Of a DNA stretch of 64,000 bases, positions 1 to 64,000 are shown piece by piece (position 1 is the first letter of the stretch; each line of letters begins with the position of its first letter). Both the position numbers and the translations under genes were made by a program. The stretch lies in the NCBI RefSeq assembly GCF_055900595.2, contig NZ_CM148325.1; one strand, 5' to 3'. The notes beneath the pieces are model-generated. The model ran no database searches and was not told the origin of the DNA. It was given only the letters and a program-made list of their open reading frames with translations.

Positions 1-315
1 ATGATCCGCAAAGCCTTTGTCATGCAGGTTAACCCCGACGCCCACGAAGAGTATCAGCGTCGGCATAATCCAATCTGGCCGGAACTGGAAGCAGTGTTGA
101 AATCTCACGGTGCGCATAACTACGCCATTTACCTCGACAAAGCGCGTAATCTGCTGTTTGCCACGGTAGAGATTGAATCTGAAGAACGGTGGAATGCGGT
201 AGCCAGTACTGATGTTTGCCAACGTTGGTGGAAGTATATGACCGACGTTATGCCAGCTAACCCGGATAACAGCCCAGTCAGTAGCGAGCTGCAAGAAGTG
301 TTTTACCTGCCTTAA
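1..315 (+). CDS. rhaM: L-rhamnose mutarotase (104 aa, complete)
   Basis: ORF translation matches RhaM/YiiL as recalled; begins at window position 1. Confidence 0.9.
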
Positions 316-355
316 TGAGTTGCGGTGCCGGAAAATATCCAGCACCGCGCCTTCA

Positions 356-1750
356 TCAGAAGAAGTATTTAAAGCGAACGCGTGCGCCGTAACGGTCATC
401 AGTATCATCACCGTGTTTTTTATCACCGTCGCTATCCAGAATGGAGTAATAAGTACCAAGGTAAATATTAAAGTTCTCCATATCCATCACATTAGCGAAC
501 TGATAAGACGCATGAATGGTGTGAATGGTGTACGTCCCTTCATCATCAATCCAGCAGTCGTTATCACAAACTACACCGCTGAATTCATCAATCTTATTGT
601 GCGCGTAGATATAACCCAGCTCGAAACGTTTCCACAGCGCGTTAATCCCGGCAGTGAAATCTTTTTCATTATTAGCATCTAAATAGGCGGTATTAAGATT
701 AACCACGACGCCATTTTCCGGATCCGTTTTCAGGCCATTCCAGGTCATGCTCATACCATAGCCGGTACGATCGGACTGATCGACAAAATTACCCTTGCTA
801 TCGGTATAACCATAAGCATTATTTACTACGTTCGCTTCCATCGCTGCGGAAACGGTGAATTCTTCCGTCGGCGACCAGGCAATTACCGGACGCAGATAAG
901 CAACATTTTTCTGCTGCTCCATATCGCGTCCATGATAATTACCGTCATTATATAAAGATGTTCCGTCTTCAAGTAACGTGTTTAATTCAAAATACCAGTT
1001 ATCGAGTTGTTTGCTGACGAGGAAATTACCGCCAGCGTTAGAGCGCCCTCGGCCCTCTTTCATCATATAGATATAACCGCTGCCATCGTCATAAAGATCG
1101 TTCGCAGTATTACCGGAATGTTCAACAAAGGTATCCTGATTCAGCGGGAACATATCGTAGGCTTCAAAACGGCCTACTTTGACCTTCCAGTCGTTTTCTT
1201 TGCCAAAGAAGAATACCGCATCATCGATATTTACTGAACCGTGCATATCCCCCAGCGGTTGTGCGGAGAACCCGGCGAAATAACCATTATCCAGTTTTCG
1301 CATACCATCAAAACCTAACAGAATACGACCATTGAGATTCCACTGTTCATTAGTGGGATCGCTATTCACATCAGCGTTGGTCATTGCCAGCAGGCCATGA
1401 TTACTTTCCGCATCCATATTAAATTCTACGTCGCCGTAGATTTTTAAATCGCCATAACCTGAAAGCAAAAGATTAGGTGAGGTGGAATTTTTCTTTGCAG
1501 ATTCCGCCGTTGCCTGTCCATTAACCGGCGTATTGCCCTGGGCAGCTTTAATTTCGCGGATCTCAGCGGCTTGTTGTGTCTGCAGCTGTTTAACCTGGCT
1601 CTCTGCTTTTGCTGCCCGCATTTCTGCCGCTTCCAGGCGTTCTTCCAGCAATGCCATGCGTTGTTCCAGCGTTAAATGCTGTGTTTTTGCCATTCCGGTA
1701 CTACATGCCAATAATAAACCGATGGCTAAAGATAATGTCGATTTTTTCAT
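356..1750 (-). CDS. Putative outer-membrane sugar-type porin with N-terminal coiled-coil extension (464 aa); not in K-12 as recalled
   Basis: Signal peptide MKKSTLSLAIGLLLACSTGMA; 50-aa heptad-like E/A/Q/L-rich segment; C-terminal ...RFKYFF typical of beta-barrel OMPs; SD agggaa upstream of ATG. Confidence 0.6.
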   Translation of the reverse strand: MKKSTLSLAIGLLLACSTGMAKTQHLTLEQRMALLEERLEAAEMRAAKAESQVKQLQTQQAAEIREIKAAQGNTPVNGQATAESAKKNSTSPNLLLSGYGDLKIYGDVEFNMDAESNHGLLAMTNADVNSDPTNEQWNLNGRILLGFDGMRKLDNGYFAGFSAQPLGDMHGSVNIDDAVFFFGKENDWKVKVGRFEAYDMFPLNQDTFVEHSGNTANDLYDDGSGYIYMMKEGRGRSNAGGNFLVSKQLDNWYFELNTLLEDGTSLYNDGNYHGRDMEQQKNVAYLRPVIAWSPTEEFTVSAAMEANVVNNAYGYTDSKGNFVDQSDRTGYGMSMTWNGLKTDPENGVVVNLNTAYLDANNEKDFTAGINALWKRFELGYIYAHNKIDEFSGVVCDNDCWIDDEGTYTIHTIHASYQFANVMDMENFNIYLGTYYSILDSDGDKKHGDDTDDRYGARVRFKYFF

Positions 1751-2226
1751 TATTTACGTTCCCTGAAATAAAAGAGACCCTACGCTTTCCAAAAGGAATA
1801 CGTATATAGAGAAATATAAGGTGTGCACTTTCTAATTTTTAATCCAACTTCAGCAGGCCGATGGATAGTATCCCGCTGCATAATATGAGTAAATCCGCTG
1901 ATTTCCTGGAACGTGAGGAATATAACAATAGTGCCGTTTTTAACTAAATATCGTAAAAAATATTAGATATAATTCACGCTGACTCATAAGCCACAAATAT
2001 AAATAACCTTGCTGCAAAATATGTGCGGCAGTTAAACATTCACAACATCATTAAATAATGATTTTTTATTCACTGCATTTATTTTTCCCATCAATATGTG
2101 CCTTACACCGCAAAATTTATCCTTCACTCTGCCTTATATTGTCACGACTTCACGACATATCCGCGCTCATCACAAAACCGCCCCGCCGTTACAATTAACT
2201 ATAATATTTTTTCATGGAGTCCAATA

Positions 2227-2673
2227 ATGGCAGCACTTACTGCAAGCTGTATTGACCTGAATATTCAGGGCAATGGCACTTATTCCGTTCTGAAGCAGTT
2301 GGCGACAATGGCGTTACAAAACGGTTTTATCACCGACTCACATCAATTCCTGCAAACCCTGCTGGTGCGCGAAAAAATGCACTCCACCGGTTTTGGTTCT
2401 GGTGTCGCCGTGCCGCACGGTAAAAGCGCCTGTGTTAAACAACCGTTCGTATTATTCGCTCGCAAAGCGCAGGCCATTGACTGGAAAGCCAGCGATGGCG
2501 AAGACGTCAATTGCTGGATCTGCCTCGGCGTGCCGCAAAGTGGCGAAGAGGATCAGGTCAAAATCATCGGCACACTGTGTCGCAAAATTATCCACCAGGA
2601 TTTTATCAACCAACTGCGACAAGGCGACGCCGTCCAGGTGCTTGCTTTGTTAAATCAAACCCTCAGCTCATAA
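2227..2673 (+). CDS. frvA: PTS fructose-like EIIA component (148 aa)
   Basis: Translation matches FrvA as recalled; ATG at 2227 chosen over the longer in-frame ORF from 2098. Confidence 0.85.
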   Translation: MAALTASCIDLNIQGNGTYSVLKQLATMALQNGFITDSHQFLQTLLVREKMHSTGFGSGVAVPHGKSACVKQPFVLFARKAQAIDWKASDGEDVNCWICLGVPQSGEEDQVKIIGTLCRKIIHQDFINQLRQGDAVQVLALLNQTLSS

Positions 2674-2683
2674 GGAAGTGGCG

Positions 2684-4135
2684 ATGGAGTCATCCTTACG
2701 TATTGTCGCGATCACCAACTGCCCCGCCGGGATCGCTCACACCTACATGGTGGCGGAAGCCCTGGAACAGAAAGCCCGTTCTCTCGGTCATACCATTAAA
2801 GTTGAAACTCAAGGATCAAGCGGCGTCGAAAACCGCTTATCCAGCGAAGAGATTGCCGCTGCCGATTACGTGATTCTCGCTACCGGGCGTGGCCTGAGCG
2901 GTGATGATCGCGCGCGATTTGCCGGGAAAAAGGTTTATGAGATTGCCATCTCCCAGGCGCTGAAAAATATCGACCAGATTTTCAGTGAATTACCGACAAA
3001 CTCACAACTTTTTGCCGCAGATAGCGGCGTGAAGCTCGGCAAACAGGAAGTGCAAAGTGGCAGCGTAATGAGCCATCTGATGGCGGGCGTCTCTGCGGCG
3101 CTGCCGTTTGTCATCGGTGGCGGTATCCTGGTGGCGCTTGCCAACATGCTGGTGCAGTTCGGTTTGCCGTATACCGATATGTCGAAAGGTGCGCCGTCGT
3201 TTACCTGGGTGGTTGAATCCATCGGTTATCTCGGTTTCACCTTTATGATCCCCATCATGGGCGCTTATATTGCCTCGTCGATTGCCGATAAACCCGCTTT
3301 CGCTCCGGCGTTTCTGGTTTGTTATCTGGCGAACGACAAAGCCCTGCTCGGCACCCAGTCTGGCGCGGGCTTCCTCGGTGCGGTGGTGCTTGGGCTGGCG
3401 ATTGGCTATTTCGTCTTCTGGTTCCGTAAAGTGCGCCTTGGCAAAGCATTACAACCGCTGCTCGGTTCCATGCTGATCCCGTTCGTTACTCTGCTGGTTT
3501 TTGGCGTACTGACTTACTACGTTATCGGACCGGTGATGTCCGACCTCATGGGCGGGTTGCTGCACTTCCTGAACACCATTCCTCCGTCAATGAAGTTTGC
3601 GGCGGCGTTTCTGGTTGGTGCGATGCTGGCATTCGATATGGGCGGCCCCATCAACAAAACCGCCTGGTTCTTCTGCTTCTCTCTGCTGGAAAAACACATT
3701 TACGACTGGTACGCCATCGTCGGCGTTGTCGCGCTAATGCCGCCTGTCGCGGCGGGTCTTGCGACGTTCATTGCGCCCAAACTGTTTACTCAACAGGAAA
3801 AAGAAGCCGCCAGTAGCGCCATAGTGGTCGGTGCCACAGTCGCAACCGAACCGGCTATTCCTTACGCTCTGGCAGCCCCGTTGCCGATGATTACCGCCAA
3901 TACGCTGGCGGGCGGTATTACCGGCGTGCTGGTGATCGCTTTCGGAATCAAACGGCTGGCACCGGGTTTGGGTATCTTTGACCCGCTGATCGGCCTGATG
4001 TCGCCGGTAGGTTCATTTTATCTGGTGCTGGCGATTGGCCTCGCGCTGAACATTTCATTCATTATCGTCCTGAAAGGATTATGGTTACGCCGCAAAGCCA
4101 AAGCTGCGCAACAGGAGCTTGTCCATGAACATTGA
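2684..4135 (+). CDS. frvB: PTS fructose-like EIIBC component (483 aa)
   Basis: Polytopic membrane protein with N-terminal EIIB domain (CPAGIAHTYM); ATG at 2684; overlaps frvX. Confidence 0.85.
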   Translation: MESSLRIVAITNCPAGIAHTYMVAEALEQKARSLGHTIKVETQGSSGVENRLSSEEIAAADYVILATGRGLSGDDRARFAGKKVYEIAISQALKNIDQIFSELPTNSQLFAADSGVKLGKQEVQSGSVMSHLMAGVSAALPFVIGGGILVALANMLVQFGLPYTDMSKGAPSFTWVVESIGYLGFTFMIPIMGAYIASSIADKPAFAPAFLVCYLANDKALLGTQSGAGFLGAVVLGLAIGYFVFWFRKVRLGKALQPLLGSMLIPFVTLLVFGVLTYYVIGPVMSDLMGGLLHFLNTIPPSMKFAAAFLVGAMLAFDMGGPINKTAWFFCFSLLEKHIYDWYAIVGVVALMPPVAAGLATFIAPKLFTQQEKEAASSAIVVGATVATEPAIPYALAAPLPMITANTLAGGITGVLVIAFGIKRLAPGLGIFDPLIGLMSPVGSFYLVLAIGLALNISFIIVLKGLWLRRKAKAAQQELVHEH

Positions 4136-5195
4136 GTTACTGCAACAGTTGTGCGAAGCCAGCGCCGTCAGCGGCGATGAACAGGAAGTTCGCGACATTC
4201 TGATAAACACGCTGGAACCCTGCGTGAATGAGATCACCTTCGATGGTCTGGGCAGCTTTGTTGCCCGTAAGGGGAATAAAGGGCCGAAAGTTGCCGTTGT
4301 CGGGCATATGGATGAAGTCGGCTTTATGGTCACCCACATCGACGAGAGCGGTTTTCTGCGTTTTACCACCATTGGCGGCTGGTGGAATCAGTCGATGCTC
4401 AACCACCGGGTAACCATACGCACACACAAGGGAGTGAAAATCCCTGGTGTAATTGGCTCCGTCGCCCCACATGCGTTAACCGAAAAGCAAAAGCAACAAC
4501 CGCTGTCATTTGATGAGATGTTCATTGATATTGGCGAAAACAGTCGCGAAGAAGCGGAAAAACGCGGCGTGGAAATTGGCAATTTTATTAGCCCGGAAGC
4601 CAATTTTGCCTGCTGGGGCGAAGATAAAATGGTCGGCAAGGCGTTGGATAACCGCATCGGCTGCGCAATGATGGCTGAGCTATTGCAGACGGTGAATAAC
4701 CCCGAAATTACGCTGTATGGCGTTGGCAGTGTGGAAGAAGAAGTTGGGCTACGCGGGGCGCAAACCTCGGCTGAACACATTAAACCGGATGTGGTGATCG
4801 TGCTGGATACCGCTGTCGCGGGCGATGTTCCAGGCATTGATAACATTAAATATCCGCTGAAACTGGGCAACGGGCCGGGGCTGATGCTGTTTGACAAGCG
4901 GTACTTCCCCAACCAGAAACTGGTAGCAGCGTTAAAAAGCTGTGCCACGCAGAATGATTTACCGCTGCAATTTTCCACCATGAAAACCGGAGCGACGGAT
5001 GGCGGGCGCTACAACGTGATGGGCGGCGGGCGTCCGGTTGTCGCGCTGTGCCTGCCAACGCGTTATCTGCACGCTAACAGCGGCATGATTTCAAAAGCCG
5101 ATTACGATGCTCTGCTCACGTTGATACGGGATTTTCTGACCACCTTAACCGCGGAGAAAGTCAACGCGTTTAGCCAGTTCCGTCAGGTGGATTAA
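4125..5195 (+). CDS. frvX: M42-family peptidase/cellulase-like protein (356 aa)
   Basis: Translation matches FrvX as recalled; start overlaps frvB end; stop overlaps frvR start (TAATG). Confidence 0.85.
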   Translation: MNIELLQQLCEASAVSGDEQEVRDILINTLEPCVNEITFDGLGSFVARKGNKGPKVAVVGHMDEVGFMVTHIDESGFLRFTTIGGWWNQSMLNHRVTIRTHKGVKIPGVIGSVAPHALTEKQKQQPLSFDEMFIDIGENSREEAEKRGVEIGNFISPEANFACWGEDKMVGKALDNRIGCAMMAELLQTVNNPEITLYGVGSVEEEVGLRGAQTSAEHIKPDVVIVLDTAVAGDVPGIDNIKYPLKLGNGPGLMLFDKRYFPNQKLVAALKSCATQNDLPLQFSTMKTGATDGGRYNVMGGGRPVVALCLPTRYLHANSGMISKADYDALLTLIRDFLTTLTAEKVNAFSQFRQVD

Positions 5196-6943
5196 TGCTA
5201 AACGAACGCCAGTTAAAGATTGTCGATCTGCTGGAGCAACAGCCACGCACGCCTGGCGAGCTGGCGCAACAGACTGGCGTTTCCGGCAGGACCATCCTGC
5301 GTGATATTGACTATCTCAACTTTACCCTTAACGGCAAAGCCCGCATTTCCGCCAGTGGCAACGCGGGCTATCAGCTGGAAATCTTCGAGCGTCGCAGCTT
5401 TTTTCAGTTGCTGCAAAAGCACGATAACGACGATCGGCTGCTGGCGCTGTTATTACTGAATACCTTCACTCCCCGTGCGCAACTCGCCTCGACGCTTAAT
5501 TTGCCAGAAACCTGGGTAGCAGAGCGCCTGCCCCGCCTGAAACAGCGCTATGAACGCAGTTTTTGTCTCGCCAGTCGCCCCGGCTTAGGTCATTACATAG
5601 ATGAGACGCAAGAGAAACGCATTATTTTGCTGGCAAATCTGTTACGCAAAGATCCGTTTTTAATTCCGCTGGCGGGCGTAACACGAGACAATTTTCAACA
5701 ATTAACCACCGCCTGCGAAAAGCAACGTCGCTGGCCGCTGATGCAAGGCGACTATCTCTCAAGCCTGATTCTGGCTATTTACGCGTTGCGTAATCAGCTT
5801 ACTGACACATGGCCTGAATATCCCGGTAGCGAGATAAAACAGATTGTTGAATATAGCGGCCTGTTTCTTGGTGATAACGCTGTAAGAACGTTGACGGGGT
5901 TGATAGAAAAACAGCATCAACAGGCGCAGGTTATTTGTGTCGATAATGTGCTGGCATTGCTGCAAAGGGTGCCGGGCATTGCGTCATTGAATATTATTGA
6001 TACGCAGCTGGTTGAGAATATTACCGGGCATTTATTACGTTGCCTTGCCGCGCCGGTGTGGATTGGAGAGCACCGCCAAAGCAGCATGAATAACCTGAAA
6101 GCCGCCTGGCCTGCGGCCTTTGATATGAGTCTGCACTTTATTACGCTACTGCGTGAACAACTCGATATTCCCCTTTTCGACAGCGATCTGATTGGTTTGT
6201 ATTTTGCCTGTGCGCTGGAACGGCATCAAAACGAACGCCAGCCGATCATTTTGCTCTCTGATCAAAACGCGATTGCCACTATTAATCAGCTCGCCATTGA
6301 GCGCGACGTCCTGAATTGTCGGGTGATTATTGCCCGCTGCTTAAGCGAACTGGTTGCCATTCACGAAGAGATTGAGCCGTTATTGATCATTAATAACAGC
6401 CATTATTTACTGGATGACGCGGTCAATAATTGCATCACTGTAAAAAATATCATTACGGCTGCCGGTATCGAACAAATAAAACATTTTCTGGCGACGGCAT
6501 TTATTCGCCAGCAACCGGAGCGTTTTTTTTCTGCCCCCGGAAGTTTTCATTATTCGAATGTACGTGGTGAAAGCTGGCAACATATTACCCGGCAAATATG
6601 TGCGCAATTAGTGACGCAACACCACATTACCGCCGATGAAGCACAACGGATCATCGCCCGCGAAAGCGAAGGCGAAAACCTGATTGTTAATCGTCTCGCC
6701 ATCCCACATTGCTGGAGCGAACAGGAACGACGTTTTCGTGGATTTTTTATTACCCTCGCCCAACCGGTTGAGGTGAATAACGAAGTAGTTAACCATGTGC
6801 TGATCGCCTGTGCCGCCGCCGATGCGCGTCATGAGCTAAAAATATTTAGCTATCTTGCCAGCGTATTGTGCCAGCATCCGGCAGAGGTTATTGCCGGGTT
6901 AACAGGATATGAGGCATTTATGGCGTTACTTCACAAGGGGTGA
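5195..6943 (+). CDS. frvR: frv operon transcriptional regulator (582 aa)
   Basis: N-terminal HTH followed by PRD/EII-like domains; operon position. Confidence 0.85.
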   Translation: MLNERQLKIVDLLEQQPRTPGELAQQTGVSGRTILRDIDYLNFTLNGKARISASGNAGYQLEIFERRSFFQLLQKHDNDDRLLALLLLNTFTPRAQLASTLNLPETWVAERLPRLKQRYERSFCLASRPGLGHYIDETQEKRIILLANLLRKDPFLIPLAGVTRDNFQQLTTACEKQRRWPLMQGDYLSSLILAIYALRNQLTDTWPEYPGSEIKQIVEYSGLFLGDNAVRTLTGLIEKQHQQAQVICVDNVLALLQRVPGIASLNIIDTQLVENITGHLLRCLAAPVWIGEHRQSSMNNLKAAWPAAFDMSLHFITLLREQLDIPLFDSDLIGLYFACALERHQNERQPIILLSDQNAIATINQLAIERDVLNCRVIIARCLSELVAIHEEIEPLLIINNSHYLLDDAVNNCITVKNIITAAGIEQIKHFLATAFIRQQPERFFSAPGSFHYSNVRGESWQHITRQICAQLVTQHHITADEAQRIIARESEGENLIVNRLAIPHCWSEQERRFRGFFITLAQPVEVNNEVVNHVLIACAAADARHELKIFSYLASVLCQHPAEVIAGLTGYEAFMALLHKG

Positions 6944-6998
6944 ACTGTGTCGGATGCGCCGCATCCGACACTGCATTTATCACCAAAATCAAAAACAT

Positions 6999-8054
6999 TT
7001 AACGCAGGCGATTATAATCATCGACCATTTCGTTGTACTCACGTAATGCTCTCGGGAAAGAGTCGTCGACCATCCAACTTGTGTTTGCATCCTGAAGTTG
7101 CTCTTTATCCCAGTCAGAATACGGAACTTTATCTCTGACGCGGCGAACATATTTTTTAGCCTCGAGCTGATATTGATCTGCCGAACTAATGAACGAGGAA
7201 TTCATGCCGCCTTTATCCGCTTCTTTGGCCTGTGCCACCAGCGTTTCAAGTTCAGTCACTTTCTTCATTGCCGCTTCTGCATCAAACTTATCTTGCGATA
7301 TCAGGTTATTAATTTGTTTCGCTGAAATCATGACTGCCAGAGAGTAGTAGTTGAATGTTTTCCCTTCTCTTTGTTCAATATTTTGCAGTTCCGCAAGCTG
7401 GCGCTTATCGTTAATTTCCTGAATCGCCGCATGATAAGATTCTGCTACAGGTTCAAAGGCTTCAAGATTTTTTAAGAATGTCTGGTGCAGCGTTTTCCCT
7501 TTCGCAAACGCATCGTCTTTATAATTTTCCTGGGTGTAATATTTTTCCATTTCGTTAATGGTATTACCCAACGCCACGGCAGCATCAATATAACTCACCG
7601 CCACGCCATCAATAGGTTGCAGCGCAGGCGTTAACGCCACAGCACTTTTTACGCCTTTTTCACACTCAGCGAGGTTGGATTCACTAATACCGTAGATACC
7701 ATAAACAGTACGCTCTTCACCGGTAGGGCCCTGTTTAAAATCTTTCAGCCAGTCAGCATAACGCGCCAGACTGCTCTGTACAGGGATCTGTAACTTGTTG
7801 TAGCACTTGATATAGACATCCATTTTTTCGTCGAAAACCGCTTGTTCATCGACCACCGGTTGAGCAGGCGTTTCAGGTTTAACTTCTGCTTTTGCAACGG
7901 GAGCTTCAGCAGGTTTCGCTTCAGGAGCTGGTGCGGCAGGTTGACTATTGGCAGGCGGGGGCGTTTCTGTTTCGGATTTTTTATCGTCACAACCCGTGAG
8001 ACCGAGGGCCATTATGGCGACTATAATAGCGGAAGATAATAAATTCCTTTTCAT
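6999..8054 (-). CDS. yiiG: Lipoprotein YiiG (351 aa)
   Basis: Lipobox LGLTGC after signal peptide; low-complexity P/A/E linker; matches YiiG as recalled. Confidence 0.85.
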   Translation of the reverse strand: MKRNLLSSAIIVAIMALGLTGCDDKKSETETPPPANSQPAAPAPEAKPAEAPVAKAEVKPETPAQPVVDEQAVFDEKMDVYIKCYNKLQIPVQSSLARYADWLKDFKQGPTGEERTVYGIYGISESNLAECEKGVKSAVALTPALQPIDGVAVSYIDAAVALGNTINEMEKYYTQENYKDDAFAKGKTLHQTFLKNLEAFEPVAESYHAAIQEINDKRQLAELQNIEQREGKTFNYYSLAVMISAKQINNLISQDKFDAEAAMKKVTELETLVAQAKEADKGGMNSSFISSADQYQLEAKKYVRRVRDKVPYSDWDKEQLQDANTSWMVDDSFPRALREYNEMVDDYNRLR

Positions 8055-8264
8055 TTAATTGCCTTATAAATAGATAAATAAGAGTGTGAATATAATAAAT
8101 GAAAAAAGAAAATGTCACTACACGCGTTTTGTTTATAAATAAATCGATAATATTCATAAAATGAATAAGTCCTGTAATTTAATTTCTAAATCACAGGACT
8201 TATTTTAATTAACGGCACAACCTTTGCGGGAGGGAGTGTCATGTCCCCCACCATTAATCATGCA

Positions 8265-10571
8265 CTACATCCCGTAGCGTTCAGCAATAGCAGCATGCTT
8301 CTCTTCATTCGCCCCGGCTTCTTTGGCGAGACGCCACCAGCACAATGGATGTTCCCAGTCAGCGGTCAATTCGTGCAAGGTCTTATCGATATCACCTTTA
8401 GAAATTGAACGCGGCGCACTGATAACAAAGTAGAATGCAGGCAGCGGTTCAGCGCCTTCTCCTTGATGACTGTCCGTTAATGTATAGTCGTCATTACTGT
8501 TGCTCCAGTAGTACCAGTTTCGTTCACGGAGCGCCTCACGGAAAGTATTAAACTCTTCTTCACCAGGCATGACACCTTCGCAGAACCAGGACTCGCCGTA
8601 TTCGGTCGGGATAATGGTTTGCAGGCAGGCATAAAGTGGCGTGAAATTCTTCCGTTCTTCCTCATCCTCTGGTTGGGTATTCAACATTTCTGCATCGAAT
8701 ACCACAACCTCATCAACATGTTGCGGATAATCGGTGCGGTAAGTTGGCTCAATGATCCTTGCTGTTACCGGCCCAATACGTTGAGCATAGTAATAGCGGT
8801 ATTCATAATTTTCCCGGAAGCGGATGTTTAACAGCCCCCATTTTTCGTCAATAAAACCTTCACCTTCCGTAAGTTCGATTTCCAGTTCAGCAGCAATAGC
8901 ACGAACCAAATCCCATTGTTGCAGGATGCTGGCGGTCGCCATGATATCCCACTGGAGATTGCGAATATCTTCTTCACGGCTAATCATCAGTTGCTGCAAT
9001 TGTTGTAAATAATCCAGCTGTCGATCCCAGGCTTCCTGTTTTTGTGCTGCCCAGGAGCACATGCGATAAACGCCAACCCACTCACGCCCTTTTTCGTGTT
9101 GCAGCAACTGTTGCCCAATCGACTCCAGTTCACTCCAGTCTTCCTGTTGGTTGATCACTCGCGCACGGAACCACAAGGCCATATGTAGCAGCCCCGCCTG
9201 TTCATACTGCTTCGCCAGGTGCTCAATGGTTTGCAGATCGTCACGGTGGAGCAATAAATCCAACAGATCGAAGCAAAGACCATTATCTTCCTGGATGTGG
9301 CTTTCGACGTAGCGTTGCAGAAGTTCAATCGACTCATCAATCGCATTACAGGCGTTTAACGCATTGACCAGTTTGCCCAGCAATTCCGCATCATCTGGCG
9401 CGTTCAGGTAAGCGCGGCGGAATGTTTCGACGTCTTTTTCTGGATCTGGTTGCGTTTCTTCATCGCTATTTTCAGGTACTTCTACAACCGGACGAGCAAG
9501 CAACTCTGCTTCTTTGGCGGCGATTTTTTCACTCAGTTCGAGAAACTCACGATCAACCCCCAGTAACACGCGTAATTTTGGAATGTGTCGCTGGGCCAGT
9601 TTCATCGCTATTTTGGCAACCCAGACGGATTCACGCTCCAGCGCCAGGGTAATTTGCAGTTTCGCCAGATTCACCACTTTACGGTGCGCGCCGGCCTGCG
9701 AACGATGCTCCAGCATTTTTTGGATAATGCGCGCCAGCTGCCAGTTGTTTCTTTGTGGATGGCGAGGCAGTAGCGCAGTGATGATCTTGATCCAAATCCC
9801 CCACGAAAAAGGCGTAAGATCAGCCCAGCGCGGCAACTCAGCCCATACGTCTTCGTCCTGTCCACACAACGCCATGATATACAGTTTTTTCAACTGATAA
9901 CTGATACGGTCGCGCCCCCAGTAATCATTTTCTTCTGCCAGTTCATCAATCAATTTGCGTGCTTCATCGTAACGCTGCAGTTCAATCAAAATATCGGCAC
10001 GGGTATTCAATAATGCTTCAATATCATCGTCACCGGATGCTTTAACCGCGTCGATTTGCCGATCCAGGTACGCCAATGCCTCTTCTGCTCTTTTGGAATC
10101 TATCAGTGCGCTGGCATATTCGGTGGACAAACACTGAAAACAGCTCCAGGTTGCATCAATTCGCGCAATGGTTTCTTCACATACTGCCATGCGTTCATTC
10201 GCCCAGCCAGGCGCATCAATATTTTCGTAGCAGGCAGATAAATCCTGGGTAACGCAGATAGATTGCGGGCAATCTTTTGCCTCTTCCCGGTGTGCTTTTT
10301 CAAACAGCGCCACCACGTCTGGCAGCACTTTTTCGCCTTCTTCGCGGTTAGTCAGACGATGGCGCATTTCCCAGTGACCAATAAAAATCTCCAGCCAGGG
10401 ATTTTTCGCCACCTGGGTAAGCGCTTTTACTTCTGGTAATAGCGAATCGCATTTTTCCATTTGCAGGTGCATAACGCTTTCCGAATAATCATCAATAAGC
10501 TGCGGAATATACTCCTGTCCGGCATCGCGTAATTCCTGACTATATTTATTGTACCATTCCCATATATTCAT
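8265..10571 (-). CDS. Hypothetical 768-aa acidic helical protein, co-operonic partner of the HtpG-like ATPase (accessory)
   Basis: Long ORF; ATG 1 nt after the stop of the upstream gene; SD aagga; no enzyme motif recognised by eye. Confidence 0.6.
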   Translation of the reverse strand: MNIWEWYNKYSQELRDAGQEYIPQLIDDYSESVMHLQMEKCDSLLPEVKALTQVAKNPWLEIFIGHWEMRHRLTNREEGEKVLPDVVALFEKAHREEAKDCPQSICVTQDLSACYENIDAPGWANERMAVCEETIARIDATWSCFQCLSTEYASALIDSKRAEEALAYLDRQIDAVKASGDDDIEALLNTRADILIELQRYDEARKLIDELAEENDYWGRDRISYQLKKLYIMALCGQDEDVWAELPRWADLTPFSWGIWIKIITALLPRHPQRNNWQLARIIQKMLEHRSQAGAHRKVVNLAKLQITLALERESVWVAKIAMKLAQRHIPKLRVLLGVDREFLELSEKIAAKEAELLARPVVEVPENSDEETQPDPEKDVETFRRAYLNAPDDAELLGKLVNALNACNAIDESIELLQRYVESHIQEDNGLCFDLLDLLLHRDDLQTIEHLAKQYEQAGLLHMALWFRARVINQQEDWSELESIGQQLLQHEKGREWVGVYRMCSWAAQKQEAWDRQLDYLQQLQQLMISREEDIRNLQWDIMATASILQQWDLVRAIAAELEIELTEGEGFIDEKWGLLNIRFRENYEYRYYYAQRIGPVTARIIEPTYRTDYPQHVDEVVVFDAEMLNTQPEDEEERKNFTPLYACLQTIIPTEYGESWFCEGVMPGEEEFNTFREALRERNWYYWSNSNDDYTLTDSHQGEGAEPLPAFYFVISAPRSISKGDIDKTLHELTADWEHPLCWWRLAKEAGANEEKHAAIAERYGM

Positions 10572-10572
10572 T

Positions 10573-12408
10573 TTATTTTCCTTGATTAATTAAGACAGGA
10601 ATAACCTGAGTAAAATCTTCCAGTGCCTGGTGTAAATCCCACTGCTGTTCTTTATTACCGCTGGAGCACAAAATCACTTTCAGCGATTTTAATAACCGTA
10701 ATGCTGCCGCTGGCTGTTGATGGTGTTGTAATGCCGTCACCAGTTGCATGACACAGGGGTTATTAAGATTGATATACAGACTTGAAGTTTTAGTCTTTTG
10801 GATTTGCGAGGTAAATTGCCGCGCCAGCATTAACGCTGCGGTGCTGATGCGTTTATCTGCGTCATCCTGTTCGAGAATTTGTTTTAATTCTGCTTCGCGG
10901 TCTGGCGTAACCACTAACGGTAAAACGGCGGGTTCGAAGCGGGAGATAATTAATTGCTCGCCATCGCAAAGATGCTCTTCCAGATAAGCAACCTGCTCTT
11001 CGGGTAATTCTGCCAGGCTGAACAACTGCTCATTACCCGTTTGCGTACCGACTTCGATAATCCGGCAGTGATATAACAGCGCCCAACGACGTAAAAATGG
11101 CACCACCGCATAACGATCGCCACGGGCTACGGGCCGTTGCAGAATATGAAACAACATCTCTTCAAAACCGCCGTCGCGGCTTAACAGAATATGAATACTG
11201 TTATTAACGCGTAAATCCTTCGCCAGCAGCGCACCTTTTGACGTTGGCACCTGCAGGCGATCTTTGAGTAAATCACACAGACGATCATCACACAAGGCCG
11301 CACCCAGCAACGCTTCGTTGTGGCGCATTAATACACGCCGCCAGATTTCTGGCTGATTTTGTGCGAGATCGGACAAACCAGAAATCAGCGCCTCTTTTAA
11401 CGCCTCCTGCACCGCAACCCAGGTTTCGTCCCGCTGGAGATCTTCCCGGCTCGCCGTAGGCGTTAGTTTCGATGACTCAATCACGCCGCCAATAAATCCG
11501 GCCCAGGGAGGTAACAACTCACGCGCTTCATCATCCAGTAACATACCGCGCAAAAACAGCGACAGGTTACGGTTATCGCTGGTGCCGTAGGTTGCGCCAT
11601 CCTGAATCCATAAAATCCCAACCGCGTCGCTCATCCCCACGGGCACCACCGGAATGGTGCAAATCGGTTCGAAGGAGGATTCAAACTGTGCGGCAAAGGC
11701 GAGATTTTTACGCTGTACCAGCGCGCGGTGCATGGTTACGCCTTCAGGGGCAACTTCACGCCACGGTGGTTGCAGTTTATTCACCGGCTCGCGGGCATCA
11801 CCGACATAGACTGGTTCGTGCAGCAATATGCAATAGCGTGAAAGAACGCGGTTCAGCAAATTGTTACTCGCCAGATGGCTGTACTCTTCTTTGAGCGTCA
11901 GAATCACCTGCGTACCCGTTTCCGAGGACTGATGCGGCGTAACGGTATATTTTTGCCCGTCGGTAGAGTGGTATTTCCAGCTCTGATCCGGCGTTTGCCA
12001 GGATGTGGTCAACACCGTGACCTCTTTTGCCAGTACAAAGGCCGACAAAAAACCGAGGCCGAACATACCAATTAAACCGGTGTTGTCATCCTGCTGGCGC
12101 AACATTCGGGTATAACCCACGCCCACTGTAGCAAGGAAGCCGTGAATTTCGCTTTCTGTCAGACCCGCACCGGTATCAGTAATAGTGATAGTGGACTTCG
12201 CCACGTCAGCCACCACACGAATTTGGTTATCCTTTGGCGCATCGGGCTGCTCAATCCTGCGACGCACAATCGCATCATGGCCGTTCTGCACCAGCTCGCG
12301 CACGGCAACTACGGGAGTGGAGTAAAGATGCTTACTAAGCACCTCAATTAAACCGTTTAAATTAACTTCTGTAGAATATGAACTGCCAGGTAACTGTAAT
12401 GTACTCAT
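10573..12408 (-). CDS. Divergent Hsp90/HtpG-family GHKL ATPase paralogue (611 aa, accessory)
   Basis: N-terminal motifs RELVQNGHDA (cf. HtpG RELISNASDA), ITDTGAGL (cf. SDNGVGM), GMFGLGFLSAF (cf. GQFGVGFYSAF); length close to HtpG. Confidence 0.75.
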   Translation of the reverse strand: MSTLQLPGSSYSTEVNLNGLIEVLSKHLYSTPVVAVRELVQNGHDAIVRRRIEQPDAPKDNQIRVVADVAKSTITITDTGAGLTESEIHGFLATVGVGYTRMLRQQDDNTGLIGMFGLGFLSAFVLAKEVTVLTTSWQTPDQSWKYHSTDGQKYTVTPHQSSETGTQVILTLKEEYSHLASNNLLNRVLSRYCILLHEPVYVGDAREPVNKLQPPWREVAPEGVTMHRALVQRKNLAFAAQFESSFEPICTIPVVPVGMSDAVGILWIQDGATYGTSDNRNLSLFLRGMLLDDEARELLPPWAGFIGGVIESSKLTPTASREDLQRDETWVAVQEALKEALISGLSDLAQNQPEIWRRVLMRHNEALLGAALCDDRLCDLLKDRLQVPTSKGALLAKDLRVNNSIHILLSRDGGFEEMLFHILQRPVARGDRYAVVPFLRRWALLYHCRIIEVGTQTGNEQLFSLAELPEEQVAYLEEHLCDGEQLIISRFEPAVLPLVVTPDREAELKQILEQDDADKRISTAALMLARQFTSQIQKTKTSSLYINLNNPCVMQLVTALQHHQQPAAALRLLKSLKVILCSSGNKEQQWDLHQALEDFTQVIPVLINQGK

Positions 12409-12687
12409 TTTTCAATACTCATAATCCATCACCTACTATTGAAAATACATTGCTGTTTTTTACAACCGGTGCAAGGTTTGTTATTTGCATTCACTCATCG
12501 GAAACATTTATTTATTGACGCGATGATTAAAACAAAATGTCTTATATAAATAATGATTAATTCTTAAAGGATTAATGCGACTGGAGTATATCGATATAAC
12601 CCGGATTTAACGAGATAATTTCTTGTGGTGAAATTATTATTTGAATGCTGAATAATATATTGAGGATTATTTAATAGAAAAATAAAA

Positions 12688-12712
12688 CCGCAATCCAGAA
12701 TCAGAATTGCGG
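12688..12712 (-). terminator. Intrinsic terminator downstream of fdhD
   Basis: Hairpin ccgcaat...attgcgg followed by a T-run on the minus strand. Confidence 0.6.
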
Positions 12713-12719
12713 TATTTCT

Positions 12720-13556
12720 TTAATTATGAATCAATCGCTGCGGATGAGTATAAACCGTTGCCCGACCCGGCTTACAAAAGCCCACCAGCGTCAAATTACA
12801 ACGCTCAGCCACTTCTACGGCAAGCGTGGTCGCGGCAGACACCGCAAACAAAATCTCGACGCCGCACATCGCTGACTTTTGCACCATTTCATAACTGGCA
12901 CGACTGGAAACCAGCACCGCACCTTGCAGCCAGCTTTCCCCTTCTTGTGACCGGCGGCCTAACAGTTTATCCAGCGCCACATGGCGACCCACGTCTTCAT
13001 GCCCGCCTACCAGTTCGCCAGATGGCAACATCCAGGCAGCGGCGTGAGTACAACCAGTCAGTTGCCCCACTGGCTGGAAATCATTGAGATGGCGTAATGC
13101 ATCATCCAGTTTGTTGAGATCAAATGTCTGAGTGAACGGCAGCGACTGCACCGGTTTACCGATGTCATTAAGTTGCTCCACGCCGCACACGCCACATCCC
13201 GTACGTCCCGCCAGTGCCCGACGACGCTCCTTCAACCCCATAAAGCGGCGGCTGGAAAGCTCAATTTGCACTTCCAGACCATTACAGGAAGGAACGACAT
13301 CCATACCGAAGATATCGCGCGGACTTTCGATAATCCCCTCGGAAAGCGAAAAACCGAGCGCAAAGTATTCAAGGTCTTTGGGCGACGCCATCATCACCAC
13401 ATGCGAAATGCCGTTGTAGACCAGCGCAACGGGAACCTCTTCCGCCACCTCATCTAACCGTGGGTGTTGTAAATCGTCACGCCGCCATAACTCAATTTGA
13501 CGAACACCTGTGACATTTGTCACATTTTTGATTTCTTTTTGCTGTGTTTTTTTCAC
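12720..13556 (-). CDS. fdhD: Formate dehydrogenase accessory sulfurtransferase FdhD (278 aa)
   Basis: Translation matches FdhD as recalled; divergent from fdoG. Confidence 0.9.
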
Positions 13557-13749
13557 TTTCTATTAACCGGATAAGAACACACACACCAACATTATGGTAT
13601 TCTGTTACAAACCCTTCCTGGATGGAGGGAAATTGAGCCAATTCTGGACCTTTGCGGCCCCTTCCGCAAAGAAAAATAACTCCCACTCCCTGCACACGCA
13701 GCAAGCGAATGTAAATGGGACGTGACAATGTCGAAACAAGGAGCAATCC

Positions 13750-16700
13750 ATGCAGGTCAGCAGAAGGCAGTTCTTTAAGATCTGCGCTGGCGGTATGGCA
13801 GGCACCACGGCAGCGGCACTGGGTTTTGCACCCAGCGTAGCACTCGCGGAAACCCGGCAGTATAAACTGCTGCGCACCCGCGAAACCCGTAATACCTGCA
13901 CCTATTGTTCCGTAGGCTGTGGGCTGTTGATGTACAGCCTCGGTGACGGAGCAAAAAACGCCAAAGCATCTATCTTCCATATCGAAGGTGACCCGGATCA
14001 CCCGGTCAACCGCGGTGCACTTTGTCCGAAAGGCGCTGGCCTGGTGGATTTCATCCACTCCGAAAGCCGTCTGAAGTTTCCGGAATACCGTGCGCCAGGT
14101 TCTGATAAATGGCAGCAAATCAGTTGGGAAGAGGCGTTTGATCGCATTGCCAAACTGATGAAAGAAGACCGCGATGCTAACTACATTGCGCAAAACGCCG
14201 AAGGCGTGACTGTTAACCGCTGGCTCTCCACCGGGATGTTGTGTGCTTCCGCGTCGAGTAACGAAACCGGCTATTTAACGCAAAAATTCTCCCGCGCGCT
14301 GGGTATGCTCGCGGTCGACAACCAGGCGCGTGTCTGACACGGACCAACGGTAGCAAGTCTTGCTCCAACATTTGGTCGCGGTGCGATGACCAACCACTGG
14401 GTCGACATCAAGAACGCCAACCTCGTCGTGGTGATGGGCGGTAACGCCGCTGAAGCACACCCGGTCGGGTTCCGCTGGGCGATGGAAGCCAAAATTCACA
14501 ACGGCGCGAAGCTGATTGTGATCGATCCTCGCTTTACGCGTACGGCGGCGGTGGCTGACTACTATGCCCCTATTCGTTCCGGTACTGACATTGCTTTCCT
14601 GTCAGGCGTATTGCTGTACCTGCTGAACAATGAAAAATTCAACCGCGAATACACCGAAGCCTATACCAACGCCAGCCTGATCGTGCGTGAGGATTACGGC
14701 TTTGAAGATGGCCTGTTCACCGGCTACGACGCGGAAAAACGCAAGTACGATAAATCCTCCTGGACCTACGAGCTGGACGAAAACGGCTTCGCCAAACGCG
14801 ATACCACGCTGCAACATCCGCGCTGCGTGTGGAACTTGCTGAAACAGCACGTTTCCCGTTATACGCCAGATGTGGTTGAAAACATCTGTGGTACGCCGAA
14901 AGACGCGTTCCTGAAAGTCTGCGAATACATCGCCGAAACCAGTGCTCACGATAAAACTGCCTCGTTCCTTTACGCGCTCGGCTGGACGCAACACTCCGTT
15001 GGTGCGCAAAACATTCGAACGATGGCGATGATCCAGCTGCTGCTCGGCAATATGGGGATGGCAGGCGGCGGCGTTAACGCCCTGCGCGGTCACTCCAACA
15101 TTCAGGGGCTGACGGACCTGGGGCTGCTGTCGCAGAGCCTGCCAGGTTACATGACGCTGCCAAGCGAGAAGCAGACCGATCTGCAAACCTACCTTGCCGC
15201 CAACACGCCGAAACCGCTGCTGGAAGGCCAGGTTAACTACTGGGGCAATTACCCGAAATTCTTCGTCTCCATGATGAAGGCCTTCTTTGGTGATAAAGCG
15301 ACGGCAGAAAACAGCTGGGGCTTTGACTGGTTGCCGAAGTGGGATAAAGGCTACGACGTCCTGCAATACTTCGAGATGATGAAAGAGGGCAAGGTCAATG
15401 GCTATATCTGCCAGGGCTTTAACCCTGTTGCCTCATTCCCGAACAAAAACAAAGTGATCGGTTGTCTGTCGAAACTGAAGTTCCTCGTCACTATCGACCC
15501 GCTGAACACTGAAACCTCTAACTTCTGGCAGAACCACGGTGAGCTGAACGAAGTGGACTCGTCGAAGATCCAGACCGAAGTGTTCCGTCTGCCATCGACC
15601 TGCTTCGCGGAAGAGAATGGTTCAATCGTTAACTCCGGTCGCTGGTTGCAGTGGCACTGGAAAGGTGCGGACGCCCCGGGGATTGCGCTGACTGATGGCG
15701 AGATCCTCTCCGGTATCTTCCTGCGCTTGCGCAAGATGTACGCCGAACAGGGTGGCGCGAACCCGGACCAGGTGCTGAACATGACCTGGAACTACGCCAT
15801 CCCGCATGAGCCGAAGTCGGAAGAAGTGGCGATGGAGAGCAACGGTAAGGCGCTGGCCGATATTACCGATCCGGCAACCGGGGCGGTTATCGTCAAGAAA
15901 GGCCAACAACTTAGCTCGTTCGCACAACTGCGCGATGACGGTACCACCTCCTGTGGCTGCTGGATTTTCGCCGGTAGCTGGACGCCAGAGGGCAACCAGA
16001 TGGCGCGCCGTGATAACGCCGATCCGTCTGGCCTCGGTAACACGCTGGGCTGGGCATGGGCATGGCCGCTTAACCGCCGCATTCTGTATAACCGCGCCTC
16101 CGCAGATCCGCAGGGTAACCCGTGGGATCCGAAGCGTCAGTTGCTGAAATGGGACGGCACCAAATGGACCGGCTGGGATATTCCGGACTACAGCGCAGCG
16201 CCTCCGGGCAGTGGCGTCGGGCCGTTTATCATGCAGCAGGAAGGCATGGGGCGTCTGTTTGCCCTCGATAAGATGGCGGAAGGTCCGTTCCCGGAACACT
16301 ACGAGCCGTTTGAAACGCCGCTGGGAACTAACCCACTGCATCCAAACGTTATCTCGAACCCGGCTGCACGTATCTTTAAAGACGACGCCGAAGCATTGGG
16401 TAAAGCCGATAAGTTCCCGTATGTCGGAACCACCTATCGTCTGACCGAGCACTTCCACTACTGGACCAAACACGCGCTGTTGAATGCGATTTTGCAGCCA
16501 GAGCAGTTTGTGGAAATCGGTGAGTCGCTGGCGAATAAACTTGGCATTGCTCAGGGCGATACCGTGAAAGTCTCCTCCAACCGTGGCTATATCAAAGCCA
16601 AAGCGGTGGTGACCAAACGTATTCGCACGCTGAAAGCGAATGGCAAAGATATCGATACCATCGGTATTCCGATTCACTGGGGCTATGAAGGTGTTGCGAA

Positions 16701-16800
16701 AAAAGGCTTTATTGCCAATACGTTAACGCCATTCGTTGGTGATGCGAACACGCAGACGCCGGAGTTTAAGTCCTTCCTTGTGAATGTGGAAAAGGTGTAA
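13750..16800 (+). CDS. fdoG: Formate dehydrogenase-O major subunit, selenocysteine-containing (1016 aa; TGA at 14335-14337 read as Sec)
   Basis: Twin-arginine signal MQVSRRQFFK; ORFs 13750-14337 and 14386-16800 are in one frame separated only by the TGA; molybdopterin oxidoreductase motifs. Confidence 0.9.
14338..14380 (+). promoter_or_regulatory. Putative SECIS stem-loop directing Sec insertion at the fdoG UGA
   Basis: Inverted repeat (agcaag/cttgct) immediately 3' of the in-frame TGA; known requirement for bacterial Sec decoding. Confidence 0.6.
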
Positions 16801-16812
16801 CGGAGACGACAT

Positions 16813-17715
16813 ATGGCTTATCAATCTCAAGATATCATTCGTCGTTCCGCGACTAACGGTCTGACCCCCGCGCCTCAGGCGCGGGACTTCCAGGAAGAAG
16901 TGGCGAAACTCATCGACGTCACCACCTGTATCGGCTGTAAAGCCTGTCAGGTGGCGTGTTCAGAGTGGAACGACATTCGCGATACCGTCGGCAATAACAT
17001 TGGGGTGTACGACAACCCCAATGATTTAAGCGCCAAATCGTGGACGGTGATGCGCTTCTCGGAAGTGGAGCAGAACGACAAACTGGAATGGCTGATCCGT
17101 AAAGACGGCTGTATGCACTGTTCCGATCCAGGCTGCCTGAAAGCGTGTCCGGCGGAAGGGGCAATTATTCAGTATGCCAACGGTATCGTCGACTTCCAGT
17201 CCGAGCAGTGCATTGGTTGCGGTTATTGCATTGCGGGCTGTCCGTTCGACATTCCGCGCCTCAACCCGGAAGACAACCGCGTTTATAAATGTACGCTGTG
17301 CGTTGACCGCGTGGTGGTTGGGCAAGAACCGGCCTGTGTGAAAACCTGCCCGACGGGTGCGATTCACTTCGGTACGAAAGAGTCGATGAAAACGCTGGCG
17401 AACGAGCGCGTGGCGGAGCTGAAAACCCGTGGTTACGACAATGCGGGTCTGTACGATCCGGCAGGCGTGGGTGGTACACACGTTATGTACGTGCTGCACC
17501 ATGCTGACAAGCCGAATCTGTATCATGGCTTGCCGGAGAACCCGGAAATCAGCGAAACCGTGAAATTCTGGAAAGGCATCTGGAAACCGCTCGCAGCTGT
17601 TGGCTTTGCGGCTACCTTCGCGGCCAGTATCTTCCACTACGTGGGTGTCGGTCCGAACCGTGCGGATGAGGAAGAGAATAATCTGCACGAAGAGAAAGAC
17701 GAGGAGCGCAAATGA
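16813..17715 (+). CDS. fdoH: Formate dehydrogenase-O iron-sulfur subunit (300 aa)
   Basis: Four CxxCxxCxxxCP ferredoxin-type clusters; C-terminal TM anchor. Confidence 0.9.
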
Positions 17716-18347
17716 AACGACGTGACACCATCGTGCGCTACACCGCGCCGGAACGTATCAACCACTGGATCACCGCCTTCTGCTTCATCCTGGCGGCGGT
17801 GAGCGGGCTGGGCTTTTTGTTCCCTTCCTTCAACTGGTTGATGCAAATCATGGGCACACCGCAGCTGGCGCGCATTCTGCACCCGTTTGTCGGCGTGGTT
17901 ATGTTTGCCTCGTTCATCATCATGTTTTTCCGTTACTGGCATCACAACCTAATCAATCGGGATGATATCTTTTGGGCGAAGAATATTCGTAAGATCGTCG
18001 TCAACGAGGAAGTAGGTGACACCGGGCGTTATAACTTCGGTCAGAAATGCGTTTTCTGGGCGGCGATTATTTTCCTGGTCCTGCTGCTGGTGAGCGGTGT
18101 GATTATCTGGCGTCCTTATTTTGCGCCTGCTTTCTCAATCCCGGTGATCCGATTCGCGTTAATGCTGCATTCATTTGCCGCAGTGGCGTTAATTGTGGTT
18201 ATCATGGTGCATATCTACGCCGCCCTTTGGGTGAAAGGCACGATTACCGCCATGGTGGAAGGATGGGTTACCAGCGCCTGGGCGAAGAAACATCACCCGC
18301 GCTGGTACCGTGAGGTCCGCAAGACAACGGAAAAGAAAGCTGAATGA
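17712..18347 (+). CDS. fdoI: Formate dehydrogenase-O cytochrome b556 subunit (211 aa)
   Basis: Four TM helices with conserved His; 4-nt overlap with fdoH. Confidence 0.9.
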
Positions 18348-19273
18348 GTATTCGCATAATCCCGCAAGATGAGCTGGGTTCGAGCGAGAAACGTACGGCG
18401 GATATGATTCCGCCGTTATTGTTCCCTCGGCTCAAGAATTTATACAACCGCCGCGCCGAGCGTCTGCGCGAGCTGGCAGAAAATAATCCGCTGGGTGATT
18501 ATCTGCGCTTTGCTGCGCTTATCGCCCACGCCCAGGAAGTGGTGCTGTACGACCATCCGCTGGAGATGGATCTGACCGCGCGCATTAAAGAAGCCAGCGC
18601 ACAGGGCAAGCCACCGCTGGATATTCACGTTTTGCCGCGTGATAAGCACTGGCAAAAGCTGCTGATGGCAATGATTGCTGAGCTGAAACCTGAAATGAGC
18701 GGCCCGGCGCTGGCAGTGATTGAGAATCTGGAGAAGGCATCAAGCCAGGAGCTGGAAGATATGGCCAGCGCGCTGTTCGCCTCTGATTTCTCGTCCGTCA
18801 GCAGCGATAAAGCGCCGTTTATCTGGGCTGCACTGTCACTCTACTGGGCGCAGATGGCCAATCTGATCCCGGGCAAAGCCCGCGCTGAATACGGCGAACA
18901 ACGTCAATATTGCCCGGTTTGTGGTTCTATGCCGGTGTCCAGTATGGTGCAAATTGGCACCACTCAGGGTCTGCGTTACCTGCACTGCAACCTGTGTGAA
19001 ACTGAATGGCACGTAGTGCGCGTAAAATGCAGCAACTGTGAACAGAGCGGCAAACTGCATTACTGGTCGCTGGATGACGAACAGGCCGCGATTAAAGCCG
19101 AAAGCTGCGATGACTGTGGCACTTACCTGAAGATTCTTTATCAGGAAAAAGAACCGAAAGTTGAAGCCGTGGCAGATGACCTCGCCTCTCTGGTACTGGA
19201 TGCGCGAATGGAGCAAGAGGGCTATGCCCGTAGTTCCATCAACCCGTTCCTGTTTCCGGGTGAAGGGGAGTAA
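18344..19273 (+). CDS. fdhE: Formate dehydrogenase formation protein FdhE (309 aa)
   Basis: Paired CxxC motifs ([27 protein letters not shown]); 4-nt overlap with fdoI. Confidence 0.9.
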
Positions 19274-19455
19274 TCTCTGACGTTTTCCGGGTGGCGCTGG
19301 TCGCCCGGATTACAGTTGATAGGGTGTGACGACACCATCTCTCGTATTCCGCGTTACCCATTCAAGACTGTGCTGTTAGTGCCTGTTTGGCCTCATTCTT
19401 CCCGCCAACACATCGATAAGGTTATTGGTATGTCACTGATGACAAGCGTAAGATT

Positions 19456-19554
19456 GCCTGATGCGCTGCGCTTATCAGGCCTACCAATAAACTGCAATAT
19501 GTTGAATTTGCACGACTTTGTAGGCAGGATAAGGCGTTCACGCCGCATCCGGCA
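19456..19554. repeat. REP/BIME palindromic elements
   Basis: gcctgatgcgctgcgcttatcaggcctac and tgtaggcaggataaggcgttcacgccgcatccggca. Confidence 0.7.
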
Positions 19555-19603
19555 TGAACAACTCGCACGTTGTCAGCAATCTGATTGATATCATTTTTTC
19601 CCA

Positions 19604-19822
19604 TTACCATTCCTCGCGCAGCTTACGCTGGTATTCGACACCATCTTCCTCACATCCTTGCCAGATGCCAGGAACACTGGATATTGCTGTTTGCGATTGA
19701 TTTACCTGGTATTGATCTACCGCTTCCCGTAATAGCTCCGCACGAGGAAGATTACACTGCACCTCAAGATCATCAAGTTGCTTAATCACCTCATTCGATA
19801 AATCGAGTAAAATTCTGCCCAT
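19604..19822 (-). CDS. yiiF: Ribbon-helix-helix (CopG-like) DNA-binding protein YiiF
   Basis: 72-aa product from ATG 19822 (in-frame ATGs also at 19828 and 19846); RHH signature; paralogue of yiiE. Confidence 0.7.
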
Positions 19823-20064
19823 ATCCATACCTGCCAGAGAGTTCATAAATATCTCGCCAATATCATTTTTGAATCTATAGAGAGAAAAGTACCTTTGTCG
19901 AATGCTTAAAGAAAGTGCATTTACGTATCACTTTTATTTTTGCGAGGCGTTTTCCAGATATGATGTAACAGTTGCAATTATTAGAAGTTCAAGTAAAACA
20001 ACCTTGTATTAATACCAGAATAAGGGGATCTGGTTTTTTATATTCAAGAATAAAAAATTTTTTG

Positions 20065-20283
20065 TCATTCCTTATGCTCCTTACACTGATCATCGACACC
20101 CACTGTCTCCCCCTTTTGCCTGCCTCCCTTTGCTTTACGCACCGGGAATTGCTGACGTTCCAGATATTGCTCTACCGCTTCGCGTAAAATTGCAGATCGT
20201 GAAACCTTACGCCAGCCCCTAAGCTTGTTCAGCCGTTTAATTGCCTCTTCTGATAAATGAAGAAAAACCGTATTCATCACCAT
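20065..20283 (-). CDS. yiiE: Ribbon-helix-helix (CopG-like) DNA-binding protein YiiE
   Basis: 72-aa product from ATG 20283 (ORF extends to 20310); LSEEAIKRLNKL...AILREAVEQYL RHH signature. Confidence 0.7.
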   Translation of the reverse strand: MVMNTVFLHLSEEAIKRLNKLRGWRKVSRSAILREAVEQYLERQQFPVRKAKGGRQKGETVGVDDQCKEHKE

Positions 20284-20977
20284 TACCAATACCTTACATA
20301 TATTACTCATTAATGTATGTGCGAAAATTACGCCGAAAAATCATTTAAAAAAAGCGGATTTTTGCATGCTGTTTTGTTTTTGCGAGACGTTTTCCAGAAA
20401 TAATAAGAACGTTGCAGTTGTTTCATTTGTTAATCAATAATGGTTTGGTTATCGCCCAGGATGAGATATGGGTGCTATAAATATATTATATTCAGGGATA
20501 TTTATTTTTTGATTGGGTCTTCATTTGCATAATCTGAATGGTGTACCCGAAAAACGTCAGCATCCTAACAGCACCAGGATTTAAGGTGAAATTTAACATC
20601 CATCACAGACCGGTCAATGCTGCCGCCAACCGGTCTTTACTTGCTCGTCGTTATAATTTTGTGGGTAACAGTTCGGGAAACAAGGAATTCCTTCCGGAAC
20701 ACCCCGGTATCATCCGATAGCATTGACGTCAATCATCAGCGCGACGGTGAGTTTTTTTAATCGAATCATAGGATGGTAACGTTAAGCACGATTACGGGTC
20801 ATAGTAAAACTCCTGAGCAGGCGGCACTATGCCGCTTTCACAGGAGTTCTGAATGCTGGTGCTTTCTGTATGGCATAACCATGCCCCTCGCGGCTAAGTG
20901 CCTGCACACTTCTCTCTTTGTATGTCATTTTTGCAATGCATTGGCCGAATTCTGGTAATTCAAATGAGTTTTACTCT

Positions 20978-33035: not shown

Positions 33036-33141
33036 TCATTATGCGGGTTTTAATTTATACCTTCACACATTCTTTAATTAATGAAACCTGTAATAACAGG
33101 ATGGCATGAAATATTAGTTTTATACTCTATGGAGATTATTT

Positions 33142-35178
33142 ATGGATACGCCACGCCCACAGTTATTAGATTTTCAATTTCATCAGAATAACGACAGTTT
33201 TACTCTACGTTTTCAAGACCGTCTTATTTTAATCCATAGCAAAGATAATCCTTGCTTATCGATTGGCTCAGGTATAGCGGATATCGATATGTTCCGCGGT
33301 AATTTCAGCATTAAAGATAAATTGCAGGAGAAAATTGCGCTGACCGACGCCATCGTCAGCCAGTCACCGGATGGCTGGTTAATCCATTTCTGCCGTGGTT
33401 CTGACATTAGCGCCACGCTGCATATCTCTACTGACGAACAAGGCCGTTTAGTGCTGAAACTGCAAAACGATGATCGTCACCATAACCGCATCTGGCTGCG
33501 TCTCGCCGCACAACCAGAGGACCATATCTACGGCTGCGGCGAACAATTCTCCTACTTTGATCTGCGCGGCAAACCGTTCCCGCTATGGACCAGTGAACAA
33601 GGCGTTGGTCGCAACAAACAAACCTATGTCACCTGGCAGGCCGACTGCAAAGAGAACGCGGGCGGCGACTATTACTGGACTTTCTTCCCGCAGCCTACTT
33701 TTGTCAGCACGCAGAAGTATTACTGCCATGTCGATAACAGCTGCTATATGAACTTCGACTTCAGTGCTCCGGAATACCATGAACTGGCATTGTGGGAAGA
33801 CAATGCCACCCTGCGTTTTGAATGTGCGGACACATACATCTCCCTGTTGGAAAAATTAACCGCCCTGCTGGGACGTCAGCCAGAACTGCCCGACTGGATT
33901 TATGACGGGGTAACGCTAGGTATTCAGGGCGGGACAGATGTATGCCAGAAGAAACTGGACACCATGCGTAACGCGGGCGTGAAGGTCAACGGCATCTGGG
34001 CGCAGGACTGGTCCGGGATCCGTATGACCTCTTTTGGCAAACGTGTGATGTGGAACTGGAAGTGGAACAGTGAAAACTACCCACAGTTAGATTCCCGCAT
34101 CAAGCAATGGAAAGAAGAAGGCGTGCAGTTCCTCGCCTACATCAACCCGTATGTTGCCAGCGATAAAGATCTCTGCGAAGAAGCGGCGCAACATGGCTAT
34201 CTGGCAAAAGATGCCTCTGGCGGTGACTATCTGGTGGAATTTGGGGAGTTTTACGGCGGCGTTGTCGATTTGACCAATCCTGAAGCCTATTCCTGGTTTA
34301 AAGAGGTCATCAAGAAAAACATGATCGAATTGGGCTGCGGCGGCTGGATGGCAGATTTTGGCGAATATTTGCCGACCGATACGTATCTGCATAACGGCGT
34401 TAGCGCCGAAATTATGCATAACGCCTGGCCCGCACTGTGGGCGAAATGTAACTACGAAGCCCTTGAAGAAACGGGCAAGCTTGGCGAGATCCTTTTCTTT
34501 ATGCGCGCCGGTTCTACCGGTAGCCAGAAATACTCCACCATGATGTGGGCGGGCGACCAGAACGTCGACTGGAGTCTGGACGATGGCCTGGCGTCGGTTG
34601 TTCCGGCGGCGCTCTCGCTGGCGATGACCGGGCATGGCCTGCATCACAGTGACATTGGCGGTTACACCACCCTGTTTGAGATGAAGCGCAGCAAAGAGCT
34701 GCTGCTGCGCTGGTGCGATTTCAGCGCCTTCACGCCGATGATGCGCACCCACGAAGGTAACCGTCCTGGCGACAACTGGCAGTTTGACGGCGACGCGGAA
34801 ACCATCGCCCATTTTGCCCGTATGACCACCGTCTTCACCACCCTGAAACCTTACCTCAAAGACGCCGTCGCGCAGAACGCGAAGTCCGGTCTGCCCGTTA
34901 TGCGCCCGCTGTTCCTGCATTACGAAGACGATGCACACACCTACACCCTGAAATATCAGTACCTGCTGGGCCGCGACATTCTGGTCGCTCCGGTGCACGA
35001 GCAAGGTCGCAGCGACTGGACGCTCTATCTGCCAGAGGATAACTGGGTCCACACCTGGAGCGGAGAAACCTTCCACGGCGGAGAAGTCACCGTTGAAGCG
35101 CCCATCGGCAAACCGCCGGTCTTTTATCGCGCCGACAGCGAATGGGCTGCACTGTTCGCCTCGTTAAAAAGCATCTAA
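33142..35178 (+). CDS. yihQ: GH31 glycoside hydrolase (sulfoquinovosidase, 678 aa)
   Basis: Family 31 alpha-glucosidase motifs (GIWAQDWSG, WMADFGE); matches YihQ. Confidence 0.9.
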   Translation: MDTPRPQLLDFQFHQNNDSFTLRFQDRLILIHSKDNPCLSIGSGIADIDMFRGNFSIKDKLQEKIALTDAIVSQSPDGWLIHFCRGSDISATLHISTDEQGRLVLKLQNDDRHHNRIWLRLAAQPEDHIYGCGEQFSYFDLRGKPFPLWTSEQGVGRNKQTYVTWQADCKENAGGDYYWTFFPQPTFVSTQKYYCHVDNSCYMNFDFSAPEYHELALWEDNATLRFECADTYISLLEKLTALLGRQPELPDWIYDGVTLGIQGGTDVCQKKLDTMRNAGVKVNGIWAQDWSGIRMTSFGKRVMWNWKWNSENYPQLDSRIKQWKEEGVQFLAYINPYVASDKDLCEEAAQHGYLAKDASGGDYLVEFGEFYGGVVDLTNPEAYSWFKEVIKKNMIELGCGGWMADFGEYLPTDTYLHNGVSAEIMHNAWPALWAKCNYEALEETGKLGEILFFMRAGSTGSQKYSTMMWAGDQNVDWSLDDGLASVVPAALSLAMTGHGLHHSDIGGYTTLFEMKRSKELLLRWCDFSAFTPMMRTHEGNRPGDNWQFDGDAETIAHFARMTTVFTTLKPYLKDAVAQNAKSGLPVMRPLFLHYEDDAHTYTLKYQYLLGRDILVAPVHEQGRSDWTLYLPEDNWVHTWSGETFHGGEVTVEAPIGKPPVFYRADSEWAALFASLKSI

Positions 35179-35223
35179 TCACGTCCGCCCGTGGGGAAAC
35201 TCACGGGCACAGGGAGAACAACG

Positions 35224-36609
35224 ATGAGTCACATCACAACGGAAGATCCGGCTACTTTACGCCTGCCCTTTAAAGAGAAACTCTCTTACGGTATCGGCGA
35301 TCTGGCCTCTAACATCCTGCTGGATATCGGCACGCTTTATCTTTTGAAGTTTTATACCGACGTTCTGGGGCTGCCCGGTACCTATGGCGGCATTATCTTT
35401 TTGATTTCGAAGTTCTTTACTGCGTTTACCGATATGGGTACCGGCATCATGCTCGATTCCCGACGCAAGATCGGTCCAAAAGGTAAGTTCCGTCCTTTTA
35501 TTCTGTATGCGTCATTCCCGGTCACCTTACTGGCGATCGCCAACTTTGTCGGCACACCGTTTGATGTCACCGGTAAAACGGTGATGGCCACTATCCTGTT
35601 TATGCTCTACGGGCTGTTTTTCAGCATGATGAACTGCTCTTATGGCGCAATGGTCCCCGCTATTACCAAAAACCCCAACGAACGCGCATCACTGGCGGCA
35701 TGGCGTCAGGGTGGCGCTACATTGGGCCTGCTGCTTTGTACGGTGGGATTCGTGCCGGTTATGAATCTTATCGAGGGTAATCAGCAACTTGGCTATATCT
35801 TCGCCGCCACGCTGTTTTCACTGTTCGGCCTGCTGTTTATGTGGATCTGCTATTCGGGCGTGAAAGAGCGTTATGTCGAAACGCAACCTGCAAATCCGGC
35901 GCAAAAGCCAGGCTTGTTGCAGTCTTTCCGCGCAATTGCCGGTAACCGCCCGCTGTTCATTTTGTGCATTGCTAACCTCTGTACCTTAGGGGCATTTAAC
36001 GTCAAGCTCGCCATTCAGGTCTATTACACCCAGTACGTGCTTAACGATCCCATCCTGTTGTCATATATGGGATTTTTCAGCATGGGCTGTATTTTCATCG
36101 GCGTGTTCCTGATGCCTGGTGCAGTCAGACGTTTTGGTAAGAAGAAGGTCTATATCGGCGGCCTGCTGATTTGGGTGCTGGGCGATCTGCTCAACTATTT
36201 CTTCGGCGGCGGCTCGGTCAGTTTTGTGGCGTTCTCCTGCCTGGCATTCTTCGGCTCGGCGTTTGTTAACAGCCTGAACTGGGCACTGGTTTCCGACACC
36301 GTCGAGTACGGCGAGTGGCGCACCGGCGTTCGTTCGGAAGGTACGGTCTACACCGGCTTCACCTTCTTTCGCAAAGTATCTCAGGCGCTGGCAGGTTTCT
36401 TCCCAGGCTGGATGCTGACGCAAATCGGCTATGTGCCAAACGTGGCGCAGGCTGACCATACCATCGAAGGTTTACGCCAGCTGATCTTCATCTACCCAAG
36501 CGCACTGGCGGTAGTCACCATTGTTACGATGGGTTGCTTCTACAGTCTGAACGAGAAAATGTACGTCCGCATTGTTGAAGAAATAGAAGCCCGTAAACGC
36601 ACGGCATAA
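35224..36609 (+). CDS. yihP: GPH-family glycoside/cation symporter-like transporter (461 aa)
   Basis: 12-TM MFS/GPH; paralogue of yihO; ATG 35224 preceded by SD agggagaa. Confidence 0.85.
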   Translation: MSHITTEDPATLRLPFKEKLSYGIGDLASNILLDIGTLYLLKFYTDVLGLPGTYGGIIFLISKFFTAFTDMGTGIMLDSRRKIGPKGKFRPFILYASFPVTLLAIANFVGTPFDVTGKTVMATILFMLYGLFFSMMNCSYGAMVPAITKNPNERASLAAWRQGGATLGLLLCTVGFVPVMNLIEGNQQLGYIFAATLFSLFGLLFMWICYSGVKERYVETQPANPAQKPGLLQSFRAIAGNRPLFILCIANLCTLGAFNVKLAIQVYYTQYVLNDPILLSYMGFFSMGCIFIGVFLMPGAVRRFGKKKVYIGGLLIWVLGDLLNYFFGGGSVSFVAFSCLAFFGSAFVNSLNWALVSDTVEYGEWRTGVRSEGTVYTGFTFFRKVSQALAGFFPGWMLTQIGYVPNVAQADHTIEGLRQLIFIYPSALAVVTIVTMGCFYSLNEKMYVRIVEEIEARKRTA

Positions 36610-36617
36610 ATAATAAA

Positions 36618-36635
36618 CAACGCCCTGCGGGGCGT
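36618..36635 (+). other. Intercistronic stem-loop between yihP and yihO
   Basis: aacgccc-tgcg-gggcgtt perfect 7-bp stem, no T-run; 10 nt after the yihP stop. Confidence 0.5.
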
Positions 36636-36649
36636 TATAAGGAGTGATT

Positions 36650-38053
36650 ATGTCTGACCATAATCCACTGACATTAAAACTGAATCTGCGGGAAAAAATC
36701 GCTTATGGCATGGGCGACGTCGGTTCGAATTTAATGCTTAGCATCGGCACTCTGTATCTCCTCAAATTTTATACCGATGAATTAGGGATGCCTGCTTACT
36801 ATGGCGGGATTATCTTTCTGGTGGCAAAATTCTTTACCGCGTTTACCGATATGCTCACCGGATTTTTACTCGACTCGCGGAAAAATATTGGGCCTAAAGG
36901 CAAATTTCGTCCCTTTATTTTATATGCAGCGGTTCCGGCGGCGTTAATTGCAACGCTCCAGTTTATCGCCACCACTTTTAGTTTGCCGATTAAAACGACG
37001 ATTGCCACCGCGCTGTTTATGATGTTTGGACTTTCATACAGTCTGATGAACTGCTCGTATGGCGCGATGATTCCAGCAATTACCAAAAACCCCAATGAGC
37101 GCGCGCAGCTTGCGGCTTACCGCCAGGGTGGTGCAACCATAGGGCTATTGATTTGTACCGTAGCATTTATTCCACTGCAGTCGCTTTTTTCTGACTCCAC
37201 TGTCGGTTATGCCTGCGCGGCACTGATGTTCTCCATTGGTGGCTTTATTTTTATGATGCTGTGCTACAGAGGCGTCAAAGAGCATTATGTGGACACGACG
37301 CCAACCGGACATAAAGCCAGTATTCTCAAATTTTTTTGCGCGATATTTCGTAATCCGCCATTGCTGGTTTTATGCATTGCTAACCTGTGTACCCTGGCGG
37401 CATTTAATATCAAACTGGCAATTCAGGTCTATTACACCCAGTATGTGCTGAATGATATTAATTTATTGTCGTGGATGGGATTCTTCAGTATGGGATGCAT
37501 CCTCATCGGCGTATTGCTGGTGCCATTAACTGTAAAATGTTTTGGTAAAAAACAGGTTTATTTAGCTGGCATGGTGCTGTGGGCGGTGGGGGATATCCTG
37601 AATTATTTCTGGGGCAGTAACTCTTTCACTTTCGTCATGTTCTCTTGTGTCGCCTTTTTTGGTACGGCCTTTGTGAACAGCCTGAACTGGGCGTTAGTTC
37701 CTGACACCGTAGATTACGGTGAATGGAAAACCGGTATTCGTGCCGAAGGTTCTGTTTATACTGGTTATACCTTCTTTCGTAAAATTTCTGCCGCACTTGC
37801 TGGCTTCTTGCCAGGCATTATGCTGACGCAAATCGGTTATGTTCCCAACATCGCGCAAAGCGATGCAACATTACAGGGTTTGCGTCAGCTCATTTTTATT
37901 TGGCCTTGTGCGCTGGCGATAATTGCTGCATTGACGATGGGATTCTTTTACACGCTCAATGAAAAACGTTTTGCGTTAATTATTGAGGACATCAACCAAC
38001 GTAAAAATAAAGAGATTGAGACAAAAGAAAAAACTGCTTCCGTAACGTTATAA
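36650..38053 (+). CDS. yihO: GPH-family transporter (sulfoquinovose importer, 467 aa)
   Basis: 12-TM MFS/GPH; SD aaggag. Confidence 0.85.
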   Translation: MSDHNPLTLKLNLREKIAYGMGDVGSNLMLSIGTLYLLKFYTDELGMPAYYGGIIFLVAKFFTAFTDMLTGFLLDSRKNIGPKGKFRPFILYAAVPAALIATLQFIATTFSLPIKTTIATALFMMFGLSYSLMNCSYGAMIPAITKNPNERAQLAAYRQGGATIGLLICTVAFIPLQSLFSDSTVGYACAALMFSIGGFIFMMLCYRGVKEHYVDTTPTGHKASILKFFCAIFRNPPLLVLCIANLCTLAAFNIKLAIQVYYTQYVLNDINLLSWMGFFSMGCILIGVLLVPLTVKCFGKKQVYLAGMVLWAVGDILNYFWGSNSFTFVMFSCVAFFGTAFVNSLNWALVPDTVDYGEWKTGIRAEGSVYTGYTFFRKISAALAGFLPGIMLTQIGYVPNIAQSDATLQGLRQLIFIWPCALAIIAALTMGFFYTLNEKRFALIIEDINQRKNKEIETKEKTASVTL

Positions 38054-38120
38054 ATGTCAATAGCCGCTATTTCCATCCTGATGGGTGGCGGCCCCCCTAC
38101 GTTAAAAAAATGGACTTATT

Positions 38121-38813
38121 ATGAAAAAGATTAATGCAATAATTTTATTATCTTCTCTGACCTCTGCCTCGGTATTTGCTGGCGCATACGTCGAAAACAG
38201 GGAGGCATATAATCTCGCCTCCGATCAGGGCGAGGTTATGCTACGTGTGGGTTATAACTTCGATATGGGCGCGGGTATCATGTTAACCAATACCTACAAC
38301 TTTCAGCGCGAAGATGAACTAAAACATGGATATAACGAAATTGAAGGCTGGTATCCGTTATTTAAACCAACCGATAAATTAACCATCCAGCCCGGTGGAT
38401 TAATTAATGATAAGAGCGCCGGTTCCGGTGGTGCAGTATATCTGGACGTCAACTATAAATTTGTACCATGGTTTAATCTGACAGTGCGAAATCGCTATAA
38501 CCATAATAACTACAGTTCAACAGATTTGAACGGGGAGCTGGATAATAATGACACCTATGAAATTGGTACCTACTGGAATTTCAAAATCACCGATAAATTC
38601 TCCTATACATTTGAGCCACATTATTTTATACGCGTAAATGACTTTAATAGCAGCAATGGAAAAGATCATCATTGGGAAATCACTAATACCTTCCGTTACC
38701 GTATTAATGAACACTGGCTGCCTTATTTCGAATTACGCTGGTTAGACCGCAACGTCGAGCCGTATCACCGCGAGCAAAACCAGATTCGTATCGGAACGAA
38801 GTATTTCTTCTGA
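38121..38813 (+). CDS. ompL: KdgM/OmpL-family small outer-membrane porin (230 aa)
   Basis: Signal peptide, beta-strand-rich, C-terminal ...GTKYFF. Confidence 0.85.
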   Translation: MKKINAIILLSSLTSASVFAGAYVENREAYNLASDQGEVMLRVGYNFDMGAGIMLTNTYNFQREDELKHGYNEIEGWYPLFKPTDKLTIQPGGLINDKSAGSGGAVYLDVNYKFVPWFNLTVRNRYNHNNYSSTDLNGELDNNDTYEIGTYWNFKITDKFSYTFEPHYFIRVNDFNSSNGKDHHWEITNTFRYRINEHWLPYFELRWLDRNVEPYHREQNQIRIGTKYFF

Positions 38814-38821
38814 TGTGAAAA

Positions 38822-38889
38822 TGTAAAAAGTCGCTGATATGGACTGCCCCCCATAAAGTTGGACAGTTCAGGTTAAGCGGCTTTTTACA
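38822..38889 (+). terminator. Putative ompL terminator (long imperfect palindrome)
   Basis: tgtaaaaagtcgct ... aagcggctttttaca inverted repeat followed by T-run. Confidence 0.5.
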
Positions 38890-39025
38890 CAGATATTCAC
38901 AATATAAATAACTCCCCATAATTATATAACCACGTTGATTATAAAATATTCCTCGTCCTCTCTATCAAAGTCATTGACTACCAGGTAAGATCTTTTCCAC
39001 CGCAACACTCACAAGGAATGAGAAA

Positions 39026-39874
39026 ATGGAAAAGAAATTTTTTATGGATTGGGATAATGAAATCCCGCAAGAAGAGTTTATTAACAATATTTTAGCCGAT
39101 GAAGACCTGCCTAAAATCCGCTCTCTGATTATTGGTCGTTGGGGGGAGTGCTGGGATGAGGAAAGTTGCCAACCAATAATCGACATGTTTGTTGAACATG
39201 CCGAACGCTTTGCTCATCTCGAATCCCTATTTATCGGCGATATGGAAAGCGAAGAGTGTGAAATTTCGTGGATAAAACAAGGGGATTATTCTCGTCTGTA
39301 TGCTGCGCTGCCGAACCTCAAAAAGCTGACAATTAAAGGTACTCAGGGCCTGGAACTGGGAGAAATCGCCCATGACAAACTGGAGCATCTGGAAATTATC
39401 TCTGGCGGTACGCCGTGTGACGTGTTCGCCTCATTGCAAAATGCCCAACTGCCTGCGTTAAAAACACTTATCGTTTATATTGGCGTTGAGAATTATGGTT
39501 TTGATGCATCGCTGGATATCGTAATGAAGCTGGCGTCGAAATCCCTCTTCCCGAGCCTGACGCATCTTGGCCTGGTGAACAGCGAAGAGCAAAACGAAAT
39601 CGTCCGCCGCGTGCTGGAAAGCGACATTCTGCCGCAACTGGAAGTGCTGGCACTCTCCTGCGGTACGCTTACCGACGAAGGTGCAGAGCATCTTCTCAAA
39701 CATGCCGATCGCCTTAGCCATCTGAAACTGCTGGATTTGTACCATCATTACCTGACAGAAGAGATGCAGAAAAAACTGCAAAAAACACTGACATGTACTC
39801 TCGAATTATCAGAAGCGCTAACGCCTGAAGTCTATGATGACGAAATTTATATGCATGCGATGTATACCGAATAA
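39026..39874 (+). CDS. Cytoplasmic repeat-rich helical protein, LRR-like (282 aa); first gene of accessory six-gene operon
   Basis: Repeated L-x-x-L-x-L segments; no signal peptide; SD aagga; I believe it corresponds to an uncharacterised Salmonella 'STM4015'-type family (unverified). Confidence 0.55.
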   Translation: MEKKFFMDWDNEIPQEEFINNILADEDLPKIRSLIIGRWGECWDEESCQPIIDMFVEHAERFAHLESLFIGDMESEECEISWIKQGDYSRLYAALPNLKKLTIKGTQGLELGEIAHDKLEHLEIISGGTPCDVFASLQNAQLPALKTLIVYIGVENYGFDASLDIVMKLASKSLFPSLTHLGLVNSEEQNEIVRRVLESDILPQLEVLALSCGTLTDEGAEHLLKHADRLSHLKLLDLYHHYLTEEMQKKLQKTLTCTLELSEALTPEVYDDEIYMHAMYTE

Positions 39875-39934
39875 ATGACATTTATTGGGAGAGAGTCATC
39901 TCTCCCATTATTTATCACAGAAAAGGAATTCTTC

Positions 39935-40921
39935 GTGATTACGCTAATTGGTCATCCTGAAAGCAAACGCACATTTTATTTTTGCCAGGCAGCGTCACGC
40001 TTACAGGAACATATCAACGTAGTGAGCTATGATCAAGCACTTACCCTGCTCTTAAATAAAGGCATGGTAAAAATCGATCCCCCCTTACATCAGGAAACAG
40101 ATATTCGCTTAATTAATACGGTTAGCCAAAACTATATTACTTTTTTACAAAAAATGGCTACCAGAAGGGAGATCCGTTTTATTAACTCACCAGAAGGTAT
40201 TATTCATCTTCTGGATAAACGCCACTGTAAGCAACGATTAGTCGAACACGCGATCCCGACACCGCCAATATTAGCGGATGATATCCGTAGCTACGATCAA
40301 CTGATCGCCTGTATGCGCAGCGAAAAGGTTTATCGCGTGTTTATTAAGCCGAATTTCGGATCAGGGGCCGCCGGGGTGCTGGCTTTGAGTCTACATCCCG
40401 GCGATAACCGTCAGGTGCTTTATTGCGCCATCCAGGTTGCAGGTGACAGGCTGGTGAACAGTAAACATATTATCCGCTATGAAAACAGCGGTGATATTAC
40501 GTTGATTGTGAATGCTATTTTACAACAAGACAATATTATCGAACGCTGGCTGGCAAAAGCCAGAGTGGGCAATAAAAGCTACGATTTACGCATCGTGTAC
40601 GTTAATGGTGAAATCGTCTGGCGGGTTGTCAGAACATCATCACAGCCGATCACCAATTTACATTTACAAAATGAAGCTATCCGTTTTGCCGATCTTAATT
40701 TACCCGTAGAAAAAGTAGCTGAAATTGATACGCTTTGTCTCAACGCCATGACCCTCTATCCGGACGTACACATTGCCGGGCTTGACGTATTACTCACGCA
40801 AAATTTAACACCCTATATTATCGAAATTAACGGCCAGGGCGATCTTATTTATCAGGACACCTGCGAAAAAAACAAAATTTATCAACGCCAGATTCAGGTA
40901 ATGAGAGAACATCATGTATAA
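39935..40921 (+). CDS. ATP-grasp-like protein (328 aa from GTG 39935; alternative ATG 39875 would give 348 aa)
   Basis: Fold guess from RimK/glutathione-synthetase-like features (KPNFGSGAAGV glycine-rich loop, ...IIEINGQGD); SD aaggaa precedes GTG. Confidence 0.5.
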   Translation: MITLIGHPESKRTFYFCQAASRLQEHINVVSYDQALTLLLNKGMVKIDPPLHQETDIRLINTVSQNYITFLQKMATRREIRFINSPEGIIHLLDKRHCKQRLVEHAIPTPPILADDIRSYDQLIACMRSEKVYRVFIKPNFGSGAAGVLALSLHPGDNRQVLYCAIQVAGDRLVNSKHIIRYENSGDITLIVNAILQQDNIIERWLAKARVGNKSYDLRIVYVNGEIVWRVVRTSSQPITNLHLQNEAIRFADLNLPVEKVAEIDTLCLNAMTLYPDVHIAGLDVLLTQNLTPYIIEINGQGDLIYQDTCEKNKIYQRQIQVMREHHV

Positions 40922-41786
40922 CGTAACAGACGAAGTACCGGAAAATACCCGCACGGCAATCCATTCCTGCGATGGCGAAATCAATCTGAATGATTTAATT
41001 GCCAGGGAAGCCAATATCCTGTTTGTGGTGCTTGATTCCCTGCGTTTTGATATTGCGTTTCAGGAACAAGAGGCGGGAAATACACCAAATATTAACCGCT
41101 ATGGTCGCTGGATAAAGTGTGAAGCCGCTGGCAATTTTACCTGGCCTTCGCATCATTCGATGTTCTCTGGTTTTATGCCTAAGCCGCTGGAAGCTGCACC
41201 TGGTCATTCAATGCTCTTTTTCCCGAAAGATATTGGTTTAGGTCGTTTAGGGCCAAAAAATGCGTTCGCGTTCAGCGAAGAGACGTGGATTAAAGGGCTG
41301 GAAAACAAAGGTTACCGCACTATCTGCGTGGGTGGCGTCTCCTTTTTTAATAACCGCTCAGGGATGGGAAAAGTGTTCCCGGCGATGTTTAAAGAGAGTT
41401 ACTGGTATCCTAATTTCTCCTGCACGGTGAAAGAGAGCATGGATAATCAGCTCACCTTAATTAACAAAAAGGTGAACGCTGAACAGCCGCTGATGATGTA
41501 TATCAATATCGACACCATTCATTATCCGAATCATTTTTATATTGAAAATGCCAAACCTGGCGATACGGTAGAAACTCACGCCGCTGCCCTGCATTATATT
41601 GATGCCAGAATCGAAAAACTTTTCGATATCTTTCGGCAAACCGGGCGGGAGACGTTAGTTATTCTCTGTTCCGATCATGGCACCTGCTACGGGGAAGACG
41701 GTAAATATTTCCACAGTTTTAACCATCCGATTGTGAATACCGTACCCTATTTTCACTTTGTGTTAGACGGCAAAGACCATGAATAA
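40914..41786 (+). CDS. Alkaline-phosphatase-superfamily metallohydrolase-like protein (290 aa)
   Basis: N-terminal VVLDSLRFD metal-ligand-like motif and C-terminal LCSDHG motif; 8-nt overlap with upstream gene. Confidence 0.5.
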   Translation: MYNVTDEVPENTRTAIHSCDGEINLNDLIAREANILFVVLDSLRFDIAFQEQEAGNTPNINRYGRWIKCEAAGNFTWPSHHSMFSGFMPKPLEAAPGHSMLFFPKDIGLGRLGPKNAFAFSEETWIKGLENKGYRTICVGGVSFFNNRSGMGKVFPAMFKESYWYPNFSCTVKESMDNQLTLINKKVNAEQPLMMYINIDTIHYPNHFYIENAKPGDTVETHAAALHYIDARIEKLFDIFRQTGRETLVILCSDHGTCYGEDGKYFHSFNHPIVNTVPYFHFVLDGKDHE

Positions 41787-43017
41787 TGAATCGATTTATC
41801 AGCAATATATGTACAGTTACCCGCATAAGACCGCTTATCGGGAATTAAACAATATTGCTTTTGCGGATGTGAAATCGCGTATTTACGAGCATAAAACACA
41901 TCTCTATATTCATATGCCTTTTTGCCAGAGCCGCTGCGGGTTTTGTAATCTCTTTACCTGCACGGGGGCAGACAATGCCTTTATCGACAACTACATAGAA
42001 GCAATTATTATCCAGGCCCGGCAAATGCAACTTGCGCCTGTAGACTGGGCCAGTTTTACCATTGGCGGCGGTACGCCACTACTGCTTAATACCGGGCAAC
42101 TGTCACGGTTGTTTCGCGGGGTGTTTGACGAATTACAGGTCGATGCGCAGATTTTTAAGGCAATTGAAACATCGCCTTCCGATACCACCGCCGAAAAGGT
42201 CGCGTTATTGCGCCAGCTTGCGGTAAACCGCGTCAGTATTGGCATTCAGAGTTTTAACGATCTGGAACTTGCCACATTACACCGCCGCCATAGTGCGGAA
42301 AATGCCCATCGGGCGCTGGAGCTACTGCGCAGGGGTAATTTCCCGATAATCAATATTGATATTATTTACGGTATTCCTGGTCAAACAGCCGCAAGTTTAA
42401 TGGCGTCGCTTAATCAAGCATTAGATTATCAGCCTGACGAACTGTTTCTGTACCCGCTATATAACATGCCGCGTCAGCCGGATATGTATAGCCTCTATAT
42501 TGAAGCCCGCGATCGCTTATTGCATGAAGGTTATACGCAAACGTCAATGCGCCGTTTTGTGCGGGTGAATAATGATTCGGCGGCTGAAAGTTGTGGCTTT
42601 GAAAATTCGCTGGCGCTTGGCGCGGGCGGGCGCAGTTATCTTGGCAATTTACATTACTGCACGCCGTGGTCGCAAAACCAGCCCGCATCGCGGCAAATTG
42701 TCACGGATTTTATCGCCCGGCCAGATAAGACCCAGATTCACCACGGCTATGTACTTTCACAAGCAGAAATGAAGCGGCGTTTTATTATCAAGAATCTCTT
42801 TTTCTATAAGGGGCTTTCGTTACGGGATTATCAGCACCAGTTCTTCTCTGAGGTATTAAGCGATTTTCCCCTGCTGGGCGATTTCATCAAACAAGATTAC
42901 TGCCACCAGCAGGATAATCGTATTCTGCTCACCGCGCAGGGTTTAGCGCTTTCGGACCAGCTTGGCCCGCTGTTTATCTCCCCGGAAGTTCGCAGGCTGG
43001 AGACGCATAAACGATGA
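41779..43017 (+). CDS. HemN/HemW-like radical SAM enzyme (412 aa)
   Basis: CQSRCGFCNLF (CxxxCxxC) at 41923-41946 near N-terminus; length and layout like the HemN family, which includes class C radical SAM methyltransferases. Confidence 0.65.
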   Translation: MNNESIYQQYMYSYPHKTAYRELNNIAFADVKSRIYEHKTHLYIHMPFCQSRCGFCNLFTCTGADNAFIDNYIEAIIIQARQMQLAPVDWASFTIGGGTPLLLNTGQLSRLFRGVFDELQVDAQIFKAIETSPSDTTAEKVALLRQLAVNRVSIGIQSFNDLELATLHRRHSAENAHRALELLRRGNFPIINIDIIYGIPGQTAASLMASLNQALDYQPDELFLYPLYNMPRQPDMYSLYIEARDRLLHEGYTQTSMRRFVRVNNDSAAESCGFENSLALGAGGRSYLGNLHYCTPWSQNQPASRQIVTDFIARPDKTQIHHGYVLSQAEMKRRFIIKNLFFYKGLSLRDYQHQFFSEVLSDFPLLGDFIKQDYCHQQDNRILLTAQGLALSDQLGPLFISPEVRRLETHKR

Positions 43018-43871
43018 CGCTCAAGCAGATCCAGACGCTGATTTATCGCGGCGAGATAAAGTCGTGTAATTATCGCTGTGGTTATTGCCCTTTTCATAAA
43101 CAAGACCGCAATGATAAACAGCAGGATGAAGTGGCATTATGGCGCATGGTTGAACATTTACCGGCGCAGGGTTCACCATTAAATGTATTTATTACGCCCT
43201 ACGGCGAAGCATTGCGTTATCGTTATTATATGGCGGCGATGGCGGAAATCAGCCGCTATTCCCATGTGCAGGCGGTGGGTATTCAGACCAACGCCTCTTT
43301 TAATTTATCCACCTTAGTCGCGACTTTTCAGCACTCTCAGGGCGATTTAGCAAAGCTGCGGCTGTGGTGTTCGTTTCATCCTTCCCAGGCAAGTAAAGAA
43401 GTTTTCCTTAAACAGTTACTGGCAATTAAGGACACGGGGATTACCTGTTCTGTGGGGGCCGTCGCCAGCGTAGCCGACTATGACGAATTACAGTGGTTAC
43501 GCGCGCATCTTCCTCCCGATATCTATTTCTGGCTAAACGCCAATGAGCGCGATAAAAGGCCCACCAGCGACGAAAGAAATAGCCAGTTTCAGTTGCTGGA
43601 CCCGCTTTATTATCTGGAAACCAGCCTCTGGCCTGCCAATGTCGAGTTTTGTCTGGGCGGCAAAAAGAGCGTGTTTATGAATGCTGATGGCGATCTCTTC
43701 GCCTGTAATATCAGCAAAATTAAGATTGGCAATTTATATCAACAGCAACTTTCATCTCCGTCTTGTATGTCCAGGCACTGTCACTGTTATCTGGCTTATC
43801 ACCTGCGTGAGGATATTCCGGCCCTCTCACAATTTGATGCTGAACGCTGCTTTCGGATCTTCTCGTTATGA
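43014..43871 (+). CDS. Small radical SAM enzyme (285 aa)
   Basis: CNYRCGYCPF (CxxxCxxC) at residues 18-25; additional C-terminal Cys cluster SPSCMSRHCHC; ATGA overlap with upstream gene. Confidence 0.6.
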   Translation: MTLKQIQTLIYRGEIKSCNYRCGYCPFHKQDRNDKQQDEVALWRMVEHLPAQGSPLNVFITPYGEALRYRYYMAAMAEISRYSHVQAVGIQTNASFNLSTLVATFQHSQGDLAKLRLWCSFHPSQASKEVFLKQLLAIKDTGITCSVGAVASVADYDELQWLRAHLPPDIYFWLNANERDKRPTSDERNSQFQLLDPLYYLETSLWPANVEFCLGGKKSVFMNADGDLFACNISKIKIGNLYQQQLSSPSCMSRHCHCYLAYHLREDIPALSQFDAERCFRIFSL

Positions 43872-44563
43872 TCTGGCGGTTAATCGCGCTCGATTTAGAC
43901 GGCACATTGCTGAACAGCAAGAAGATGATTTCCCCTGCGTCTGTTTCGGCACTGCAAAGCGCACAACAGGCAGGTGTGAAAATTATCCTCGCCACCGGAC
44001 GTTCGCACAGCGAAGCCCTGCCTTATTACCAACAATTGCAGTTAACCGAGCCGATGATTTGCTGTAACGGCAGCTATCTTTATCATCCGCGCCAGCGGCA
44101 AATATTGCGTCCGCTGGCGCTTGATATCCACAAGGTGGAAAGGCTACGACTCTGGTTTTCACAACAAATATTGCAGCCAAATATTTATACGTACGATGAT
44201 TTTGTTTTGCAGATTAGCCTGATACACCGCAAGGCTTCGTTATTGCGCCAGACAGAGGAATTTGCCCGACAAGAATTATCGCTGGCCTGTAGCTGGTCCT
44301 GGCATCATCAACTGGATATTACACAGGTGGGGTGTGAGAAAGGCAAAAGTCTGGCCTGGTATGCCCGACAGCAAAATATCGTGCTGGATGAAATCATCGC
44401 CTTTGGCGATAACGATAATGATGCGGGGATGCTGCGGATGGTAGGCAAAGGGATTGCGATGGGCAATGGCAGTTCGCTGGCAAAAGTCAGTGCTGACCGC
44501 GTTATTGGTCACAACAACACAGATGCTATTGCGGATTTTCTTGATGCGCAGGGTTTCAGATGA
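43868..44563 (+). CDS. HAD-superfamily (Cof-type) phosphatase (231 aa)
   Basis: Motif I LIALDLDGTLL; motif GDNDNDAGM near C-terminus; ATGA overlap with upstream gene. Confidence 0.7.
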   Translation: MIWRLIALDLDGTLLNSKKMISPASVSALQSAQQAGVKIILATGRSHSEALPYYQQLQLTEPMICCNGSYLYHPRQRQILRPLALDIHKVERLRLWFSQQILQPNIYTYDDFVLQISLIHRKASLLRQTEEFARQELSLACSWSWHHQLDITQVGCEKGKSLAWYARQQNIVLDEIIAFGDNDNDAGMLRMVGKGIAMGNGSSLAKVSADRVIGHNNTDAIADFLDAQGFR

Positions 44564-44600
44564 CGCCTGATGCGATGCTGACGCATCTTATCAGGCCTAC
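44562..44600. repeat. REP element
   Basis: gacgcctgatgcgatgctgacgcatcttatcaggcctac. Confidence 0.7.
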
Positions 44601-44605
44601 AAAAG

Positions 44606-44636
44606 CAAAAAACCTGCCATCGCTGGCAGGTTTTTT
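44606..44636. terminator. Bidirectional intrinsic terminator (six-gene operon and bipA)
   Basis: A-run, hairpin cctgccatcgctggcagg, T-run. Confidence 0.75.
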
Positions 44637-44653
44637 ATGACTAAAAAACGAAA

Positions 44654-46477
44654 TTAATCGTCTTTCGGTGCGCGGTTGGCGCGACGACGATCGTTTTCCG
44701 TCAGGTGACGTTTACGAATACGGATAGAGGTCGGAGTCACTTCTACCAGTTCGTCATCATCGATGAACTCCAGCGCTTGTTCCAGCGTCATGCGGATAGG
44801 CGGAACCAGAACAACGGCTTCGTCAGTACCGGAAGCACGCATGTTGGTCAGTTTCTTACCGGTCAGACAGTTTACAGTCAGGTCGTTAGAACGGCTGTGA
44901 ATACCGATAATCTGACCTTCGTAAACTTCTGCACCGTGACCGAGGAACAGCTTACCGCGATCCTGCAGACCGAACAGCGCGAACGCGACCGCTTTACCCT
45001 GACCGTTAGAGATCAGTACGCCGTTCTGACGCTGACCCACTTCACCCGGACGCACGTCGTCGTAGTGGCTGAAGGTGGAGTACAACAGACCCGTACCAGA
45101 GGTCATGGTCATGAACTCAGAACGGAAGCCAATCAGACCACGGCTTGGGATCACGTAGTCGAGACGTACGCGGCCTTTACCGTCTGGATTCATGTTTTTC
45201 AGGTCGCCTTTACGTTCGCCCAGCGCCTGCATCACAGAACCCTGATGCTGTTCTTCAACGTCCAGCGTCACGTTTTCATACGGCTCTTGTTTACGACCGT
45301 CGATTTCACGGAAGATAACTTTCGGACGGGATACCGCCAGTTCGAAACCTTCACGACGCATGTTTTCGATCAGAACAGACAGGTGCAGTTCGCCACGACC
45401 AGAAACGCGGAACGCATCGGCGTCTTCAGTTTCTTCTACGCGCAGCGCAACGTTGTGTACCAGTTCTTTGTTCAGACGATCCAGAATCTGACGAGACGTT
45501 ACGAACTTACCTTCTTTACCGCAGAACGGCGAGGTGTTAACGCAGAAGAACATAGAAACGGTCGGCTCATCAACGGAGAGTGCCGGCAGCGCTTCAACGT
45601 TTTGCGTGTCGCAAACGGTGTCAGAAATGTTCAGTTCGCCCAGGCCCGTGATCGCCACGATATCGCCAGCTTCCGCCAGATCGGTTTCGATACGTTCCAG
45701 ACCGAGGTGGCCCAGCACTTTACCGACTTTCGCGTTGCGGGTTTTGCCTTCGCTATCGATGATAGTAACTTGCTGGTTCGGCTTCACTTTACCGCGCTTG
45801 ATGCGGCCAATGCCGATAACGCCAACATAGCTGTTGTAATCGAGCTGAGAAATCTGCATCTGGAACGGACCGTCAAGGTCAACGTCCGGCGCAGGAACGT
45901 GGTCAACAATTGCCTGATACAGCGGGGTCATGTCTTCCGCCATATCTTCGTGGTCCAGACCGGCGATACCGTTCAGCGCAGAAGCGTAAACGATCGGGAA
46001 GTCCAGCTGCTCGTCGGTCGCGTCGAGGTTAACGAACAGGTCGAATACCTGATCCACAACCCAGTCAGGACGCGCGCCAGGGCGGTCAACTTTGTTGATA
46101 ACAACAATTGGCTTCAGGCCGTAAGCAAACGCTTTTTTGGTTACGAAGCGCGTTTGCGGCATCGGGCCGTCAAATGCGTCAACCACCAGCAGCACTGAGT
46201 CTACCATGGACATTACACGTTCAACTTCACCACCGAAGTCGGCGTGCCCCGGGGTATCAACGATGTTGATACGGTAATCATTCCATTTGATAGCGGTGTT
46301 TTTCGCGAGGATGGTAATCCCACGCTCTTTCTCCAAATCGTTGGAGTCCATCACGCGCTCTTGGGTTTCGGCACGAGAGTCGAACGTACCGGATTGTTGG
46401 AGCAGCTTGTCTACCAGGGTGGTTTTACCATGGTCTACGTGCGCGATGATGGCGATATTACGCAATTTTTCGATCAC
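44654..46477 (-). CDS. bipA: Ribosome-associated translational GTPase BipA/TypA (607 aa)
   Basis: G-domain motifs [18 protein letters not shown]. Confidence 0.95.
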
Positions 46478-46628
46478 AACTTTGCCTCAGGCATTAGAAA
46501 TAGCGCGTTATTGTACACGGATTAATCGCACTACAAAACAGGATCACAAACATCCTCCGCAAACAAGTATTGCAGAGTCCCTTTGTGATCGCTTTCACGG
46601 AGCATAAAAAGGGTTATCCAAAGGTCAT

Positions 46629-46720
46629 TGCACCAATATGGTGCTTAATGTTTCCATTGAAGCACTATATTGGTGCAATATTCACATCGTGGTGCAGCCC
46701 TTTTGCACGATGGTGCGCAT
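46629..46720 (+). promoter_or_regulatory. NtrC (GlnG) enhancer sites upstream of glnA
   Basis: Repeated TGCACCA-N-TGGTGCA dyads (tgcaccaatatggtgc, gcactatattggtgcaa, tggtgcagcccttttgcacgatggtgcgca). Confidence 0.75.
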
Positions 46721-46750
46721 GATAACGCCTTTTAGGGGCAATTTAAAAGT

Positions 46751-46766
46751 TGGCACAGTTTTCGCT
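46751..46766 (+). promoter_or_regulatory. sigma-54 promoter glnAp2
   Basis: tggcacagttttcgct matches the -24 GG / -12 GC consensus. Confidence 0.75.
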
Positions 46767-46849
46767 TTATCTTTTTTACGGCGACACGGCCAAAATAATT
46801 GCAGATTTCGTTACCACGACGACCATGACCAATCCAGGAGAGTTAAAGT

Positions 46850-48259
46850 ATGTCCGCTGAACACGTACTGACGATGCTGAACGAGCACGAAGTGAAGTTT
46901 GTTGATTTGCGCTTCACCGATACCAAAGGTAAAGAACAGCACGTCACTATCCCTGCTCATCAGGTGAATGCTGAATTCTTCGAAGAAGGCAAAATGTTTG
47001 ACGGCTCCTCGATTGGCGGCTGGAAAGGCATTAACGAATCCGACATGGTGCTGATGCCAGACGCATCCACCGCAGTGATTGACCCGTTCTTCGCGGACTC
47101 TACCCTGATTATCCGTTGCGATATCCTTGAACCAGGCACCCTGCAAGGCTATGACCGTGACCCGCGTTCCATCGCGAAGCGCGCTGAAGATTACCTGCGT
47201 TCTACTGGCATTGCCGACACCGTACTGTTCGGGCCAGAACCTGAATTCTTCCTGTTCGATGACATCCGTTTCGGCGCGTCTATCTCCGGTTCTCATGTTG
47301 CCATCGACGATATCGAAGGTGCATGGAACTCCTCCACCAAATATGAAGGTGGTAACAAAGGTCACCGTCCGGCAGTGAAAGGCGGTTACTTCCCGGTTCC
47401 GCCGGTAGACTCTGCTCAGGATATCCGTTCTGAAATGTGTCTGGTGATGGAACAGATGGGACTGGTAGTTGAAGCCCATCACCACGAAGTAGCGACTGCT
47501 GGTCAGAACGAAGTGGCTACCCGCTTCAATACCATGACCAAAAAAGCTGACGAAATTCAGATCTACAAATATGTTGTGCACAACGTAGCACACCGCTTCG
47601 GTAAAACCGCGACCTTTATGCCAAAACCGATGTTCGGTGATAACGGCTCCGGTATGCACTGCCACATGTCACTGTCTAAAAACGGCGTCAACCTGTTCGC
47701 TGGCGACAAATATGCAGGTCTGTCTGAGCAGGCGTTGTACTACATTGGCGGCGTAATCAAACACGCTAAAGCAATTAACGCCCTGGCAAACCCGACCACC
47801 AACTCTTACAAGCGTCTGGTCCCGGGCTACGAAGCACCGGTAATGCTGGCTTACTCTGCGCGCAACCGTTCTGCGTCTATCCGTATTCCAGTGGTTTCTT
47901 CTCCGAAAGCACGTCGTATCGAAGTCCGTTTCCCGGACCCAGCGGCTAACCCGTACCTGTGCTTTGCTGCCCTGCTGATGGCCGGTCTTGATGGTATCAA
48001 GAACAAGATCCACCCAGGCGAAGCCATGGACAAAAACCTGTATGACCTGCCGCCAGAAGAAGCGAAAGAGATCCCACAGGTTGCAGGCTCTCTGGAAGAA
48101 GCACTGAACGAACTGGATCTGGACCGCGAGTTCCTGAAAGCCGGTGGCGTGTTCACTGACGAAGCCATTGATGCGTACATCGCTCTGCGTCGCGAAGAAA
48201 ATGACCGCGTGCGTATGACTCCGCATCCGGTAGAGTTTGAGCTGTACTACAGCGTCTAA
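46850..48259 (+). CDS. glnA: Glutamine synthetase (469 aa)
   Basis: Translation matches GlnA. Confidence 0.95.
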
Positions 48260-48320
48260 TAGTTGAAGTTGTACTACCCGGTGCTAAGAAGGCCGGGATT
48301 TAGTTGCCGTGGAAACTTTC

Positions 48321-48347
48321 AGCCCATCTCTGCATGGGCTTTTTTCT
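48321..48347 (+). terminator. glnA intrinsic terminator (3' end of glnA 3'UTR)
   Basis: agcccatctctgcatgggct followed by tttttt. Confidence 0.75.
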
Positions 48348-48390
48348 CCGTAACTTCTTTGATGCTTCGCGCTTTTTATCCGTAAAAAGC

Positions 48391-48412
48391 TATAATGCAC
48401 TAAAATGGTGCA
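48391..48412 (+). promoter_or_regulatory. glnL promoter -10 (tataat) overlapped by an NtrC site
   Basis: tataat at 48391-48396; tgcactaaaatggtgca dyad immediately after. Confidence 0.6.
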
Positions 48413-48433
48413 ACCTGTTCAGGAGACTGCTTT

Positions 48434-49483
48434 ATGGCAACAGGCACGCAGCCCGATGCTGGGCAGATCCTCAACTCGCTGATTAACAGTATTTTGTTAA
48501 TTGATGACAACCTGGCGATCCATTACGCCAACCCCGCCGCACAACAACTGCTCGCTCAAAGCTCCCGCAAATTGTTTGGTACACCGTTACCGGAACTGTT
48601 GAGCTACTTCTCATTAAATATCGAGCTGATGCAAGAAAGTCTTGAGGCGGGGCAAGGTTTTACCGATAACGAAGTGACGCTGGTCATCGACGGGCGCTCG
48701 CATATCCTTTCTGTGACGGCCCAGCGTATGCCGGACGGCATGATCCTGCTGGAGATGGCACCGATGGATAACCAGCGCCGCTTAAGTCAGGAACAGCTAC
48801 AGCACGCCCAGCAGGTTGCTGCCCGTGATTTAGTGCGCGGCCTGGCGCATGAGATTAAAAATCCGCTTGGCGGTTTACGTGGCGCGGCCCAGTTGCTCAG
48901 CAAAGCATTACCTGACCCGTCACTGCTCGAATATACCAAAGTGATTATCGAACAGGCGGACCGGCTGCGAAATCTGGTCGACCGTCTGTTGGGGCCGCAG
49001 CTGCCTGGTACGCGCGTTACCGAAAGTATTCACAAAGTGGCTGAACGCGTGGTGACGTTGGTGTCGATGGAACTGCCGGACAACGTGCGGTTGATTCGTG
49101 ATTACGACCCCAGCCTGCCGGAACTGGCGCACGACCCGGATCAAATTGAACAGGTATTGCTGAATATTGTGCGCAATGCACTTCAGGCGCTGGGGCCGGA
49201 AGGTGGTGAAATCATTCTGCGTACCCGCACCGCGTTTCAACTGACTTTACACGGCGAGCGCTATCGGCTGGCGGCGCGGATTGATGTGGAAGATAACGGG
49301 CCAGGCATTCCGCCTCATTTGCAGGATACGCTGTTTTACCCGATGGTCAGCGGCCGCGAAGGTGGCACCGGGCTTGGCTTATCCATCGCCCGTAATTTGA
49401 TTGATCAGCATTCAGGCAAAATTGAATTTACCAGTTGGCCAGGTCATACCGAGTTCTCGGTTTACCTGCCTATCAGGAAATAA
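48434..49483 (+). CDS. glnL: Nitrogen-regulation sensor kinase NtrB (349 aa)
   Basis: H-box [10 protein letters not shown]1/G2 boxes. Confidence 0.9.
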
Positions 49484-49494
49484 AGGTGACGTTT

Positions 49495-50904
49495 ATGCAA
49501 CGAGGGATAGTCTGGGTAGTCGATGACGATAGTTCCATCCGTTGGGTGCTTGAACGTGCGCTCGCTGGAGCAGGTTTAACCTGTACGACGTTTGAGAACG
49601 GCGCGGAAGTGCTGGAGGCGCTGGCGAGCAAAACACCGGATGTACTGCTGTCGGATATCCGTATGCCGGGAATGGACGGGCTTGCGCTGCTCAAGCAGAT
49701 TAAACAGCGCCATCCGATGCTTCCGGTCATCATTATGACCGCACATTCCGATCTGGATGCTGCCGTCAGCGCCTATCAACAAGGGGCGTTTGATTATCTG
49801 CCTAAACCATTTGATATCGACGAAGCCGTGGCGCTGGTTGAGCGCGCCATCAGCCATTATCAGGAACAGCAGCAACCGCGTAATGTTCAGCTTAACGGCC
49901 CGACGACCGATATCATCGGCGAAGCGCCAGCCATGCAGGACGTGTTCCGGATTATCGGTCGGCTTTCACGTTCTTCTATTAGTGTGCTGATTAACGGCGA
50001 GTCCGGTACCGGTAAAGAATTGGTCGCTCATGCCCTGCATCGCCACAGTCCGCGAGCCAAAGCGCCGTTTATCGCGCTGAATATGGCGGCTATCCCGAAG
50101 GATTTGATCGAATCAGAACTGTTCGGTCACGAGAAAGGCGCGTTTACCGGCGCGAATACCATTCGTCAGGGGCGTTTTGAACAGGCCGATGGCGGCACGT
50201 TATTCCTCGATGAAATTGGCGATATGCCGCTCGATGTACAGACGCGTTTGCTGCGCGTGCTGGCAGACGGTCAGTTTTATCGCGTTGGCGGTTATGCGCC
50301 GGTGAAAGTGGATGTGCGGATTATCGCTGCGACCCACCAGAATCTCGAACAGCGGGTACAGGAAGGCAAGTTCCGTGAGGATTTGTTCCACCGCCTGAAC
50401 GTTATCCGCGTTCATCTGCCGCCATTGCGCGAGCGTCGGGAAGATATTCCCCGTCTGGCACGCCATTTTTTACAGGTTGCCGCGCGCGAACTGGGCGTAG
50501 AAGCGAAGTTGCTGCATCCGGAAACCGAAGCCGCGCTGACGCGTCTGGCATGGCCGGGTAACGTGCGCCAGCTGGAAAACACCTGCCGCTGGCTAACGGT
50601 GATGGCCGCCGGGCAGGAAGTGTTGATTCAGGATTTGCCAGGCGAACTGTTTGAATCAACCGTAGCGGAAAGCCCTTCGCAATTACAGCCGGACAGTTGG
50701 GCAACGCTGTTAGCGCAGTGGGCAGACAGAGCGCTACGTTCCGGTCATCAAAACCTGCTTTCCGAAGCGCAGCCTGAGCTTGAGCGGACATTACTGACAA
50801 CCGCGTTGCGACATACGCAGGGGCATAAACAGGAAGCGGCGCGGCTACTCGGCTGGGGGCGTAACACACTGACGCGGAAGTTAAAAGAGCTGGGGATGGA
50901 GTGA
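49495..50904 (+). CDS. glnG: Nitrogen-regulation response regulator NtrC (469 aa)
   Basis: Receiver domain, sigma-54 activator AAA+ ([14 protein letters not shown]), C-terminal HTH; ATG 49495 chosen. Confidence 0.9.
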
Positions 50905-51015
50905 TTCACGGCTTGTGTGTAAAGATTGATTATTGAGCGCAAATTGCTGGTATTTTGCGCTTTACTGTTCCGATAAGTTCAGTATGATCTTGCCCGGAAA
51001 ACGGGGAGAGTCATT

Positions 51016-51126
51016 ATGCTGGAATCAATAATTAATCTCGTATCGAGTGGCGCAGTTGACAGCCACACACCACAAACTGCTGTTGCTGCTGTTCTGTGTG
51101 CCGCGATGATTGGGCTGTTTAGCTGA
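51016..51126 (+). CDS. yshB: Small membrane protein YshB (36 aa)
   Basis: SD ggggagag before ATG; hydrophobic C-terminus; matches the K-12 small protein at this position as recalled. Confidence 0.55.
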   Translation: MLESIINLVSSGAVDSHTPQTAVAAVLCAAMIGLFS

Positions 51127-51140
51127 AGCTCGTTGTTTAT

Positions 51141-51245
51141 GCCGGATGCGGAGAAAGTCGTAGGCCTGATAAGACGCGACCAGCGTCGCATCAGGCATCA
51201 TGCTCAGATGCCGGATGCAGCGTAAACGCCTTATCCGGCCTACAA
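51141..51245. repeat. REP/BIME cluster
   Basis: gccggatgcgg..., taggcctgataagacgcgaccagcgtcgcatcaggca, gatgccggatgcagcgtaaacgccttatccggcctac. Confidence 0.7.
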
Positions 51246-51354
51246 AAGCAATAATTTCAACAGGTTTTCTTAACCAGCGCATCAAGCAATCTTGTTCTCA
51301 GCACATTGATGGCGCTTTCGTTTTCTACTTTGTAAACGAAGCGCCATTCACCAT

Positions 51355-52728
51355 TTAAATCACCCGTGAGAACTGCTGCATCCGCGCTTTCTGGCGCAGA
51401 TAGGTATCAAAGCACATGCAAATGTTGCGGATCAGCAGGCGACCTTTCGCCGTTACCTGAATCCCCTTCTCATCCACATCCACCAGCCCATCTTTTGCTA
51501 ACGGGGCGAGCAGCTTGAGATCTTCTGCAAAGTAGTCAGCGAAGAGCAAATCCCACTGTTGCTCAATAGGGGCGTAATCCAGACGGAAGTTGCAGATGAG
51601 CGACTTAATCACATCGCGGCGAATACAGTCATCACGCGTTAGCGCAATACCACGCCACAGCGCATTGCCTTGTTCATCCACTTGCTGATAGTACTGCTTC
51701 AACTCTTTCTGGTTCTGCGCGTAGCAGTCGCCAATCATGCTGATGGCGGAAACGCCCATCCCCAGCAGATCGGTATCGCCCTGAGTGGTGTAGCCCTGGA
51801 AGTTACGATGCAGCACGCCTTCACGCTGGGCCACCGCCAGCTCGTCATCCGGACGGGCAAAGTGATCCATACCGATAAACTGATAGCCCGATTGTGTCAG
51901 GAAGGCGATGGTTTCCTGCAGGATATCGAGTTTTTGCTGCGGACTCGGCAGGTCAGCATCTTTGATTTTACGCTGAGCAGCAAAAATGGTCGGCAAATGC
52001 GCGTAGTTAAAGACACTCAGGCGATCGGGGTTAAGTTCCGCCACGCGTTTCAGGGTAAAGGCGAAACTCTCCGGCGTTTGTTTCGGCAGGCCGTAAATCA
52101 GGTCGATGTTGGTGGAGGTAAAGCCAATCTCACGCGCATGGTTAAGCAGTGCAAAGATGAACTCTTCATCCTGCTCGCGGTTAACCAGACGTTGCACTTC
52201 TTTGTTGAAGTCCTGCACGCCCATGCTCAGGCGATTAAAGCCTTCGGCGCGTAAATGATCGAGTACATCCAGTTCGATTTCCCGCGGATCGACTTCGATC
52301 GAGATCTCCGCATCGGCATTGAACTGGAAGTTTTCGCGCAGCAGCTTCATCAGACGGCTGATTTGCGCTTTATTCAGATACGTCGGCGTTCCTCCGCCCC
52401 AGTGCAATTGGCTGACGTGACGCCCGGCGAACAGCGGTGCACGATGGACGATTTCTTGCTCCAGCGCGTCCAGATACTGATCGGCCTTGTGCTGCTGGCG
52501 AGTAACAATCTTATTGCAACCGCAGAAGTAACAAAGCTTATGGCAGAACGGGATATGTACGTAGAGAGATAATGGACGCTCAGGATAGCGCGCCACGGCT
52601 TGTAAAAACGCCTGTTCGCCGAAGTCTTCTGAAAACTCCAGCGCGGTTGGGTACGAGGTGTATCGTGGCCCGGAATAGTTATATTTCTGGATCAGGGCCA
52701 GATCCCAGTCGATTTGCTGTACAGACAT
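51355..52728 (-). CDS. hemN: Oxygen-independent coproporphyrinogen III oxidase (457 aa)
   Basis: Radical SAM CHKLCYFCGC motif; matches HemN. Confidence 0.9.
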   Translation of the reverse strand: MSVQQIDWDLALIQKYNYSGPRYTSYPTALEFSEDFGEQAFLQAVARYPERPLSLYVHIPFCHKLCYFCGCNKIVTRQQHKADQYLDALEQEIVHRAPLFAGRHVSQLHWGGGTPTYLNKAQISRLMKLLRENFQFNADAEISIEVDPREIELDVLDHLRAEGFNRLSMGVQDFNKEVQRLVNREQDEEFIFALLNHAREIGFTSTNIDLIYGLPKQTPESFAFTLKRVAELNPDRLSVFNYAHLPTIFAAQRKIKDADLPSPQQKLDILQETIAFLTQSGYQFIGMDHFARPDDELAVAQREGVLHRNFQGYTTQGDTDLLGMGVSAISMIGDCYAQNQKELKQYYQQVDEQGNALWRGIALTRDDCIRRDVIKSLICNFRLDYAPIEQQWDLLFADYFAEDLKLLAPLAKDGLVDVDEKGIQVTAKGRLLIRNICMCFDTYLRQKARMQQFSRVI

Positions 52729-52916
52729 GCTCACTCCTTCCGATGGCGTCTCTGGCGGCTACGGCGTACCGGCGGATGCCCGTTTCGGGTCATCAACCGG
52801 TTGCGCAGCCACTTTTGTCGCCGCGACAACCGCTGTAGTTTAACGAATAACCACACCAGATAACATATAACCGGAAGGGTTATCAGCAGAACGGGAAGGC
52901 CCACGGCGGCAATCCG

Positions 52917-53426
52917 TTAGTTGCCCCGCAGCAGACGCATCATGTCTTCTTGCTTCTCGTCTTCTTCCTCTTCTTCGTCATCGTCATAAGAGAGGCCGAG
53001 TTTCTGCATCAACTCATCAATACGATCCAGTTTGGCATCCACCCAGGATTGCTCTTCGGCGCTCAGGGTTTCGCCTGCCTCCAGACGTTCCAGCAGCGCA
53101 TCCAGACGCTCATCCGTTTCCAGTAACTCCAACTCCGCCTGCGGTGAAAGCATAGGTTTCTCACTCTTCGGTTTGTGCTGTTTGGTGACTTTTTCAGTCA
53201 CGCCCAATGGAATAGGGGTTTTACTGCCAATACGTGGATCTTTCGGTGCGTTCTGGCCTTTGCTGCCTGACGTGGTGTTACCGCCCGCTGCGCGGCTGCC
53301 CGGCGCATGACCACGACGTTTTTTCTGACGCTTACGGTCACGAGCTTCCTGATCCAGCTCCTCGCGTGTTTTTCGACGCGCTTTTGCATGACCTTTGCTG
53401 CGTGAGTTTGAAGATGATGGTTTCAT
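52917..53426 (-). CDS. yihI: Der GTPase-activating protein YihI (169 aa)
   Basis: Basic N-terminus, acidic C-terminus; ATG 53426 chosen. Confidence 0.8.
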
Positions 53427-53493
53427 AATGGTTCGTCTTTTAGCCGTTTTATTCAGTATAGATTTGCGGCGGAATCTAACAGAAAGCAAGCAA

Positions 53494-53740
53494 AGAAAAA
53501 AGGCGACAGATTACTCTGTCGCCTTTTTTCCTGACTCATAACCCTTAACGGGTCTTACAATCCTTGCAGGCCGCCAACACACCCTGTTTTTCCATTAGCC
53601 GGAACAATCCGTGTTGATTCCATTTCCGTTTAATTACGTCTCCGGACGTTTGTCTTCCTGACAATCCTCTGTCTTCGCCTCCTGGCGCTCCTGACCCTCA
53701 TCCTGAGTCATTGTTCCTGTTAGCGTCCTCGCTCTATGGG
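53494..53740 (-). ncRNA. csrC: CsrC small RNA (CsrA-sequestering)
   Basis: About 14 GGA triplets on the minus strand; ends in hairpin ggcgacagagtaatctgtcgcc plus U-run; position between yihI and engB. Confidence 0.8.
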
Positions 53741-54007
53741 TGCTACTTTACGCCTTTGCTTTAAACAAACAATCAACCGCCATCAGTATTTGCACATTTT
53801 CAGAGTTTTATATAAAAGCAATTAACTGATTTATATAGCTTATTTGACATGCATCGCAGAATTTTCTCTGCTATTTCGCATAAAGACTATCGGCAATGTC
53901 TCACAAAGCGTATGGCTTTTACTTACAACGCTCACGCCGAAAAATCCGCCTTTTATTATGGTTCAGGTATAATCACCGCAAAGCTTTGACTGACGGAGAC
54001 GACCGCT

Positions 54008-64000: not shown

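Follow-up and report, generated by a model that had tools for sequence, protein, structure and literature searches.

A rare variant of the O157-type GlnZ small RNA, most probably, in the glnA 3′UTR of a divergent Escherichia coli lineage

The locus raises the question of whether the short segment between the glutamine synthetase gene glnA and its terminator is a source of the small RNA GlnZ, and in which of its published forms. GlnZ is defined by a conserved seed, 5′-UUGCCGUGGAAA-3′, and a conserved Rho-independent terminator in the glnA 3′UTR, and three architectures are known in E. coli, of 85 nt in O157, 230 nt in O111 and 197 nt in K-12 (PMC9731577; bioRxiv 10.1101/2022.04.01.486790). The O111 type corresponds to the O157 type with an insertion, while in the K-12 type the seed lies beside the stop codon and is followed by a REP insertion ahead of the terminator (2022 GlnZ papers). 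GlnZ couples nitrogen assimilation to carbon flux, in that one transcript yields both glutamine synthetase and an sRNA throttling 2-oxoglutarate dehydrogenase, pyruvate dehydrogenase and glutamine import. With a probability of roughly 90%, we assign positions 48260-48345 of the window (the whole 64-kb stretch of DNA analyzed) to the O157-type, or Class I, GlnZ sRNA, also published as EsrF. The feature is already known: it is a described sRNA in the commonest E. coli architecture, present here as a rare sequence variant. To this we add a survey of the architectures in complete E. coli genomes, evidence for constraint on one module across Enterobacterales and a description of the rare hairpin-1 allele.

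Architecture and identity of the glnA 3′UTR

The window is from Escherichia coli. Eight complete genomes, NZ_CM128599.1 and NZ_CP098223.1 among them, match it at ~100% identity across the 24 kb surrounding the site; identity falls to 96.5-98.4% in the genomes that come next, which indicates that the lineage is divergent. RefSeq annotates the identical locus of NZ_CP098223.1 as glnA (WP_001271704.1). The initial annotation had described a stem and a terminator after glnA, and the sequence, the open reading frame list and a terminator scan agree with that description after small corrections to its coordinates. The first stem, CCCGG/CCGGG, is present and starts at 48277, one base before the position first noted (48278); the 3′UTR, counted from the base that follows the stop through the last T, measures 86 nt rather than 88 nt; and the end given as 48347 lies 2 nt past the T-run, whose last T is at 48345. 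The parts follow one another as glnA stop, 17-nt leader, hairpin 1, single-stranded extended seed AUUUAGUUGCCGUGGAAA and Rho-independent terminator (Table 1), with 44 nt between the glnA stop and the core seed and 5 nt between the seed and the terminator stem. This agrees with the published Class I layout, in which the seed adjoins the terminator and stands at a short distance from the stop. The 5-bp stem of hairpin 1 may be lengthened to six pairs by a U26-G36 wobble. The terminator had been called strong, and AGCCCAU/AUGGGCU with its T6 is indeed the only strong plus-strand site after glnA in the terminator scan; it is expected to form the 3′ end and the Hfq-binding module of the sRNA. The start codon of glnL is an ATG at 48434. 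Two small ORFs with TTG starts that lie over the region (48263-48385 and 48304-48486) come from the mechanical ORF list only and, being without support, were rejected as genes.

Table 1. Coordinates of features around glnA and its 3′UTR in the window
Feature	Positions	Strand	Details and basis
Two NtrC-type palindromes upstream of glnA	46629-46645, 46661-46677	+	pattern TGCACYNNNNTGGTGC
Putative glnAp2, σ54-type promoter	46751-46766	+	TGGCAC-N5-TCGCT; GG 46752-53, GC 46764-65
glnA CDS (glutamine synthetase, 469 aa)	46850-48259	+	stop TAA 48257-59; ORF list; parental mRNA of the sRNA
Candidate RNase E site AG|UUU inside glnA CDS, 22 nt before stop	48234-48238	+	RN|WUU motif scan; degenerate motif, inference only
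Full glnA 3′UTR, most probably O157-type/Class I GlnZ (EsrF), 86 nt	48260-48345	+	alignments with EPEC E2348/69, O157:H7, O111, K-12
Hairpin 1	48277-48297	+	CCCGG 48277-81 / CCGGG 48293-97, loop UGCUAAGAAGG (11 nt); sequence, folding
GGGAUUUAG motif, reported flhB-binding site of EsrF	48295-48303	+	Jia 2021 (PMC8092317); overlaps hairpin 1 3′ arm
Extended seed AUUUAGUUGCCGUGGAAA	48298-48315	+	core seed UUGCCGUGGAAA 48304-48315, exact match to published seed (PMC9731577)
Rho-independent terminator	48321-48345	+	AGCCCAU 48321-27 / AUGGGCU 48334-40, loop CUCUGC, T6 48340-45; terminator scan
Presumed glnL promoter region	48391-48412	+	-10 TATAAT 48391-96, overlapped by NtrC palindrome TGCACTAAAATGGTGCA 48396-48412; sequence, NtrC pattern

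Alignment with EPEC E2348/69, O157:H7, O111:H11 and K-12 reproduced the three published architectures. From the stop to past the terminator, the window is identical to the O157/EPEC allele save for four changes clustered in hairpin 1, and the core and extended seed are invariant in all E. coli types aligned. The segment had been proposed as the source of GlnZ, with comparison to published sequences as a check; the exact match to the published seed, the base-for-base alignment with O157/EPEC through leader, seed, spacer and terminator, and a match to a model built from non-Escherichia sequences (E 4e-16, see below) all support that proposal. A strain variant without the seed region had been named as a possible counterexample, and here the seed is intact. 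The reading is refined in that the form is the short O157 type and not that of K-12, which has 194 nt and contains a REP element. For the O157/EPEC glnA 3′UTR, experiments have demonstrated both expression of the sRNA and repression of its targets (PMC9731577; bioRxiv 10.1101/2022.04.01.486790).

The O157-type GlnZ (Miyakoshi et al. 2022, PMC9731577), Class I (Walling et al. 2022) and EsrF (Jia et al. 2021) share locus, strand and architecture with the window. The published O157-type RNA measures 85 nt, as does EsrF by RACE, whose 5′ end was mapped to the T that follows the stop (PMC8092317), compared to 86 nt in the window. K-12 GlnZ (Class III, 194-197 nt) has the same seed, terminator, targets and parental gene but differs in having its seed 10 nt after the stop, a REP-containing insertion before the terminator and no hairpin 1. 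In Salmonella GlnZ1 and GlnZ2 (Class II, 185 nt and ~50 nt), the seed adjoins the terminator as it does here, whereas ~140 nt of unrelated sequence separates the stop from the seed; the short isoform processed by RNase E has the seed at its 5′ end (PMC9731577), and the window has a matching GA|UUU site. A G beside the seed abolishes aceE regulation in Salmonella, and the window has a U at that position, like all E. coli (PMC9731577). CpxQ, SdhX, SroC and NarS, which are likewise enterobacterial 3′UTR sRNAs processed by RNase E, follow the same logic of biogenesis (an mRNA 3′ end with a terminator, release by RNase E and Hfq-dependent seed pairing) but derive from different genes and have different seeds and targets; CpxQ is conserved over its whole length, GlnZ only in seed and terminator.

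Rfam searches gave no family in the region at the gathering threshold, and Rfam 15 contains no GlnZ family. Among matches at E<=10, only RF02766 Ysr49 (Yersinia sRNA 49) was relevant, at 28.8 bits and E 0.0011; the region was rejected as a member, since this falls short of the 95-bit gathering threshold and the alignment covers the half with seed and terminator but not the 5′ two-thirds. The other matches at that cutoff (anti-hemB, mir-202 and so on) were discarded as terminator-like noise. The 3′ half of the Ysr49 consensus consists of the GlnZ seed and terminator, which suggests that Ysr49 is probably the Yersinia GlnZ orthologue under another name. The Ysr49 gathering score was not reached at the Yersinia massiliensis, Escherichia sp. 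MOD1-EC7003, Enterobacter cloacae and Serratia plymuthica loci. Recognizing the O157-type form matters mostly for annotation: because RefSeq lists no feature there and Rfam 15 lacks a GlnZ family, sequence scans will keep reporting GlnZ as new.

Conservation across Enterobacterales and the hairpin-1 allele

We assessed conservation by scanning one genome per species for the seed 25-55 nt from a glnA-like stop, which returned 36 loci. The scan returned only one other Escherichia species, with no E. fergusonii, E. marmotae or E. ruysiae among the loci, and a match in a Lactobacillus MAG was rejected as a homologue because it was a chance pattern match without a terminator. Invariance of the seed across the 26 distinct non-Escherichia sequences is not independent evidence, since the search pattern fixed the 12-nt seed. 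Neither the G that precedes the seed nor the AAAC-UUU spacer was required by the pattern, yet both were invariant or nearly so in these sequences, and the terminator stem was invariant in all 26. In Enterobacter, Serratia, Pantoea, Erwinia, Hafnia and Yersinia alike, terminator and seed flanks did not vary, whereas the stretch from stop to seed was free to do so. The evidence suggests that, across Enterobacterales, only the seed and terminator module is constrained.

Given the absence of a GlnZ family from Rfam 15, we built our own covariance model from the seed and terminator module of the 26 non-Escherichia sequences. It had a single full-length match in the 64-kb window, at 48296-48345 on the plus strand (64.4 bits, E 4e-16), and the next best score was 14.7 bits. 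On K-12 the model matched in two separate pieces (33.6 and 23.1 bits), as expected for the split Class III layout.

Folding was less informative. The whole 3′UTR folds no better than dinucleotide shuffles (z −0.53 and −0.74), and hairpin 1 of the window taken alone is marginal (−10.6 kcal/mol, z −2.1, with 6 of 200 shuffles as good). A GUACUA/UAGU(U)GC helper pairing is also predicted. Because folding energy is unremarkable, the evidence that the features are real is comparative. The common hairpin, CCCGGCG-CAACAA-CGCCGGG, reaches −14.9 kcal/mol (z −4.3), compared to −10.6 for CCCGGU-GCUAAGAAG-GCCGGG in the window; relative to the O157 type the changes are C>U, +U, C>G and C>G, with the loss of the top two G-C pairs and an enlargement of the loop from 6 to 9-11 nt. 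The initial annotation had placed its emphasis on this first stem, which does exist but is the least conserved and least informative part of the 3′UTR, the functional seed lying between stem and terminator. The seed UUGCCGUGGAAA itself had not been pointed out there.

Coverage classes among 5426 complete E. coli genomes comprised ~2857 with the short form (~53%), ~996 with the insertion (~18%) and ~1572 that were K-12-like (~29%). The exact 94-nt sequence of the window occurred in 13 of the 5426, strains Z0117EC0005, E500002 and AST85 being carriers of this allele, and five more genomes differed from it at one or two loop positions; positions 48285-86 of the loop vary within the window's haplotype. 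The hairpin-1 changes lie on a divergent haplotype that also carries a D>N change in GlnA, several synonymous sites at the end of glnA and three bases past the terminator, where the downstream bases resemble those of Escherichia sp. MOD1-EC7003.

The predicted energy for opening the core seed is 3.84 kcal/mol in the window and O157 alleles alike. With predicted seed accessibility unchanged, the window's hairpin-1 allele would most likely be functionally neutral. Only the CGGGAUUUAG segment, at the GGGAUUUAG motif, is predicted to open more easily than in the O157 allele (6.7 vs 9.5 kcal/mol). If the weaker hairpin were not neutral, eased opening of CCGGGAUUUAG could favor a ~47-nt isoform via RNase E and could expose the flhB-binding motif, thereby altering the balance between metabolic (sucA, glnP and aceE) and motility (flhB) regulation in this lineage; we hold this to be quite improbable. 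The rare allele could serve as a natural test of hairpin 1 function.

Targets, transcription and processing

We examined target leaders in NZ_CP098223.1. The sucA leader, in the sdhB-sucA spacer, has UCCACGGCGA, complementary to UUGCCGUGGA. The glnH-glnP spacer has CCACGGUAA, which ends 10 nt before the glnP ATG, and the published glnP site is just upstream of the SD (PMC9731577). The pdhR-aceE spacer has CGGCAACUAAA, a perfect complement of UUUAGUUGCCG, with a C opposite the seed G at −99; this C-99 was validated by the compensatory mutation pair G12C/C-99G (PMC9731577). Of the three targets, aceE is specific to E. coli. Prediction of seed pairing, another check proposed at the outset, gave a divided result: the sites are intact at sucA, glnP and aceE, but duplex energies between the seed segment and the target leaders were not clearly better than with shuffled seeds (sucA 81/500, glnP 96/500, aceE 11/500), aceE being modestly better. 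These duplexes were computed with the single-stranded seed segment, not the full-length sRNA; RNAduplex runs of the full-length sRNA against whole leaders were discarded because they ignore intramolecular structure and gave meaningless 80-nt duplexes. Since the duplex energies do not discriminate, the case for the targets rests on the coincidence with validated sites. For the O157-type RNA, induction at low nitrogen and repression of glnP, sucA and aceE have been published (Walling 2022, bioRxiv 10.1101/2022.04.01.486790), and the EPEC allele was recovered in published Hfq RIL-seq. In the cheZ-flhB spacer, the flhB leader of NZ_CP098223.1 contains AGCCCUAAAUCCCGCC, including CUAAAUCCC, which is complementary to the GGGAUUUAG motif.

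Promoter motifs were assessed against chance expectation. The NtrC pattern TGCACYNNNNTGGTGC had 6 matches (3 palindromes, each on both strands) compared to 0.72 expected, and none of 100 shuffles reached 6. We take the two palindromes upstream of glnA to be the enhancer through which nitrogen limitation induces the glnA-GlnZ transcript. The σ54 motif had a single match in the window compared to 0.06 expected, and from its sequence we infer that it is an active glnAp2. A glnL promoter with an NtrC site had been said to follow the terminator immediately, which holds: TATAAT overlapped by the palindrome TGCACTAAAATGGTGCA presumably constitutes this promoter, and no position of the stretch differs among the six E. 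coli types aligned. A simple σ70 scan missed it because its −35 is poor. A role of NtrC at glnAp2 is also reported by Walling 2022 (bioRxiv 10.1101/2022.04.01.486790).

GlnZ processing depends on RNase E and Hfq (PMC9731577), and experiments on this release and on induction by nitrogen limitation have been published for the O157, O111 and K-12 alleles; in K-12 two RNase E sites flank the glnA stop codon, the upstream one being conserved (PMC9731577). Matches to the degenerate motif RN|WUU occur at 48235|36 in the CDS and at 48297|98 and 48298|99 (GGGA|UUUAG), the latter two overlapping the GGGAUUUAG motif. The candidate in the CDS would be the counterpart of the conserved upstream site. Cleavage at 48297|98 or 48298|99 would leave an RNA of ~47 nt whose seed is close to the 5′ end, as in Salmonella GlnZ2.

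The mechanism that we propose draws on experiments published for alleles whose seed and terminator are the same as here. When nitrogen is limiting, activation of glnAp2 by NtrC and σ54 would give a glnA mRNA that ends at the 48345 terminator. RNase E with Hfq would cleave near the stop codon, with a probable second cut at GGGA|UUUAG, to release sRNAs of ~86 nt and ~47 nt. The seed of the Hfq-bound sRNA would pair with the sucA, glnP and aceE leaders and repress them, such that 2-oxoglutarate consumption and glutamine import would be reduced while the same transcript also yields glutamine synthetase.

Alternative readings of the segment

The EsrF model (Jia et al. 2021) describes an 85-nt primary sRNA, transcribed independently from a promoter within the final part of glnA, repressed by NtrC and higher at high ammonium, which activates flhB, and hence motility and virulence, through pairing of GGGAUUUAG with the flhB 5′UTR that relieves Rho termination. 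It draws on published Northern, TEX, RACE and mutational data (PMC8092317), and its elements are present in this lineage: the motif is intact, its complement CUAAAUCCC is in the flhB 5′UTR of NZ_CP098223.1, and hairpin 1, which would sequester the motif, is weaker here by the opening energies given above. The motif is nevertheless half buried in hairpin 1, and a consensus scan predicted no σ70-like plus-strand promoter in 46400-48700, where a weak promoter can escape detection from sequence. Two independent groups found the O157 RNA to be induced by low, not high, nitrogen and to depend on glnA transcription and RNase E processing (PMC9731577; bioRxiv 10.1101/2022.04.01.486790), and a PglnZ-lacZ fusion was inactive in K-12. 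We consider it unlikely that the EsrF model accounts for the segment; the EsrF role could add to GlnZ function rather than replace it. The primary transcript and the opposite ammonium response in Jia 2021 (PMC8092317) stand against reading the RNA as a processed GlnZ. An account confined to cis effects, in which the terminator and a hairpin that stabilizes glnA mRNA insulate glnA from glnLG with no trans role in the window lineage, would fit the published finding that the terminator stabilizes glnA mRNA in K-12, as well as a fold that is not exceptional compared to shuffles. The invariance of terminator and seed flanks across genera while the stop-to-seed sequence varies is not what a terminator alone would lead one to expect, the 12-nt seed together with its flanks exactly matches alleles of demonstrated trans activity, and the cognate target sites are conserved in the window lineage. 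On these three grounds a purely cis role is very improbable.

A further reading gives hairpin 1 a function of its own, for example as a 5′ protective stem of the long isoform, a cap at the 3′ end of glnA mRNA after cleavage or an upstream terminator that leaks, such that its weakening would change isoform ratio or mRNA stability. Most Class I homologues have a hairpin between stop and seed, even where its sequence is unrelated, as in Serratia, Pluralibacter and the Enterobacter soli group; the CCCGG/CCGGG base is kept in Escherichia, Enterobacter and Erwinia; and the common-allele hairpin followed by AUUUAGUU resembles, judged by its sequence, a weak terminator. Among 13 Escherichia, Enterobacter and Erwinia sequences, pairing in hairpin 1 is kept in 92% of alignment cells, compared to 20-45% with the 3′ partners slid. 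Covariation in the same 13 sequences was not significant (two pairs with double changes, a level reached by 202 of 500 shuffles), and we therefore do not claim structural selection on hairpin 1. Yersinia massiliensis, Affinibrenneria and Hafnia have short spacers with no obvious hairpin, and K-12 lacks hairpin 1 altogether. The O111-type insertion disrupts the 3′ arm in our alignment, yet the O111-type RNA is made and expression of the operon is equivalent (2022 GlnZ papers). A function of hairpin 1 is accordingly unlikely, and the O157-type GlnZ reading stands with a first hairpin that is under weak constraint at most.

The glnA 3'UTR beyond Escherichia

The GlnZ family is absent from Rfam 15, and the sole Rfam family touching window 48240-48345 (+) was Ysr49 (RF02766), which scored 28.8 bits where its gathering threshold is 95. 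The 3' half of the Ysr49 consensus corresponds to the seed and terminator of GlnZ, which makes it probable that this family is the Yersinia GlnZ orthologue under a different name. When the glnA locus of Yersinia massiliensis (L035) was scored with Ysr49, it likewise fell below the gathering threshold.

Alignment of the seed-plus-terminator module with 26 glnA 3'UTR sequences from other genera (A4) showed that the CUCUGC terminator loop (window 48328-48333; alignment columns 34-39) is Escherichia-specific, with C-UUCG/UCCG-G or similar in its place in all 26. In the other genera the terminator stem thus gains an eighth pair, a closing C-G, topped by a tetraloop, and Escherichia has neither.

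We also compared the spacer between the glnA stop and the seed among loci L012-L045. In Serratia, Pluralibacter, Silvania and the Enterobacter soli group, this spacer contains a GC-rich hairpin of unrelated sequence (for example, L017:393-474, L021:1702-1783 and L028:1053-1134), which is separated from GUUGCCGUGGAAA by a run of six to seven U immediately 5' of GUUGCCGUGGAAA. The spacer is short and has no evident hairpin in Yersinia massiliensis, Affinibrenneria and Hafnia. The arrangement of a hairpin followed by the seed is convergent among the genera that have it, without sequence homology.

Lineage and locus variation within E. coli

Across 24 kb (window 36000-60000), identity was ~100% to eight complete genomes and 96.5-98.4% to the next nearest, and the window accordingly falls in a divergent E. 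coli lineage. In one matching genome, Z0117EC0005, a 'type III effector' gene lies close to GlnZ targets, as does a cluster resembling filamentous phage (Zot, GspD-like, replication endonuclease).

The O111-type insertion (O111:H11, L003:360-540) begins within the 3' arm of hairpin 1, where …CGCCGG is followed by AGGTTCAAA…, and AGGTTCAAA recurs at its far end. Our alignment puts the insertion at ~145 nt, which disagrees with the 98 nt stated in the eLife text, yet the 3'UTRs there are 230 vs. 85 nt (PMC9731577).

In strain AMSHJX01 (L006, NZ_CP030939.1 4847417-4848756), the sequence before the glnL promoter region is not the glnA 3' end but fragments of ybhP and clsB, both frameshifted, and glnL is also annotated as frameshifted. 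A rearrangement or assembly problem has thereby removed GlnZ from its place upstream of glnL in this genome.

Other Rfam matches in the window

The typA-glnA intergenic region carries a strong match to the ES222 sRNA (RF02755), which overlaps or abuts the glnA NtrC enhancer sites (46629-46677), such that the glnA control region bears an antisense or divergent sRNA annotation. The five remaining matches are each expected in this chromosomal region.

Rfam matches elsewhere in the window
Feature	Window position	Strand	Rfam score
ES222	46559-46666	-	133 bits
CsrC	53484-53737	-	above gathering score
Spot 42	54766-54884	-	above gathering score
SECIS_3 element	14332-14390	+	above gathering score
naRNA4 (REP-derived)	51163-51240	-	above gathering score
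ES036	19477-19519	-	above gathering score
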